Assembly: GCA_036477105.1 (NCBI GenBank) | Contig: JAZGCR010000202.1 | Span: 33-64,032, forward strand | Reading direction: 5' to 3' | Source: Nitrosomonadaceae bacterium | GTDB lineage: Bacteria; Pseudomonadota; Gammaproteobacteria; Burkholderiales; Nitrosomonadaceae | DNA: 64,000 nt | Part shown: in pieces, positions 1-64,000 of the stretch | Layout: every line of letters begins with the position of its first letter | Numbering within the stretch: the stretch's first letter is position 1 | Made by a program: the position numbers and the translations under genes | The notes under the pieces: generated by a model | What the model saw: only the letters and a program-made list of their open reading frames with translations | What the model was told of the DNA's origin: nothing | Database searches by the model: none

Positions 1-233
1 TAGTTGAGACTGTCAGCGGTGAAACATTGTTTGACAACACGGGAACAGAGCGGGATGTAACGCACAGGTTTACCATCAATTTTATCAGCGGTGTAAGTTC
101 CGAAGCCTGGGTGTTATTTAATAGTGAGCGATTGGATATTCTCACTGTTGAAGATTTAGAGGAAAGGCATGAATTTTTAATGCTGAGAGCTTCTAATCGC
201 GGCGTTGATACCAACGAGGCCAACCGTGCTTAG
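1..233 (+). CDS. head-tail joining / head-closure protein, 3' portion (5' portion is 63800..64000 across the circular junction)
   Basis: The frame of ORF 27..233 is open back to nt 1. It is in phase with the ATG at 63800 once the 44-nt end duplication is collapsed. The joined product of about 130 aa (..VWALVETVSGETLF..THRFTI..EERHEFLMLRA) fits the head-tail joining family pattern. It sits directly before an HK97 gp10-family gene. Confidence 0.7.
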   Translation, partial: VETVSGETLFDNTGTERDVTHRFTINFISGVSSEAWVLFNSERLDILTVEDLEERHEFLMLRASNRGVDTNEANRA

Positions 234-684
234 TGTCAGATCTGGAAATCAGAATGCCCGGGTGTTTAGGCAAATCAATGAAATCGAAGGACGCACCGAT
301 CGCGGGATTCGTCAAGGCTTTTTTCGGCTTGGTAATGACCTTGTTCGCACTCTTAGAAGGCAAGTGTTGGAGAGAAACAAGCGCGGGCGTACATACATCC
401 GCAAAGATCGAGCAGGGCGTAGAAGGCGACATATAGCGTCAGCTGCGGGTCAAACACCGGCTAACCGTACCGGTAATTACAGAAAGAATGCGGGGTATCA
501 ACTTAGGGGATCACAACAGTTGGAATTTGGTATCCGTGAGGGCGCCGACTACGGCCTTTTTTTAGAGGAGGGCACAAAGAACATGGCGCCTCGACCGGGC
601 CTTGGTAATGCAGTGAAGGCAAACCAACGCAATGCCAGGACAGATTTTGATAATTCTTTAGATCGGGAACTGAATGCACAATGA
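205..684 (+). CDS. HK97 gp10-family tail/neck component
   Basis: 159 aa. The ..SAAGQTPANRTGNYRKN..YGLFLEEGTKNMAPRPGL.. pattern is typical of the HK97 gp10 family. The start may be slightly downstream because it overlaps the previous stop. Confidence 0.75.
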   Translation: MIPTRPTVLSVRSGNQNARVFRQINEIEGRTDRGIRQGFFRLGNDLVRTLRRQVLERNKRGRTYIRKDRAGRRRRHIASAAGQTPANRTGNYRKNAGYQLRGSQQLEFGIREGADYGLFLEEGTKNMAPRPGLGNAVKANQRNARTDFDNSLDRELNAQ

Positions 685-1769
685 AAGCATCAGATGCCAT
701 TATTCAATTACAAGTCGTGTTGCCAACGGTAACCGATGACTTTAGCACGCAAATAGCAATCACAAGTATCACACCCGCAGGAACTACTGCGACGGCGACA
801 ACAGCGGCACCCCATCCCTTTGCCATAGGCAATGTGGTCAATATTACAGGCACCCTGGCACCGGTAGTCATCAGTAGCATCTCACGCAGTGAAACAGTTG
901 CCACAGTCGTTACAGCAACGCCACACGATATCACTGAAGGCTTTCATGACGAAGTAACAATCAGCGGTGCCAATGAGTCTGAATTCAATGGCACATTTCC
1001 ATTGATATCAGCGATTAATCGCAAGACCTTTGCCTTTACCGTGCCCGATTCAGGTGCAACGGTCGGCACCGGGTCCATGCTCCTGGAGGATCCGCCGTCC
1101 GCTTTTGGATACAACGGTCTTATAGCTATTACGGCTGTTCCTGCTTCCAATCAATTTGAATACGAGCTTCCTTTAGCCCTTACGGAGCCCGCTGTGGGCT
1201 CTGGCGTTGTACATTCAGATATTAGGGTAACCGGTGCAGTCAGCATTGAGAGAGCCGTCGACATGTACACAGAGCAACCTGACCAGGACTCTATGTGGGC
1301 TTTTGTGGTATTGGGCGACACGATTGCCTCAAAAGATCGAAACACTAAAAATGATGCTACTACCTCTGCAGCACCAGGCAGTGATCGGCGACAGCAGATT
1401 TACCAGACATTCTCGGTCTATGTTTTTAAACCGTCGACAGAGGACTTGTCAGGGCGTGAGGCGCGGGACGATATGGAAGATGTCATGTTGTCATTATTTA
1501 AATCGCTTCTTTACTGGGTACCGCTGCCTACTCTATCCAGTCAGAGTGGTTTGGGTGTGATTTTTGTTAGCCATGGTTTCGAACAATACAACACGGCTTT
1601 TTACATCCATGAATTCCAGTTTCAGCTAGTTACTGAAATCACAAGAAATGATACAATAGATCCAGACTTTAATGTTGCGTTTAGAGATATCAGCCTGACG
1701 ATGCAAACATCTTTAGGCACTGAACAACTAACCGCAGACATCGATTTGGACGATGTACCTTTACCCTAG
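681..1769 (+). CDS. virion structural protein, probably tail completion/terminator with N-terminal repeated small beta modules
   Basis: 362 aa, start overlaps the upstream stop (ATGA), positioned between gp10-like and sheath genes. The N-terminal half holds 2-3 copies of a module such as TVATVVTATPHDITEGFHDEVTISGANESEFNGTFPLISAINRKTFAFTVP. The function is inferred from position only. Confidence 0.5.
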   Translation: MKASDAIIQLQVVLPTVTDDFSTQIAITSITPAGTTATATTAAPHPFAIGNVVNITGTLAPVVISSISRSETVATVVTATPHDITEGFHDEVTISGANESEFNGTFPLISAINRKTFAFTVPDSGATVGTGSMLLEDPPSAFGYNGLIAITAVPASNQFEYELPLALTEPAVGSGVVHSDIRVTGAVSIERAVDMYTEQPDQDSMWAFVVLGDTIASKDRNTKNDATTSAAPGSDRRQQIYQTFSVYVFKPSTEDLSGREARDDMEDVMLSLFKSLLYWVPLPTLSSQSGLGVIFVSHGFEQYNTAFYIHEFQFQLVTEITRNDTIDPDFNVAFRDISLTMQTSLGTEQLTADIDLDDVPLP

Positions 1770-1777
1770 GTGAAACT

Positions 1778-1966
1778 ATGATCGAACGTATAGAAATTAA
1801 AGTGAACATGGATTTTGCCCCGTATCACAAGGGACAGATACTCAAGGTTCGATCAGTGAATGGCGTTCCTGTGGAGCAATATTGGCGCGATAGAATTAGA
1901 GATTGTGAAATTGACAATTGTATTACAGTGAAAATGCCTGTGGAGAAAAAAACCACCGAAGCATAA
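1778..1966 (+). CDS. hypothetical small protein
   Basis: 62-aa ORF tightly packed between structural genes; no recognisable motif. Confidence 0.5.
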   Translation: MIERIEIKVNMDFAPYHKGQILKVRSVNGVPVEQYWRDRIRDCEIDNCITVKMPVEKKTTEA

Positions 1967-1987
1967 ATTGGAAAAGAGGGTTAAAAA

Positions 1988-3541
1988 ATGACACAAGTAT
2001 CACAACCGTCGACTACGGTAAATATTACAAGCGCAGTCACTCAAGTGGCAAATGAAGCCCAAAAATTGTTGTTCATTGGTCAAAAAAATGCAATTGGTAC
2101 TGCTACTCCCGGAGCACTTATTCCTGGAATTCAGAATGATAATTCCTGGAATACTCTCTTTGGAATTGATTCTATGCTGGCCGCTATGATCAGAAGCGCA
2201 CGTCTTTTGAATGATGTGTCTGAGTTTGATGCTATAGCATTGGCTGATAATGGTTCAGGCGTCGCAGCGACAGGGACAATGACAGTTACAGGTGCTGCGA
2301 CTGCAGATGGTACTTTTACTGTGACAGTCGGGAGCCAGCAAAACAGCACAAATACGGTCACTGTCACATCGGGAGACAGTGTCACTGTCGTTGCTTCGGC
2401 TATTGCTGCTGCTATTACTGCCACACAACCAAGGCCTGTGAGTGCTGGAAGTACGGCTGGTGTTGTCACAATTACAGCCATTAATGATGGAACCTATGGC
2501 AATAGTTTGGGTCTGGAGATAGTCGGGGCTGTGGCAGGAATATCCATTGCTATTGTTGCTATGGCTTCTGGCGCGAATGATCCGGTTTTAACCGCAGTAT
2601 TCGACGTTGTAGGCGATACACGATACCAGGGCGTTGTTTGGCCTTATCCTGACGACACCAGCGTAGTTAGGACATTCTTAGATGCACGATTTAATGTCGA
2701 TGATGATGTATTGGATGGTGTGGCCTTTACGTCTAAGACTGATACGTTGGCAAATCTGCAATCGACTTACAGTGCGCTCAATAGTCAATCCTTGTTGGTT
2801 ATTGGTGATGAGGTGACCAATGAGACGCTCTTGAAAAACGCGCCTTCGGTGTTTGAAATTCCAGCCGTTAAAGCTTCTGAGTTCGCGGCCATTCGAGCAT
2901 TACGGTTAACCGCAGGAGCAAGCGTTGCCCAATTTCTGGCTGGTGAAGCTGGTCTCGATAGTTTTGGTGGCCCTGCATTAGCATCACGGCCTTATTTCAA
3001 TACACCTTTTCCCAATATTCCGATCTCAGTCCAGGGAAGAGGATTTACTAAGGTAGAAGTGGAATCCCTATTTGATGATGGTGTGTCTGTCATGGGTAAC
3101 AACCGCGCAGCCAATAGCATCATCATGGGGGAGGCTGTGACGACTTATAAAACGGATACAGCCGGCAATCCTGATCAGGCCTTTAAGTTTTTGAACTTTG
3201 TGGATACTGCTTCCGGTGCGCGTGAATTTTTTGTTAACAATCTGAATTCCCGTTTTGCACAGTCCAGGTTAACAGAAGGAGATCTGGTACCAGGCCGACC
3301 TATGGCCAATGCACAGCTGATTCTATCTACTCTCACCGAGTTTTACACGACGCTTTCAGGATCGGAGTTTTCTTTAACTCAAAGCGGAGAGACTGCGCGG
3401 AGTACCTTTATTTCAAATACGACTGTGACGATTGATCTAGCGACGGGTTTAGCGACAATATTGATGAACAACGTGCCCCTGGTTAGTCAGCTTCGTACCT
3501 TTAACGCAACAATGCGAATCACATTTTCAGCAAACGGATAA
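1988..3541 (+). CDS. contractile tail sheath protein (Mu gpL-like)
   Basis: 517 aa, GAGGG-type RBS upstream, N-terminal ..KLLFIGQKNAIGTAT..LFGIDSMLAAM.. pattern, followed by tube, chaperone and tape measure genes. Confidence 0.8.
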   Translation: MTQVSQPSTTVNITSAVTQVANEAQKLLFIGQKNAIGTATPGALIPGIQNDNSWNTLFGIDSMLAAMIRSARLLNDVSEFDAIALADNGSGVAATGTMTVTGAATADGTFTVTVGSQQNSTNTVTVTSGDSVTVVASAIAAAITATQPRPVSAGSTAGVVTITAINDGTYGNSLGLEIVGAVAGISIAIVAMASGANDPVLTAVFDVVGDTRYQGVVWPYPDDTSVVRTFLDARFNVDDDVLDGVAFTSKTDTLANLQSTYSALNSQSLLVIGDEVTNETLLKNAPSVFEIPAVKASEFAAIRALRLTAGASVAQFLAGEAGLDSFGGPALASRPYFNTPFPNIPISVQGRGFTKVEVESLFDDGVSVMGNNRAANSIIMGEAVTTYKTDTAGNPDQAFKFLNFVDTASGAREFFVNNLNSRFAQSRLTEGDLVPGRPMANAQLILSTLTEFYTTLSGSEFSLTQSGETARSTFISNTTVTIDLATGLATILMNNVPLVSQLRTFNATMRITFSANG

Positions 3542-3556
3542 TATGAGGAGATAATC

Positions 3557-3961
3557 ATGGGCGTTGTTTTTGCAAACCCACAAGTGGTAGTGAACAATAT
3601 TGCTTTGGCGATAAAGCCAAACAGTTTGAGCTTCACTGAAGGTTTTGGTGAGCAGATTGTTCGCGCTGCGTCTGCCGGTGGTGCTCAGGTTGAACAAATC
3701 CTGGCCGACAACATCGAGGACAACTTTTCCGAAGTGAAGTTTGCTTTGGACCCAACTGAGTCCAATATTGCCAATGCCAGAATTTGGAAAGCACAGCCTG
3801 GTCAGAATGTTGTCTCAGTGACTGCGACTGCTACCGAAGGAACGGTGACGACCACATTTAGCCGTACTTTTCAAAAAGCGACCATCACTAATAACTATGA
3901 TGTGCCGTTGGGCGCCGATACACAGATTGACCTGGAGTGGAAATCCAGTCCAGCACAGTAA
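3557..3961 (+). CDS. tail tube protein
   Basis: 134 aa directly after the sheath gene, RBS GAGGAG upstream. The call rests on size and position. Confidence 0.7.
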   Translation: MGVVFANPQVVVNNIALAIKPNSLSFTEGFGEQIVRAASAGGAQVEQILADNIEDNFSEVKFALDPTESNIANARIWKAQPGQNVVSVTATATEGTVTTTFSRTFQKATITNNYDVPLGADTQIDLEWKSSPAQ

Positions 3962-3995
3962 TCATTAACATGAATTAATTGCTGAGAGGTCCGCA

Positions 3996-4481
3996 ATGAA
4001 AACAGAGTTTCAGTTTGAACTGACCAAACCGATTAAATACGATGCCGGTGGGGAAAAAGTGGAGGGTGCATTTATAACCCTGGCACACCCATCCTATAAG
4101 CAAATGGATAAATGCGTGCCACTCAAGCAGGCATTCTATCGAGCAGCTGCTGATATAGATGCTGATACTGAAGCTGTAGCCGCTGCTGTAGCCACTGCTG
4201 CCGCTGCCGCTGCTGCAACTGGTGCAACACCAGAGGACACAGATATAACCCCAGAAGGGTTAATCTCGCTTTTTTATCAATCAGATGAGGACATGGTGAA
4301 AATAATCCTTTATGGCGTTGAATTGTTCAAATCGCCTGGCATAGCCCTGATCGATGGTTCTACCAGCATGACGCACCCAATGATTGAACAGCTGTCCCAG
4401 GACGATCTCGAGAACATGCTCGGGCAGTACATGGTAAATTTTATTCTAGCATCTGCCTTGAGCAAAGCCGGGAGCAAATAA
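3996..4481 (+). CDS. tail assembly chaperone (G-like)
   Basis: 161 aa acidic protein with an Ala-rich tract, located between tube and tape measure. It is followed by a -1 frame extension, as in the conserved G/GT arrangement. Confidence 0.7.
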   Translation: MKTEFQFELTKPIKYDAGGEKVEGAFITLAHPSYKQMDKCVPLKQAFYRAAADIDADTEAVAAAVATAAAAAAATGATPEDTDITPEGLISLFYQSDEDMVKIILYGVELFKSPGIALIDGSTSMTHPMIEQLSQDDLENMLGQYMVNFILASALSKAGSK

Positions 4482-4639
4482 GGCTCGAGATCGGCAAGGT
4501 TGCGCGGTTTTATAATGGGGGATGCTCAATGGAGTATTTAAGAAATATCCCTTTATGTGAATTGTTTGAGCTCATAGATGATTGCAATACCATCGGTGCT
4601 CTAGAAAAAGCGGCAATGGAGAGAGCCGCGGCTAAATAG
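4436..4639 (+). CDS. -1 frameshift extension of the tail assembly chaperone (GT-like product)
   Basis: A slippery heptamer A_AAT_TTT lies at 4436..4442 in the zero frame. The -1 frame is open from there to TAG 4637..4639, 11 nt before the tape measure start. Confidence 0.55.
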   Translation, partial: KFYSSICLEQSREQIRLEIGKVARFYNGGCSMEYLRNIPLCELFELIDDCNTIGALEKAAMERAAAK

Positions 4640-4650
4640 GAAGCAGGTCA

Positions 4651-6300
4651 ATGGCGTTTAATGTCAGCTATATATTTCAGGCCAGGGATCAGTTTTCTGC
4701 TGTTGCTCGAAAAGTAAGGAAGCAGACAAAGGGACTTCGTCAGCAGTTTAAGGGACTACGCGCTCAACTCACACGAACCAATACGGCATTCAAAAAGACA
4801 TCCAGGACCATGAGTTCCGGATTCAGGCGAATGGCCCTCGCTGCCATTGGTTTTTTTGGTGCTCGTCAATTCATCCGCGAAGGATCAGAATTTCAATCAT
4901 CCATGGCTGATTTATCGGCCATTACGGGTGCGGTTGGAAAAGACTTTGATCTTCTGAAAGCAAAAACCCTTTCTCTGGCTAAAGTCAGTAAAACCGCACA
5001 GTCAGAAGTTGCCCTGGGTATCAAGTTAGTGGCATCGGCAAAACCTGAATTGCTGGAAAATCTACCCCTATTAATCAAAACGACAGAGCAGATGCTTTTG
5101 TTAAAAAATGCATCGGGGATTGAACTCGCTACGGCTGTAGAGGTGGGCGCTCAGAGTCTGAACATTTTTGGTAAAGGTGCTGAATTTGCGTCTAAATTCG
5201 TCAACATATTGGCCGCCGGTTCGAAGTTTGGATCCTCAGAGATCGCTGATACAGGTCAAGCGGTTCTCATTTCAGGCAATGCGGCTGTCGCCGCGGGGTT
5301 AAGTTTTCTGCAATTAAACGCCGCGATCCAAGCGACGGCTTTGGGAGGAATTAAGGGTTCTCGGGCAGGTACGGCTTTACAGGCGATCTTTGGCAGATTA
5401 CGTCGCCAAGGCCTCGATATTCAAAAACTTGGGCTTGAAAAAACTTTTAATATTATTGGAAAAGCTCTGGACGCTGAAAAGGATTCTACTAAGCGTGCTC
5501 TATTGGAGGCAAAATTATTCGGTGAAGAACACGCTAAAGTCGGTCTTGCACTGGTGAACAATGCTTCCATGTTGGGTAAGTTTGAAAAGAGTTTAGCCGG
5601 TACCAATGTCGCTCAAGAGCAGGCCAATGTTAGACTTGATACCTTTAGTGCCAAGGCCCGGGGCTTGGGTATTGTCATCAGAGATAAATTGATTCGTGTA
5701 TTCCTGAAACTATCTCCTACCTTTGAGAAAATCACTAAAGACGCTACGGACTTCATCGATTCCATTACGCCCAGGCAGATTGAGATATTTTCGAATGGTT
5801 TGAGAAACTTCACATTAGCGGCTGTGGAAGTGGTCAAACAATTGTCCACTCAGTTGATACCCACGATCAGAGAATTTTTCGCCAGTATGGACAGTGCATC
5901 TGTCTCGGATGTGGTAAATAATCTCACTAGCATAGCAGCCGCTGTGAATTTGATATTAGCACCGATAAAACTACTTGCAGCATTGTTCAAAGGTGTGGGC
6001 ACAGCTATTGGAGAAGGTGCTGCTCAATTGGCCACATTCAATTTTGATGCGAAAAATGCCACCTCGTTTTTAGATGCTTTTACTATTGGAGGTAGCTTTT
6101 TAGGACTTGTTGGTAGGGAGAAGACTGTTCTTCCGCAAACACCGTCAGCACCCAGTGTGTCGCCGCTGGCGGCTAATTCGCAGGCAGAAGTGAATGTCAA
6201 TATTAAGGCGCCGGACGGTGTAGTGGAGTCTGTAAAAACCACCCAGAAAGGTGATACGAGTGCCCTGAATCTTGGTGTCAATATGATGAGTGCTGCCTAA
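4651..6300 (+). CDS. tail tape measure protein
   Basis: 549 aa, helical and Ala/Leu-rich, with a core resembling TP901-type tape measure regions (..AGSKFGSSEIADTGQA..GSRAGTALQAIFGRL..). It sits after the chaperone pair. Confidence 0.85.
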   Translation: MAFNVSYIFQARDQFSAVARKVRKQTKGLRQQFKGLRAQLTRTNTAFKKTSRTMSSGFRRMALAAIGFFGARQFIREGSEFQSSMADLSAITGAVGKDFDLLKAKTLSLAKVSKTAQSEVALGIKLVASAKPELLENLPLLIKTTEQMLLLKNASGIELATAVEVGAQSLNIFGKGAEFASKFVNILAAGSKFGSSEIADTGQAVLISGNAAVAAGLSFLQLNAAIQATALGGIKGSRAGTALQAIFGRLRRQGLDIQKLGLEKTFNIIGKALDAEKDSTKRALLEAKLFGEEHAKVGLALVNNASMLGKFEKSLAGTNVAQEQANVRLDTFSAKARGLGIVIRDKLIRVFLKLSPTFEKITKDATDFIDSITPRQIEIFSNGLRNFTLAAVEVVKQLSTQLIPTIREFFASMDSASVSDVVNNLTSIAAAVNLILAPIKLLAALFKGVGTAIGEGAAQLATFNFDAKNATSFLDAFTIGGSFLGLVGREKTVLPQTPSAPSVSPLAANSQAEVNVNIKAPDGVVESVKTTQKGDTSALNLGVNMMSAA

Positions 6301-7262
6301 TGGCATTATTAGATGAGCTATTCCCAGCATCTTATAAAGGTGCGCCATTCCTGGTAAATCAGGTTAGTACCAGCGGTGGCCGAAAAACTGTGCTGCATGA
6401 ATTTCCTAATTCAAATATTCAGGTGATAGAAGATCTTGGTTTGTCTCCTCGAGAATATCGGATCAGTGCAATCATAGCTGAGCCTGGTTACATTCAAAAA
6501 CGAAATACACTATTAAGGGCTCTTGAAGGAGAGGGTAAAGGCATACTGATCCATCCATTTTATGGACGGATAGAAAATATTGTAGCGCGTACTTTCACAT
6601 TGAACGAAGATGTATCGCGTCTTGGTGACACCGTTGTCGAGATAGTATTTGGCCCCTCAGAAACAGATGGATTGCCCACTCAATCTGTTAATACTGTGAG
6701 TCGGGTATCATCACTCTCAAATACAGTAAGCGGGAATATTGTCTCTGATATCACTGATCTATTCACTGTGACAAAAGCATTCCAGGGGAATTTTTCAGCT
6801 GCAGCCACTAAACTCAATGATATTGCAGACGCATTCAATGTCAACGCGCAGTTACCCACAGTAAGTTCCAATCAGATCAACACATTTAATAGTCTGGTCG
6901 ACAATTTTAAATCATCAATTAACACCCTCATTGGGAATCCATCTGAACTGGCAGATGACATACAGGAAATATTTATAGAATTCCCAAAACTTTACACTAC
7001 GGCCACTCAACAAACGGATTCATTGGCACTATTTTTTGATTTTGGAGACAGTGATATTGTCATTAATCCAACTACAGCGGGACTCGTGGAGAGAAAGCAG
7101 AACAATGATGTATTAAATAATGCGATGAAAGGATTCGCACTTGCAGAAGCCTATGTTTCTTCAGCGCAGATTGACTTCAGCACAGTTAATGAAGTGGAAA
7201 ACACCGCCGATACACTTGAGTTGGCTTTTCAATCCATTAAATTAGCATCGGGGTTAGGATGA
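6300..7262 (+). CDS. DNA circulation protein-like tail protein (Mu gp43/N analogue)
   Basis: The N-terminus LLDELFPASYKGAPFLV..SGGRKTVLHEFPNS..IEDLG matches the Mu N-type DNA circulation N-terminal pattern. The start overlaps the tape measure stop. Confidence 0.75.
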   Translation: MALLDELFPASYKGAPFLVNQVSTSGGRKTVLHEFPNSNIQVIEDLGLSPREYRISAIIAEPGYIQKRNTLLRALEGEGKGILIHPFYGRIENIVARTFTLNEDVSRLGDTVVEIVFGPSETDGLPTQSVNTVSRVSSLSNTVSGNIVSDITDLFTVTKAFQGNFSAAATKLNDIADAFNVNAQLPTVSSNQINTFNSLVDNFKSSINTLIGNPSELADDIQEIFIEFPKLYTTATQQTDSLALFFDFGDSDIVINPTTAGLVERKQNNDVLNNAMKGFALAEAYVSSAQIDFSTVNEVENTADTLELAFQSIKLASGLG

Positions 7263-7504
7263 CAGCACTAACTAGCACGACAATAAACTCATTGGAAGAT
7301 TTGAGAGCAGTCACACAAGCTTTTTTCGACGACCAGAAAGTGACTGCAAAACAGATTATCAATGTACAGACACAGGAGTTACCGGCCAGGATTATAGCCT
7401 TTACTTATTATGGGAACTCGGAGCTCGGTTCCAATATTGCACAATTGAATGATGAAATTAACGTTTCCAATCTCGTAGGAAACATCGATATATTGACGGC
7501 CTAA
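7259..7504 (+). CDS. small tail protein (gpX/LysM-like?)
   Basis: 81 aa, translationally coupled on both sides. The segment ..IIAFTYYGNSELGSNIAQLNDEINVSNLVGNIDILT is loosely like tail protein X. Confidence 0.45.
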   Translation: MTALTSTTINSLEDLRAVTQAFFDDQKVTAKQIINVQTQELPARIIAFTYYGNSELGSNIAQLNDEINVSNLVGNIDILTA

Positions 7505-7505
7505 T

Positions 7506-8597
7506 ATGGAACTCGAAGTCAACGGCATACAATACGGTAGATTCACACAGGCTTCAGCGCTGATTTCGTTGGATAGTATTGCCCGCGGATTTTCATTCAC
7601 TGCTGTTTCTACCAATGGGTTGCCATTACCATTTAAAGGTGGTGAGCCATGCCGAGTGATCGTCGATGGGACACCCGTTCTAGATGGTTTTATAGACATC
7701 GTTAATGTTGATTATGATGCTCGAGGTCATACGATAACGATTGAAGGTAGGAGCAAAACTGCTGACCTGGTTGATTCATCGCTGGAAGGTAAGGAAATTA
7801 ATCCCCCTATTTCCCTCAAAAAGATTATTGAAGATGTAATAGCTGAAATTGGGATAGATATTTCTGTTATCGATGATACCGGGATAGAAGATTTTAACGA
7901 AGCTGAAGACAAGCTTGGGCCAGCAGTGGGTGAAAACGCATTCCAATTCATAGAGAGATTGGCTAGAAAGCGGCAGGTTTTATTAACGTCCAATAGCGAT
8001 AGTGATGTCGTCATTACTCGATCAGATCCCACTGAAATAGATGTCAATTTACAAAATATAGTTGGAAGCAATTCCAATAATATTATATCTGGGTCCGTAA
8101 ATTATGATCGAACTCAACGTTTTCGGGACTACTCTGTAAAGTCCCAACAGAACACTTCTTCTCTGGTCTTCGGCGGAAATGCGGACCTCAGCGATGTTGT
8201 TGACCAGGGGGGGAGTGCACTTGATGAGGAGGTTAGAACTGGTCGTAAGCTTGTGATGAAAGCTGAAAAAGCCTCGAGTAATGACCAGTCGAAGGAACGC
8301 GCTATTTGGGAGGCGAATATCAGACGCACCCGTAGCCAGGTCTATTCAGCAACGATTAATGAATATCGAACAAAATCCGGTGAGCTCTGGTCCGAAAACA
8401 AATTGGTGACCATCACCGATGAATTTGCAGATATCAACGCAAGAATGTTGATTAATTCTATACAGTTTAAATTTGGAATATCAGAAGGGCGGAAAACTAT
8501 TCTGGGATTTGTCGACAAAGATGCCTATAAAGTTGAAATTAGTGAGCCTCAGCCAGTCGATAATGTGGGTGATAATTTGTTTGGAAATGCCCTATGA
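7506..8597 (+). CDS. baseplate hub protein (Mu gp44/P analogue)
   Basis: 363 aa. The pattern ..VNGIQYGRFTQASALISLDSIARGFSF..VLDGFIDIVNVDYD..IEGRSKTADLVDSS fits Mu gp44-type hub proteins. Gene order also agrees. Confidence 0.75.
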   Translation: MELEVNGIQYGRFTQASALISLDSIARGFSFTAVSTNGLPLPFKGGEPCRVIVDGTPVLDGFIDIVNVDYDARGHTITIEGRSKTADLVDSSLEGKEINPPISLKKIIEDVIAEIGIDISVIDDTGIEDFNEAEDKLGPAVGENAFQFIERLARKRQVLLTSNSDSDVVITRSDPTEIDVNLQNIVGSNSNNIISGSVNYDRTQRFRDYSVKSQQNTSSLVFGGNADLSDVVDQGGSALDEEVRTGRKLVMKAEKASSNDQSKERAIWEANIRRTRSQVYSATINEYRTKSGELWSENKLVTITDEFADINARMLINSIQFKFGISEGRKTILGFVDKDAYKVEISEPQPVDNVGDNLFGNAL

Positions 8598-9211
8598 TCG
8601 CCGAAATCAGCAATATGATTAAACGTGCCATTGTTACCCTGGGTGGTACGGATGACAAGCAAATACCAGTACAGCAAATAAGTTATAATGGCAAAGTGGC
8701 TGATGCGGAGATTATATTTCCTTATGGGGTACACGCCAACCTAAGCGCCGACAACAACACGTTATGTATTGTCTTCGCTGTAGAGGGCCAAGAAGATTAT
8801 CGGGCTGCTATGGGCTATACACCAGGTCTCAGGCCTAAGCCACTGGAAGAGGGGGAGGTTGTATTTTACCACCCGTTAACGCAGAGCAAGATACATTTTC
8901 GAAACAATGGTGATATTGATGTTGATGTTACGGGTGACAACGGTGATCTAAATGTCACAATAAAGAAGGATTTGAATATCAATGTTAGCGGCGATGTAAA
9001 CATTGATGTGACGGGTACTGCAACAGTGGTGGCACCCACAACAAATTGGACAGGAGATATAAATCTGACTGGCGATTTGGATGTGTCAGGATCGACCACT
9101 TTGAGTGCGACTGTTACATCAGCTGGGAAAGACATCAGCAATACACACACCCATAGCGGATCAGCAACAGCGCCAGATGGGCCAGTATCCAATACAGGAG
9201 CCCCGGTGTGA
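8594..9211 (+). CDS. baseplate spike/assembly protein (Mu gp45/V analogue)
   Basis: 205 aa with repeated DVTGD/NVSGD beta-helix-like repeats and a C-terminal ..NTHTHSGSATAPDGPVSNTGAPV typical of gp45/gpV spikes. Confidence 0.75.
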   Translation: MIAEISNMIKRAIVTLGGTDDKQIPVQQISYNGKVADAEIIFPYGVHANLSADNNTLCIVFAVEGQEDYRAAMGYTPGLRPKPLEEGEVVFYHPLTQSKIHFRNNGDIDVDVTGDNGDLNVTIKKDLNINVSGDVNIDVTGTATVVAPTTNWTGDINLTGDLDVSGSTTLSATVTSAGKDISNTHTHSGSATAPDGPVSNTGAPV

Positions 9212-9226
9212 TGGTATTAACGAGAA

Positions 9227-12200
9227 TTGATAATGACTGTTAATTTAACAACAGACGCTGTACTCGGTTCGAGAAGTATTGTCCCTGTCGACGATGTTAT
9301 TGTTGACTTGCCTTTAATGTCTAGTTTGCGTGGTACCGTTGATGGAGATCCCACATTTAACCGCGCTACCATCGCCACAGTAATAGATTTCGAAGGATTG
9401 GTTAAAACAGTAGAAATCGGAGAGTCCAGGTTCCAGGGTGCACGACGAGTGGCGAATCTGATAGATACGAGCTCCGTTACCCTGGCGGTATCGTCCGCTA
9501 ACACTATGACGTTGGGCGCCGGGGATTATATATTCTCGATGGGCGCCGGTGGAGGTACAGCAACATTCAGCGGAACAGGTGGTGCAACGGGTACACTGGT
9601 CGCGGATGCGTTCAACCGTACTGCGGTCGATAAAACCATAACGGCAGGTACGCTTATTGTAACGGCATCCGTCGAGGCGCTTGTAGACCTGCAAGTCGAG
9701 TTAGTCACCGGCCAGTCCATACAAAGGCCATCCGAGCCAGTCTCTGTGGGTGTAGAATCACCTCCGTTCCATGGGGCAGCGGTCGATGGTGTCCGGTATT
9801 TGGAGACACTGAACGGCAATACGGTAGCCAACAATATAGTCACCCAGGCAACAGGTATCACGATCTCGGCTGGTGGTAAGTTCGCTGTACTCCCAGGGGC
9901 TGTGGGTGATTTCTTTTACACCCCTGATAGCGTAGCCCTGAGTATTGAGGGCAATATCGATATTCGAGCGGATGTTATGCTATTCGATTGGACTCCCGCT
10001 GTCGGTACAAAGATTGTCGCCAAAGGATCGGCCAGCGGTCAGTACTCCTACTGGTTGGAGGGTCGGTTTACCGGGGGTGTCAGGCTTGTAACAACCGCTA
10101 ATGGAGTGACTGAATTGGTCGCTCAATCTGCGGATTTAGGCTTTGTTGATGGTTCTAGACATTTGATCAGAGCCGACCTGCTTGTTAATGATGGGGCTGG
10201 CAATCGTATTACTACCTTTTACACTTCCGACGATAACGGCATTACTTGGGATATAGTGGGGTCTCCTGTTGTCCAGGCTGGGGCCACCACTATTTTTAAT
10301 AGTACATCACCTGTGCAAATAGGAGCCTTTCACTTCCCCACATCCATCCACAACATGGACGGAACCGTTTATAAAGCACAGATTCTCGATGGCATAGACG
10401 GCACGGTCGTGATGGACTTTAACCCTAATGATTCAGTAGACGGTGGAAACTGGGTTGGTGTGGATACAGGGGAGGACTGGATGATTAACAGCAATGCATC
10501 AGTCTTCATAGGTCAGTGGGATGATAGTGGGCCCTTTGGCTATTTGGGGGAGGCTGTGCGGACGAATTTGATACTAAATTCCGCGAGTATGTCCACCCAG
10601 GCTATAACCACAACGGCGGCGCAACGCGCACTATCATTTACAGGTACGGGCACCCTTACATTAACCGGCACGTCTACTGCTGGGCCCCTCGTGGGAACTG
10701 GTATTACAGATCGTGTATCTTTGATTTATACGCCAACGGCTGGCGCATTGACGCTCACCGTGTCCGGTACGGTGGAGATGGCACAGGATGAGTTGGGCTC
10801 TTTCGCATCATCCTGGATTCCCACAGAAGGATCGACCGTCACCCGTAATGCCGACCAGCTATTCTACCCAAGCTTAAATAATATAAGTGATACTGAAGGC
10901 ACAGCACTGGCCACAGTTGAGGCGACAGACTGGGCTAACGCCGCGGGTAATATCCTGGGGCAGCAGGTCGGAGACCTTCCGGGGGTGGTTGGAGATTATT
11001 TCAGTACACCGGACAGCGTTGCTAATTCTATCACTGGTGGTATTAGTCTCCGCCAAGTGACTACGCTAGCAAACTGGGCTACAGGAAACTTTCCGATATT
11101 TATTTGCAAGTTTGGAGCCTCCGGGTTTAGATCTTATTGCTTAGGAATGAATAACACTGGCTTTCTGAGTTTTATAATATCGGCTACTGGCACTGGGTTT
11201 ACTAACGTTTTTTCTACGAAGGTGGTGCCTTTTTCTGCAAATCAATTAGGGGGTGTACGTGGAGACTGGGATCCTGCGGATAACTTCGTTACCTTCTATA
11301 CTTCTGTGGATCTCGGACGCACATGGCAACAATTAGGCGACACGGTTCCCTTGGTTCTTTCCGGTATATTTGACTCTTCCGAGGAAGTAATAATCGGCCA
11401 CGACGGTAACCAGGTCGTAGCTGCTAATGTTTACTCTAGCCAGATCCTTAACGGTATAGATGGCCCGGTGGTTGTGGACTTTAACCCCAACGATTCAGAT
11501 GGCTCCAGCCCATTTACCAGCTTAACAACGGGGGAGGCCTGGACCTTCGTCGGTAACGCCTCCATCGTAGCCTCAGAGGCGCCTCTACTGGCTGATACAT
11601 CGAACTCTGGTATACAGTCATTCGATGGTACGAATACAGCCAGCGGGCCTGCTGGGACTCCCTCCGGCCTGGTTGACGTCTCTGTTAGCTGGGTATTGGC
11701 TTCTATGCAGGCATTTGCCGGGGGCATCGGAGGCGTCGTTAGCTCTTATGATGGGGCTTTTAGTTTGACCCAGCTCAATGTGGGGCAATCAGGATGGTTT
11801 GGCACTATTCGGGATCTAAAAATATTGGGTTCAGAATCTGCGATAAAATCACAAGTAGTTAAATGGGATATAAGTATCGATGAAACAGGCGATATTTTAA
11901 CGGCTGACTTCTTTGACACTTCTTTATTGGTGAGCATTTTTGCTGAAAAGAGAGCCAGTGAATCGGAGGTTCCAGACTCCAGATTGCGTCGTGGATGGAT
12001 TGGAAATGAATCATTTACAGACGGCTTTGAAATAGGGTCAAAAATCTGGTTGTTCGAGCAAGCCAGGCTCAATCGTGATACATTTAATGGTATTACATCT
12101 GCCGCCATCGATAGTCTTCAATGGCTATTAGACGATGGATTTGTACTTAATTTGGCAGTCGATACAGTTTTGATAAATGGAGAAGTGGCACTGCAAATTG

Positions 12201-12283
12201 ATATATTCAGACCTAATTCTAAAGTCGATAGACGATTTTTTAGTCTATGGGACGCAAGCGGCGTGACGAGTGTAGAGGGTTAA
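9227..12283 (+). CDS. giant baseplate wedge protein: N-terminal duplicated lectin/LamG-like region fused to a C-terminal Mu gp46 (gpW/gp25-like) domain
   Basis: 1018 aa. The last roughly 140 aa (WDISIDETGDILTADFFDTSLLVSIFAEKRA..RRGWIGNE..GSKIWLFEQARL..LQWLLDDGFV..IDIFRP) match the GP46 family pattern. There are two internal repeats, GDFFYTPDSVALSIEGNIDIR...ILDGIDGTVVMDFNPNDS and GDYFSTPDSVANSITGGISLR...ILNGIDGPVVVDFNPNDS. Confidence 0.75.
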   Translation: MIMTVNLTTDAVLGSRSIVPVDDVIVDLPLMSSLRGTVDGDPTFNRATIATVIDFEGLVKTVEIGESRFQGARRVANLIDTSSVTLAVSSANTMTLGAGDYIFSMGAGGGTATFSGTGGATGTLVADAFNRTAVDKTITAGTLIVTASVEALVDLQVELVTGQSIQRPSEPVSVGVESPPFHGAAVDGVRYLETLNGNTVANNIVTQATGITISAGGKFAVLPGAVGDFFYTPDSVALSIEGNIDIRADVMLFDWTPAVGTKIVAKGSASGQYSYWLEGRFTGGVRLVTTANGVTELVAQSADLGFVDGSRHLIRADLLVNDGAGNRITTFYTSDDNGITWDIVGSPVVQAGATTIFNSTSPVQIGAFHFPTSIHNMDGTVYKAQILDGIDGTVVMDFNPNDSVDGGNWVGVDTGEDWMINSNASVFIGQWDDSGPFGYLGEAVRTNLILNSASMSTQAITTTAAQRALSFTGTGTLTLTGTSTAGPLVGTGITDRVSLIYTPTAGALTLTVSGTVEMAQDELGSFASSWIPTEGSTVTRNADQLFYPSLNNISDTEGTALATVEATDWANAAGNILGQQVGDLPGVVGDYFSTPDSVANSITGGISLRQVTTLANWATGNFPIFICKFGASGFRSYCLGMNNTGFLSFIISATGTGFTNVFSTKVVPFSANQLGGVRGDWDPADNFVTFYTSVDLGRTWQQLGDTVPLVLSGIFDSSEEVIIGHDGNQVVAANVYSSQILNGIDGPVVVDFNPNDSDGSSPFTSLTTGEAWTFVGNASIVASEAPLLADTSNSGIQSFDGTNTASGPAGTPSGLVDVSVSWVLASMQAFAGGIGGVVSSYDGAFSLTQLNVGQSGWFGTIRDLKILGSESAIKSQVVKWDISIDETGDILTADFFDTSLLVSIFAEKRASESEVPDSRLRRGWIGNESFTDGFEIGSKIWLFEQARLNRDTFNGITSAAIDSLQWLLDDGFVLNLAVDTVLINGEVALQIDIFRPNSKVDRRFFSLWDASGVTSVEG

Positions 12284-12286
12284 ACC

Positions 12287-13603
12287 ATGGCTTTGGATTT
12301 ACCAGATAATGCTGATGAAGTTGTTCAGCGATCTAAAACAGATGTTCAGCGTGATCTTCCTGGATCTGATCCATTCCTTGACAATAGCTGGCTGGGTGCT
12401 CTAGTCACAGCGTTTGCCAATAGAATATTCGATTTTTACATTCAGCTTCAGCAGGCTATAAACCTTAATTTTCCCGATACTACAACCGGCGAATTTCTTG
12501 ATCGATGGGCTTCTATTTATGGTGTGCCACGAACGGCAGCGACGCAGTCGAGTGGCAATATTGTTGCAACCGGTACAGTATCGACACCAATACCAATATC
12601 GACTGGCTATCAATCAAGCAATGGTCTCAGCTATGCCACAACAGCTGCAGCCACGATTACCAGTCAAAGTCTATCCGTCACATCGATTGTTAGGGTGGGT
12701 AGTATTGCGACTGTCACGACAACTGTAGATCACAACATAGCGTCCAACGTGGCTGTCACCATATCCGGATCGGATCAAACCGAATATAACGGTGTGCAAG
12801 TCATTACTGTGACAGCTACCGATCAGTTTATATTTACAGTGATTGGAACTCCTGTCACACCGGCCACCGGTACCATTCTTGCTGGATTTGTAGCCGCTAG
12901 TGTGCCTGTTCAGAGTGTTGACTTTGAGACGGTTGGTCAAACGGTAAATCAATCACTTGATGCCCCTTTGACCCTGGGATCTCCAATAGCGGGTGTCGAC
13001 AATACTGCCAACGTAGACTTTGGCACATTGGGAGGAGGTGTCGCGCAAGAATCAGATACGGATTTACGGAATAGATTACTCAGCAGAATCCAAAATCCTG
13101 TGGCACATTTCAGTGTTGCTGATATTGAAAACCAGGCGAGACTTATAGCAGGCGTCACAAGAGTATTTGTTCAATCCATCACACCGGCAATAGGTCAGGT
13201 CACTATTTATTTCATGCGTGACAATGATTCAAATCCTATTCCTGATACTTCTGAAGTTGCAACGGTGAAAGCCAAAATACTTGAAATCAATCCTGCTAAT
13301 ACAGCCGAAGTGGATGTGATCGTTAGTGCACCAACACCAATATCAACAGCTTTTACTTTCACATCGATCACACCAGACACTATCACAATGGAAAATGCGA
13401 TAACGGCTACTTTAGGTCAATTTTTCGATGAATCCACTGTCGTCGGTGAAGATGTTGATGAGGATAAATATCGATCGGCCATTATTAGCACGATAGACAC
13501 CGAAACGGGTGATCAATTAGCAACCTTTACTTTGAGCACACCTTCAGGAGATATTTCCATCAGCGTAGGTCAAATAGCCACATTGGGCGTGGTAACCTTT
13601 TAA
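12287..13603 (+). CDS. baseplate J-like protein (Mu gp47 analogue) with inserted small beta module
   Basis: 438 aa. It carries the ..FPDTTTGEFLDRWASIYGVPRTAATQSSGNIVATG.. Baseplate_J pattern. An inserted segment IATVTTTVDHNIASNVAVTISGSDQTEYNGVQVITVTATDQFIFTV is also present. Confidence 0.8.
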   Translation: MALDLPDNADEVVQRSKTDVQRDLPGSDPFLDNSWLGALVTAFANRIFDFYIQLQQAINLNFPDTTTGEFLDRWASIYGVPRTAATQSSGNIVATGTVSTPIPISTGYQSSNGLSYATTAAATITSQSLSVTSIVRVGSIATVTTTVDHNIASNVAVTISGSDQTEYNGVQVITVTATDQFIFTVIGTPVTPATGTILAGFVAASVPVQSVDFETVGQTVNQSLDAPLTLGSPIAGVDNTANVDFGTLGGGVAQESDTDLRNRLLSRIQNPVAHFSVADIENQARLIAGVTRVFVQSITPAIGQVTIYFMRDNDSNPIPDTSEVATVKAKILEINPANTAEVDVIVSAPTPISTAFTFTSITPDTITMENAITATLGQFFDESTVVGEDVDEDKYRSAIISTIDTETGDQLATFTLSTPSGDISISVGQIATLGVVTF

Positions 13604-14532
13604 TGAGTGATTTAATTACAAGACACACCAAAACTGAAATGATTTCATCGTTGGCTGCTTATTTGCCTGGCGGTGAATTATTTGAGGCAGCCTTTATTCC
13701 TGGGACTAATTTCAATGCGTTGTTGGCTGGATTGTCAGGCGAATTATTACGTGCTGAAAATTTCATGTTTTTGTACAATAGTCAATTCATTCCAGATGAT
13801 ACCACTGTGTTCATTGAAGAGTGGGAATCCGCCTTAGCAATCCCCGATGATTGTTTCATCATTGATGAAAGCGATACTAACGAACAGCGTAGACTGAATA
13901 TCTTAGTAAAGTTGGCATCACTGGGTGTGCAAACCGTAGATGATTTCGAAAATTTAGCAGCGATATTAGGGTTCGCTGATGTCCAGGTCTTGCCCGGGGT
14001 GGGATCTGACGATGAGTCTATTCTCAATGGGTCTTTTGATACAGGAGCCAGTTGGACGCTTGGTACTGGTTGGACTATTTCTGGGGGTACCGCAAATAAA
14101 GCTTCTGGTGTCGCCAGTGACTTAGAACAAGACATCACTTCAGTAACGGGTGAATTGTATGTTGTTGGGTATGAAATATCGAATAGGACGGCAGGTTCCG
14201 TAACAGCGGATGTAGGAGGCACCGATGGGGATACGAACTCTGAAAACGGAACATTCGAAGAACTTATAGTGGGCGGCAGCTCAGATACTGATTTCAGAAT
14301 TCAGGCCGATGCAAACTTTGATGGGTCGATAGACAACGTGAGTGTGCGTGGATCAGAGGATACCGATCCGAGATTTACTATCGTGGTTATTTTTCCTTCA
14401 AGTGAAGCGGTAGAAAAATTTGCTTTGGATTTTCCGATACCCTTTGGAAATCCAGTGTTCGGAATATTGGTTTGTTTATTCACCAAGTTGAAGCCAGCAA
14501 ACTGCGATATTATATTCAAGAATTCTACATAG
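13603..14532 (+). CDS. baseplate/tail protein (Mu gp48, DUF2313-like) with central carbohydrate-binding-like insertion
   Basis: 309 aa. The N-terminal ..YLPGGELFEAAFIPGTNFNALLAGLSGELLRAENF.. is typical of gp48-type proteins. The central ILNGSFDTGASWTLGTGWTISGGTANKASG.. resembles CBM/galactose-binding-like jelly rolls. Confidence 0.65.
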   Translation: MSDLITRHTKTEMISSLAAYLPGGELFEAAFIPGTNFNALLAGLSGELLRAENFMFLYNSQFIPDDTTVFIEEWESALAIPDDCFIIDESDTNEQRRLNILVKLASLGVQTVDDFENLAAILGFADVQVLPGVGSDDESILNGSFDTGASWTLGTGWTISGGTANKASGVASDLEQDITSVTGELYVVGYEISNRTAGSVTADVGGTDGDTNSENGTFEELIVGGSSDTDFRIQADANFDGSIDNVSVRGSEDTDPRFTIVVIFPSSEAVEKFALDFPIPFGNPVFGILVCLFTKLKPANCDIIFKNST

Positions 14533-14582
14533 CCAATGGACATTGAATTTGTTCAAATTTTATTAATATAGTAGGTGATAAG

Positions 14583-15692
14583 ATGCTTGATTTTGGTACA
14601 AAAGTAGATAATGGAGTAGGTGCGGCGGGGATATTGACTGCAGTGGAATTCAATAATTATATTGATGAGTTGGAAAATGCGGTCACGAATACGGGACAGA
14701 CACTCGATGCCACTGGCACTGATGTCACTCAATTGTCAAAAGCGGCCTCTATTTATGCAGCTGGATCAGATTTTTATACTGCAACTGGCACTAATACTTA
14801 TGTCTTATCCACCGTTGGTAGTTTTCTCGCACCAGTTGCTTATTTTGATGGCATGCGAGTCCGTGCTGTCATCGGCAACGCCAATACAGGTGCTTCAACA
14901 GTCAATGTCGATAGCCTGGGTGCGAAAAATGTCTTTAATTCCGGAGCAGCGCTTAGCGGGGGTGAATTGGACGACAATGTTGAACTGGTTTTTGATAATG
15001 GCAATGATCGGTTTAATTTAATTAGAAGTGGTGACGATGGCACAGCCTTCAGTGGTGTGACGAGCGTTAGCGGTGGTACCAACATAAATGTGAGTGGCAC
15101 AGCCTCTGTACCCATTGTTAATTTGGATGCTGCCATTACTGGCACGAGTGTCAATGGCGTTAGTTTATCGACTGGCAGTGGCACCAATGCTTTTCTAAAT
15201 GGTGCGGGTAGTTATTCCACCAGTGTTGTGCAGACGATAACGGCAGGAACACTCATCACCAATACTGGCACCGCTCAAAATCCCACCCTGAATGTAGAAG
15301 GAGCTGAAGCGGGGACTTTCACCCCGACTTTGACTGCGACCAGTGGAAGTGGTACTTCTGTAAATTCTGGATCCTATACACGCATTGGCGATCTTGTTTA
15401 TATCAATATACGAATATTTCTCTCTGCGATCGGAAGCTTATCCGGCAGTTTAACTGTGGGAGCTCTTCCCTTTGATCTTGCGTCTGGTGATAATGACATT
15501 GGTGTATTTTGCCAGGATGGATCCGCTTTAAATATAACGTCCGGCACATCTATAACTGGTAGCCAAATCCTGTCAGGTAATGACTCATTCCCACTTATGA
15601 ATTGGGATCAAGGTACAGGGGTTAGCCCGTTGCAGGCCTCCGAACTTTCTAGTTCAGGCGACATTCAACTCACTGGGTTTTACAAAGCCTAG
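14583..15692 (+). CDS. tail fibre protein
   Basis: 369 aa, Gly/Thr/Ser-rich, placed after the baseplate genes. The N-terminus ..GILTAVEFNNYIDELENAV.. is common in short tail fibres. Confidence 0.65.
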   Translation: MLDFGTKVDNGVGAAGILTAVEFNNYIDELENAVTNTGQTLDATGTDVTQLSKAASIYAAGSDFYTATGTNTYVLSTVGSFLAPVAYFDGMRVRAVIGNANTGASTVNVDSLGAKNVFNSGAALSGGELDDNVELVFDNGNDRFNLIRSGDDGTAFSGVTSVSGGTNINVSGTASVPIVNLDAAITGTSVNGVSLSTGSGTNAFLNGAGSYSTSVVQTITAGTLITNTGTAQNPTLNVEGAEAGTFTPTLTATSGSGTSVNSGSYTRIGDLVYINIRIFLSAIGSLSGSLTVGALPFDLASGDNDIGVFCQDGSALNITSGTSITGSQILSGNDSFPLMNWDQGTGVSPLQASELSSSGDIQLTGFYKA

Positions 15693-15711
15693 CATTTATT
15701 GGAATATCATT

Positions 15712-16236
15712 ATGGCCATTATTTCTGTAGCTGACTGTGAAAGCACAAGTTTCCTGGTGCGGTTGGAAATTTCATCGTCTAATCGTTTTAATCTTTGCCA
15801 CGCGTTAGAAAAAAACCATGAGGGTAGATGTGTTTCTTCGGTGATTCATCGCGTGGGTTGCCAATTCGATAAGCTCAGTGATGTTATTTATGAGGTACCT
15901 AATTGGCTGTCAGAGTTGGCTGAAAATTTACCCGAGGTCGAAATGCCACCCGCAGAGGGGGAGTTTATAACGGAAGTGATAGAATCGATATATATAACAG
16001 TGGGATCATCAGTTGTTATGTTACGCCCAACTTTTTTCACATGGCTCGGTGGCGAAATAGTAAGTTCATCGCGGCAGCCAAAGCTGCGGATAGAGTTAGT
16101 GGTAGATATAACTGGAGAGAAACCAGAATTTGTGTGGCTTGATAATTTCAGTCTGCTTGAGACGGATGAAAGGGTGTTGGCTATTTTAAACAATATTCCT
16201 ACAACTGTTTTTGGTTTTAAAGACGTTAGCCTATAA
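15712..16236 (+). CDS. hypothetical protein (possible fibre-associated/assembly protein)
   Basis: 174-aa ORF immediately after the fibre gene; no motif recognised. Confidence 0.45.
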   Translation: MAIISVADCESTSFLVRLEISSSNRFNLCHALEKNHEGRCVSSVIHRVGCQFDKLSDVIYEVPNWLSELAENLPEVEMPPAEGEFITEVIESIYITVGSSVVMLRPTFFTWLGGEIVSSSRQPKLRIELVVDITGEKPEFVWLDNFSLLETDERVLAILNNIPTTVFGFKDVSL

Positions 16237-16254
16237 AATAATGGGGGTTGGTTC

Positions 16255-16590
16255 ATGAGTTTAGGTAATGAACAAAGATTGTTCACAAAGATGATTGGTC
16301 TATTAATTGAATGGGCTTATGAAAACGGTTATGAATTGACCTTTGGTGATGCTTTCCGAGATGCGAGAGTGTTTGGCGCTTCCGGTACCAAAGAAGGTTA
16401 TGGTCGTGCATCTTCAAACCACAAGCGACGACTGGCTGTTGATTTCAATTTATTCAAGGATGGCATCTATCTGAATAAAACAGAAGACCATCAGCCCCTG
16501 GGTGAGTACTGGGAATCACTGGGTGGTTCCTGGGGCGGCCGATTCGACGATGGTAACCATTACAGTCTTGAGTACCAAGGTCACCGTTAA
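16255..16590 (+). CDS. endolysin, peptidase M15 (VanY / L-alanyl-D-glutamate peptidase-like)
   Basis: 111 aa with ..SSNHKRRLAVDFNLF.. and ..GGSWGGRFDDGNHYSLE.. (H, D, H zinc ligand pattern of the M15 family). Confidence 0.75.
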   Translation: MSLGNEQRLFTKMIGLLIEWAYENGYELTFGDAFRDARVFGASGTKEGYGRASSNHKRRLAVDFNLFKDGIYLNKTEDHQPLGEYWESLGGSWGGRFDDGNHYSLEYQGHR

Positions 16591-16859
16591 GATAAGGCCC
16601 TGTCTAGGGCATTATCGATGACTGAATTCGCGTAATAGATAGCACCAGCTTCTGAGTCATCTGCTGTTGTGTAATACACAAAACCAGTTATATCTCCTTT
16701 TGGGTGTTCATGCATATTAAGGGGGGTTTCAGTAGCATTATCGTAGTCTTCATATAGCCTATAGTCTGCACAGAAGACCGTATAATATTTATTACCGGTG
16801 GGTGCCAGGCTTGTTCTAAACCGGAGCCTTATTCCTTTGTAATGATAGATGCGTTCCAT
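16587..16859 (-). CDS. hypothetical protein
   Basis: 90-aa ORF convergent with the endolysin gene; first gene of the cargo region; no motif recognised. Confidence 0.45.
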   Translation of the reverse strand: MERIYHYKGIRLRFRTSLAPTGNKYYTVFCADYRLYEDYDNATETPLNMHEHPKGDITGFVYYTTADDSEAGAIYYANSVIDNALDRALS

Positions 16860-17029
16860 GATTTTACAAATCTCGGGTATGTTATTTCAGCGTGGCACAT
16901 GTAACAGTAAAATTTTTACCAGTAATACTGATCCTCCAGCACCGCACAGTACGCTTAGTGATATCAAAAGTATATCAGCTTGTATGAAATTCTTAATGGC
17001 CTTTAATCTTTGAATTGATGTCATAATAT

Positions 17030-27412: not shown

Positions 27413-27946
27413 ATGAAACAATTAATATTGTCTTTAGCATTAATAATATTGATAAATCCTATCTATGCATCAGAACATGACGACAGCGGATTTTATGTTG
27501 GGCTCAAAACCGGTGTGTGGGAATTTACGGAAGATCCGATCGGCAAGTTTAGCAGTTCATCGACCGGTATTTTTGGTGGTTATAAATATAACCGTTACCT
27601 GGCCATAGAATTGGATTACCTATCCAACACGCGCGCCACTGCCAGCAATGCTACAGAAAGCAGTACCGTTGAATCTAATTCCTATATTTTGGCTTTGCGG
27701 CCCATATTACCGTTGAATGATGAGTGGGAACTATTTGCAAAATTCGGTGTGGAGTATTACCGGTTCCACGATACAATCACGCAGATAGATGGCACATCAA
27801 AGAACATAACGGGTGAGAAAAATGTCTATTCCCAAGGTGTCGGGATCGGATGGAACAAAAACAATTTTCAGGTTCGTGCCGAAGTCCAGGGAGACAAGGA
27901 ATTTGATTTCAGGGTTTATTCTATTGGGTTAGCGTACAACTTTTGA
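27413..27946 (+). CDS. small outer-membrane beta-barrel protein (OmpX/OmpA-N-like)
   Basis: It has a signal peptide, alternating amphipathic strands and a C-terminal ..YSIGLAYNF. An AGGAGG RBS is present. Confidence 0.7.
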   Translation: MKQLILSLALIILINPIYASEHDDSGFYVGLKTGVWEFTEDPIGKFSSSSTGIFGGYKYNRYLAIELDYLSNTRATASNATESSTVESNSYILALRPILPLNDEWELFAKFGVEYYRFHDTITQIDGTSKNITGEKNVYSQGVGIGWNKNNFQVRAEVQGDKEFDFRVYSIGLAYNF

Positions 27947-27958
27947 CTGAAATAGGAA

Positions 27959-27983
27959 ATGTGGGATTTTAAAAGTCCCACAT
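27959..27983 (+). terminator. hairpin terminator after the OMP gene
   Basis: ATGTGGGATTTTAAAAGTCCCACAT is a near-perfect palindrome followed by GTTT. Confidence 0.55.
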
Positions 27984-28048
27984 GTTTACCACACTATCCA
28001 ATCCGGATAGTGCTTAACATACCCACTATGGGTTAAATGGAGAAGGCT

Positions 28049-28186
28049 ATGAAGAAGTTGATTTTAGCAGTTGCAGCAGTCGGTTTATTTACTGCTGTAG
28101 GTGTGTTTGCTTATACACAGGCTGATTCACTCGAAACTCAAGATCAGGGTCGATGGTGTTGGCTGACTATCTGTGATAACTATTAA
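28049..28186 (+). CDS. 45-aa exported peptide with C-terminal Cys pair
   Basis: MKKLILAVAAVGLFTAVGVFAYTQADSLETQDQGRWCWLTICDNY; GGAGAAGG RBS. It is below the 60-aa cutoff of the supplied track. Confidence 0.45.
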   Translation: MKKLILAVAAVGLFTAVGVFAYTQADSLETQDQGRWCWLTICDNY

Positions 28187-28264
28187 GACCGTTAGTCTGC
28201 GGCCTTAATATTTCTGACTCATCAATGCCTCCAGGAGGGGGCATTCAGTGGTTTCAATCTGGTT

Positions 28265-28292
28265 GTTGCTGTGAATCGATCTCTCCACCACT
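28265..28292 (+). repeat. island motif copy 2
   Basis: GTTGCTGTGAATCGATCTCTCCACCACT, immediately 5' of the RBS AAGAGGAA of the next ORF. Confidence 0.75.
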
Positions 28293-28308
28293 AAGAGGAA
28301 TTAATATA

Positions 28309-28467
28309 ATGAAAAATGGTTCTTGGTTTTTATTGGCGGCATCATTGGTCACTTTAGTGATAGGGCATATGTTTATTGTAGCTTCAATAGGCAAGGATGT
28401 TGGTACAGCAGGAGCAGGCATAGCCGTTTTTGCGGGCATCTATGGAATTAGGGCGTACTATAGATAG
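28309..28467 (+). CDS. small two-TM membrane protein
   Basis: MKNGSWFLLAASLVTLVIGHMFIVAS..GAGIAVFAGIYGIRAYYR. The AAGAGGAA RBS favours ATG 28309 over the track start 28225. Confidence 0.5.
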   Translation: MKNGSWFLLAASLVTLVIGHMFIVASIGKDVGTAGAGIAVFAGIYGIRAYYR

Positions 28468-28486
28468 GGCACTCAGCACCGTTAAC
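28462..28486 (+). repeat. island motif copy 3
   Basis: AGATAGGGCACTCAGCACCGTTAAC overlaps the stop codon of the preceding ORF and precedes the RBS AAAGAGGAAG. Confidence 0.7.
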
Positions 28487-28502
28487 TAAAGAGGAAGTTA
28501 AT

Positions 28503-28871
28503 ATGAAAAAAGAAAAATGGAAAGGGCTTTTGCTAGCATTGCTAGTTGTTGTGTCTCTAAATATATCCATTGTGGATAAGGCCGAAGCAGGGCTGTCATG
28601 GCTAAGTCGTGCCAATTGCGCCAGTTTTAACGAAAGTGTTACCTGGGATATCCTGTCACATTATCTGTGGACCTATACGAGCCATTCTAAAAACGGCGTG
28701 TTTATGCATGGGTGGAATACTGGCTGGCGATATACCTGGCGTAGCTATGCGGGAGACAATGAATGGCCTGGAGGATGGTATGTATGGGGCAACCATTACA
28801 GGTGGTTGCATTGGAATATATACAAACTCGGAAGCACCCACACAACTAGCTGTAACCTAAGTCAATGGTAA
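28503..28871 (+). CDS. exported Trp-rich protein, unknown function
   Basis: It has a signal peptide (..VDKAEA), and the mature part is rich in W/Y/H/N (..WNTGWRYTWRSYAGDNEWPGGWYVWGNHYRWLHWN..). Confidence 0.6.
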   Translation: MKKEKWKGLLLALLVVVSLNISIVDKAEAGLSWLSRANCASFNESVTWDILSHYLWTYTSHSKNGVFMHGWNTGWRYTWRSYAGDNEWPGGWYVWGNHYRWLHWNIYKLGSTHTTSCNLSQW

Positions 28872-28897
28872 TGCATAAATTGTAAAAGGTAAGAAAA

Positions 28898-29572
28898 ATG
28901 AAAAATATCATTATTTTTATGATCGCTATTGTATATTCGCTTGCGGCATATTCGAACAGTGACGCGCAGGAACCGATGTATGTCCCCCCCGGCATTACTT
29001 ATCAGTCTATTGATGATATGCAAGTGCCTTTGTTTTTCAAGAATATGGCAAAGCACCAACGTAGGCAAATGGAAGATCAGGGCTATATCGATGCCAATAA
29101 CGATGAAGTTGTTGATATGGAATCCTATTCGATGAATGGTCGCACCGGTAGGGATCTGCACCAAATGGTTGATATAGAAAGCAAGCTAGCAATTATCCCT
29201 GCTGACTTAAGTAATACTCCATTTGCAAAAGCCGTTTTTATTGGTGCTCTATATGCTGGTGGTCTCACTGATGGTGGATGGAGTGGTATAGAGCGTGTGT
29301 TTAGATTCCCTAAATTGGGACTCGTAAGGCTGGATGAATCAGACTATGTAATAGCCGGTGGTGGTGCCGTCATAGCTACAGAAGCAGTCAACGATAAGGT
29401 TAATGGAGCAGCCGCCGTTTTTGTAGTGAAGCAAACTCGTAATAAGCGAGTGGTAACGGAACTGATGTGGTTTGGCGATACCAAGATCTACACCCTGACA
29501 ACGGCCAACAAGATGGTTAGAGAAGATGCGCTGCACAAGAGGCTTATTAGCCTGGCAGAGTCTATTAGATAG
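28898..29572 (+). CDS. exported protein, unknown function
   Basis: 224 aa with an N-terminal signal peptide (MKNIIIFMIAIVYSLAAYS). It is coupled closely to the previous gene with no motif copy between them. Confidence 0.6.
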   Translation: MKNIIIFMIAIVYSLAAYSNSDAQEPMYVPPGITYQSIDDMQVPLFFKNMAKHQRRQMEDQGYIDANNDEVVDMESYSMNGRTGRDLHQMVDIESKLAIIPADLSNTPFAKAVFIGALYAGGLTDGGWSGIERVFRFPKLGLVRLDESDYVIAGGGAVIATEAVNDKVNGAAAVFVVKQTRNKRVVTELMWFGDTKIYTLTTANKMVREDALHKRLISLAESIR

Positions 29573-29592
29573 CTCACGCTCTCCACCATTAA
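29567..29592 (+). repeat. island motif copy 4
   Basis: AGATAGCTCACGCTCTCCACCATTAA overlaps the stop of 28898..29572 and precedes the next start. Confidence 0.7.
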
Positions 29593-29604
29593 CAAGGCAA
29601 TAAA

Positions 29605-29934
29605 ATGATGAAATTCATATTAGCAATAATGCTCAGTGTACTAATATTGGGATGCGCTGTTACTAAAGTCCCTGTTGTCATTGGTGGAAGTAGGGCAGAC
29701 GGTACAGTAGACACTATGTATACCTATGGCACCTTACAAAATGTGACAGTGGATATGATACCTACAGACAAAGCAGCATTATCCATATGTAAAAGATGGG
29801 GATATACCGATATAGAACGTTTCCCTTCTGGAACTCGTGAATGTGGTGGCTATGATTACAAAGGGGGTTGCGTAGATCCACAAATCAATCACAAGTATCA
29901 GTGCGTCAATGAGAGTAAATTGTCTAATGAATAA
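29605..29934 (+). CDS. lipoprotein (YecR-like?)
   Basis: It has the lipobox LILGCAV. The pattern ..GGSRADGTVDTMY..CKRWGYTDIERF..C..YQC recalls YecR-type lipoproteins. Confidence 0.55.
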   Translation: MMKFILAIMLSVLILGCAVTKVPVVIGGSRADGTVDTMYTYGTLQNVTVDMIPTDKAALSICKRWGYTDIERFPSGTRECGGYDYKGGCVDPQINHKYQCVNESKLSNE

Positions 29935-29983
29935 TTCATTTTGTAGCTTCTACTTTGGCTAGTTTCCGCACACAAATTTGATA

Positions 29984-30021
29984 GTGTGAATAGGGCACCA
30001 TCCACCATTAGAGGGGTGCCC
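29984..30021 (+). repeat. island motif copy 5 embedded in a hairpin (right island border)
   Basis: In GTGTGAATAGGGCACCATCCACCATTAGAGGGGTGCCC, GGGCACC (29993..29999) pairs with GGTGCCC (30015..30021). Confidence 0.7.
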
Positions 30022-30244
30022 CATTTAGTCGTATACCATACTCTTGAAAGCATCTAAATTTTGATATTTGCTGCCATAGCCCTGTTCCGCTATTTCATCG
30101 AGCTGGTATATTTCCATTGCCTCGATAGTTTCTCGGGCTTGTTCAGCGGAATAACCGATAATAAAGCACAGGTAGTAATAGATGCATGCCAGGCGCTGGG
30201 TTTTGGTAAGGCGCTTCTTGATCAGGATGCCTAGCTTGTTTTTT

Positions 30245-30832
30245 CTACGCGACCGACTCAATGTAGTATTCCCAGGCCTGTTGAACAGAAACAAAACGAT
30301 CATGATCGCCACCAGGTCTGTCTGGGTGCGAGTCTCTGCGCTTTTTCTTGAATGCTGACTGAACTTCATTGTGCGTGGCTGTAGGTGAAACCCCCAATAT
30401 TGCCCACCACTCGCCAGAACTTTGATCTGTAAGAGCCTGGAACCCACTGAAAGCCCGTTCCATCATATCAGATGCTCCCCATCGCTCAGTTCCCCGAATA
30501 GCCTCTACAGTTTTACGCAGCGCTTGGACGTTGTTCTTGACACCTATCCATCGATCACAGGCAAACACCATTGGCTTTTTCTTGTATTCGAAGTAAACAG
30601 CAGCACCTGGATCTTCAGGTTCTTTCCTACTGGCATAGGGCAGCCCATCTTGACGAAGTTCAACGTCTGTAGATAGTACGATATGCTTGGCACCCATCAG
30701 TTCGAGCTCATGCATTAAGCCGTCCCGTGCTTTGGCAAACGAAGTGCTAAATCTGGCATAATCTCTATATATGTTCTTTGTTGTTTTTATCCAGCCTGCC
30801 GGCCAGTCCAGTGGGTATGCTTCGGCTCCCAT
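30245..30832 (-). CDS. J-domain (DnaJ-like co-chaperone) protein with phage-specific N-terminal domain
   Basis: The C-terminus WWAILGVSPTATHNEVQSAFKKKRRDSHPDRPGGDHDRFVSVQQAWE has the HPD tripeptide and J-domain helices. Confidence 0.75.
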   Translation of the reverse strand: MGAEAYPLDWPAGWIKTTKNIYRDYARFSTSFAKARDGLMHELELMGAKHIVLSTDVELRQDGLPYASRKEPEDPGAAVYFEYKKKPMVFACDRWIGVKNNVQALRKTVEAIRGTERWGASDMMERAFSGFQALTDQSSGEWWAILGVSPTATHNEVQSAFKKKRRDSHPDRPGGDHDRFVSVQQAWEYYIESVA

Positions 30833-30865
30833 CGTTTACTCCTTATAACTTAATCAGAATATTAA

Positions 30866-31105
30866 TTAACTGGCCTGCCTGCATTTTTTGCAGTTAGACT
30901 GGAATCCATAACCACCATGTTTGTGACAATATTCAATGCCACTCTTTTGAAGCTTTTTATGGATAACCGCCTTGGCTCTTTCGCTGGCTTCGGCGCCGGC
31001 GATAAATATGGTTTTGACTGTATCCTCATCAGCGTCTTCCAGGCATTCCAGGCCCTCATCGGTCTTTAACCATTTGTCCCATTCATCGGCGAATTCGCTT
31101 TTCAT
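30866..31105 (-). CDS. hypothetical protein
   Basis: 79-aa ORF with a C-terminal Cys/His cluster (CHKHGG..CKKC); coupled to neighbours. Confidence 0.5.
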   Translation of the reverse strand: MKSEFADEWDKWLKTDEGLECLEDADEDTVKTIFIAGAEASERAKAVIHKKLQKSGIEYCHKHGGYGFQSNCKKCRQAS

Positions 31106-31476
31106 ATCAATCTAGGATCTCCCCTCATAAAAATCAGAGTTTCTGTCACACTATCAGTATGACTCGATGATGATTTTTGCCTGTAGATTTCATCAGTCAA
31201 TTCAAATTCAAGATCACTGCCCCATTCATCGAGCATTTCTTTGTCTTGGACGACATAATAATCCGAACATAATAATTTATGAAAGTTAACGATTTGAAAC
31301 TTCCATCCATTAGGGATGATAACTCGCCTGACGTTCCTTTCTACGATTTCATCACAATCAAAAATCACACCCAGGTTGGGTCCAAGTTTGTTGCGCAAAG
31401 ACCAAAACTTGATTTTCACAGGGGCGTATAATTTGGGTAACTCCATATCTCTATTCCTATTGGTCAGTGTGGGCAC
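31102..31476 (-). CDS. hypothetical protein
   Basis: 124-aa ORF, 4-nt overlap with the downstream gene. Confidence 0.5.
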   Translation of the reverse strand: MPTLTNRNRDMELPKLYAPVKIKFWSLRNKLGPNLGVIFDCDEIVERNVRRVIIPNGWKFQIVNFHKLLCSDYYVVQDKEMLDEWGSDLEFELTDEIYRQKSSSSHTDSVTETLIFMRGDPRLI

Positions 31477-31779
31477 TCATTTAAACATGTCCGTGGTACG
31501 GCTACAGCGGACTTTGATTTCATCGCCGGGGTTTAGGAAAGCAGTGCAGCAGGGCTTCCCACGATCGTCATATGTCCACTCAGGGGGGTATTCATCATCC
31601 TCTTCGTCATAGGCCATAGTGATAGCCACGATTCCACACACCTCATCATCTGAGCATTCATCATAATATTTGCCCTCACTCAAGTGTTTGTCCCTGGCAC
31701 ATTGAAAACACCAATCTTCCATAAACGATTCGCCTTCACTACCATTGCAGGGGCGATACTTTTCACCTGGAGTATTCAT
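31477..31779 (-). CDS. hypothetical Cys-rich acidic protein
   Basis: 100-aa ORF with C..C..CxxC-type spacing; contiguous with the next gene. Confidence 0.5.
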   Translation of the reverse strand: MNTPGEKYRPCNGSEGESFMEDWCFQCARDKHLSEGKYYDECSDDEVCGIVAITMAYDEEDDEYPPEWTYDDRGKPCCTAFLNPGDEIKVRCSRTTDMFK

Positions 31780-31812
31780 AGCTCCACCTCATTGGCATCA
31801 GAATATTTCATA

Positions 31813-32052
31813 TCAAGTCTTTGTCAACTCCTCTAGCATTGCTTCCCAGTCGGGACTCTCGCCTTTCATCGCTACCCACAGTAGGTTGTCTTTCATAGAA
31901 AAGCGCCGGTTCTCATTCCATTCACCAACATTCACTTTTGTAATAGATAACTCACCTCCCTGCCTTTGGCATTCTTCGACTACGGTGGCCTTTGTCACCT
32001 TGTTAAGTGGGTTAGCTGTGTTAGATAGTGCGCGTCTCTGATTTAAGCTCAT
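31813..32052 (-). CDS. hypothetical protein
   Basis: 79-aa ORF in the same operon. Confidence 0.45.
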   Translation of the reverse strand: MSLNQRRALSNTANPLNKVTKATVVEECQRQGGELSITKVNVGEWNENRRFSMKDNLLWVAMKGESPDWEAMLEELTKT

Positions 32053-32269
32053 TTTGTTTAATCTCTTTGATGTCCCAGCTTGCTATTTGGTAACCCGTCT
32101 CTTTCTCTTCAACTCCCCAGCTACTGGCCGTCCATTTTTTGACTTTAACAATATCGCCGATCTTGCCCGCATACCAATATTCCGGGCTGGAGCAAGCTAT
32201 AATTTCAACTCGGATAAATCTGCCGATAATCATTTTTAACTCCTCATTTCCATTATTGCTTAATTCCAC
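32021..32269 (-). CDS. hypothetical protein
   Basis: 82-aa ORF; overlaps its neighbours by short stretches. Confidence 0.45.
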   Translation of the reverse strand: MELSNNGNEELKMIIGRFIRVEIIACSSPEYWYAGKIGDIVKVKKWTASSWGVEEKETGYQIASWDIKEIKQNELKSETRTI

Positions 32270-32456
32270 GTTTTACCTTGATGGCATAGAGTTTTTTTTT
32301 GCTCAGTTTCATGTGAGCTTCAATGCTTGCTACATGGTAGGGTTTAAGTTGGCGGGTGCCATTCTTAAACTCGTTGTAACGTGGGTAAGCCAGCCCAAGC
32401 AGTTTTGCAGCTTGGGTGGGAGTAGTGTCGGTGTAGGCTTCAAAATCGGTTAGCAT
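32253..32456 (-). CDS. small HTH DNA-binding protein
   Basis: ..TPTQAAKLLGLAYPRYNEFKNGTRQLKPYHVASIE.. resembles an XRE/antitoxin-type HTH. Confidence 0.5.
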   Translation of the reverse strand: MLTDFEAYTDTTPTQAAKLLGLAYPRYNEFKNGTRQLKPYHVASIEAHMKLSKKKLYAIKVKRGIKQ

Positions 32457-32663
32457 TCATAGTACCGCTTTATGTATTGCTGATGAGGTTCGGAGGCTGA
32501 AATTACTATCTAGTTGGGGATGTTTGCCTGCTCTGACAGCACTATCAAAGCCTGCGTACCAGTCGCGCCAAGGCGGTGTGATTATTTTTAGTCTTACAGG
32601 GGCTGCACGAAACTCACCGTCCTTTGCTGCTTTTTCTCCGGCTCTATAATGTGTGCTTTTCAT
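32457..32663 (-). CDS. hypothetical protein
   Basis: 68-aa ORF abutting the next gene with no gap. Confidence 0.45.
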   Translation of the reverse strand: MKSTHYRAGEKAAKDGEFRAAPVRLKIITPPWRDWYAGFDSAVRAGKHPQLDSNFSLRTSSAIHKAVL

Positions 32664-32667
32664 CCTA

Positions 32668-33165
32668 TTATGCTCCTTGCTTATACAGCGTTAATGCCTC
32701 AGTAATAGGCAATTCATTCAGAAGCGTCCCATCAGGGTATTGCTCGCGGGCATGGCTGAATAATGCACAATCAGGTTTTTTGGTGCCCTTATAGCCAATC
32801 TCCATTAATTGCCCAGCGCTAATTTTAATCACTGCTTTTTTCTTGAGCAGTTTTTTCAAGTCTTTCAGCATTAGCCATTTGTTTACAAGGTCAGTGCAAA
32901 TACCTTCAATATCAGGCTGGTATTTAAAATCTAAAACCTCGTCATGTTCAATTGGAAGAGAGTCAATATATTTCTGCATTGAATCCCAGCCCTGCTTGTC
33001 TTCTACATACTGGTAATCGGCGCCCCCATGGCCATCATTGCTTGCTGTGCCAACTCGCTTGCCGTTAAAATAAACACTAGCCTCATAACAAAAAGTTTCC
33101 TGGCTAGCAAATCCAGAGTGCTTTATATTTTTTAATTCAATGTTACTCATTGTGTGATTCTCCAT
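32668..33165 (-). CDS. hypothetical protein
   Basis: 165-aa ORF with RBS AAGGAA upstream; first gene after a predicted promoter. Confidence 0.55.
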   Translation of the reverse strand: MENHTMSNIELKNIKHSGFASQETFCYEASVYFNGKRVGTASNDGHGGADYQYVEDKQGWDSMQKYIDSLPIEHDEVLDFKYQPDIEGICTDLVNKWLMLKDLKKLLKKKAVIKISAGQLMEIGYKGTKKPDCALFSHAREQYPDGTLLNELPITEALTLYKQGA

Positions 33166-33206
33166 AATTCCTTTTTAGTGTGTACAATGGCGTTGGCCAT
33201 GTACTT

Positions 33207-33235
33207 AATATACGCAATGAGTATAGATAATGCAA
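33207..33235 (-). promoter_or_regulatory. sigma70-like promoter (TTGCAT-17-TATATT) reading leftward
   Basis: On the minus strand: TTGCAT (33235..33230), a 17-nt spacer, then TATATT (33212..33207). An imperfect hairpin GTACATGGCC..GCCATTGTAC follows. It lies between the MTase stop and the next gene. Confidence 0.45.
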
Positions 33236-33257
33236 GCTTTATTTTAGGGTGACGGGG

Positions 33258-33980
33258 TTAAGCAACTAACAATCTCCAAGCAGCTGCAGTGCATTGTGGC
33301 ACTTGGCCGTTTCCAATGGCTTTAAGTCTGTCCACTTTTGCGGCCATCCCATTCGCAATTCCGAATGCGTTGGGTGCGGGTAAGTCATCGAATACATTAT
33401 TTTCACATAGTCTCGCCACTGGTCGAATCTTTGTGTACCTTTGTCCTTGCGTATTGCTGTCGTGCCACCTTTCCAGTCTGTAGCTAACATCGTTGGCAAC
33501 AATCCAGATTCTGTCTCTTCGGTGATCTGCGCCAGCATAGGCAGCTGATACAACTCCCCATTTCGCATCGTACCCCATCGCGGCAAGGTCGCAGCATACT
33601 CTGTCGAGTCCTCGAATAGTGAGCATTGGGCTGTTTTCAATGAGTGCGTATCGGGGTCGTACTTCGCCAATGATCCTTGCCATTTCTGTCCACAGGCCGC
33701 TTCTTTCTCCGTCGAGCCCTTCGCCGGTGCCAATGGCTGATAGATCCTGGCAGGGAAATCCTCCAGAAACGACATCAACACGACCTCGCCAAGGTCTGCC
33801 GTCAAAGGTGCAAACGTCATCCCAAATCGGGAAAGGCGGGAGAAGTCGGTCATTCTGTCGCTGGATAAGTATCCCTGTGGGGTAGGGCTCAATTTCAACA
33901 GCGCAGATTGTTTGCCATCCAAGCAATTGGCCTCCGAGTATTCCTCCACCAGCGCCTGCGAATAATGCCAACTCATTCAT
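33258..33980 (-). CDS. DNA (cytosine-5)-methyltransferase, short form
   Basis: The motifs are in order: LFAGAGGG (I), GGFPCQDLS (IV), IENSP (VI), DHRRDRIWIVA (VIII), VDRLKAIGNGQVPQ (X). Confidence 0.8.
   Translation of the reverse strand: MNELALFAGAGGGILGGQLLGWQTICAVEIEPYPTGILIQRQNDRLLPPFPIWDDVCTFDGRPWRGRVDVVSGGFPCQDLSAIGTGEGLDGERSGLWTEMARIIGEVRPRYALIENSPMLTIRGLDRVCCDLAAMGYDAKWGVVSAAYAGADHRRDRIWIVANDVSYRLERWHDSNTQGQRYTKIRPVARLCENNVFDDLPAPNAFGIANGMAAKVDRLKAIGNGQVPQCTAAAWRLLVA
33266..33976 (-). CDS. second full-length ORF in the +1 phase of the methyltransferase gene (possible overprinted gene or frame-switch module)
   Basis: 236 codons are open in an alternative same-strand frame. The sequence is protein-like (MSWHYSQALVEEY.., RWGTMRNGE, LLPT..ATDWKGG, ELRMGWPQKWTDL). 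Whether it is expressed is unknown. Confidence 0.4.
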   Translation of the reverse strand: MSWHYSQALVEEYSEANCLDGKQSALLKLSPTPQGYLSSDRMTDFSRLSRFGMTFAPLTADLGEVVLMSFLEDFPARIYQPLAPAKGSTEKEAACGQKWQGSLAKYDPDTHSLKTAQCSLFEDSTEYAATLPRWGTMRNGELYQLPMLAQITEETESGLLPTMLATDWKGGTTAIRKDKGTQRFDQWRDYVKIMYSMTYPHPTHSELRMGWPQKWTDLKPLETAKCHNALQLLGDC

Positions 33981-34001
33981 TTACCTTCCCCGCTCGACCG
34001 T

Positions 34002-34023
34002 GGGCGGTTTTCTGGGCGGTTTT
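34002..34023 (+). repeat. arm-type repeat pair GGGCGGTTTT x2 (P arm candidate)
   Basis: GGGCGGTTTT occurs at 34002..34011 and 34014..34023. The same decamer pair recurs at 34210..34230. Confidence 0.6.
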
Positions 34024-34124
34024 ATGCGATTTGTGGAAGTTTGGTGTGAGCCGCTGTGAAAGCAACTTGTTTAGAATCATGCACTTATCTACACAGTGCT
34101 TCATAGCGCAGCACACCCGGTAGA

Positions 34125-34148
34125 GTTCGAGTCCCGTCCGGTCCGCCA
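34125..34148 (+). other. attP core candidate: tRNA 3'-end-like segment
   Basis: GTTCGAGTCCCGTCCGGTCCGCCA parses as T-loop TTCGAGT, 5-nt T-stem, 7-nt acceptor strand, discriminator G and CCA. No matching 5' acceptor, D or anticodon arms lie upstream. The integrase gene ends 87 nt away. Confidence 0.6.
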
Positions 34149-34209
34149 TTTCCTTTCTCTTATTATTCATGTACTTAGGCCTCCTTTCGTTGCCCAGTTG
34201 TCCCCCTCG

Positions 34210-34230
34210 GGGCGGTTTTGGGGCGGTTTT
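34210..34230 (+). repeat. arm-type repeat pair GGGCGGTTTT x2 (P' arm candidate)
   Basis: GGGCGGTTTT occurs at 34210..34219 and 34221..34230, just 3' of the integrase stop. Confidence 0.6.
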
Positions 34231-34234
34231 GGTT

Positions 34235-35323
34235 TTACCAGCCTTCCCCGGCGATCACTTTTCCCTCGAGCTTATGCTTGTCATCCTGCTGGCTATAGCC
34301 CTCTATCCATTCAGCATATATCCGGTAAAACATTTCCAGCGTGTGGCCCATCTGTTGGGCAGCTTTCCCTGGCTCAACACCAGAGGACAACAGTTCCGCG
34401 GCACGCGTGTGCCGGCATGTATAGGGGATCCGATAGGGGATGTTCAGAGCCTCGAGTGTGATTTGCCATTGCCGATTAAATACATCGGTGTCCAGGTGCG
34501 GACGGTCGAAGCTGTTAAGGAAAATGTAACTTTTCTTCCAGCGCGTCGTATGCGCCTTGATAATCTCTCGGGCCCAGGTAGGAATAAAAACGTATCGGGC
34601 TTCATGATTTTTGGTGCTGGCTTTCCGTTGCCGGCGTACTATCGATTTGTAGACATGGAATTGTTCTGCCTCCAGGTCGGACCACTGCAGGGCCAGTATC
34701 TCCCCGGGGCGCAAGCCGCAGCCAAACAGAATCGCAAAATATACCAGCGCCTGGCCGGTGGATGCACCGAGAATGGATTGGCGTTCTTTGCGGGTGAATC
34801 GCTGGATCTTGGGTTTCTGGTGTTTCTTTATCTTGATGGCGGCTACAGGGTTGCTGGTAATCATGCCGTCATCCATGGCCAGGGTGAATACGCCACGCAG
34901 GGGAATTAGGATGTTTTTCTTCGTCTTGTTACTGACTGGCGCCTTTTTCAACACTTTTTTGATATCGCTGGTGCGTATATCGGTGATCAGGTGGCCGCTG
35001 AAGGCCGGTAACCAGTATTTGTCCAGTGAGCTCTTATAACTGAGTAGGGTTGACCAGTCGGCGTCCAGGGTGTCTAGAAAGGTCTGTGCGAGGTTTCCCA
35101 TAAAATCTGTATTGGCGTCGGCATCATCGACATATAGAGGTAAGCCCAGGGCCATGCGCTGCTTTAGGTCGTCTCTGCGCCGGGTCGCTGCGGCAAGGTC
35201 AGCTTTGATATATGGATTGCCCTGGAGGGTTTCCGAATAGAAGAGTTTGCCCCCTCTCCAGATCCTGACGCGGATCCCATTTCCGTGGGGCTCGAGGCCT
35301 GTGGGCCACCGTTTCTTAGCCAT
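34235..35323 (-). CDS. int: tyrosine integrase
   Basis: 362 aa. The C-terminal catalytic pattern ..GLRPGEILALQW.., ..YTCRHTRAAELLSSG.., ..MGHTLEMFYRIYAEW.. fits R..HxxR..Y. It is adjacent to the attP candidate. Confidence 0.9.
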   Translation of the reverse strand: MAKKRWPTGLEPHGNGIRVRIWRGGKLFYSETLQGNPYIKADLAAATRRRDDLKQRMALGLPLYVDDADANTDFMGNLAQTFLDTLDADWSTLLSYKSSLDKYWLPAFSGHLITDIRTSDIKKVLKKAPVSNKTKKNILIPLRGVFTLAMDDGMITSNPVAAIKIKKHQKPKIQRFTRKERQSILGASTGQALVYFAILFGCGLRPGEILALQWSDLEAEQFHVYKSIVRRQRKASTKNHEARYVFIPTWAREIIKAHTTRWKKSYIFLNSFDRPHLDTDVFNRQWQITLEALNIPYRIPYTCRHTRAAELLSSGVEPGKAAQQMGHTLEMFYRIYAEWIEGYSQQDDKHKLEGKVIAGEGW

Positions 35324-35490
35324 TTATCCATTTCCTCTATAAAGATGACCGTGGTTCGGCCAAACGTCTGGTAGTGTATACCCTTCTTCAGATAACGCTC
35401 TATCCAGCCGCGTAGCTGACCATCGGTAAACCCCGACTCTTCGAGATATTTGGTTTTTGCAATACCTGCTGCATGTCCCATATTAAACAC
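35164..35490 (-). CDS. excisionase-like DNA-binding protein
   Basis: The N-terminal roughly 55 aa (..KYLEESGFTDGQLRGWIERYLKKGIHYQTFGRTTVIFIEEMDKWL) is Xis/winged-helix-like and lies upstream of int. The C-terminal part overlaps int by about 160 nt, and the functional end is uncertain. Confidence 0.5.
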   Translation of the reverse strand: MFNMGHAAGIAKTKYLEESGFTDGQLRGWIERYLKKGIHYQTFGRTTVIFIEEMDKWLRNGGPQASSPTEMGSASGSGEGANSSIRKPSRAIHISKLTLPQRPGAETT

Positions 35491-35793
35491 CTACTTTTCT
35501 CTTTTAACCTTCACTTCTGACTGTTTGTTCTGCAGTCTGAGTTCAAAATGCAGAGTACACAGATCACATTTTACGGCCTTTTCATCACAGTCTTTAATTG
35601 CACATACAGTCATCACTGGTTCTCCCCAGGGGGTTTTCTCGTAGCATTCATCACATACAGTTGCGGACTCAAAGACATTAACCCCATTGCGTTTAGCCTC
35701 TGCTAATGCCTCTTCTTCACTCCAGTCGTATGCAAAAACACCTTTGCACATAGCACACTGGAATTGTTCTGACCTGTCTGGAGTATCTATCAT
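35491..35793 (-). CDS. hypothetical Cys-rich (zinc-binding?) protein
   Basis: 100 aa with CAMC..CDEC..C..C..C pairs. Confidence 0.5.
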   Translation of the reverse strand: MIDTPDRSEQFQCAMCKGVFAYDWSEEEALAEAKRNGVNVFESATVCDECYEKTPWGEPVMTVCAIKDCDEKAVKCDLCTLHFELRLQNKQSEVKVKREK

Positions 35794-35796
35794 GGT

Positions 35797-36024
35797 TTAT
35801 TGATCATTCACCATCGATTCCATGCACTTATCAGCCAACTCACCCAATATCTTTTGACTGAGTATCGGCATGATATCTTCGATGCCAATATAAACTGCGT
35901 TCATTTCAATTAAAGGTGCACTACCTGGATAAGTGGGTGTTTGAGGTTCTTCTGGTTGATAATCAAAGTGCACTGTTACAGAGAGATCGCCGTAAATGAT
36001 TGTTGATAGTTTTTGTTCGCTCAT
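35797..36024 (-). CDS. hypothetical protein
   Basis: 75-aa ORF in the early operon. Confidence 0.45.
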   Translation of the reverse strand: MSEQKLSTIIYGDLSVTVHFDYQPEEPQTPTYPGSAPLIEMNAVYIGIEDIMPILSQKILGELADKCMESMVNDQ

Positions 36025-36266
36025 GCCTGCTTCCTTGCACGTTGAAGTTTGACTGCGATTTTAAGCTTCTCGCGTGTTTGTTTCTGTGTAAGAGGACGAG
36101 AACTATACATATTTCCGCTCAATCCGGTGGGAATCGATTCAATAGTGCCACCGGAACGTTCAAAGTTGGCAATATCGTCTTGTATTTTTTGCCGCTCTGG
36201 TTCTTTGATGTTGATGGGATTAGCCGTTGCACTAAACTGACCACCTTCTAATTCCGTTATTTTCAT
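36021..36266 (-). CDS. hypothetical protein
   Basis: 81-aa ORF, 4-nt overlaps on both sides (coupled to csrA). Confidence 0.5.
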
Positions 36267-36454
36267 GATTGATGTCCATTTTCATTTTCTTTTTGAATCT
36301 TGTTGAAAATCTCCTCGCGGTGAACTGGGATGTTAGTGGGTGCTGTAATTCCCAGTCGTACCTGGTTTCCCTTAACGCCGAGGACAGTGACTTTTATATC
36401 ACCCTCTTTACCAATCATTAGAGTCTCACTAATGCGCCTTGTAAGTATCAACAT
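36263..36454 (-). CDS. csrA: carbon storage regulator CsrA/RsmA homologue
   Basis: [54 protein letters not shown] aligns by eye almost position-for-position with CsrA ([39 protein letters not shown]). Confidence 0.9.
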
Positions 36455-36514
36455 TGAATATCTCCTTGATGTTTAAAATGGGTGCTATGGTAGCCACCCC
36501 AACAGACCTGTTTT

Positions 36515-36811
36515 CTAGGGTAATGGTTTATCCGCTGCCCCCTTTTTGCCTTCAGCAATATAACCCTTGCTGAAATCAGGGAGTGCCATAATAGGACATT
36601 CATCAGTAATTAAGAGTCTGGTTACATCAAACCACTGACCTGATTTGGTTTCGCCATTTTTATCGACAGGAGGTGTAACTACCACCTGGATACAACCGTA
36701 TAAATCAAACGATACAGTTGTAATAACGCCTGTGCAGCCAGTAACCAAATCTTTAACCTTCAGACCTAATAGGCTGACGTGACGATTGATGTTATTTTCT
36801 TCCATTTTCAT
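36515..36811 (-). CDS. hypothetical protein
   Basis: 98-aa ORF downstream of ssb. Confidence 0.5.
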   Translation of the reverse strand: MKMEENNINRHVSLLGLKVKDLVTGCTGVITTVSFDLYGCIQVVVTPPVDKNGETKSGQWFDVTRLLITDECPIMALPDFSKGYIAEGKKGAADKPLP

Positions 36812-36829
36812 TTTCCTCTAAGGTAACCT

Positions 36830-37318
36830 CTAAAAAGGTATGTCGTCGTCAAAATCATCAAAACCACCCGCTGGTGCCTGCTGCGGTGCGGATTGCCGCG
36901 ATGCTGGGCGCGGTGCTTGTTGTGCAGGCGCCTGGCTATAACCCTGGTCTGGATAGCCACCACCCTGCTGACCACCTTGACTGCGGCTATCCAACATCTG
37001 CATTTCATTAGAGACAATCTCAGTGGTGTATTTATCCTGCCCAGATTGATCTTGCCACTTGCGCGTGCGTAGAGAACCTTCGATATAGACCTTCGATCCT
37101 TTACGCAGATATTGACCGGCTATCTCAGCCAATTTGTTAAAAAACACCACTCGGTGCCACTCCGTGCGCTCCTGGGCTTGACCCGTTTGCTTGTCCTTCC
37201 AGGTTTCCGAAGTGGCAACAGTGATATTAGTGACTGCACCACCAGAAGGCATATAACGTGTCTCTGGATCATTACCCAGATTGCCAATGAGAATGACTTT
37301 ATTAATGCCTCTGGCCAT
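36830..37318 (-). CDS. ssb: single-stranded DNA-binding protein
   Basis: [20 protein letters not shown]....G.AV....ATSE.W.DK..G...[12 protein letters not shown].., a Gly/Gln/Pro tail and the terminal DDDIPF. Confidence 0.95.
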
Positions 37319-38328
37319 TATAGAGCCTCAATTTGTTGATGAATCATATCTGCCGCTCGAGCCAACCCTTTGAGAGCACATTCAACTATATATCCGGCTT
37401 CATCACTAGTGACCTCTGGTCCACTCCATGTGCGAATTTGATCAGCAAAAGCGACGAGCTTTTCTTTGTCGGGGCGCAGTGCCTCCTCCCGTTGCTGTTG
37501 CTCTTTTTCTAATTGCCCGCGGCGATCTTGTTCTTGATAGGCGAGGATTTCACTTTCAGCCTTTTCATTGGCTTCGCGTTGCTGTTTATCTAATTCATCG
37601 CGTTGGGCCTGGAGGCGTTTATCTTCGTCTGCCTGCTCTTGTTTACGTTGGGCTGCATCAGTCTCCTGCTGATCTCGTTGTTCATCGAGTTTTTTCTGTT
37701 GTTTATCAAGTTCTGCCTGGGCTGTTGCCTGCCTATCAGTTTCGACCTTACGATCTTTGGCAGCAACTAGCATGGTGTCCAGTGACTCCAGACTTTGTTT
37801 TAGAACATGACGAGCCTCTATGGCGTACTCTTCAAATACATCGTCAGTAATTTCGATGCTCGAATAGTGATCAATCACGCCCTGTATTTGTTCGATTGAG
37901 GCATTAATATGTGTTACAGGTAAATTACGAATTACACTAATACAACTGTTGTGATTTTCTTTACGGGTTTGTTCTGCCTCTTCCGTAATACGCTTTTGAT
38001 CCGCCAGTTTCTCCTGCCATGCTTTCACCAGGGTCTGCAGGGGTTCTTCGTATTCGACGGCAATGTCTGTGAGCGATTTGGCTTGAATATCATTTTCCGA
38101 AATGCCGTCCCGATGTACCTGGTTAGCGGCCACGCGAGCTTTATTGATAGAAGTACGAACAGTGACCATTTCGGTTCTGGCCTGTTTGGCAGACTCAAAC
38201 GTTTTGTTATCACTGATAACGAGGCCTTTGGTCTTCTCGCCAATTTCCCTGATGCGGCGTTCATTGGTGCCCAATATTAGAACTTCAAGGGTTTTATCAA
38301 CGACTTCCATTTCATTTGCTTGGTTCAT
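37318..38328 (-). CDS. coiled-coil protein of the recombination module (DUF1351-like?)
   Basis: 336 aa with a long Gln/Glu/Lys/Arg-rich helical region. It sits between the exonuclease and ssb. The family assignment is tentative. Confidence 0.45.
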
Positions 38329-38337
38329 ACGACGCTC

Positions 38338-38982
38338 CTATGCGGCTTTGTTGCTCAGTTGTTGGTATCTTTCATGTAGAATTTTAACGAATCGGTTAAC
38401 CTTCACCGCCAGATCCCGAATGTAATCTTCATCACGGTATATTCGTTTGGTGAAAAGATTGCAGCCAGGTGGTAGATCATTTCGGAAACTGGAAAAGTCC
38501 CACCAATCGCGTTCTGCGATCCACATGCCCCCCTGCACCTGTGGCATGTGTTCCTTGGGCATTTCATTTCGAATCATTGTCTTGATATGAATCGCGGGAT
38601 TTTCCGGACTCTTGATTTCCACACCGCCAGATGTGCCCACTAGGCCATCAGGTGAGCAGCCGACAAGTCTGTCATCCCGAAGAATGAAGCCAACCGGTTT
38701 CACTTTCTCTTCGCAATCAAAAGAGTAATCGGCCAGGGCCTTGGGTTCTTCGACGTTTCCCCATTCAAGGGATTTTGCTGATATATGTCGAACATTACCC
38801 GTTAATAACTGTGCCAGTAATTCGCACATGTATGATTCTGCGGTATCACTCATAATACCGGCTTCCTTATCCTTTTTTGACCTGGGCTCCGTCATAATGT
38901 CTTTGAATCGACTGGCAGACGGTACGCCGCATCGGTGTCGATGCCATTCCTCTGATCCCTGTTCGCAGTCGAGGATAATCAT
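38338..38982 (-). CDS. YqaJ/lambda-Exo-like recombination exonuclease
   Basis: It has the N-terminus ..QGSEEWHRHRCGVPSASRFKDIMT.. and the PD-(D/E)xK-like ..SPDGLV..GGVEIKSP... Confidence 0.8.
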   Translation of the reverse strand: MIILDCEQGSEEWHRHRCGVPSASRFKDIMTEPRSKKDKEAGIMSDTAESYMCELLAQLLTGNVRHISAKSLEWGNVEEPKALADYSFDCEEKVKPVGFILRDDRLVGCSPDGLVGTSGGVEIKSPENPAIHIKTMIRNEMPKEHMPQVQGGMWIAERDWWDFSSFRNDLPPGCNLFTKRIYRDEDYIRDLAVKVNRFVKILHERYQQLSNKAA

Positions 38983-39785
38983 TATTGATCACCATCGGCA
39001 CATTTGTTCAGCTTGTGGAGCATGCGGCGTCCTTCGCTTTCGCTAAACTGTGTCAGTCGTGCATGATCAGTACCGTGCACACCGTTAATGTATGTTAGAC
39101 AGTCTTCGAGAGACTTGCCGGTGATATCCATGCCCTCCTGAATTTTATTCAATGTGTCATCTGTAATACCAACGATCTGTTGTTGAGTTCTGCCGGCAGC
39201 ATTGCCGTCATCATCAAAGGTGGCAATGTTAAAAATCATATTGGTGAGATATCGCTGGCCGTAGGATACAGAGGATGCACTGGCGTGAATAGCGGTCTTG
39301 TTGGTGTTGCCTTGGGAACCGGCACCATCGAAAGGCAAGTCATATTCATAGTGTTTGGTGTGGCCGTCGATGTGCATTACATCACACATAACTACAATAT
39401 GATTTTGAGTTTTAGAAGACTTGTTCGAGAATGATAATGAAAACCCTTGTGCTGTGTAGACTGGGACCACAACAGCGTTGATGGCAGAGAGGTCTGAATA
39501 TCCACTGTGTGTATGATCATTCGTTTTATTTTTAAAAATTGGGCCAATATTAGCTTGGGTGCGAGACATCGCGCCGGCATAGGATTTTTCTGCCTCCTGG
39601 TCCATGATCTGGTTGCGTATTGCCAACAAGCGATCGACACGGTCGATATCGATGGTCGGATCAGATGCGGCATTGATAACCGCCTGCATAATATTGGTGG
39701 CTTGAGTCGGCGCATTGGCTAACTCTTGGCTGATCTCGGATTCTTGTTCCATTACCAATTCTGGCTTTGTTTCAGGGTCACTCAT
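38982..39785 (-). CDS. ERF-family single-strand annealing protein
   Basis: ..KNKTNDHTHSGYSDLSAINAVVVPVYTAQGFSL.. and ..ASSVSYGQRYLTNMIFNIATFDDDGN.. parallel P22 Erf (..YKYRSCEDIL.., ..SSYARKYCLNGLFGIDD..). An AAGGAG RBS supports ATG 39785 over the track start 39839. Confidence 0.7.
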   Translation of the reverse strand: MSDPETKPELVMEQESEISQELANAPTQATNIMQAVINAASDPTIDIDRVDRLLAIRNQIMDQEAEKSYAGAMSRTQANIGPIFKNKTNDHTHSGYSDLSAINAVVVPVYTAQGFSLSFSNKSSKTQNHIVVMCDVMHIDGHTKHYEYDLPFDGAGSQGNTNKTAIHASASSVSYGQRYLTNMIFNIATFDDDGNAAGRTQQQIVGITDDTLNKIQEGMDITGKSLEDCLTYINGVHGTDHARLTQFSESEGRRMLHKLNKCADGDQ

Positions 39786-39966
39786 GACTTGCTCCTTGTG
39801 GATGTTCTGAATAGGTTTTAGAGGCTTGCCTGCTTTCATCAGCGGTAGGCCACTTGGGTTCGCCGCGGTTTTCAGCTAATCGTTGTTTCTCTGCTTTAAT
39901 CTCATCAGTGCGATCGACCAACTCATCATTCCAGTGTGTCTCAAAAAGATCTGTGAGGTATTTCAC
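39778..39966 (-). CDS. hypothetical protein
   Basis: 62-aa ORF, coupled to neighbours. Confidence 0.45.
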   Translation of the reverse strand: MKYLTDLFETHWNDELVDRTDEIKAEKQRLAENRGEPKWPTADESRQASKTYSEHPQGASHE

Positions 39967-40334
39967 AATCCCACCCTTTCTCGGGCTGTCCGAATTGCCC
40001 AGTCATTCACAACTGTATTCTGAGCTGCTTTCAGGGCAACTGCAGCCTCTGCAAAGTGGACTGCCGAATCACTAAAGCTCATTGATGGGCGTGCTGTGTG
40101 GAGAGCACGTTGCAGCTCCAGGATATTGTCAAGATCTTCGTCCAATACTTCCTGCCAAGTATGGGCTTTTCCGCCAACAACGACTTCTCCTTCGGAGTAA
40201 AGGATTACCATATAGGTTTCGGCCATTGCTTGGGCTTGATATTCCAGGGAAGCATTATCATCTTCACAACATTTACCTGGGTCATGCCCACGTTCGCTGT
40301 GTTCCCTTTCTATGATGCTTCTTGAAGTGTCCAT
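39963..40334 (-). CDS. hypothetical protein, first gene of the leftward early operon
   Basis: 123-aa ORF starting about 40 nt downstream of the PL-like promoter. Confidence 0.55.
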   Translation of the reverse strand: MDTSRSIIEREHSERGHDPGKCCEDDNASLEYQAQAMAETYMVILYSEGEVVVGGKAHTWQEVLDEDLDNILELQRALHTARPSMSFSDSAVHFAEAAVALKAAQNTVVNDWAIRTARERVGL

Positions 40335-40372
40335 TTCTTACACCTTTTATCTATTTAGTGGTACTGACACTA

Positions 40373-40412
40373 AGTAAAACAAATTTTACCTATAAAGTCA
40401 AATATATTTTAC
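40373..40412 (-). promoter_or_regulatory. PL-like promoter with two operators (OL)
   Basis: On the minus strand: TTGACT (40401..40396), a 17-nt spacer, then TTTACT (40378..40373). Operators are GTAAAA-CAAA-TTTTAC at 40374..40389 and GTCAAA-TATA-TTTTAC at 40397..40412. The core is nearly identical to the PR region. Confidence 0.65.
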
Positions 40413-40429
40413 TGGTATTCTTAAGGCAT

Positions 40430-40452
40430 AAAAAACCCGCACAAGGCGGGCT
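40430..40452 (-). terminator. rho-independent terminator ending the repressor operon
   Basis: On the minus strand: AGCCCGC-CTTGT-GCGGGT followed by TTTTTTA. Confidence 0.75.
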
Positions 40453-40482
40453 GGGAGGTTATTCGGAGCACTATTATAGTTA

Positions 40483-40647
40483 TTAGGTCATCATTGAATA
40501 GTTAACCAGGAGTGCTACCAGTAGAAGGGTGATGAAAATCGTTGCTCTTATGACGAAGGGTGCGGTGTGAGGCTGCCCGCAACGGGGACATTGGGTGGCA
40601 TTTTCGGAAAATTCCCACTGGCAAATCTTACATTCGATTAATGGCAT
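40483..40647 (-). CDS. 54-aa zinc-ribbon plus C-terminal TM protein
   Basis: MPLIECKICQWEFSENATQCPRCGQPHTAPFVIRATIFITLLLVALLVNYSMMT has CxxC..CxxC followed by a hydrophobic helix. It is below the track cutoff. Confidence 0.5.
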   Translation of the reverse strand: MPLIECKICQWEFSENATQCPRCGQPHTAPFVIRATIFITLLLVALLVNYSMMT

Positions 40648-40670
40648 ATAATTGTGCACCAAAATAGTAG

Positions 40671-41156
40671 CTATTTCATAAGTTCGGGAAACCCATCCCA
40701 GGTTTTACCGATCGGGTAACCAGACCAAGACTCTTCATAGGCCTTATTCCACATATAACCTTTCAGTGAAACTAAAGCCCGATGACAGAAGTTCGATCCA
40801 CCATAGGAACCCACACATATTATCATTTCTCTGATGGCAACTTTTAAGAAGCCGGCATGTGCCTGGTTACTAAGCTGGTCTGCTTCAGCAGGCAATTCTA
40901 AAATATCCCTTTTTAATGGTGCGATATAGTCAACGTATTCTGTTATGTTTTTGTAGGGTGGTGGGTTTTCTGTGATTCCAGCAATCTGAACATCATACAC
41001 TGCTCCTAGTGCATATCTCACTTTATCAAACATCTGATCCACTTCTGATATTTCAGCCTCAGTAGGACGCGGCAGGCATCCCTGACCCAAAACACAGTTG
41101 TCATATGCATGCGTAAATGCTGTAAAAAATATACTTAGACAAATAATTTTTTTCAT
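40671..41156 (-). CDS. exported (periplasmic) protein, unknown function
   Basis: 161 aa with signal peptide MKKIICLSIFFTAFTHA and several Cys. Confidence 0.6.
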   Translation of the reverse strand: MKKIICLSIFFTAFTHAYDNCVLGQGCLPRPTEAEISEVDQMFDKVRYALGAVYDVQIAGITENPPPYKNITEYVDYIAPLKRDILELPAEADQLSNQAHAGFLKVAIREMIICVGSYGGSNFCHRALVSLKGYMWNKAYEESWSGYPIGKTWDGFPELMK

Positions 41157-41398
41157 TTATTTTTCCGGTTGCCATGGGGGTTTAAAGGGGTGTCTACAAT
41201 TTCTTCTATTGATGCATAGGTTCCTCTCTGAATTCGACTGTGCAATGTGCTTTGAGAAATCCCCGCTATTTTTGATAGCTGCACCAATGTTTTAAGGGCC
41301 ATTTTATATCGGTATCGACCGTGTTTATCGGGTGCAATGGACATTGTTTGTTTTTTTCCCTGCGATTTTGCCACCAAATCATACATCCGAGTTGGCAT
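41153..41398 (-). CDS. small HTH protein
   Basis: ..LKTLVQLSKIAGISQSTLHSRIQRG.. is an HTH-like segment. It overlaps the next gene by ATGA. Confidence 0.5.
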   Translation of the reverse strand: MPTRMYDLVAKSQGKKQTMSIAPDKHGRYRYKMALKTLVQLSKIAGISQSTLHSRIQRGTYASIEEIVDTPLNPHGNRKNK

Positions 41399-41424
41399 TA
41401 ATGTGCTCCCTGTTATTTAATGTT

Positions 41425-41580
41425 TCACATCAGATATTTGCCGACGGCGATAAGAGACGCCGCCAGGCCGCTGAATAGTACCAATTCATACCAACGTGTT
41501 TTTTTAGTGATATTGGCCGTCTCGGCCAGTAACTTAGCAATTTGCGCTTGTATTCTTTCTTCATTCAAATTACTCGACAT
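41425..41580 (-). CDS. 51-aa single-TM protein
   Basis: MSSNLNEERIQAQIAKLLAETANITKKTRWYELVLFSGLAASLIAVGKYLM lies directly downstream of the repressor gene. It is below the track cutoff. Confidence 0.45.
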   Translation of the reverse strand: MSSNLNEERIQAQIAKLLAETANITKKTRWYELVLFSGLAASLIAVGKYLM

Positions 41581-41667
41581 GGTCGTTATCCTTATATTCG
41601 ATGTTGAACTCTACTCGGTCTGCTACGAAGCTAATTTTGGACGGCCTCCGTTCATGTAACAAACTGA

Positions 41668-42363
41668 TTAGACGTTTCCCAAAAGTGCCACATCTTTTAA
41701 ACGTATCACTTCATGTCTATTCAGCACAGAACTACTTTTTTCTGCCGCGGCTGTAATATAATCTAATGCCAATATGGGTCCAACTCCCAATGATACATAT
41801 CTTTGCGCTACGCCATAAAATTCACACAAACTCGCTGCTTCTACTATCGTTGGCTCACTTTCTTTATCTAACCATTTATGAACGGTTTGATGAGCGACAC
41901 CATAGACGTCGTTGGCTGTCTTTAACAAAGACGCTTTTACATCAGTGATGCCACTTTGACGAATGCCTTCACACAATCGGTCAATTATAGTATCGAGACT
42001 GTGTTCCAGGTTATGTTGTGGTTTCGCTGATCTATTGACGGCCGTATCATGACCAACAAACTTTGATGTATCGCCGGTGGCGTTCATGGCTTCACCCGTA
42101 ATTAACCAATTCAGATCTATATTGAAATATTCTGAAAGTTTTACTATGTGGTCAATACCAGGGGTGGTGGTGGTACCGTTAAACCAATGGAGTAGATTTT
42201 GCTTGCTGACCCCAGTTATTTCTTTGATAAGCCTTCGCCTTTCACTATTGTCCTGTTCCACTCCGTAATCATTCATCGCTTCAAATAGCCGCACGATAAT
42301 AGGACCTCTGCTATTGGTTGTCTCCATGGTGTTCATTCCTTTATGTAAACTATGAGTAATCAT
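41668..42363 (-). CDS. CI-like immunity repressor with two HTH modules, no S24 peptidase domain
   Basis: ..RRLIKEITGVSKQNLLHWFNG..IVKLSEYFNIDLNWLITGE.. and a second ..VYGVAHQTVHKWLDKESEPTIVEAASLCEFYGV... It is divergent from a Cro-like gene across an operator-bearing region. Confidence 0.7.
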   Translation of the reverse strand: MITHSLHKGMNTMETTNSRGPIIVRLFEAMNDYGVEQDNSERRRLIKEITGVSKQNLLHWFNGTTTTPGIDHIVKLSEYFNIDLNWLITGEAMNATGDTSKFVGHDTAVNRSAKPQHNLEHSLDTIIDRLCEGIRQSGITDVKASLLKTANDVYGVAHQTVHKWLDKESEPTIVEAASLCEFYGVAQRYVSLGVGPILALDYITAAAEKSSSVLNRHEVIRLKDVALLGNV

Positions 42364-42370
42364 AAATTGC

Positions 42371-42416
42371 TTATAGGTAAAATGTCGTTGCCATTTAGGG
42401 TAAAATATGTTTTACT
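42371..42416 (+). promoter_or_regulatory. PR-like promoter and operators (OR)
   Basis: TTGCCA (42388..42393), a 17-nt spacer, then TTTACT (42411..42416). The operator GTAAAA-TATG-TTTTAC lies at 42400..42415. TTATAGGTAAAAT (42371..42383) is the exact reverse complement of 40383..40395. Confidence 0.65.
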
Positions 42417-42442
42417 CTCGCGTAATATATGACGGTGATGCC

Positions 42443-42643
42443 ATGAACATTGACGAAGTAATTACACATCTAGGGGGTTTAAAGGCCACAGCTGATGCGC
42501 TAGGCCGATCAAAACAGTCAGTATTCCACTGGGTGAAAACTAAAAAAATCCCGTTGATAGCTCAGTGCCACATAGAACATGTGACACACGGTCATTTTAA
42601 AGCGGATACGTCAGGTTTACCTTTTGAATTGGTGGTGCAATGA
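42443..42643 (+). CDS. Cro/YdaS-like HTH regulator
   Basis: MNIDEVITHLGGLKATADALGRSKQSVFHWVKTKKIP... The track start 42407 lies inside the operator and -10 region, so ATG 42443 is preferred. Confidence 0.65.
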   Translation: MNIDEVITHLGGLKATADALGRSKQSVFHWVKTKKIPLIAQCHIEHVTHGHFKADTSGLPFELVVQ

Positions 42644-42861
42644 GTGAGCGCGATAATCCATTAAAGACGTACCTTACTGATTCTGAAGACCAAGCTTTGG
42701 ATAATATAGCGGATAAATTGGGCATGAATCGCACATCCTTCTGCCGCCTTGCGGTATTAAATTACATGGTTGAACAAGAGGAGCTAGTTTCCCGCGTAGA
42801 GGAAATTACCAGTAGATTCAAATTGGGTGGGAAAAGGGTCGCTGATAGACCTTCTGAGTAA
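42640..42861 (+). CDS. ribbon-helix-helix (CopG/Arc-like) protein
   Basis: ..LKTYLTDSEDQALDNIADKLGMNRTSFCRLAVLNYM.. follows a beta-strand, helix, helix pattern. Confidence 0.55.
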   Translation: MSERDNPLKTYLTDSEDQALDNIADKLGMNRTSFCRLAVLNYMVEQEELVSRVEEITSRFKLGGKRVADRPSE

Positions 42862-42914
42862 ATTAGCATGGATAATACGATTTTAGCGCATCCTACGGTG
42901 AGGATAAGTGTCTG

Positions 42915-43886
42915 ATGCACTACTACAAACGGAATATTGGTGATTATGCGAAGAAAGCAGCTCGTCTTTCTCTTCTCCAGCACGGTGTTTATAGCCAACT
43001 CATAGACTGCTGTTATGACAGAGAAACCTTTCCCACCCTGGAAGAAGCGATCGATTGGCTTTGGGCATCGAATGCCGAAGAGGAAGAAGCTGTTAAATTT
43101 GTATTGAACAAATTTTTCACCCTTCAAAGTGATGGCAAATTTGTCCAATCTCGTATTCAAGAAGAGATCCAAAATTACCAAGGACAATGTTTATCGAACG
43201 CCATTAATGGCAAAAAAGGGGGTAGACCAAAGGGTTCCACAAAAAAACCAAATAAAACCCATCCGGTTAATTCAGAAACCCAACCGGTTAATTTAGAAAG
43301 CGAAATAAAGCCAAGTGGGTCTGAAATAAACCCTAAACCACTAACCACTAACCAAGAACCAATAACCAAGAAACAGATACCCCCTAAATCCCCCAAGGGG
43401 GATCATAATAGATTTGATGAATTTTATTTAGCCTATCCACGAAAGGCTGCAAGAGCACAGGCACTGAAAACTTGGAACAAACTCAAACTTGATGACGATT
43501 TGATTAACCGTATTTTGCAAGACATCCCAATAAGAATTAAATCTGGTGAATTTGATGTTAACGATAAAACCCACATTCCCCACCCGTCGACATATCTGAA
43601 TGGCCGGCGCTGGGAGGATGAAATAACCACGATAGGAGTTCCACGTGAAACACATCAACAGCCTGGTGGAGAAAGAAGATTATCAGCGGTCGATAGGTTA
43701 CGGGATTCAGCCGCAGAGCGAGAACGGGATCTCGACCAGCAAATCAGAGACGCTGAAACAGAGGAAGCGCTTGGATCGGGTTTGGACGCGCATGGGGGAA
43801 ATCTATGGCCACCAGCTGATCAGCCAGTATGGGGAGAGGATTCCGGATACATGGGTCCACCTCCTGATGGAATTCTCGTCAACTGA
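42915..43886 (+). CDS. DUF1376 (YdaU-like) replication initiation-associated protein
   Basis: The N-terminus MHYYKRNIGDYAKKAARLSLLQHGVYSQLIDCCYDRE.. is the characteristic DUF1376 opening. The C-terminal about 80 codons overlap the next gene. Confidence 0.7.
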   Translation: MHYYKRNIGDYAKKAARLSLLQHGVYSQLIDCCYDRETFPTLEEAIDWLWASNAEEEEAVKFVLNKFFTLQSDGKFVQSRIQEEIQNYQGQCLSNAINGKKGGRPKGSTKKPNKTHPVNSETQPVNLESEIKPSGSEINPKPLTTNQEPITKKQIPPKSPKGDHNRFDEFYLAYPRKAARAQALKTWNKLKLDDDLINRILQDIPIRIKSGEFDVNDKTHIPHPSTYLNGRRWEDEITTIGVPRETHQQPGGERRLSAVDRLRDSAAERERDLDQQIRDAETEEALGSGLDAHGGNLWPPADQPVWGEDSGYMGPPPDGILVN

Positions 43887-44130
43887 TTTGAAACGGGGAC
43901 TTGAGGGACTTCTAAAACGCGACAGTAACTGGCCGCCTAATGCAATTGAGTTCAGGGATTTGTGCATCAAAAATAGCAAAGCACATGCCAAGAACCATAC
44001 AGCCTATATCGATTTTAGTGATCCTGAGCACCCAAATTATGAACCACCACGCATTGAAAGTTACGAAATGAAAAAGGAACGTGAGGCTTCTGCCAAAACG
44101 GCATTGGCACAAATGAAGGGGATGTTTTAA
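43645..44130 (+). CDS. lambda P-like replication (helicase loader) protein
   Basis: ..LDRVWTRMGEIYGHQLISQYG..WVHLL..GLEGLLKRDSNWPPNAIEFRDLC.. recalls the lambda P N-terminal region (..W..F..G.....PFLPSPGQFVAWC). GTG 43645 has a TAGGAG RBS. Confidence 0.55.
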   Translation: MKHINSLVEKEDYQRSIGYGIQPQSENGISTSKSETLKQRKRLDRVWTRMGEIYGHQLISQYGERIPDTWVHLLMEFSSTDLKRGLEGLLKRDSNWPPNAIEFRDLCIKNSKAHAKNHTAYIDFSDPEHPNYEPPRIESYEMKKEREASAKTALAQMKGMF

Positions 44131-44261
44131 TGAGTTCAGCAGATATATGGCAATGTGCCTACTTAATAGCGCTGGCCCGGGGGCTTAGTCCTCCTAATGC
44201 CAAAGATATCGCCAATCAAGCGGTGGAGGATTGGGAAGCGTTTGAAAAGGACACAGTTTGA
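44130..44261 (+). CDS. 43-aa hypothetical protein
   Basis: MSSADIWQCAYLIALARGLSPPNAKDIANQAVEDWEAFEKDTV is coupled by overlaps at both ends (TAATG, TGATG). It is below the track cutoff. Confidence 0.45.
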   Translation: MSSADIWQCAYLIALARGLSPPNAKDIANQAVEDWEAFEKDTV

Positions 44262-44686
44262 TGCAGGGTAATGTTTACACTGTGAATTCAATCACTACCT
44301 TGGCACAAGCGACACAGGCCCTTGAGGCTGATTTTAAGGAACATAGATATCTTCAGGTCGATATCATCTTTGGCAAAGAACGATCCACTGATCAGAATAA
44401 ATTGATTTATAGGCTCTATAACGAAGCGGCGAAAATAAAAGATGGTGAAACTGCAGAGACTATTCGGTACGAATGCAAATTGAATATCGGTGTCCCCATG
44501 CTCTATGCCGAAGATGATGAATTCAGGAAAAAGTGGAAAGACAAGATTAAGCATCGATTTGGCTATGAACAACTCCTCGCAATGATGGTGTTTTTTCCTG
44601 TTACATCGCGTATGAATACTGATCAACTATCGCGATATGCTGAATCGGTATCGGTTAAATACGGGGTACCACTTCCTGAGCAGTAA
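44261..44686 (+). CDS. NinB/Orf-like recombination protein
   Basis: ..IIFGKERSTDQNKLIYRLYNEAAK.. resembles the NinB ..ERNRSLDQNRKLW.. core. It occupies the nin-region position. Confidence 0.5.
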   Translation: MQGNVYTVNSITTLAQATQALEADFKEHRYLQVDIIFGKERSTDQNKLIYRLYNEAAKIKDGETAETIRYECKLNIGVPMLYAEDDEFRKKWKDKIKHRFGYEQLLAMMVFFPVTSRMNTDQLSRYAESVSVKYGVPLPEQ

Positions 44687-44963
44687 ATTACGCAATTCCG
44701 CTAGAGGCCAAGACTGTCAGATTCGTATACCTGGGATCTGCAATCATGATCCCACAACAACCGTGTTGGCTCATTTGAATGGAGCTGGTATGGCCTATAA
44801 ACATTCTGATATCCACGGCGCCTATGCGTGTAGTCGATGTCATGCTGTAGTTGATGGTGAGAATCAAAATCTCTGGGATTTAGAGACATTAAAATTATGG
44901 CATCTCGAGGCCGTTATCAGAACTCAAATCATTATGCTGGGTGCAGGATTGATTAAAATTTAA
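44637..44963 (+). CDS. DUF1364 (nin-region, zinc-binding) protein
   Basis: ..SARGQDCQIRIPGICNHDPTTTVLAHLNG..K.SD..GAYACSRCHAVVDG.. matches the DUF1364 pattern. The exact start is uncertain. Confidence 0.6.
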   Translation: MLNRYRLNTGYHFLSSKLRNSARGQDCQIRIPGICNHDPTTTVLAHLNGAGMAYKHSDIHGAYACSRCHAVVDGENQNLWDLETLKLWHLEAVIRTQIIMLGAGLIKI

Positions 44964-45030
44964 TGGGCGCCGATACCACCTGGCACCCTGAGAGTTTATC
45001 TTGCTGTTGGTTGGTTAGTGTAGCGAGTAC

Positions 45031-45861
45031 CTACCGCCTGAAAATAGTCGTAATAGTGCCGCCATTTTCACGAGTGGCCGTTACTTGATGAACGTCTCCG
45101 TCGGATGGCAGCAAAGGAATTTCATAAATAATGACACCTTTGGAGTTTGATACACTAGAAAAGTTATTGGGAAATATAGTGTTACCTTCAAGTGCGGTGA
45201 CTGTGAAATTAACTTCTTCAAACAGATCAAGCCCAGAGATGGTAATTCTCATTACCCAATCACCATAATCAGCAAATATATAATCTGCTGTAATATCAGC
45301 TTTGCTATACCACTGAATCATCATTTCCAGGAGTTTTGAATCTGGCTGAAATATTGTGGAGTTTATATCCCTTTCAATATCTACCTCATTGCCATCAGAA
45401 TCAATAAAGAGGAATTCAGGCGTTTTCGACAATGAAAAATTACCATTTCCTGTATGTATATAATCCAAATTAAATACTCTATCCAGGCCTCCATCGGAAT
45501 TGTCACCATAAAGGTGTAAAACGACAGCCAAGTCGCCATCTGGGCTATCAGGTTTAATCAAAGAAATACTGCTTTCAGATGTAAGGTGAAAGTGTTTTAA
45601 AACACCGGGTTTAGTGGTCACTCCCACATCAGTTTTATATAGACCTTCGCTGATGAGAGAACCTGTTAGATCACAGGTTACTGTAGACCCATTGAAGACG
45701 GCACTATCCAAATCAACAATACCAAATACATCATATGCTCTTTCAGCACGAGGGCCAACTATGTGACCTTGTGCAGTGAAAGTAGCTTTATCCCCACCAT
45801 AAACATTGAAGGATGCAAGAAGCACAATAGTGGTTATGCTTAGTATATTTTTTAATCTCAT
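45031..45861 (-). CDS. exported protein (moron) on the opposite strand
   Basis: 276 aa with signal peptide MRLKNILSITTIVLLASFNVYG. It looks beta-rich and is flanked by non-coding DNA on both sides. Confidence 0.65.
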   Translation of the reverse strand: MRLKNILSITTIVLLASFNVYGGDKATFTAQGHIVGPRAERAYDVFGIVDLDSAVFNGSTVTCDLTGSLISEGLYKTDVGVTTKPGVLKHFHLTSESSISLIKPDSPDGDLAVVLHLYGDNSDGGLDRVFNLDYIHTGNGNFSLSKTPEFLFIDSDGNEVDIERDINSTIFQPDSKLLEMMIQWYSKADITADYIFADYGDWVMRITISGLDLFEEVNFTVTALEGNTIFPNNFSSVSNSKGVIIYEIPLLPSDGDVHQVTATRENGGTITTIFRR

Positions 45862-46013
45862 TTTACGCCTCGTTTTCTGTTATAGAACTGATTTAAATCA
45901 CCCACTAAGATAATCACTTATGATGTCTTATGGTAGTGTTTATTCATACAGCAGTTGACTGGCATCTGTAATTCTAGACTGTAAGTATATCCACTTGTTG
46001 TTGTACGTTATTT

Positions 46014-46211
46014 TTGATTATGATCGATAATTCAGATATGTATATTTCTAGGTGCTTCGACCAGGTGAATAGATTGATTTGGGAGTCCCCTGATAAGTTT
46101 ATTAACCATAACAAACTCGAGATATCCTACAATTCGTCAGAAACGATGGACGCCATTCCTCTGGGTAAAATGGAAAAGATCAGATATATAAAGGCAATTT
46201 ATAGTGATTAG
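46014..46211 (+). CDS. hypothetical protein
   Basis: 65-aa ORF with a TTG start (ATG 2 codons in); it precedes the hairpin and terminator pair. Confidence 0.35.
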   Translation: MIMIDNSDMYISRCFDQVNRLIWESPDKFINHNKLEISYNSSETMDAIPLGKMEKIRYIKAIYSD

Positions 46212-46301
46212 CGTCTGTTGTGTACAAATATCTGAAAGGCTGCTAGCATTCAAGAGCACTGGATTATCCAGTGTTGGGATTCAAAGCCTAAGCAAATGAT
46301 T

Positions 46302-46328
46302 AGCGCTCCTAAAGGGCGCTTTTTTTTG
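46302..46328 (+). terminator. rho-independent terminator upstream of the late/lysis genes
   Basis: AGCGC-TCCTAAAGG-GCGCT is followed by T8. It is preceded by a perfect 7-3-7 hairpin CACTGGA-TTA-TCCAGTG at 46257..46273. Confidence 0.65.
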
Positions 46329-46451
46329 ATCTACCTAAGGGTGGGTCGTCCAGGGCGCTTCGGCGCACCGTCATTTGCTCGGTACTTTGAACCTGTTCGG
46401 CCTGCCACCATCAAATTCTTTCAAGCGCAGGCCCTAAACAGAGCCGTGCTT

Positions 46452-46727
46452 ATGACCGAAAATAACATCAATCGTGCTGTAACTGTTTTATCCGTTGCCT
46501 GCATTATCTGGTGTGTTTCCAGCATTGCTACGCTCATCACCACCGTCGGTATGCAAGATGTCTATATTGAGAATATTCTCGCGACCGATACTAGGGTGTT
46601 TGCCAAACTGATTATCCACGGTGAACGCATAGCCGACGCCGAATCAAAGCTCAGTGGCCTGTCAGTATCCTTCGATATCATTATCAAGAATCAAGATAGG
46701 ATATTGAATAAATTGGATAGCGGATAA
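46452..46727 (+). CDS. single-TM membrane protein (lysis cassette candidate)
   Basis: MTENNINRAVTVLSVACIIWCVSSIATLITTV.. is followed by a coiled-coil-like tail. The internal ATG is chosen because the upstream part of the track ORF runs through the terminator. Confidence 0.5.
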   Translation: MTENNINRAVTVLSVACIIWCVSSIATLITTVGMQDVYIENILATDTRVFAKLIIHGERIADAESKLSGLSVSFDIIIKNQDRILNKLDSG

Positions 46728-46729
46728 CC

Positions 46730-47095
46730 ATGAAGATTATAATTGCTGTGTTCGCAATTCTCATTTCATTATCATCCACTGCAGCTGACAGGTGGCTCGA
46801 GCGCGATTATCAAAAATCATGGTGTGGAGCTCGTGCCGACCTGATAGCCATTGAATACCGCCTATCTGACAAAACCCGCGTTGATTGCCTCCTAGAAGAG
46901 TATGCCCTGGAGGTCGATTGGGATTATAAGTGGGCAGAATCTATTGGCCAGTCACTGTTTTACGCACTGATGACACGCAAGAAACCTGCTGTATTACTGA
47001 TTCTTGGGCCCCGGGGGGAACGGTATCTAAAACGTTTGGAGTTCGTGACCCATCACTATGGGATAACTGTATTCACAGTGGAGAAGCGGCAATGA
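46730..47095 (+). CDS. exported protein, unknown function
   Basis: 121 aa with signal peptide MKIIIAVFAILISLSSTAA. It is coupled to the holin gene by an ATGA overlap. Confidence 0.55.
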   Translation: MKIIIAVFAILISLSSTAADRWLERDYQKSWCGARADLIAIEYRLSDKTRVDCLLEEYALEVDWDYKWAESIGQSLFYALMTRKKPAVLLILGPRGERYLKRLEFVTHHYGITVFTVEKRQ

Positions 47096-47487
47096 ATCCA
47101 ATAATGTCATTGATTGGCCAGGTCTTTGAGCCCGCGGCAAAACTTATCGATGAATTACACACTTCTGACGAAGAACGGATCGACGCGAAAACTCGCATGC
47201 TGGCAGCACAAACCGGCTTGACGATGAAGGTACTGGATTACGAAGCCCAACTCATGCAAATGCAATCGAGCATTGTTCTGGCAGAAGCCAATGGTAAGAG
47301 CTGGCTGCAGCGGAACTGGCGCCCAATCACAATGATGGTATTTCTTTTCCTGGTGGTCATGGATAGCTTTGGATTTCTACCGTTTCGATTGGCAGACCAG
47401 GCCTGGACATTACTTCAGATAGGCCTGGGTGGGTACGTGGTCGGTAGAAGCGGTGAAAAGGTTATGAGTGCGATGAAGAGTAAATGA
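47092..47487 (+). CDS. holin (GTA-type 3-TM holin family-like)
   Basis: MNPIMSLIGQVFEPAAKLIDELHTSDEERIDAKTRM...NWRPITMMVFLFLVVMD.. fits the 'holin of 3 TMs for gene-transfer release' pattern. Confidence 0.65.
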   Translation: MNPIMSLIGQVFEPAAKLIDELHTSDEERIDAKTRMLAAQTGLTMKVLDYEAQLMQMQSSIVLAEANGKSWLQRNWRPITMMVFLFLVVMDSFGFLPFRLADQAWTLLQIGLGGYVVGRSGEKVMSAMKSK

Positions 47488-47499
47488 CTGGGAGATACT

Positions 47500-47709
47500 A
47501 TGAATTTTTTCGCTAAAATGTTCGGTTTTTCGGAGCCACTTGGCAAGGTTGTCTACTATCAAACCAGATCACAAAAGTGGCGCTGGAAGGTAGTGAATGC
47601 CAACGGAAAAACGGTTGTTAACCCAATTAAGAGTTTTCCCACCCAAATCGCTGCACAGCGATCATTTTATGATGTGCAAGATATTATGGATAGTCTGCCC
47701 AACTCGTAG
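47500..47709 (+). CDS. YegP/DUF1508-like small protein
   Basis: ..YYQTRSQKWRWKVVNANGKTVVNPIKSFPTQIAAQRSFYDV.. resembles one DUF1508 repeat. Confidence 0.5.
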   Translation: MNFFAKMFGFSEPLGKVVYYQTRSQKWRWKVVNANGKTVVNPIKSFPTQIAAQRSFYDVQDIMDSLPNS

Positions 47710-47721
47710 GATTTAGACAAT

Positions 47722-47931
47722 ATGGTTGATTCAGTAAAGAACATTGCTGGCCGCGATATCGACATCGCTGGCATTAGTGACCTTTGGCATGTAGCCGAGT
47801 TTTTGAAAACGGTAGAGGGTGATCTGAAGGTATTGAGTAAGACCACCGGTAAGTTCATTCCTTACTCCCAAGCAGTGCGGGAAACCTGGCAGCAGGCGGT
47901 TGCGATGGAACACCACATCAACCCCGTATGA
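47722..47931 (+). CDS. hypothetical protein
   Basis: 69-aa ORF; no motif recognised. Confidence 0.4.
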   Translation: MVDSVKNIAGRDIDIAGISDLWHVAEFLKTVEGDLKVLSKTTGKFIPYSQAVRETWQQAVAMEHHINPV

Positions 47932-48002
47932 CAAAAATTGTCACATAGTGATAGAATTTGTCATATTCTCTATGATCGACTCCCTGATAGGCGTCTTCCT
48001 GT

Positions 48003-49184
48003 ATGCAAAAACGAAGTATTGTCTATAAAGCTACCAACGCATTAATCCCCTATGTCGGAAATAGCCGCACACATAGTGAGGCCCAAGTCAAGCAAATAGC
48101 GGCGTCCATTCAAGAATTTGGTTTCACCAATCCTATTTTGATCGACGAAAACGACGGTATTATCGCCGGCCATGGTCGTATATTGGCCGCTGCCATGGTT
48201 GGCGAATTAAAAGTCCCTTGTATTGTCCTATCCGGCCTGACTAAAGCGCAAAAGAAAGCATTGGTCATCGCAGATAACCAACTCGCTTTGAATGCTGACT
48301 GGGATCTAGACAAACTCACCCTCGAGCTCGAATCTCTTATGGAGCTTGATTTCGACATGGATATGTTGGGTTTCGACGAAGACTTTTTAGACAGTCTGCT
48401 GGAACCGGAGGGAAATGCGGGTTTAACCGATGAAGACGCTGTGCCGGATCCACCTGAAAACCCAATAACTATCCTCGGTGATATTTGGATACTGGGCAAT
48501 CATCGGCTTATGTGCGGTGACAGTACCAGTATCGACGCTGTTGACAGATTAATGGATGGCCACAAGGCTGATATGATATTCACGGATCCACCATATAACG
48601 TAGGTTTCAATGGTCGCAGCGGAAAATTTGATATTATCGAAAATGATAACTTAAGCGATCAACACTTTGAGACATTTATTGATGGGGTTATTGCTACTAT
48701 CCATGCGGTGAATCCAGCTGTCTATTATATTTGGTGTAATTGGAAGTTTTACGGGTTACTACAAACAAAACTTAGCTACAAGGCCTGTATAGTATGGGCG
48801 AAAAACGTATTTGGCCTGGGAAGAGGCTATCGCCACCAACATGAGTTTTGCTTGTTTAATGGGAAGGTCGACGAATTTATCAAAAACGAGACAGATTTGT
48901 GGTCTGTTAAGAAAGATACTCAATATCTGCACCCGACGCAGAAGCCAGTTGAACTCAGTATTCGAGCATTTGGCAACCACATCAAACTAATAAACGTATT
49001 GGATTTGTTTGGTGGCAGCGGTTCAACGCTGATAGGGGCTCACATAACCAACAGAAAGGCATTTTTAATGGAATTGGATCCAAAATATTGTGATGTCATT
49101 ATCAAGCGTTGGGAGGAATACACCGGCCAGGACGCTGTTCTCGCTGAAACAGGTGTAACTTACAAGGAGACATCCAATGTCTAA
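48003..49184 (+). CDS. ParB-like nuclease domain fused to N6-adenine/N4-cytosine DNA methyltransferase
   Basis: The N-terminus ..LIPYVGNSRTHSEAQVKQIAASIQEFGFTNPILIDENDGIIAGHGR.. is ParB/Srx-like. The MTase part has ..MIFTDPPYNVGF.. (DPPY) and ..VLDLFGGSGSTLIGA.. (FxGxG). Confidence 0.85.
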   Translation: MQKRSIVYKATNALIPYVGNSRTHSEAQVKQIAASIQEFGFTNPILIDENDGIIAGHGRILAAAMVGELKVPCIVLSGLTKAQKKALVIADNQLALNADWDLDKLTLELESLMELDFDMDMLGFDEDFLDSLLEPEGNAGLTDEDAVPDPPENPITILGDIWILGNHRLMCGDSTSIDAVDRLMDGHKADMIFTDPPYNVGFNGRSGKFDIIENDNLSDQHFETFIDGVIATIHAVNPAVYYIWCNWKFYGLLQTKLSYKACIVWAKNVFGLGRGYRHQHEFCLFNGKVDEFIKNETDLWSVKKDTQYLHPTQKPVELSIRAFGNHIKLINVLDLFGGSGSTLIGAHITNRKAFLMELDPKYCDVIIKRWEEYTGQDAVLAETGVTYKETSNV

Positions 49185-49356
49185 ACCCGATGCATACACA
49201 AAAGCAGCAACCTGGTTGCACAGTTATGGGCTATGGCCCAAGCCATCATCCGACCACAACATCCTTTTGATGCTCCTGATCCTGTATTCCTGGATAGTCA
49301 TCATGTCACCGTTATTGGCTATAATGTTAATTATTCGGTATCTGAGAACACATTAG
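49177..49356 (+). CDS. 59-aa membrane protein (hypothetical)
   Basis: MSKPDAYTKAATWLHSYGLWPKPSSDHNILLMLLILYSWIVIMSPLLAIMLIIRYLRTH fills the gap between the MTase and TerS. It is below the track cutoff. Confidence 0.4.
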   Translation: MSKPDAYTKAATWLHSYGLWPKPSSDHNILLMLLILYSWIVIMSPLLAIMLIIRYLRTH

Positions 49357-49357
49357 G

Positions 49358-50029
49358 GTGAAGCCTGATTCAAAGGCCAAGGTCAAGGCCAAGACTAAAC
49401 CCAAACCGAAGACCAAAGCCAAAGCACAATCGAAGCCAAAGCCAAAGCCAAAGCCAAAGCCTAAGCCCAAGGCACCTTCGAAGCGGAAACCCAAGGCAAA
49501 AAAATCAAAGGCCAAAGCTCCCGATAAGCGCATTGGCAACAATTTCTGGCAGAACCGATGCAGCCACGGGCGCAACCCTGTATTTAAAACACCCGACAAT
49601 CTATGGGATGCATGCGAAGAGTACTTTGTATGGATGCAGGCAAATCCCCTAAAAGAACACAAGCAGTATCACCACCAGGGCAATATCAAAAATACTGTGA
49701 TGGCTCGTATGCGTGCTATGACTTTGAAAGGATTGTGCATATTCCTGGGCATTTCATTCAAAACTTGGACGAATTATTGTGAGCGAGATGAAGACGAGGA
49801 AAAAGGCTTTCTTCACATCACTACGCGCGTGCGTGAGATTATTTATACCCAGAAGTTCGAAGGTGCCGCAGCTGATTTGCTGAACGCCAACATAATAGCG
49901 CGGGATCTGGGACTTAAAGATGGCCATGAACTCAGTGGTCCAGGTGGAGGGCCATTAGAAATTGACTATGCAAAATCAGCAAGGGCAAGACTCAGAGGCA
50001 AGCTTATTCCAGAAGATGAGTCCGATTGA
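49358..50029 (+). CDS. terminase small subunit with N-terminal Lys/Pro repeat tract
   Basis: ..FKTPDNLWDACEEYFVWMQANPL..MTLKGLCIFLGISFKTWTNY..FEGAAADLLNANIIARDLGLKD is a familiar TerS pattern. It lies immediately upstream of TerL and starts with GTG. Confidence 0.7.
   Translation: MKPDSKAKVKAKTKPKPKTKAKAQSKPKPKPKPKPKPKAPSKRKPKAKKSKAKAPDKRIGNNFWQNRCSHGRNPVFKTPDNLWDACEEYFVWMQANPLKEHKQYHHQGNIKNTVMARMRAMTLKGLCIFLGISFKTWTNYCERDEDEEKGFLHITTRVREIIYTQKFEGAAADLLNANIIARDLGLKDGHELSGPGGGPLEIDYAKSARARLRGKLIPEDESD
49433..49471 (+). repeat. hexanucleotide (AAGCCA)n-like microsatellite encoding (KP)n
   Basis: aagccaaagccaaagccaaagccaaagcctaagcccaag lies within a broader K/P/A-rich tract, about 49364..49515. 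Confidence 0.9.
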
Positions 50030-51317
50030 CAGGGCGAAACTATTAGATTCATTGTCTGATGAGGAGGCCATAGCACTAGAAACGGATTGGGCCTTCTGGG
50101 CTCGCCCTGATCAAAAAATGCCGCTATCGCTACAAACTCACGAAAAAACGATATGGCTCCCGTTGGCTGGCCGTGGTTGGGGTAAGACACGCACCGGTGC
50201 TGAATTCATCAGGACGCTTGTCGACACAGGGAAATACGAAAGGTTCGCGCTGATAGGTCCAACTGCAGCTGATACCCGTGATGTGATGGTGGAGGGGGAA
50301 TCTGGAATACTGAGCATTTTCCCTGAAGCCCAGAGGCCTATTTATAATTCGTCCAAACGACTGATCACCTTTCACAATGGCGCTACAGCTCATTTATATT
50401 CAGCAGAAGAGCCCGATCGCCTACGGGGCCCTCAGCACCATGCGGGTTGGTGTGATGAAATATGTTCATGGCGTAAGCAGGAAGAGACCTGGGACATGTA
50501 TGAATTTGGGTTGCGGCTTGGCAAAATACCGCTGACCATTGTCACCACCACCCCCAAACCCACCAAATTTCTAAAAGAGTTCGTTAAAGATCCCGATGTT
50601 CATATCACCAAAGGTGTCACCAGTGACAATCGGCATAACCTGTCAAAGCGTTTCATCAAGCGTGTTATAGGGAAATATGAAGGGACACGGCTGGGGCGCC
50701 AGGAACTGAATGCAGAGATCCTGGACGATAACCCCAATGCACTGTTCAACCGTAAGGATATTGAAAAGGGAAGGGTGAGAAAACACCCTGAACTTGTCCG
50801 CATTGTGGTGGCGATTGACCCCGCGGTCACCAACAATGAGGATTCAGACGATACCGGTATTGTGGCCTGTGGCATAGACAGCAATAATCAAGGCTATGTA
50901 TTGGATGACAGCACACTCAAAGATGATGTGACTGTTTGGGCTGCGACAGCTGTAGGTCTATTTGATACACTGGAAGCCGACCTGATAGTGGGTGAGGCTA
51001 ATAACGGTGGAGATTTAATAGAAAATGTAATACGTCAAGCAGCAAAATTGCCCGATAGAAAGAAAAAATCCCCTATAGCCTATGAGAAGGTCACAGCGAC
51101 TCGAGGCAAGGCTATCAGGGCTGAGTTTTTAACGTTGTTATATGAACAAGGGCATATTCATCATGTGGGAACCTTTCCTGATTTAGAAGATGAAATGTGT
51201 GAATTTGACCCAACCTTGGAAAATCAAGTGTCGCCGAATAGAATGGATGCTCTGGTGTGGGCATTTACACTGTTGTTTAACAACGCGACTAGAGAAGTCC
51301 GAGTTATGGTGGTCTAG
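50016..51317 (+). CDS. terminase large subunit
   Basis: It has ..WAFWARPDQKMP..IWLPLAGRGWGKTRTGAEFI.. (Walker A-like) and ..HAGWCDEICSW.. (Walker B), plus a C-terminal nuclease region. ATG 50016 is preferred over the track start 49962. Confidence 0.85.
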   Translation: MSPIDRAKLLDSLSDEEAIALETDWAFWARPDQKMPLSLQTHEKTIWLPLAGRGWGKTRTGAEFIRTLVDTGKYERFALIGPTAADTRDVMVEGESGILSIFPEAQRPIYNSSKRLITFHNGATAHLYSAEEPDRLRGPQHHAGWCDEICSWRKQEETWDMYEFGLRLGKIPLTIVTTTPKPTKFLKEFVKDPDVHITKGVTSDNRHNLSKRFIKRVIGKYEGTRLGRQELNAEILDDNPNALFNRKDIEKGRVRKHPELVRIVVAIDPAVTNNEDSDDTGIVACGIDSNNQGYVLDDSTLKDDVTVWAATAVGLFDTLEADLIVGEANNGGDLIENVIRQAAKLPDRKKKSPIAYEKVTATRGKAIRAEFLTLLYEQGHIHHVGTFPDLEDEMCEFDPTLENQVSPNRMDALVWAFTLLFNNATREVRVMVV

Positions 51318-51491
51318 ATGAATCAAGTAGTAAAAAGCACCCCTTCGGTTCATGATGGCATGTTCGTCATCGGTCTTTTACTCCTTGCAACTGGCATCTC
51401 GTTTCATTGGGGATGGCCAGTCGCCTGTGAAGCCATTGGATTTATAATTGCTGCCGTTGCTATCGCAGCGAAATTACGGGGAAATGAATAA
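51318..51491 (+). CDS. 57-aa two-TM protein (hypothetical)
   Basis: MNQVVKSTPSVHDGMFVIGLLLLATGISFHWGWPVACEAIGFIIAAVAIAAKLRGNE exactly fills the TerL-portal gap and overlaps the portal ATG. Confidence 0.45.
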   Translation: MNQVVKSTPSVHDGMFVIGLLLLATGISFHWGWPVACEAIGFIIAAVAIAAKLRGNE

Positions 51492-52897
51492 TGGCATGGT
51501 TACAATTAGACCGTAAAACGATTGACCCTCCGTTGGAACAAAAATCAGTCTCTGGATCAACCACATCGTTCTTTGATTTTTTATCGGCCGGCTCTAACAA
51601 TGACCTGGCTGATTTTGTCGCTATCCAGATGTACATGGACGCGATGCCGTTTTTCAATGCGGTCGACATCAGGGCCCGCAACTTTGCAGCCATACCCATT
51701 CGTGTCTGGGATAACAGTAAAAGCGAGTTCCTGGATGACCACCCTGTATTGGAGTTACTGCAAAACCCCAACGCCGATACAACACAGTTGGAATTTTTAT
51801 ATCAATATTCCAGCTATTTCGACATCACCGGTGATTCGTATCTATTCGCCGGGGGACGCGTAAATGCCCCGCCTTTAGAAATCGCAACTGTTCCCCCTCA
51901 ACGCACCACCTTTGGGTTTGGCAATAAATTCGGCATTTTGCATGTGCCCGATACCATTACTATCAGCACTGCTGGTCAAGGTTCATCCGTTTTTCAAGCC
52001 ACCGAAGTCAATGGCATGATTCGGTTTTATGAACGTGAAGACCGTGAGCTATGGCATACGCGGCAATTTAACCCGTTGCGATCGAGTGCCAATTTTCGTG
52101 GGATGAGTAGGGCAAAGCCAATATTTTTGGAAATACAGCAATATTTGAGCGGCAACAACACCAACTGGTCCATGCTCAAGCGCGGGACTCGATTGTCCAT
52201 GGCCTGGGTTAATAACAGAGGTGAGGCACTGACTGAAATCCAATGGAGCCGAATGCAGGAAGAAGCCCAGAAATATGCAGGCGATTTGAATGCTGGTGGC
52301 ACGCCTATCCTGGATGGTATGGATGTCAAAACTATTCAGCAGACCAATAGGGAAATGGAATTCAAGGATTTGCAAGAGGCAATGCTGTCACGCATATCAA
52401 CTGTATACGGAATTCCCTTGGCATTGCTGCTTGATAAATCAATGACGCTAAACAACCTCGAAACGAGCATGCTGCAGTTGTTCGACAATGCAGTCATTCC
52501 CCTGACAAACTATCTCTATGCTGAAATGACGCAATTTCTGCTTAGACGATATCCTGACAGTGAAAACCTGGAATTCAAGTTCAATGAAGGCGATATCACT
52601 GCACTGCGTGTGCGAATCATTGAAACGGCTGAACGGCAAAATAAAATCGGTGTCAACACTATCAACGAGATTCGGACATTGATCGGCGATGAGGCTTTAG
52701 CCACTGGCGGCGATGTTGTCCTGGTACCGGCCAACCAGATACCCGTAGCCGATGATGCATTTACCGACGATAACCTGAATCGTCCCACAGCCAGCAAATT
52801 TAGTGAACTGATGCGTGAGGTGAAATCAAAGGACGGAACCAGGCGGTATTCAGAATCGGAAATAGAGAAGATTGCTATCGATCGTGGACTGATTTGA
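51491..52897 (+). CDS. portal protein (HK97 family)
   Basis: 468 aa, placed after the terminase. The segments ..YSSYFDITGDSYLF.. and ..LKRGTRLS..GGTPILDGMDVKTIQ..EMEFKDL.. fit HK97-type portals. Confidence 0.85.
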   Translation: MAWLQLDRKTIDPPLEQKSVSGSTTSFFDFLSAGSNNDLADFVAIQMYMDAMPFFNAVDIRARNFAAIPIRVWDNSKSEFLDDHPVLELLQNPNADTTQLEFLYQYSSYFDITGDSYLFAGGRVNAPPLEIATVPPQRTTFGFGNKFGILHVPDTITISTAGQGSSVFQATEVNGMIRFYEREDRELWHTRQFNPLRSSANFRGMSRAKPIFLEIQQYLSGNNTNWSMLKRGTRLSMAWVNNRGEALTEIQWSRMQEEAQKYAGDLNAGGTPILDGMDVKTIQQTNREMEFKDLQEAMLSRISTVYGIPLALLLDKSMTLNNLETSMLQLFDNAVIPLTNYLYAEMTQFLLRRYPDSENLEFKFNEGDITALRVRIIETAERQNKIGVNTINEIRTLIGDEALATGGDVVLVPANQIPVADDAFTDDNLNRPTASKFSELMREVKSKDGTRRYSESEIEKIAIDRGLI

Positions 52898-52898
52898 A

Positions 52899-53771
52899 AT
52901 GCCTCTCAATACTACGGACAGTGAATTGAGTGCAGCAGCCGCGGCTGATTTGGCTGAAAAGCTAAAACTTGAACGTCAGCAGATCATTGAGTTGAGAAGG
53001 CTATTTCGTGATATATCACTTGATATGCGGGCATTCGTGGCAGAGACGGGCAGCCCACCCAATGCCAGTGTTTATGAAGATGACCTGCGGGGAATTTTGG
53101 CAAAGCAGGGGCGTCGAGTCAGCACAGCATTCAGTGGCCACATTGTCGGTTTTTTGGATGAACAGCCTGATGACGACCCAATCATTGAAGACCTGGCATT
53201 GATAGCGGCCATCGGAGGATTGACGGCTGGTGCACTCATCGATCGAATGAGGAATGATGTCCGGCGCCGTAACCAGGCTTTCATTTCGGAACAGGTAACC
53301 GCCGACACTCGTATCATCACAGTCACTAATCAGCGTGAAATGGATGCCTCTGTATTGTCGGCTCGAGCCGCCATTCTTGACGGGGGTGATGTGCCGACCA
53401 ATACTGAGGTAGCACGTATATCATCACGCGATTTTCAGAACAGAGGGTTTGCGCGGTCACCGACTATTGCCGCCACATTCACCCAAAAAATAGCAGAGGG
53501 CGTCAAGGACATCGAAAGAACCACATTTTTCAACGCCAGGAATGGCTTCCCCTCAGTTATCGCCAATGTCCCCCAAATACAGGAAGTTGAGATATGGGTA
53601 ACGGTGGGCGATGAGAATGTGAGGCCAACGCATGTAGCTGTCGATTTTTCACCCAAAGATGATTTTGGGTGGAGTGTCGGAGGTGAATTTCTCAAGTTCC
53701 CTGGGGATCCTAATGGAAGCCCAGGCAACATCATCAACTGCCGATGCAGTATTCAACCTGTCATAGAATAA
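52899..53771 (+). CDS. head morphogenesis protein (SPP1 gp7 / Mu F-like)
   Basis: The C-terminal ..VRPTHVAVD..PGDPNGSPGNIINCRCSIQPV is the characteristic gp7-family ending. Confidence 0.8.
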   Translation: MPLNTTDSELSAAAAADLAEKLKLERQQIIELRRLFRDISLDMRAFVAETGSPPNASVYEDDLRGILAKQGRRVSTAFSGHIVGFLDEQPDDDPIIEDLALIAAIGGLTAGALIDRMRNDVRRRNQAFISEQVTADTRIITVTNQREMDASVLSARAAILDGGDVPTNTEVARISSRDFQNRGFARSPTIAATFTQKIAEGVKDIERTTFFNARNGFPSVIANVPQIQEVEIWVTVGDENVRPTHVAVDFSPKDDFGWSVGGEFLKFPGDPNGSPGNIINCRCSIQPVIE

Positions 53772-53824
53772 TAAATGTCATAAACTGACAATATACGTCA
53801 CTTCCTGACTATTATTGACAGATA

Positions 53825-53839
53825 TGACGAAATTCGTCA
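53825..53839 (+). promoter_or_regulatory. perfect 7-1-7 palindrome TGACGAA-A-TTCGTCA in an intergenic gap of the head operon
   Basis: Seen directly. It is surrounded by TGACA and CGTCAC repeats within the 113-nt gap 53772..53884. Confidence 0.4.
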
Positions 53840-53884
53840 CACTGCGCCTGAAACATAACCTAGATATAGATTTGACAGGTTTTT

Positions 53885-54949
53885 ATGGCGCCAACACCTG
53901 ATAGCATTGAATACATCGATGTCAGCTTCGAAGTGAAGCAGATAGATGATATGGACGATGAGTTTTTCCGCTTTGAAGGGCTGGCCAGTACCTTTGGCAA
54001 TATCGACCTGGTGAATGACATCGTGGTTCGCGGTGCATTTACTGAATCCCTGGCAACTAAAACCCCTGTTATCTTGTGGCAGCACCAGTCAGGTTCTCCC
54101 CTGGGAATGCCCGAAGAGATCCGTGAGACTGAAGAAGGCCTGTTCATCAAGGCTAAATTACCGAAAGCAGACACCTTTGTTTCCGGTCGTGTCATCCCTC
54201 AAATAAAGGTCGGATCCATCCGGACAATGTCGATCGGCTTTCGGGTCATCGAACGTGATTTCAATGAGGAGGGTAATCGCCTCCTGAAAAAGGTTCAACT
54301 GCTAGAAGTCTCACTGGTGACATTTGCGGCTAATCCGTTGGCAAAGGTGTCCGGGTTTAAGAACCTGGCGCTTATTAAAGATCTGGCGCCACGAAACACT
54401 AACTGGATTTCATCTGAGGCTTGTGAACGGGTTAGGAAAGAAACGGGCTCTACAGAAAAACCTTCCGAGTCTTATCGTGAAGCCTTTCTCTGGTTTGATT
54501 CAAAAGATACCGATAATTTCGATGCTTACAAATTGCCCTTTGTCGATGTGATCGACGGTACATTGACGGCAATTCCTCGGGCAATCAATAGTGCTAAAGC
54601 ACTCCTCGATCAAACAGATATCCCTGATGCAGACAAAACCCGGGTATTGGCAAACATCGATCGGTACCAGGCCAAGCTTGACGAAGATCAGCCCAAACAA
54701 TTTTACAATGTGGAGTCCGTCAAGGGCTTTGCAAAACGAGACCTGGAGAAAGCACTGAGAGAGTCAGGCGCTTTTTCTAAAGATGCAGCACTTTTAATCG
54801 TCAAAGATTTCGTGGAGCAGGGCGAGCCTGCTGATGGAAAGGACGATGTCAAATCAATAGTGGCCTCACTATTGGACAAACTCAATAGTCACTCCAAGGC
54901 TACCGCATTATCAATTATTACACGTAAGGTGAATTCCTATGGAAATTGA
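53885..54949 (+). CDS. prohead protease (HK97/S78 family) with long C-terminal extension (scaffold-like)
   Basis: ..FRFEGLASTFGNIDLVNDIVVRGAFTESL..PVILWQHQSGSPLGMPEEIRETEEGLFIKAKL.. The C-terminal roughly 180 aa is helical and charged. Confidence 0.8.
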   Translation: MAPTPDSIEYIDVSFEVKQIDDMDDEFFRFEGLASTFGNIDLVNDIVVRGAFTESLATKTPVILWQHQSGSPLGMPEEIRETEEGLFIKAKLPKADTFVSGRVIPQIKVGSIRTMSIGFRVIERDFNEEGNRLLKKVQLLEVSLVTFAANPLAKVSGFKNLALIKDLAPRNTNWISSEACERVRKETGSTEKPSESYREAFLWFDSKDTDNFDAYKLPFVDVIDGTLTAIPRAINSAKALLDQTDIPDADKTRVLANIDRYQAKLDEDQPKQFYNVESVKGFAKRDLEKALRESGAFSKDAALLIVKDFVEQGEPADGKDDVKSIVASLLDKLNSHSKATALSIITRKVNSYGN

Positions 54950-56258
54950 AGAAATTAAACAGATCGGCGAGAAAATGGATCAAGTGCTGGAATCAGCGAC
55001 TGCTGCCCAGGCTATGGCCGAGGAAGCCAAAACGTTGTCTGGTGAAGTGGATACAATTGTCAAAGATGCTATTGCTAAGGCGGCTGAAGCATCGACTAAA
55101 GCGGCCGAGGAAATGCAGGAGCTGAAAATGAAGGCCGAGGCTGTGGAAAAAACCGCAGAGTACTTGGAGAAGATGTACGCCCGAATTGGTGGGGCTGGCG
55201 ATGATAATGAGGCCAAAGAGTTCTCTGCAAAAGCCGGGGAACAGATGGCGCGTTATATGCGTACTGGTCAACGGCTGGATGATGATGTTGTCGAAGGTGT
55301 CATTAAACTGCATCTGAAGGATGGACTCTTTGGTGTGGACGCATATGTCCGTGAAAATGAGATCAAGACACTCATTGCCGGCAATAACCCTCAAGGTGGT
55401 TATTTTATTCGTCCTGAGCGCTCAGCGACTATGATTCTACGCATTTTTGAAACGTCACCGGTGCGAGGCGTAGCAAACATCGAAACCACATCCTCAGATT
55501 CAATGGAATTCCTCATTGATGATAATGAGGCAGCTTCTGGTGGTTGGGTGGGTGAAACACAAGCTCGTGGTGAGACAGCGACGCCTAATATTGGCATGTT
55601 GACCATTCCCGCACACGAGCAGTTCGCACAACCCAAGGCAACCCAAAAAATGCTGGATGATGCAGGTTTCGATATCGAATCCTGGTTGAGTCGTAAAGTC
55701 ACCAACAAAATGACCAGGGTCGAAAACACCGCTTTTGTTGTCGGTGATGGTAGTCAGAAACCCCGCGGTTTCTTGAGTCTGCCAGCGTGGGGTGCACCTG
55801 GCGTATACGAGCGCAACGCTATAGAGCAGATCAACTCTGGATCTGCCGGCGCATTTACAGGCGATGGTGTCAAAAAACTTCAGAATGCTGTCATCGAGGC
55901 CTACCAGGCCAACGCTGTATTTGGTATCAAACGTGCTTCCTGGGAACAGATTATCACGTTGAAAGATGGTCAAGGTGCCTATCTGCTTGATCCCCGGTCC
56001 TTCAAGACTGGAGATGATCTTACTTTGTTGGGCAAGCGTGTCATCTTCATGGATGATATTCCCGCCATTGCGGCTAATGCCTTGGCAATGGTTTACGGTG
56101 ATTTCTCGGTAGGTTACACCGTTCTGGATCGTATTGGATTCAGGGTTATCCGCGATGAGCTCACTGAAAAGCCTTTCATCAAGTTCTACACAACCAAGCG
56201 TACCGGTGGCGATGTTACCAACTATGAGTCTCTGAAGATTCAGAAACTCGCAGCCTAA
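54939..56258 (+). CDS. major capsid protein (HK97 fold) with N-terminal delta-like coiled coil
   Basis: 439 aa. The segment ..FAQPKATQKMLDDAGFDIESWLSRKVTNKMTRVENTAFVVGDGSQKPRGFLS.. is typical of HK97-family MCPs. Confidence 0.9.
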   Translation: MEIEEIKQIGEKMDQVLESATAAQAMAEEAKTLSGEVDTIVKDAIAKAAEASTKAAEEMQELKMKAEAVEKTAEYLEKMYARIGGAGDDNEAKEFSAKAGEQMARYMRTGQRLDDDVVEGVIKLHLKDGLFGVDAYVRENEIKTLIAGNNPQGGYFIRPERSATMILRIFETSPVRGVANIETTSSDSMEFLIDDNEAASGGWVGETQARGETATPNIGMLTIPAHEQFAQPKATQKMLDDAGFDIESWLSRKVTNKMTRVENTAFVVGDGSQKPRGFLSLPAWGAPGVYERNAIEQINSGSAGAFTGDGVKKLQNAVIEAYQANAVFGIKRASWEQIITLKDGQGAYLLDPRSFKTGDDLTLLGKRVIFMDDIPAIAANALAMVYGDFSVGYTVLDRIGFRVIRDELTEKPFIKFYTTKRTGGDVTNYESLKIQKLAA

Positions 56259-56270
56259 CTAACCCTTTAA

Positions 56271-56290
56271 CTGCGCCTGGAACGGCGCAG
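56271..56290 (+). terminator. hairpin after the capsid gene (attenuator/terminator)
   Basis: CTGCGCC-TGGAAC-GGCGCAG is followed by ATTAATTAAATTT, with no clean T-run. Confidence 0.45.
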
Positions 56291-56320
56291 ATTAATTAAA
56301 TTTGAAAAGAGGATACGATC

Positions 56321-56725
56321 ATGGCTGTTAAAGATATTCGCAGCAATCTTTTACAACTGGTGGCATTGGTTCGGACCATTGCTAGCATCGGTACCATAAC
56401 AGGTGCCATTATTGACACGGCTAATTTTGAACTCGGCCTAATGTTTTCTGTGAACGTAACAACATTTGGTGCCGGTGAGACTATCACGCTGATTCTCGAA
56501 GAGTCAGATGATTCTGGCATGTCAGGTGCAACCGTTATTAGCGGAGATCAGCTTATAGGTGCTTTGCCGGTGCTCACCGCTGTGGTTGCGGAAGGTGCTA
56601 CTCTCGAAACGGTGGGTGTTATCAGCAATAAGCGATTTGTGCGCGCCTCTATTTCAACCGTAACGACCAATAGCAGCACCATTGTGGTTGCAGCTACTCA
56701 GAAAGCTGAGAACATGCCTGTCTAA
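56321..56725 (+). CDS. hypothetical head-associated protein (decoration/cement candidate)
   Basis: 134 aa, beta-rich, directly after the MCP; AAGAGGA RBS. Confidence 0.45.
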   Translation: MAVKDIRSNLLQLVALVRTIASIGTITGAIIDTANFELGLMFSVNVTTFGAGETITLILEESDDSGMSGATVISGDQLIGALPVLTAVVAEGATLETVGVISNKRFVRASISTVTTNSSTIVVAATQKAENMPV

Positions 56726-56755
56726 TCAATGATCCGCTGAAGGGTAGAAATTTTT

Positions 56756-57172
56756 ATGAAAGTTAAAATTACAGAAAGCTTTCGTTATGCGGACCCAGGT
56801 GGCCCGCATCTTCCCCAGATAGATTTTGTGGAAGGTTCTGTTGTTGCTGTTACCGCTCAGCTTGGCGCCTCAGTGATTTCAAACGGACACGGTGTTGCTG
56901 TGGATGACGATGTTCCGGAGACTCTGGTGATACAACCTGATTCGAAGGAAGAGGGTTTGAAGATTCAGTCAAAGGACGACGGTGTTCCGTCAGAGGCTTA
57001 CGATAAATTGTCTGCCAAAAAGAAGCTTTTTGTCGATCAATATTTTGTTGACAGTGACGGAACGCAAGCGGCTATTCGTGCAGGATACAGCGAAAATACC
57101 GCTGCAATGCGTGGTGCTGCACTGTTGGAAGATGAAGACATTGCTGCTGCGATTTCTGAAAGAAGTGAGTAA
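56756..57172 (+). CDS. protein with C-terminal terminase-small-subunit (Terminase_2-like) HTH motif
   Basis: ..KKKLFVDQYFVDSDGTQAAIRAGYSENTAAMRGAALLEDEDIAAAI.. matches the hallmark ..F..EY....N.TQAAIRAGYS..TA...G..LL motif. The N-terminal roughly 85 aa is unassigned. Confidence 0.55.
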   Translation: MKVKITESFRYADPGGPHLPQIDFVEGSVVAVTAQLGASVISNGHGVAVDDDVPETLVIQPDSKEEGLKIQSKDDGVPSEAYDKLSAKKKLFVDQYFVDSDGTQAAIRAGYSENTAAMRGAALLEDEDIAAAISERSE

Positions 57173-57858
57173 TGAGAGCCGCGCCACCAGAACGCAGGGC
57201 CTATACCTATACGGTGACTGTACCACCGGCTGGTTTGCCGGTGTTACTGGCTACGGCTAAAAATTATTTAAAAGTTACCTCTGGTGCTGATGACGCTTTA
57301 ATCACAATTCTTATCGGTGCAGCTACAGGTTATGCCGAGGGCTTTACCAGGCGAGACTTTATCACCAGGGAATATGAAACATTCAGGGATTTTTTTTCAA
57401 ACTCTGTCTCTGAAGGCTACTACACGTTTGGTGAGAATCCAGTCCTGGGTGCAGCCCTTGTCAATGACACTGGCAACGTAGGATTCGAACTTAGACGTTC
57501 ACCTCTCCAAACTGTAGAAACAATAACGTACCTTTTGAACAATGTATTAAAACCGGTATTCGCATCGACCTTTTACAACACGATTGAGACGGATTATTCC
57601 GAGGTGTTGACGGTTGATAATGCTAGTTGGCCCGACGATGCCGATAGGCGTCTTCAGTCGATTACCATCACGTTTAAAACAGGCTTCGGTGATAGTGATA
57701 CCGATATGCCAAGTTGGGTCACCGAAGGCATTCTTCAGCACGTTGCCAATATGTACAGGAATCGTGGTGATTGTAGCGCTTGTGGTGATACGACAGGTGC
57801 TCTTTTACCGTTAACAGCAAAACTGCTTTACCTTCAAAACAGAATTGAAAATATATAG
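57172..57858 (+). CDS. head-tail connector protein (gp6-like)
   Basis: ..LLATAKNYLKVTSGADDALITILIGAATGYAEGFTRRDFI.. is the typical gp6-like connector opening. Confidence 0.7.
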   Translation: MRAAPPERRAYTYTVTVPPAGLPVLLATAKNYLKVTSGADDALITILIGAATGYAEGFTRRDFITREYETFRDFFSNSVSEGYYTFGENPVLGAALVNDTGNVGFELRRSPLQTVETITYLLNNVLKPVFASTFYNTIETDYSEVLTVDNASWPDDADRRLQSITITFKTGFGDSDTDMPSWVTEGILQHVANMYRNRGDCSACGDTTGALLPLTAKLLYLQNRIENI

Positions 57859-57869
57859 AGGATTAAATT

Positions 57870-58316
57870 ATGGCCCTTGCAAATGTTTTAAACCGATTTG
57901 AACGACCTGTCGGTGGTAGCAAAGATAACTGCTTAGTCCTTGGCGGAACAGTACTTACTGAAGCCGGTCAAAATCTTAAAACCCAAATAGTTTCTATCCC
58001 TATTGGTGATGTATCTGCTGCAGGTAGTGTATGGGTGGTACCAGGGATCGCAGGAACTATCCTTAAAATCAGTAACGTGATCGATACTACCATCACAACC
58101 GCTGATGCTGGGCTCACATTTGAAATTGGTGGTGTGGCGATTACAGGCGCGGACATTACCATAGCCTTTTCAGGTTCTTTAGCCGGTACTGTAGATCAAT
58201 CGACTCCATCAGCTTTGAATGTCATCACTGCATCTGAAGCCATCGAAGTCGTCAAAGATGGTGCGAGCACTGTGGCCTCTCAGGGTGTCGTTACCTTTGA
58301 GATTGAATTGAGTTAG
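57870..58316 (+). CDS. hypothetical structural protein
   Basis: 148 aa, beta-rich, first gene of the insertion in the connector block. Confidence 0.45.
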   Translation: MALANVLNRFERPVGGSKDNCLVLGGTVLTEAGQNLKTQIVSIPIGDVSAAGSVWVVPGIAGTILKISNVIDTTITTADAGLTFEIGGVAITGADITIAFSGSLAGTVDQSTPSALNVITASEAIEVVKDGASTVASQGVVTFEIELS

Positions 58317-58328
58317 TAGGAGTTTAGC

Positions 58329-58604
58329 ATGGCTGATACGGCAGATTTTTCAGTACCGCCTGATGAGAACTGGGTAGAAATTGCGGGCAATGATAATGCG
58401 GAAGTGTCTGGATTTATCACAGTATTTACTCAATCTCCAGTGCTATATCGCCAGGCCACTAGTTTACCCAGCGAATCTGTGAAAACAGGACATTGGCTTG
58501 AGCCCGCTTCTGATGCTGTTGAATTTGATCTACTGGCAGGCGAAAGGGCCTATGCGCGGTCCTTAGAGTTTGACGGTACCCTTATAGTCACAGTGGATGG
58601 ATAA
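58329..58604 (+). CDS. hypothetical protein
   Basis: 91-aa ORF, AGGAG RBS, tightly packed. Confidence 0.45.
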   Translation: MADTADFSVPPDENWVEIAGNDNAEVSGFITVFTQSPVLYRQATSLPSESVKTGHWLEPASDAVEFDLLAGERAYARSLEFDGTLIVTVDG

Positions 58605-58606
58605 GA

Positions 58607-61600
58607 ATGGCATTTCGTAAAGGTGGTAAAGGTACCGGCGCCAACCGGGGAGATACAAGGTCTTCAATCCCCATCAATCAGACTGGACATGGTTTTACAG
58701 TGCCGCAGGTTGTTTATCTTGATGATAGTGACAGCCTTTATAAATTAGCGAAAGCTGATGTTCTCGCCACGGCCAATGCAATCGGTGTCGTAAGCGGCGT
58801 TCAAAATGTCAACAACTTCACACTGACTACTGCTGGTGCAAATAATATATTTAGTGGTCTGACAGAAGGCGTTACATCTTATGTAAGTGATACAGTTGCC
58901 GGTGCTCTAACTGAGACCGAACCCACTATTTCAAGACCAATGCTCAATGCCATAAGTGATACTCGAGCAATCATTTTTGTAGACGGCATTAAGATAAAGG
59001 GAGCGGGTGGTTCTGATACAGAAGTGTTGTTTAACAACAATGGTGTGCCTGACGGTGACCCTTCTTTCACTTTTGATGAGCCAACGAAACTTGTGACCTG
59101 TCGGGATATGGTTGTCACCAATGATTTAACCGTCAGAGGAACAACAACATCCGTTAATTCAGAGGTTGTGAATATAGGCGACAACCACATTTCGTTAAAT
59201 GCCGGGAATACACTATTATCAGACGAGTCTGGTGGTATTATTGTTAATACGGGAATAATCGGCACTGCTTTTGAAGTATCGGACTCATTTGTTCCAGGTG
59301 TTGCTAGTACCTCCAACCCTTCTGTTACGTTAGAAGTGGCCGCTAGCTTTGCCACAAATGATATTGTCGAAGTCTCGGGTACACTCCATAACGACGGAGT
59401 CTATGAAGTATTGTCGTTCACATCCAATGTGTTGACCGTTCGCGGTGTTGGTAATACTGCGACTGTTGAACAATTCACAAACAACCAGTTCCAAACAGAA
59501 GCCGCAGGCGGCGAAATAGTAAAAATAAACGCTTCTGTGATATTGGTCAATGACAACAGCTCACGATTGTGGGGCGAGGCTACTGGTAGTACAACGAGCA
59601 CCAGTGATCCATTTGTGTTCGATTATTTCAATGAGGGAAATTTGCCTTATGTCGTCGGTCTAGAAAACGGCGCAATTCCCTATAAGTACAATACGATCCA
59701 GTCAGCCATTGACGCTGTAGAAGCATCTTCATCTTCAGATAGTGTTATTGTCGTCACGCCTGGTTTATACATGGAGAGCCTGACGATATCAGCGACGGTA
59801 TCAATAACGTCCATTACAGACCAAAATGATATTACATTTATATTGGGTAATGTAAGTATTGCTACCAGTGGCGATATCATTCTCGTAGTAATAGACGGCA
59901 TCAAGGGAACTGGCGCTGTTACAACGAGCGGTTCATCAGAGATTCGTTTGGAACTAAATTCATTCAATTTTCGGTTGAGTTCTGCGTCTGCAACATTGAG
60001 TCTTGGCAACACTAATAGTTTATCTACTTTGCGAGCATTTGATTCTCAGTTAGAAAATACACTGACCGGTCCAGCGCTTGCACGAACGGCCGGCAGCACC
60101 TCTGTTTTTTTGGACAATTGTCAAATAACGGGCGATGTTGATTTCTCTGGCACTAATGGAAGTTTTTTCGATACTGTAAATATAATCATTGAAGGTGAGG
60201 TAGATCTATCCAATTCTACTATTACATCAAGATTTGATTCACCATCGATTATCACTACGAGTAGCGCACCATGCCTGGACCTGACATCTTCCGGCAAGTG
60301 CATAATGATTGGGGGGTTGCTGGATGTTCAAAGTGGGGGCAATGTTGTAACCCCAGCTACCGGTGCCGATTTTGAATTCGCAAATGTCGCAACGACTAGT
60401 GGCACACTTCTAACGACCGCCATGGGCACGAGATTAAGAACTGACGGTGTAGCCTTAAAAAGCGACGGGTCAGGAGGTGCTAATTACCTGGATGATTCTG
60501 GTGATTACTCTGCTCCTGCTACGATTTACACAGACAACGGCGTTATCAATACTAATCGCACAGTAGAAATTTCGGATGATAAATCTTTAGACTTTACAGC
60601 TTTTGATAATGCCACTCATTCGGTGTCTGATGCTGAGGCAAAATTAAAACTGATTTCTGGTGTTGCTACATTTGCGTTGTTAGACCTTGATGGGGCTGGG
60701 GGCACAGATAGTATAGCCAGTTTTGTACTGACTCCTGCTGGGATGCTTATAACCGATACTACTAATGCTAAAGGCCTCGTTTATGCTGCAGATTATCAAG
60801 GGAATTTCACCGATCAATCATTGGTAAGTAAAAAATATGTTGATGACAACCCAGTCAATATCTTTACATCAAATGGTTCATCAGCAACAGAACGATTGTT
60901 TGAACTTTTATCCGGCGTGTCTTTTACAATAACGGCTAACAATACAGCCATAGCAGAAGACACAATCCGTCGCGCAATATTATTTATGGTGTCAACAGAA
61001 TTCGCTTTTGGGCATGACCTGCTCGATGGCAATGGAACAATAACGAGTTCACAGCGATTAACGTTTAATAACGCTGAGATGACGGTATTAGACACAAACA
61101 ATAGTAAAGGTCTTGTATATGATAGTGGCACATACAGAGTCAATTTTACTGATCTCTCATTGGTTGATAAAAAATATGTAGACGATAACCAAATAAATAT
61201 ATTCACATCTGATGGATCAATGAGTGTAGATAGAACAGTAACAGTTCTCGATAGTAGCTTTCTGAAATTTCAATCTTTTAATGCGTCAGATATTGCGACT
61301 GCGACCGGTGCTAGTGTGGTCGATATCGAAGGCAGCATGCTGAGACTGGTATATCAAGATTTTTCAAGTGGAACGCCAGGTGCAAACCATGGATTCTTGC
61401 TTACCAGCGCACAAATGTTGGTAATTGATGGTTCCAACAAAGGATTGGTGAATGCAGCTGATTATTCTGCAAACTTTGTTGACCGGTCATTGATTGACAA
61501 AGAATATGCTGACAAGGGTCAGCTCTCCAGGAGCACTTCCGGTGCAGCTGACTTAACGTCGAGTGGCATGCCAATATTAGCTGTTACTGATAGTTCAGCA

Positions 61601-62020
61601 TCCCGCACAGTGACCATATCTACTGCTGATATCAATGAAGGGCAACCATTTCATATTAAGGATGAAGGGGGGCTCGCCGGCACTAACGCTATAACAGTCA
61701 CTACAGAAATAGTTGCTGTCACTGTTGTAGCAGATGCATCCCCTGGCACTAATTTCACGGTACCTGCTGAACATGGATACATTGTCGGCCAGGCAATACA
61801 ACACACAGATTTTTCAGTCGGTGCCTATGATGGTTTATTTACAGTAACCGCAATAGTAAGCAATACGGTATATGAAGTTAGTACTCTCACATTTTCAGCA
61901 ACCAGTACCGGTAATTCTAGAACGTCAATCGATGATCAGATTTCAGTAGCCATTACAGCTAATTACGGTTCTTTATCCGTTTACTGTTCAGAAACTCAAG
62001 TCTTCACAATAGGGGTGTAA
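58607..62020 (+). CDS. giant (1137 aa) fibre/appendage protein with beta-helix (pectate-lyase-like) segment and three tandem repeats
   Basis: ..YNTIQSAIDAVEASSSSDSVIVVTPGLYMESLTISATVSI.. resembles the entry of right-handed beta-helix depolymerases. Three roughly 110-aa repeats end in ..KGLVYAADYQGNFTDQSLVSKKYVDDN.., ..KGLVYDSGTYRVNFTDLSLVDKKYVDDN.. and ..KGLVNAADYSANFVDRSLIDKEYAD... Confidence 0.6.
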   Translation: MAFRKGGKGTGANRGDTRSSIPINQTGHGFTVPQVVYLDDSDSLYKLAKADVLATANAIGVVSGVQNVNNFTLTTAGANNIFSGLTEGVTSYVSDTVAGALTETEPTISRPMLNAISDTRAIIFVDGIKIKGAGGSDTEVLFNNNGVPDGDPSFTFDEPTKLVTCRDMVVTNDLTVRGTTTSVNSEVVNIGDNHISLNAGNTLLSDESGGIIVNTGIIGTAFEVSDSFVPGVASTSNPSVTLEVAASFATNDIVEVSGTLHNDGVYEVLSFTSNVLTVRGVGNTATVEQFTNNQFQTEAAGGEIVKINASVILVNDNSSRLWGEATGSTTSTSDPFVFDYFNEGNLPYVVGLENGAIPYKYNTIQSAIDAVEASSSSDSVIVVTPGLYMESLTISATVSITSITDQNDITFILGNVSIATSGDIILVVIDGIKGTGAVTTSGSSEIRLELNSFNFRLSSASATLSLGNTNSLSTLRAFDSQLENTLTGPALARTAGSTSVFLDNCQITGDVDFSGTNGSFFDTVNIIIEGEVDLSNSTITSRFDSPSIITTSSAPCLDLTSSGKCIMIGGLLDVQSGGNVVTPATGADFEFANVATTSGTLLTTAMGTRLRTDGVALKSDGSGGANYLDDSGDYSAPATIYTDNGVINTNRTVEISDDKSLDFTAFDNATHSVSDAEAKLKLISGVATFALLDLDGAGGTDSIASFVLTPAGMLITDTTNAKGLVYAADYQGNFTDQSLVSKKYVDDNPVNIFTSNGSSATERLFELLSGVSFTITANNTAIAEDTIRRAILFMVSTEFAFGHDLLDGNGTITSSQRLTFNNAEMTVLDTNNSKGLVYDSGTYRVNFTDLSLVDKKYVDDNQINIFTSDGSMSVDRTVTVLDSSFLKFQSFNASDIATATGASVVDIEGSMLRLVYQDFSSGTPGANHGFLLTSAQMLVIDGSNKGLVNAADYSANFVDRSLIDKEYADKGQLSRSTSGAADLTSSGMPILAVTDSSASRTVTISTADINEGQPFHIKDEGGLAGTNAITVTTEIVAVTVVADASPGTNFTVPAEHGYIVGQAIQHTDFSVGAYDGLFTVTAIVSNTVYEVSTLTFSATSTGNSRTSIDDQISVAITANYGSLSVYCSETQVFTIGV

Positions 62021-63744
62021 TGGTGGGACTAAATACAAACACATCAGATAGGATACCAGCTCGGCAAGCAGTCGATACATCATCTGTCTTTCAAATTACT
62101 GATTTTGAAAATGTAGCATTTCCTACCATCACGTTGGAAGAGAAGGTTTACTCATTGCACAATGTCATTAGTGCAGGCGCTACAGCTTATCAATTCATAT
62201 TTCCTCAGGGAGCAACCACCTCGATAGTCGCATCAAATCGTTTTAAAAATTTATTGGTATCCCTGATAGCAATCGATGCTTTTTTTGAAACGGCAGCAAA
62301 TTCCGCAAATTTATCACTCAATTTTGATAACCTTGCCGCTATTTACCTTGGGACGCCTAGTGGAAGCGTTCTTTTTGATCTTAACTTTCTGGCACCTGCC
62401 GCGGCTGCACAATTACAAGGTTTTTCTACACTGGAGTCCCAGCGGGGTATCTTCAGGGGATTTGAATCATTAGGTTCTCTCACCAATGCTCAAATCATTT
62501 CAATCAAAGATGGTTTTTTTGAGAATTACGTTAATGGGATCACATTGGATGCAGTAGCTGACACAGCTATCGTAGCATGTGAATTTGTTTCCGCTGGATC
62601 AGGGTCTGGTCCGACAATAGAATTGAAGGGCACAATTTCTGCTTTCACACTGATGGATTGTGGTTTTACACTCGGTTCTAGCGAGTCTGTTATTCGTATT
62701 GATCCAGGTATTCCTGATGATGCAAAAGTAACAGTGGCGGGTATGTTTATTAGGGGCATTGGTTCACCTTCTCTTTTCGACACAGCTGGGATAGATGGGA
62801 CTTTTGCAAGTGTTAGTGATGCGACAATTAGTGCAACGGCTATCACGAGTGTGGTATCAGGTACTTTGGTTAATGGGGCGAATGCCGCTAGATTTAATGC
62901 AAATGCTACGGCTTTGTCCGTAGGCCAAATAGTTACAACCACAGCATTTGCGTCCGAAGTCATTTATAACGTAACTGCAAAAATAACTGTTGTCACTGGG
63001 ACATTTTTTGAATTAGAGAATGTTGTTTTTACAGCGAGTGATACGGGAAGTTTTAGCGCAGATGTCGTTACAATAAATTCTACATCTCATGGTCTTAACG
63101 ACGGTGATACGCTGTTGGTGGATACCACTCTTGGAACGGACTACGACGGGGGTGCAACTGTTTTTGCATCTGTTGCAAATAGCTTTGAAATTAGTAGAGC
63201 TTTTACAGTTACTAAAGCAGGAACGTGGACTACCCGTGGATTAGACCAGCGAGATTCTCGGGTGATAGCAATAAACAATCCAGGATTTTTACGCTCCAAA
63301 TATCTCGGAGGTGCATTTGTCAATGGGGCTGGCACCCTCACAACAATAGCTACAATAGATACTTATACAGACATAGAATTTACGGGACTTGCGGAGATAT
63401 CGTTTAGCGAAAGATTTAAACTAATCGATTTAGATAATGCAATATTTGAATATACAGGCAATGAACCTTTTGAAGGCTCATTATCATTTGTTTTATCTGG
63501 GCTCAGTAGCGGATCAGGAAGCGTCTTTGCATTTAAATTTTTCCTGTCTACAGATGGAGGTTCCAGTTTCGGGCAATTTGTGGATGAAATCGAAGCTGTA
63601 GTAGAACTGAAAACATCAGTAACAGGAACGTCTCTCATTATTCCTGTTGTTCTTGATAAGGGAGACCAGTTCAAACTTCGTGTTCAGAACACTGGGGGAA
63701 CAGAAAATATTACTGTAGAAAATATTAGTTTATATTTTGAATAA
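62020..63744 (+). CDS. large (574 aa) structural protein with beta-helix-like and small beta modules
   Basis: Its start overlaps the upstream stop (TAATG). It contains modules such as VVTINSTSHGLNDGDTLLVDTTLGTDYDGGATVFASVANSFEISRAF, like those in other virion proteins here. Confidence 0.55.
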   Translation: MVGLNTNTSDRIPARQAVDTSSVFQITDFENVAFPTITLEEKVYSLHNVISAGATAYQFIFPQGATTSIVASNRFKNLLVSLIAIDAFFETAANSANLSLNFDNLAAIYLGTPSGSVLFDLNFLAPAAAAQLQGFSTLESQRGIFRGFESLGSLTNAQIISIKDGFFENYVNGITLDAVADTAIVACEFVSAGSGSGPTIELKGTISAFTLMDCGFTLGSSESVIRIDPGIPDDAKVTVAGMFIRGIGSPSLFDTAGIDGTFASVSDATISATAITSVVSGTLVNGANAARFNANATALSVGQIVTTTAFASEVIYNVTAKITVVTGTFFELENVVFTASDTGSFSADVVTINSTSHGLNDGDTLLVDTTLGTDYDGGATVFASVANSFEISRAFTVTKAGTWTTRGLDQRDSRVIAINNPGFLRSKYLGGAFVNGAGTLTTIATIDTYTDIEFTGLAEISFSERFKLIDLDNAIFEYTGNEPFEGSLSFVLSGLSSGSGSVFAFKFFLSTDGGSSFGQFVDEIEAVVELKTSVTGTSLIIPVVLDKGDQFKLRVQNTGGTENITVENISLYFE

Positions 63745-63799
63745 ATTGGAGTTTAAATAGTGATTTATATTAAATTTGGTAGAGGCTACCAGTAACATC

Positions 63800-64000
63800 A
63801 TGCCTACATGCGTCAAAATTCGTCGTAAGAAACGCCAACCCTGCATTGGCGATATGGATGAATTGATCACATTGCAGGGTCGCACACTTGCGCCACCCAC
63901 CTCCGGTGTTGATGCGACTGAGGAGTTTGCTGACACCAATCCCGATGTGTGGGCCCTAGTTGAGACTGTCAGCGGTGAAACATTGTTTGACAACACGGGA
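63800..64000 (+). CDS. head-tail joining / head-closure protein, 5' portion (continues at 1..233)
   Basis: ATG 63800 (MPTCVKIRRKKRQPCIGDMDELITLQGR..), open to the window end and in phase with 1..233 after removing the 44-nt duplicate. Confidence 0.7.
   Translation, partial: MPTCVKIRRKKRQPCIGDMDELITLQGRTLAPPTSGVDATEEFADTNPDVWALVETVSGETLFDNTG
63957..64000 (+). repeat. exact 44-nt duplicate of positions 1..44 (circular closure / wrap-around)
   Basis: tagttgagactgtcagcggtgaaacattgtttgacaacacggga is present at both window ends. Confidence 0.95.

Follow-up and report, generated by a model that had tools for sequence, protein, structure and literature searches.

Two open reading frames at one methyltransferase locus

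The window, i.e. the whole analysed stretch of 64,000 nucleotides, contains a cytosine C5-methyltransferase (C5-MTase) locus in prophage DNA. Two ORFs, here called A and B, are read from its minus strand in different phases (Table 1). The start codons of the two frames are 4 bases apart, B beginning 4 nt downstream of A and ending 8 nt before it. The overlap of 708 nt is twice as long as the runner-up among the same-strand overlaps of the window (357 nt). Long overlaps between genes on the same strand are regarded as rare for bacteria and phages, and annotation pipelines do not permit them. The coordinates and lengths of both ORFs in the original prediction were exact. All motifs listed there for A (FAGAGG, GGFPCQDLS, ENSP, HRRDRIWIV, IGNGQVP) and the peptides cited for B were found in the respective frames, and the ceiling of about 120 codons given for other same-strand overlaps agrees with the maximum of 357 nt measured elsewhere. 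The accompanying chance estimate for an open frame B, (61/64)^236, was crude, but its conclusion was matched by better null models. When the synonymous codons of A were permuted, frame B acquired 8.1 stops on average and remained open in 0 of 300 permutations. Among the single-base changes in the window, 33 are silent in A but stop B, and 34 are silent in B but stop A. A sequencing error or a pseudogene caused by an indel was ruled out because the same architecture recurs in hundreds of independent assemblies.

Table 1 Features of the overlapping locus (positions in the window; residues numbered within each ORF)
Feature	Position	Strand	Remarks
ORF A	33980..33258	minus	240 aa plus stop; putative alpha-like subunit; C5-MTase motifs I-VIII and X
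ORF B	33976..33266	minus, +1 frame relative to A	236 aa plus stop; putative beta-like subunit
Upstream 65-aa ORF	33973..34170	minus	TGA stop overlaps ATG of B (ATGA)
Shine-Dalgarno-like sequence GGGGAAGG	33984..33991	minus	read from sequence; could serve both starts
Start hub ATGAATGAG	33972..33980	minus	ATG of A at 33978-33980, ATG of B at 33974-33976; TGA stops in both other phases
A residues 1-166, catalytic large domain	33483..33980	minus	AF2 pLDDT ~85-93
Motif I	33945-33962	minus	in large domain of A
Motif IV, GGFPCQDLS	33738-33764	minus	in large domain of A
Motif VI, ENSP	33627-33638	minus	in large domain of A
Motif VIII	33498-33524	minus	in large domain of A
A residues 167-215, disordered tether	33336..33482	minus	pLDDT 35-44; unalignable in A2; always stop-free
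A residues 212-239, C-terminal helix with motif X	33264..33347	minus	pLDDT 73-92; conserved in A2, A4
Motif X, IGNGQVP	33297-33317	minus	near-invariant in A2, A4
B residues 1-95, leader	33692..33976	minus	pLDDT 35-48; predicted disordered; weakly constrained
B residues 96-157, conserved core KYDP..SLKTxQCSL..TLPRWGxMRNGE..ESG	33506..33691	minus	overprints motifs V-VIII of A
B residues 158-205, presumed target-recognition region GLLPTMLATDWKGG...	33362..33505	minus	pLDDT 77-84 from residue 161
B residues 206-222, motif IX-like ELRMGWPQKWTDLKPLE	33311..33361	minus	overlaps ...AAKVDRLKAI of A

ORF A matched Pfam PF00145 with residues 4-194 (E=1.7e-28), an alignment which stops short of motif X, and phrog_363 with residues 1-238 (E=1e-62). 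In the PDB, the sequence matched M.HaeIII and M.HhaI. A Foldseek search with the AlphaFold2 (AF2) model yielded M.HaeIII (E=6e-13), and the match was confined to the large domain of M.HaeIII and M.HhaI. The motifs I (FxGxG), IV (PCQ), VI (ENV/ENS) and VIII (RxR) occur in the order of C5-MTases on a Rossmann-type large domain. Motif X, with the pattern GNxVxP at the C-terminus, is present as IGNGQVP in a confidently predicted helix. Between motifs VIII and X, neither a target-recognition domain (TRD) nor motif IX was found in the A chain; residues 164-215 are unalignable, with 15% identity and pLDDT of 35-44. Without an alignable or structured interval between these motifs, A falls short of a complete one-chain enzyme. 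The linker varies from 33 to 155 codons, and its A frame contained stops in 0 of 74 loci, compared to 2.7 expected.

For B, no meaningful match was obtained with the single sequence in Pfam, NCBIfam and PDB sequences, with a profile of 108 sequences in the PDB, or with the AF2 model in Foldseek. It matched phrog_1008, labelled 'DNA methyltransferase', with E=5.6e-23. The leader is long and acidic; approximately the first 100 residues are unstructured according to AF2 and near-unconstrained at short range, as judged from the closest relative. In relatives, modules of the WPTPxAxDxKG type are variably inserted in the presumed target-recognition region. The AF2 confidence of the two chains is complementary. 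A is confident at residues 1-166 and 212-239 and disordered at 167-215, B is disordered at 1-102 and confident at 161-215.

The start region was compared in 146 loci. The hub sequence NNNAATGAG was present in 138 of them. B starts with ATG in 140 loci and with GTG in 6, and its start is thus better conserved than the start codon of A, for which ATG, GTG, TTG or an upstream ATG was found; AATGAG is near-universal. Asn2 of A is encoded by AAT in 71 of 72 loci (expected 0.46). With Glu3 of A encoded by GAG in 68 of 73 loci, Ser2 of B is nearly invariant, and its ATG at +4 is essentially so. GGAGG-like purine runs were seen at the matching position in most homologous loci, and upstream ORFs terminate at the TGAs of the hub. 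For the 65-aa ORF of the window, the ATGA overlap suggests translational coupling to B.

Conservation and selection in the two frames

Loci were collected by patterns of frame A only (GGFPCQD, ELALFAGA), without reference to B. Both frames were complete in 76 of the 77 loci with a complete 5' end; in the exception, L189, A is broken and B is still open. Over codons 2-163 of A, frame B had stops in 0 of 74 non-redundant loci, compared to 1.3 + 1.8 expected. The expectations were derived from synonymous shuffles and ranged from 1.3 to 2.7 stops per segment, and joint probabilities overstate independence, since the loci are related to one another. Two signs had been named in the original prediction, a +1 frame that is systematically open in homologues and constraint on the synonymous sites of A. 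Both were observed: no internal stop occurred in either frame of the 74 loci, and the synonymous sites of A include many frozen ones beside others that are saturated.

This constraint is uneven. From 118 conserved columns, 38 were at the saturation expectation and 19 used the same codon at a level of at least 0.75. The frozen sites coincide with conserved residues of B. Above the leader of B, they include F50 TTC, D54 GAT, F59 TTT and V68 GTT; above the core, N116 AAC and G136 GGG (74 of 74 loci each) and P118 CCA (0.88), and the frozen codons over the core recur in distant dual-frame relatives. A213 GCC, V216, D217 GAC and A221 GCC are frozen over the motif IX-like segment, whose amino-acid identity in B is 0.74 in distant pairs. 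A pairwise test for same-codon excess was confounded, as the control region, where the TRD of B lies over junk sequence of A, was also raised (~0.5 compared to 0.30 expected). It was replaced by the analysis per column and by comparison with the closest relative.

The closest relative is 93.7% identical. Its differences, counted at the first, second and third codon position of A, amounted to 4/2/14 for residues 1-100 of A, 6/0/0 for the linker and 0/1/3 for the C-terminus. Every difference in the linker is thus at the first codon position of A, equivalent to the third of B. The presumed target-recognition region of B shows 100% amino-acid identity in this relative, while the A linker changes. 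In the leader region, 14 of 20 differences leave the residue of A unchanged but alter that of B. Across the loci, variability peaks at the third position of A in A 2-163 and 223-238, and at the third position of B in B 206-222. These patterns indicate that purifying selection switches from A to B and back to A along the gene, in portions attributable to each frame.

Some B-like sequence arises automatically from conserved motifs of A; GGFPCQD, for example, reads EDFPAR in the +1 frame, and the +1 frame of a one-chain Vibrio phage enzyme shows SLKTS...TLPKSGTMRLG. Frame B could hence be open passively, by the constraint on A together with composition, and give no product. The original prediction had listed this reading too, as a by-product of constraint on A; judged by sequence evolution, it is refuted and retains next to no probability. 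Shuffles which keep the A protein and its codon set predict stops, B-specific codons are frozen where no stop is at stake, the linker evolves with the periodicity of frame B, and the ATG of B is conserved. Furthermore, the two one-chain enzymes used as controls, from Vibrio phage 1.052.A (beyond 120 aa) and KashFlow (gp113), have a closed +1 frame. With both frames conserved and open in the compared sequences, the overlap is neither chance nor by-product. Conservation, open frames and selection patterns all support B as a genuine overprinted gene, the first reading of the original prediction.

The full length of B was considered separately. As its leader is disordered and weakly constrained, only the C-terminal ~100-140 residues might be made from an internal start, as in the beta chain of M.EcoHK31I, and the leader would be outside the functional product. 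More distant relatives have shorter B ORFs, which begin 25-45 codons later, and Met137 is preceded by a GGGG run. We regard this as quite unlikely, because none of the 74 loci has a stop in the leader frame, compared to 1.3 stops expected, the ATG at +4 is essentially invariant with Ser2 nearly so, and Met137 occurs in only ~77% of the loci.

Homologues of B and split phage methyltransferases

The original prediction had pointed, correctly, to hypothetical proteins beginning with MSW(L/H)YSQALVEEY. Homologues of B at E<=1e-3 number 4568 in the database, and many of them are exactly 236 aa long and labelled 'hypothetical protein'. A profile search with B returned 22,597 cluster representatives (clusters at 50% identity). 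Complete overlap of 0.7 to 1.2 kb was found across phages of Proteobacteria, and partial forms in actinophages and cyanophages. In the loci examined, B always occurs with an A-type gene; in the PGAP-annotated genomes of E. coli which were checked, frame A only is annotated. Judged by these sequence matches, the arrangement is conserved in thousands of phages and missing from Pfam and NCBIfam.

B and its relatives matched the ORF which holds gp78 of Mycobacterium phage Pumbaa (E=5e-8 and 2e-11), to which the B core is homologous. This ORF and Geodirt gp4, both members of phrog_1008, run in frame into motif X. Both match the canonical methylase profile phrog_116 at positions 409-490, its C-terminal part, where the one-chain Vibrio phage enzyme has motifs IX and X. 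The second genes of these split methylases (Pumbaa gp79/gp78, Geodirt gp4) share the B core, LLPTPxAxDxKG modules and the EWMMGW motif. They are likewise in the +1 frame relative to the gene with motifs I-VIII and overlap its motif VI-VIII region. By sequence comparison, the core and the C-terminal half of B are homologous to the second gene of the split actinophage methylases. In contrast to the window, frame A of Pumbaa and Geodirt ends soon after motif VIII and motif X is located in the B-like frame, a layout resembling M.AquI; therefore the overlap is partial (~180 nt).

A segment of the LMGWPxxWT type had been predicted in B and noted as missing from A. It was identified as the motif IX-like element, which aligns with NPRLNAAFSEWMMGWEEGWVTDL of Pumbaa gp78. 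In B, ELRMGWPQKWTDL resembles motif IX and is aligned with EWMMGWEEGWVTDL of gp78, upstream of the in-frame motif X; profiles of Pfam and PDB miss this motif. Pfam scans of an artificial chimera, A(1-164)/B(165-219)/A(221-240), and of a fusion of Pumbaa gp79 and gp78 placed PF00145 on motifs I-VIII only. As motif IX is not detected by Pfam or PDB, its assignment rests on resemblance and on the chain of homology via the split phage enzymes.

B might also be a real overprinted protein unrelated to methylation, e.g. an anti-defence factor or a regulator, and A alone a minimal methylase of low specificity. The lack of a Pfam, PDB or Foldseek match for B, its long acidic and disordered leader, and the phrog_363 profile covering A residues 1-238 are in line with this. 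We consider it unlikely, given that A has no structured or conserved sequence at the place expected for TRD and motif IX, that Pumbaa and Geodirt, in genes with a methylase annotation and a match to phrog_116, have B-like sequence fused covalently to motif X, and that B is always accompanied by an A-type gene in the loci examined.

A putative two-subunit enzyme

The locus probably encodes a two-subunit C5-MTase from fully overlapping genes, as a variant of the principle of M.EcoHK31I and M.AquI; that both frames are translated, that the chains assemble and that the complex is active and specific, we infer. A single mRNA would carry the start hub ATGAATGAG behind one ribosome-binding site, and ribosomes would initiate either at the start codon of A or at the ATG of B 4 nt downstream. 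Frame A would yield the catalytic large domain with motif I for AdoMet binding, the catalytic cysteine in PCQ of motif IV, and motifs VI and VIII. A meaningless, stop-free tether of ~50 residues would follow, and then the motif X helix, which may fold back onto the large domain. Frame B would yield the mostly disordered leader (~1-95), the core (~96-157), the variable target-recognition region (~158-205) and the motif IX-like helix (206-222). The last three would correspond to the DNA-recognising small domain of one-chain enzymes, which has no counterpart in A, and B would dock on A to form the active enzyme. Its role in the prophage would presumably be self-protection from host restriction.

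Selection and predicted structure form a mosaic which runs A, B, A, and a splice in this order would give the canonical sequence of motifs I-VIII, TRD, IX and X. A single-chain methylase could thus arise if ribosomes moved from A into B by a +1 shift once past motif VIII and returned to A by a -1 shift ahead of motif X, near TTA_AAG. From this switching, which had been proposed in the original prediction, the placement of the segments proved right, but the frameshift mechanism is unsupported; we disfavour it as very improbable. Neither a conserved heptamer nor conservation of the A-to-B junction was found: any XXXYYYZ heptamer occurs nearby in 26 of 74 loci only, and nucleotide conservation drops to 30-40% right after codon 163. 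Neither the A linker nor the first 160 codons of B would have to remain open, but all 74 loci have them open, with both frames open to the gene end, and the ATG of B is conserved. The core of B, under its own constraint, lies on top of the indispensable motifs VI-VIII of A, so that one ribosome path cannot deliver both. Two separate polypeptides must therefore be made from the same nucleotides, one per frame. Likewise, motif IX of B and R-L-K-x-x-GN at motif X of A share nucleotides, so no junction preserves both. To our knowledge, two efficient frameshifts within one gene are without precedent.

Two known enzymes resemble the proposed alpha/beta arrangement. M.EcoHK31I of E. coli HK31 (Lee, Kam and Shaw 1995) is described as a C5-MTase requiring two polypeptides, whose beta chain with motif IX is encoded within the alpha gene in another frame; for beta to associate with alpha, its N-terminal part is required (PMC2836561, PMC3404938). 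As far as these descriptions go, the likeness is a second polypeptide in a different frame inside the first gene, as found here. The TRD of M.EcoHK31I is assigned to alpha, whereas the locus of the window has its variable recognition region in B, under B-frame selection, and junk in the inter-motif interval of A. Its beta is a short nested ORF; B of the window spans all of A from a start 4 nt later. M.AquI (Karreman and de Waard 1990; PMC3404938) is described as a natural two-chain C5-MTase split in the variable region, with motifs I-VIII on alpha and motifs IX and X on beta, encoded by essentially consecutive genes. Compared with this account, motif X is kept on the A chain of the window via the tether, and the overlap is total. 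The full-text literature search found M.EcoHK31I and M.AquI and no description of the family-wide overlap seen here.

If the proposed enzyme is real, methylases annotated from one frame would have their missing specificity subunits in thousands of 'hypothetical proteins' read from the other, and specificity predictions from frame A alone would be wrong. Naturally split C5-MTases would be on offer; such enzymes have been sought for targeted-methylation tools (PMC2836561). The locus would be a natural model for two proteins sharing one sequence with reciprocal stop-free passenger segments, and with start codons 4 nt apart it is a simple testable case of dual initiation.

On a wider scale, we see the balance as even on whether this is the standard architecture of a very large and ancient Dcm-like clade of phages and prophages. 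Its members would be obligate alpha/beta heterodimers, with beta encoded along the whole alpha gene in the +1 frame and both chains beginning at a common start and coupling hub, and with one stop-free passenger segment per frame (the tether of A, the leader of B) where the other frame works. In that case, no conserved overlap of same-strand genes known from bacteria or their viruses would be larger or longer, and DNA specificity, as TRD modules in frame B, could be swapped without touching the catalytic frame. Such a clade-wide system would at present be invisible to Pfam and NCBIfam.

Same-strand embedded genes with selection on both frames are known from phiX174, with B within A and E within D (review PMC8227390). 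These pairs have unrelated functions and are shorter than the overlap of 708 nt in the window and of >1 kb in relatives, and A and B seem to supply complementary parts of one enzyme. The HNH endonuclease hidden in the alternate frame of an actinophage methylase insertion (PMC11855218) was set aside as a different phenomenon.

Overlap and open reading frames of the methyltransferase gene

The two same-strand, out-of-phase ORFs of the original prediction are present in the window with the coordinates, lengths and ORF A motifs (FAGAGG, GGFPCQDLS, ENSP, HRRDRIWIV and IGNGQVP) that it had named. ORF B starts 4 nt downstream of the start of ORF A and ends 8 nt ahead of its end. The overlap of 708 nt is twice the runner-up same-strand overlap in the window (357 nt), in agreement with the claim that all others are about 120 codons or shorter. 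ORF A matched PF00145 of Pfam (E=1.7e-28, residues 4-194) and the phage family phrog_363 (residues 1-238). For B no match was obtained in Pfam and NCBIfam, neither of which has a model for it; among the phage families it matched phrog_1008, labelled 'DNA methyltransferase' (E=5.6e-23). After permutation of the synonymous codons of A, frame B gained a mean of 8.1 stops and was open in 0 of 300 trials.

The gene sits in the minus-strand early region of a prophage, and no tRNA genes were found across the 64-kb window. The G+C content of 33258-33980 is 52%, compared with 44.4% for the whole window, which fits a horizontally mobile, dual-coding-constrained sequence.

Coordinates of the overlapping ORFs, their start region and neighbouring features in the window
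Feature	Position	Strand	Remarks
ORF A	33980..33258	minus	240 aa
ORF B	33976..33266	minus	236 aa, +1 frame relative to A
Start hub	33972-33980	minus	contains both start codons
65-aa ORF	33973-34170	minus	between integrase and A/B gene; TGA stop overlaps ATG of B
246-aa ORF	34169-34909	plus	antisense to integrase gene; probably a shadow ORF
Integrase	34235-35323	minus	upstream of A/B gene
SSB	36830-37318		upstream of A/B gene
ERF recombinase	38982-39839		upstream of A/B gene
760-aa protein	24950-27232	minus	DUF4214 and RTX calcium-binding repeats; adjoins prophage-like region; probably host or cargo DNA marking the element edge

From IMG/VR and GTDB species genomes, 160 homologous loci were gathered by frame-B patterns, with hosts including Pseudomonas, Acinetobacter, Citrobacter, Pantoea, Burkholderia, Planctomycetota and Patescibacteria. 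Against ascertainment bias, 80 further loci were gathered by frame-A patterns alone (GGFPCQD, ELALFAGA). Both frames were complete and ended within a few codons of each other in 76 of the 77 A-ascertained loci with a complete 5' end; in the lone exception, L189, A is broken. The stop expectation was obtained by permuting each gene's own synonymous codons in 74 non-redundant loci, which is conservative because these codons are already biased. Per locus, 1.3 stops were expected in frame B over A codons 2-100, 1.8 over codons 101-163, and 2.7 in frame A along the linker of 33-155 codons that follows motif VIII; each time a stop was found in 0/74 loci. The +1 frame of these loci, found through A, is thus open throughout A codons 2-163. 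In the window, frame B would be closed by 33 single-base changes that leave the A protein unaltered, and frame A by 34 that are silent in B, so the mutational opportunity to shut either frame is large.

Selection along the gene and the shared start region

The A alignment showed conservation of residues 1-163 and of the final ~45, with an unalignable interval between them. B retained ESGLLPTPxAxDxKGG and NPxWxEWLMGWPxGWTDLKPLE, with varying numbers of WPTP-type modules in between. Nucleotide diversity was highest at the A third position in A 2-163 (0.33-0.50 vs 0.03-0.32 at positions 1 and 2) and A 223-238, and at the B third position in B 206-222 (0.27 vs 0.14 and 0.17). The nearest relative (93.7% nucleotide identity, 35 differing sites) differed in A codons 1-100 at 4/2/14 sites by A position 1/2/3, the 14 changing the B protein and leaving that of A unaltered. 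For the linker (A 164-205) the distribution was 6/0/0, all at the B third position, with four changes altering A and none altering B; for A 223-240 it was 0/1/3. Codon-position diversity and these differences thus give A, B, A as the order of the selected frame along the gene.

Same-codon frequencies of distant pairs were measured per column for 118 conserved A columns. They lay at the codon-usage expectation in 38, where synonymous sites are thus saturated, and reached at least 0.75 in 19. Examples of frozen columns are F50 TTC, D54 GAT, F59 TTT, V68 GTT, N116 AAC (74/74), G136 GGG (74/74), A213 GCC and D217 GAC. No stop codon is at stake in these choices, and every one fixes a conserved B residue. 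Frozen codons were found again in distant dual-frame relatives; in the one-chain control KashFlow, GGT and a +1 stop stand at such a site. A pairwise same-codon statistic was set aside as a constraint measure, being confounded and elevated in the control region too.

Vibrio phage 1.052.A (L253:1117-2181) encodes a canonical one-chain C5-MTase with motifs IX and X in frame. Throughout the motif VII region its codons equal those of the window (GAC CTT GCC .. GGG TAC GAT GCG), and a 120-aa +1 ORF reads SLKTS...TLPKSGTMRLG. This likeness may be the relic of a dual-frame ancestor or reflect an unexplained constraint at the nucleotide level.

NNNAATGAG is near-universal at the start region of the homologous loci. 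B starts with ATG in 140 and with GTG in 6 of 146 loci; the start codon of A varies (ATG, GTG, TTG, or an ATG farther upstream). Asn2 of A is AAT in 71/72 loci (0.46 expected) and Glu3 is GAG in 68/73. Both phases other than that of A contain a TGA within the start hub NTGAATGAG. An upstream ORF 45 codons or longer terminates on one of these in 54 of the 74 loci (among L165-L244), overlapping the start of A in 29 and the ATG of B in 25, which suggests termination-reinitiation coupling of translation into either frame. In L225:1462-2241 and L242:1462-2286 both protein starts lie farther upstream; A reads MEHKQLNTFHLFAGAGGG or MADKSGADGGLRELALF and B reads MTWSINN... or MSWLISRAL... in these relatives. 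The +4 start spacing is thus common, not obligatory.

Proposed two-subunit enzyme and split phage methylases

The locus is best explained as a two-subunit C5-methyltransferase; we infer translation of B, its assembly with A, and activity. Both chains would be translated from the single start hub. The alpha-like subunit would be A, in which a tether links motifs I-VIII to motif X, and the beta-like subunit B, with leader, core, target-recognition region (TRD) and motif IX.

AlphaFold2 (AF2) with a 101-sequence alignment gave pLDDT values for A of 85-93 (residues 1-166) and 35-44 (167-215), and a helix at 212-239 with 73-92. Foldseek aligned this model with M.HaeIII and M.HhaI over ~168 columns, the large domain only. 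For B (108 sequences) the values were 35-48 for residues 1-102, about 45-52 for 103-160, with two hairpins, and 77-84 for 161-215, so that the confidently predicted stretch of B falls on the predicted disordered stretch of A. No match of B to the PDB was obtained by sequence, profile or fold. The leader of B (~95 residues) is disordered and mostly unconstrained; it is retained in the clade of the window and shorter in distant relatives.

The original prediction had also considered programmed switching from A to B and back to A, yielding one chain. This reading is not supported: no conserved slippery site was found, nucleotide conservation collapses past codon 163, and the passenger segments remain open in both frames. 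Furthermore, the essential motifs VI-VIII of A overlap the conserved core of B, so that identical bases must be read in both frames, and the motif IX-like segment of B shares nucleotides with motif X of A (RLKxxGN), so no splice point leaves both whole.

The two-subunit reading would place A/B in a known kind, the nested-subunit C5-methyltransferases. For M.EcoHK31I the underlying two-polypeptide principle was shown experimentally; A/B would follow it. M.AquI is likewise a two-chain enzyme. Within this kind, A/B would be distinguished by its total overlap, its shared start hub, the placement of the recognition region on the nested chain and passenger segments kept free of stops reciprocally in the two frames. 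Full-text literature searches returned these two precedents and no description of a family-wide full-length A/B overlap.

In Mycobacterium phage Pumbaa, gp79 contains motifs I-VIII and then a stop. The +1 ORF with gp78 reads FPTSGMTRSGRLLPL...ESSLLPTPVATDAKG..., two more LxPTP modules, NPRLNAAFSEWMMGWEEGWVTDL and KIIGNGVV (motif X) in a single frame; gp4 of Gordonia phage Geodirt is organised likewise. The Pumbaa ORF was aligned with B of the window (E=5e-8) and with B of an Acinetobacter phage (E=2e-11, across core, modules and LMGW motif). The Pumbaa and Geodirt proteins matched phrog_1008 (E=1e-76 and 3e-96) and also positions 409-490 of phrog_116, a canonical methylase profile that the one-chain Vibrio phage enzyme matches across motifs I-X. 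Thus, the core and C-terminal half of B (residues ~107-222) is homologous to the variable region and the motif IX-like part of split phage methylases. Motif X is attached in two ways, on A by a stop-free tether in the window or on the B-like chain in Pumbaa and Geodirt.

[quoted passage not shown] For Microcystis phage Mwe-JY08 the record end cuts the A frame, which is overlapped by a 216-aa B-like +1 ORF.

Annotation and variants of the relatives

At E<=1e-3, the search with B returned 4568 database proteins, of which many are exactly 236 aa long, 45-90% identical and named 'hypothetical protein'. The B profile retrieved the representatives of 22,597 clusters built at 50% identity (13,822 with E<=1e-10), and the search with A at least 8000 PF00145 proteins. 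Since both retrieve thousands of proteins, gene callers pick either A or B, depending on the assembly. The choice is likewise inconsistent in annotated phage records; in RefSeq (PGAP) E. coli genomes with a relative (hits H76-H79) A alone is annotated. S9-5, ABMM1 and these E. coli genomes give frame A the name 'DNA cytosine methyltransferase', and Pseudomonas phage phPA-G lists frame B as a 'hypothetical protein'. The B-frame ORF itself carries the name methyltransferase in Gordonia phage Geodirt (gp4) and in Stenotrophomonas phage SOVA965.

Rotated frames were observed at three loci. In L083:2880-3941 and L158:78-1057, motifs I-VIII of A are fused in frame to the presumed TRD and the LMGW motif of B, and motif X is orphaned in the third frame; in L125:2982-3813 the leader of B is fused to motif X of A. 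These variants may reflect indels of the assembly, genes in decay or a genuinely different architecture.
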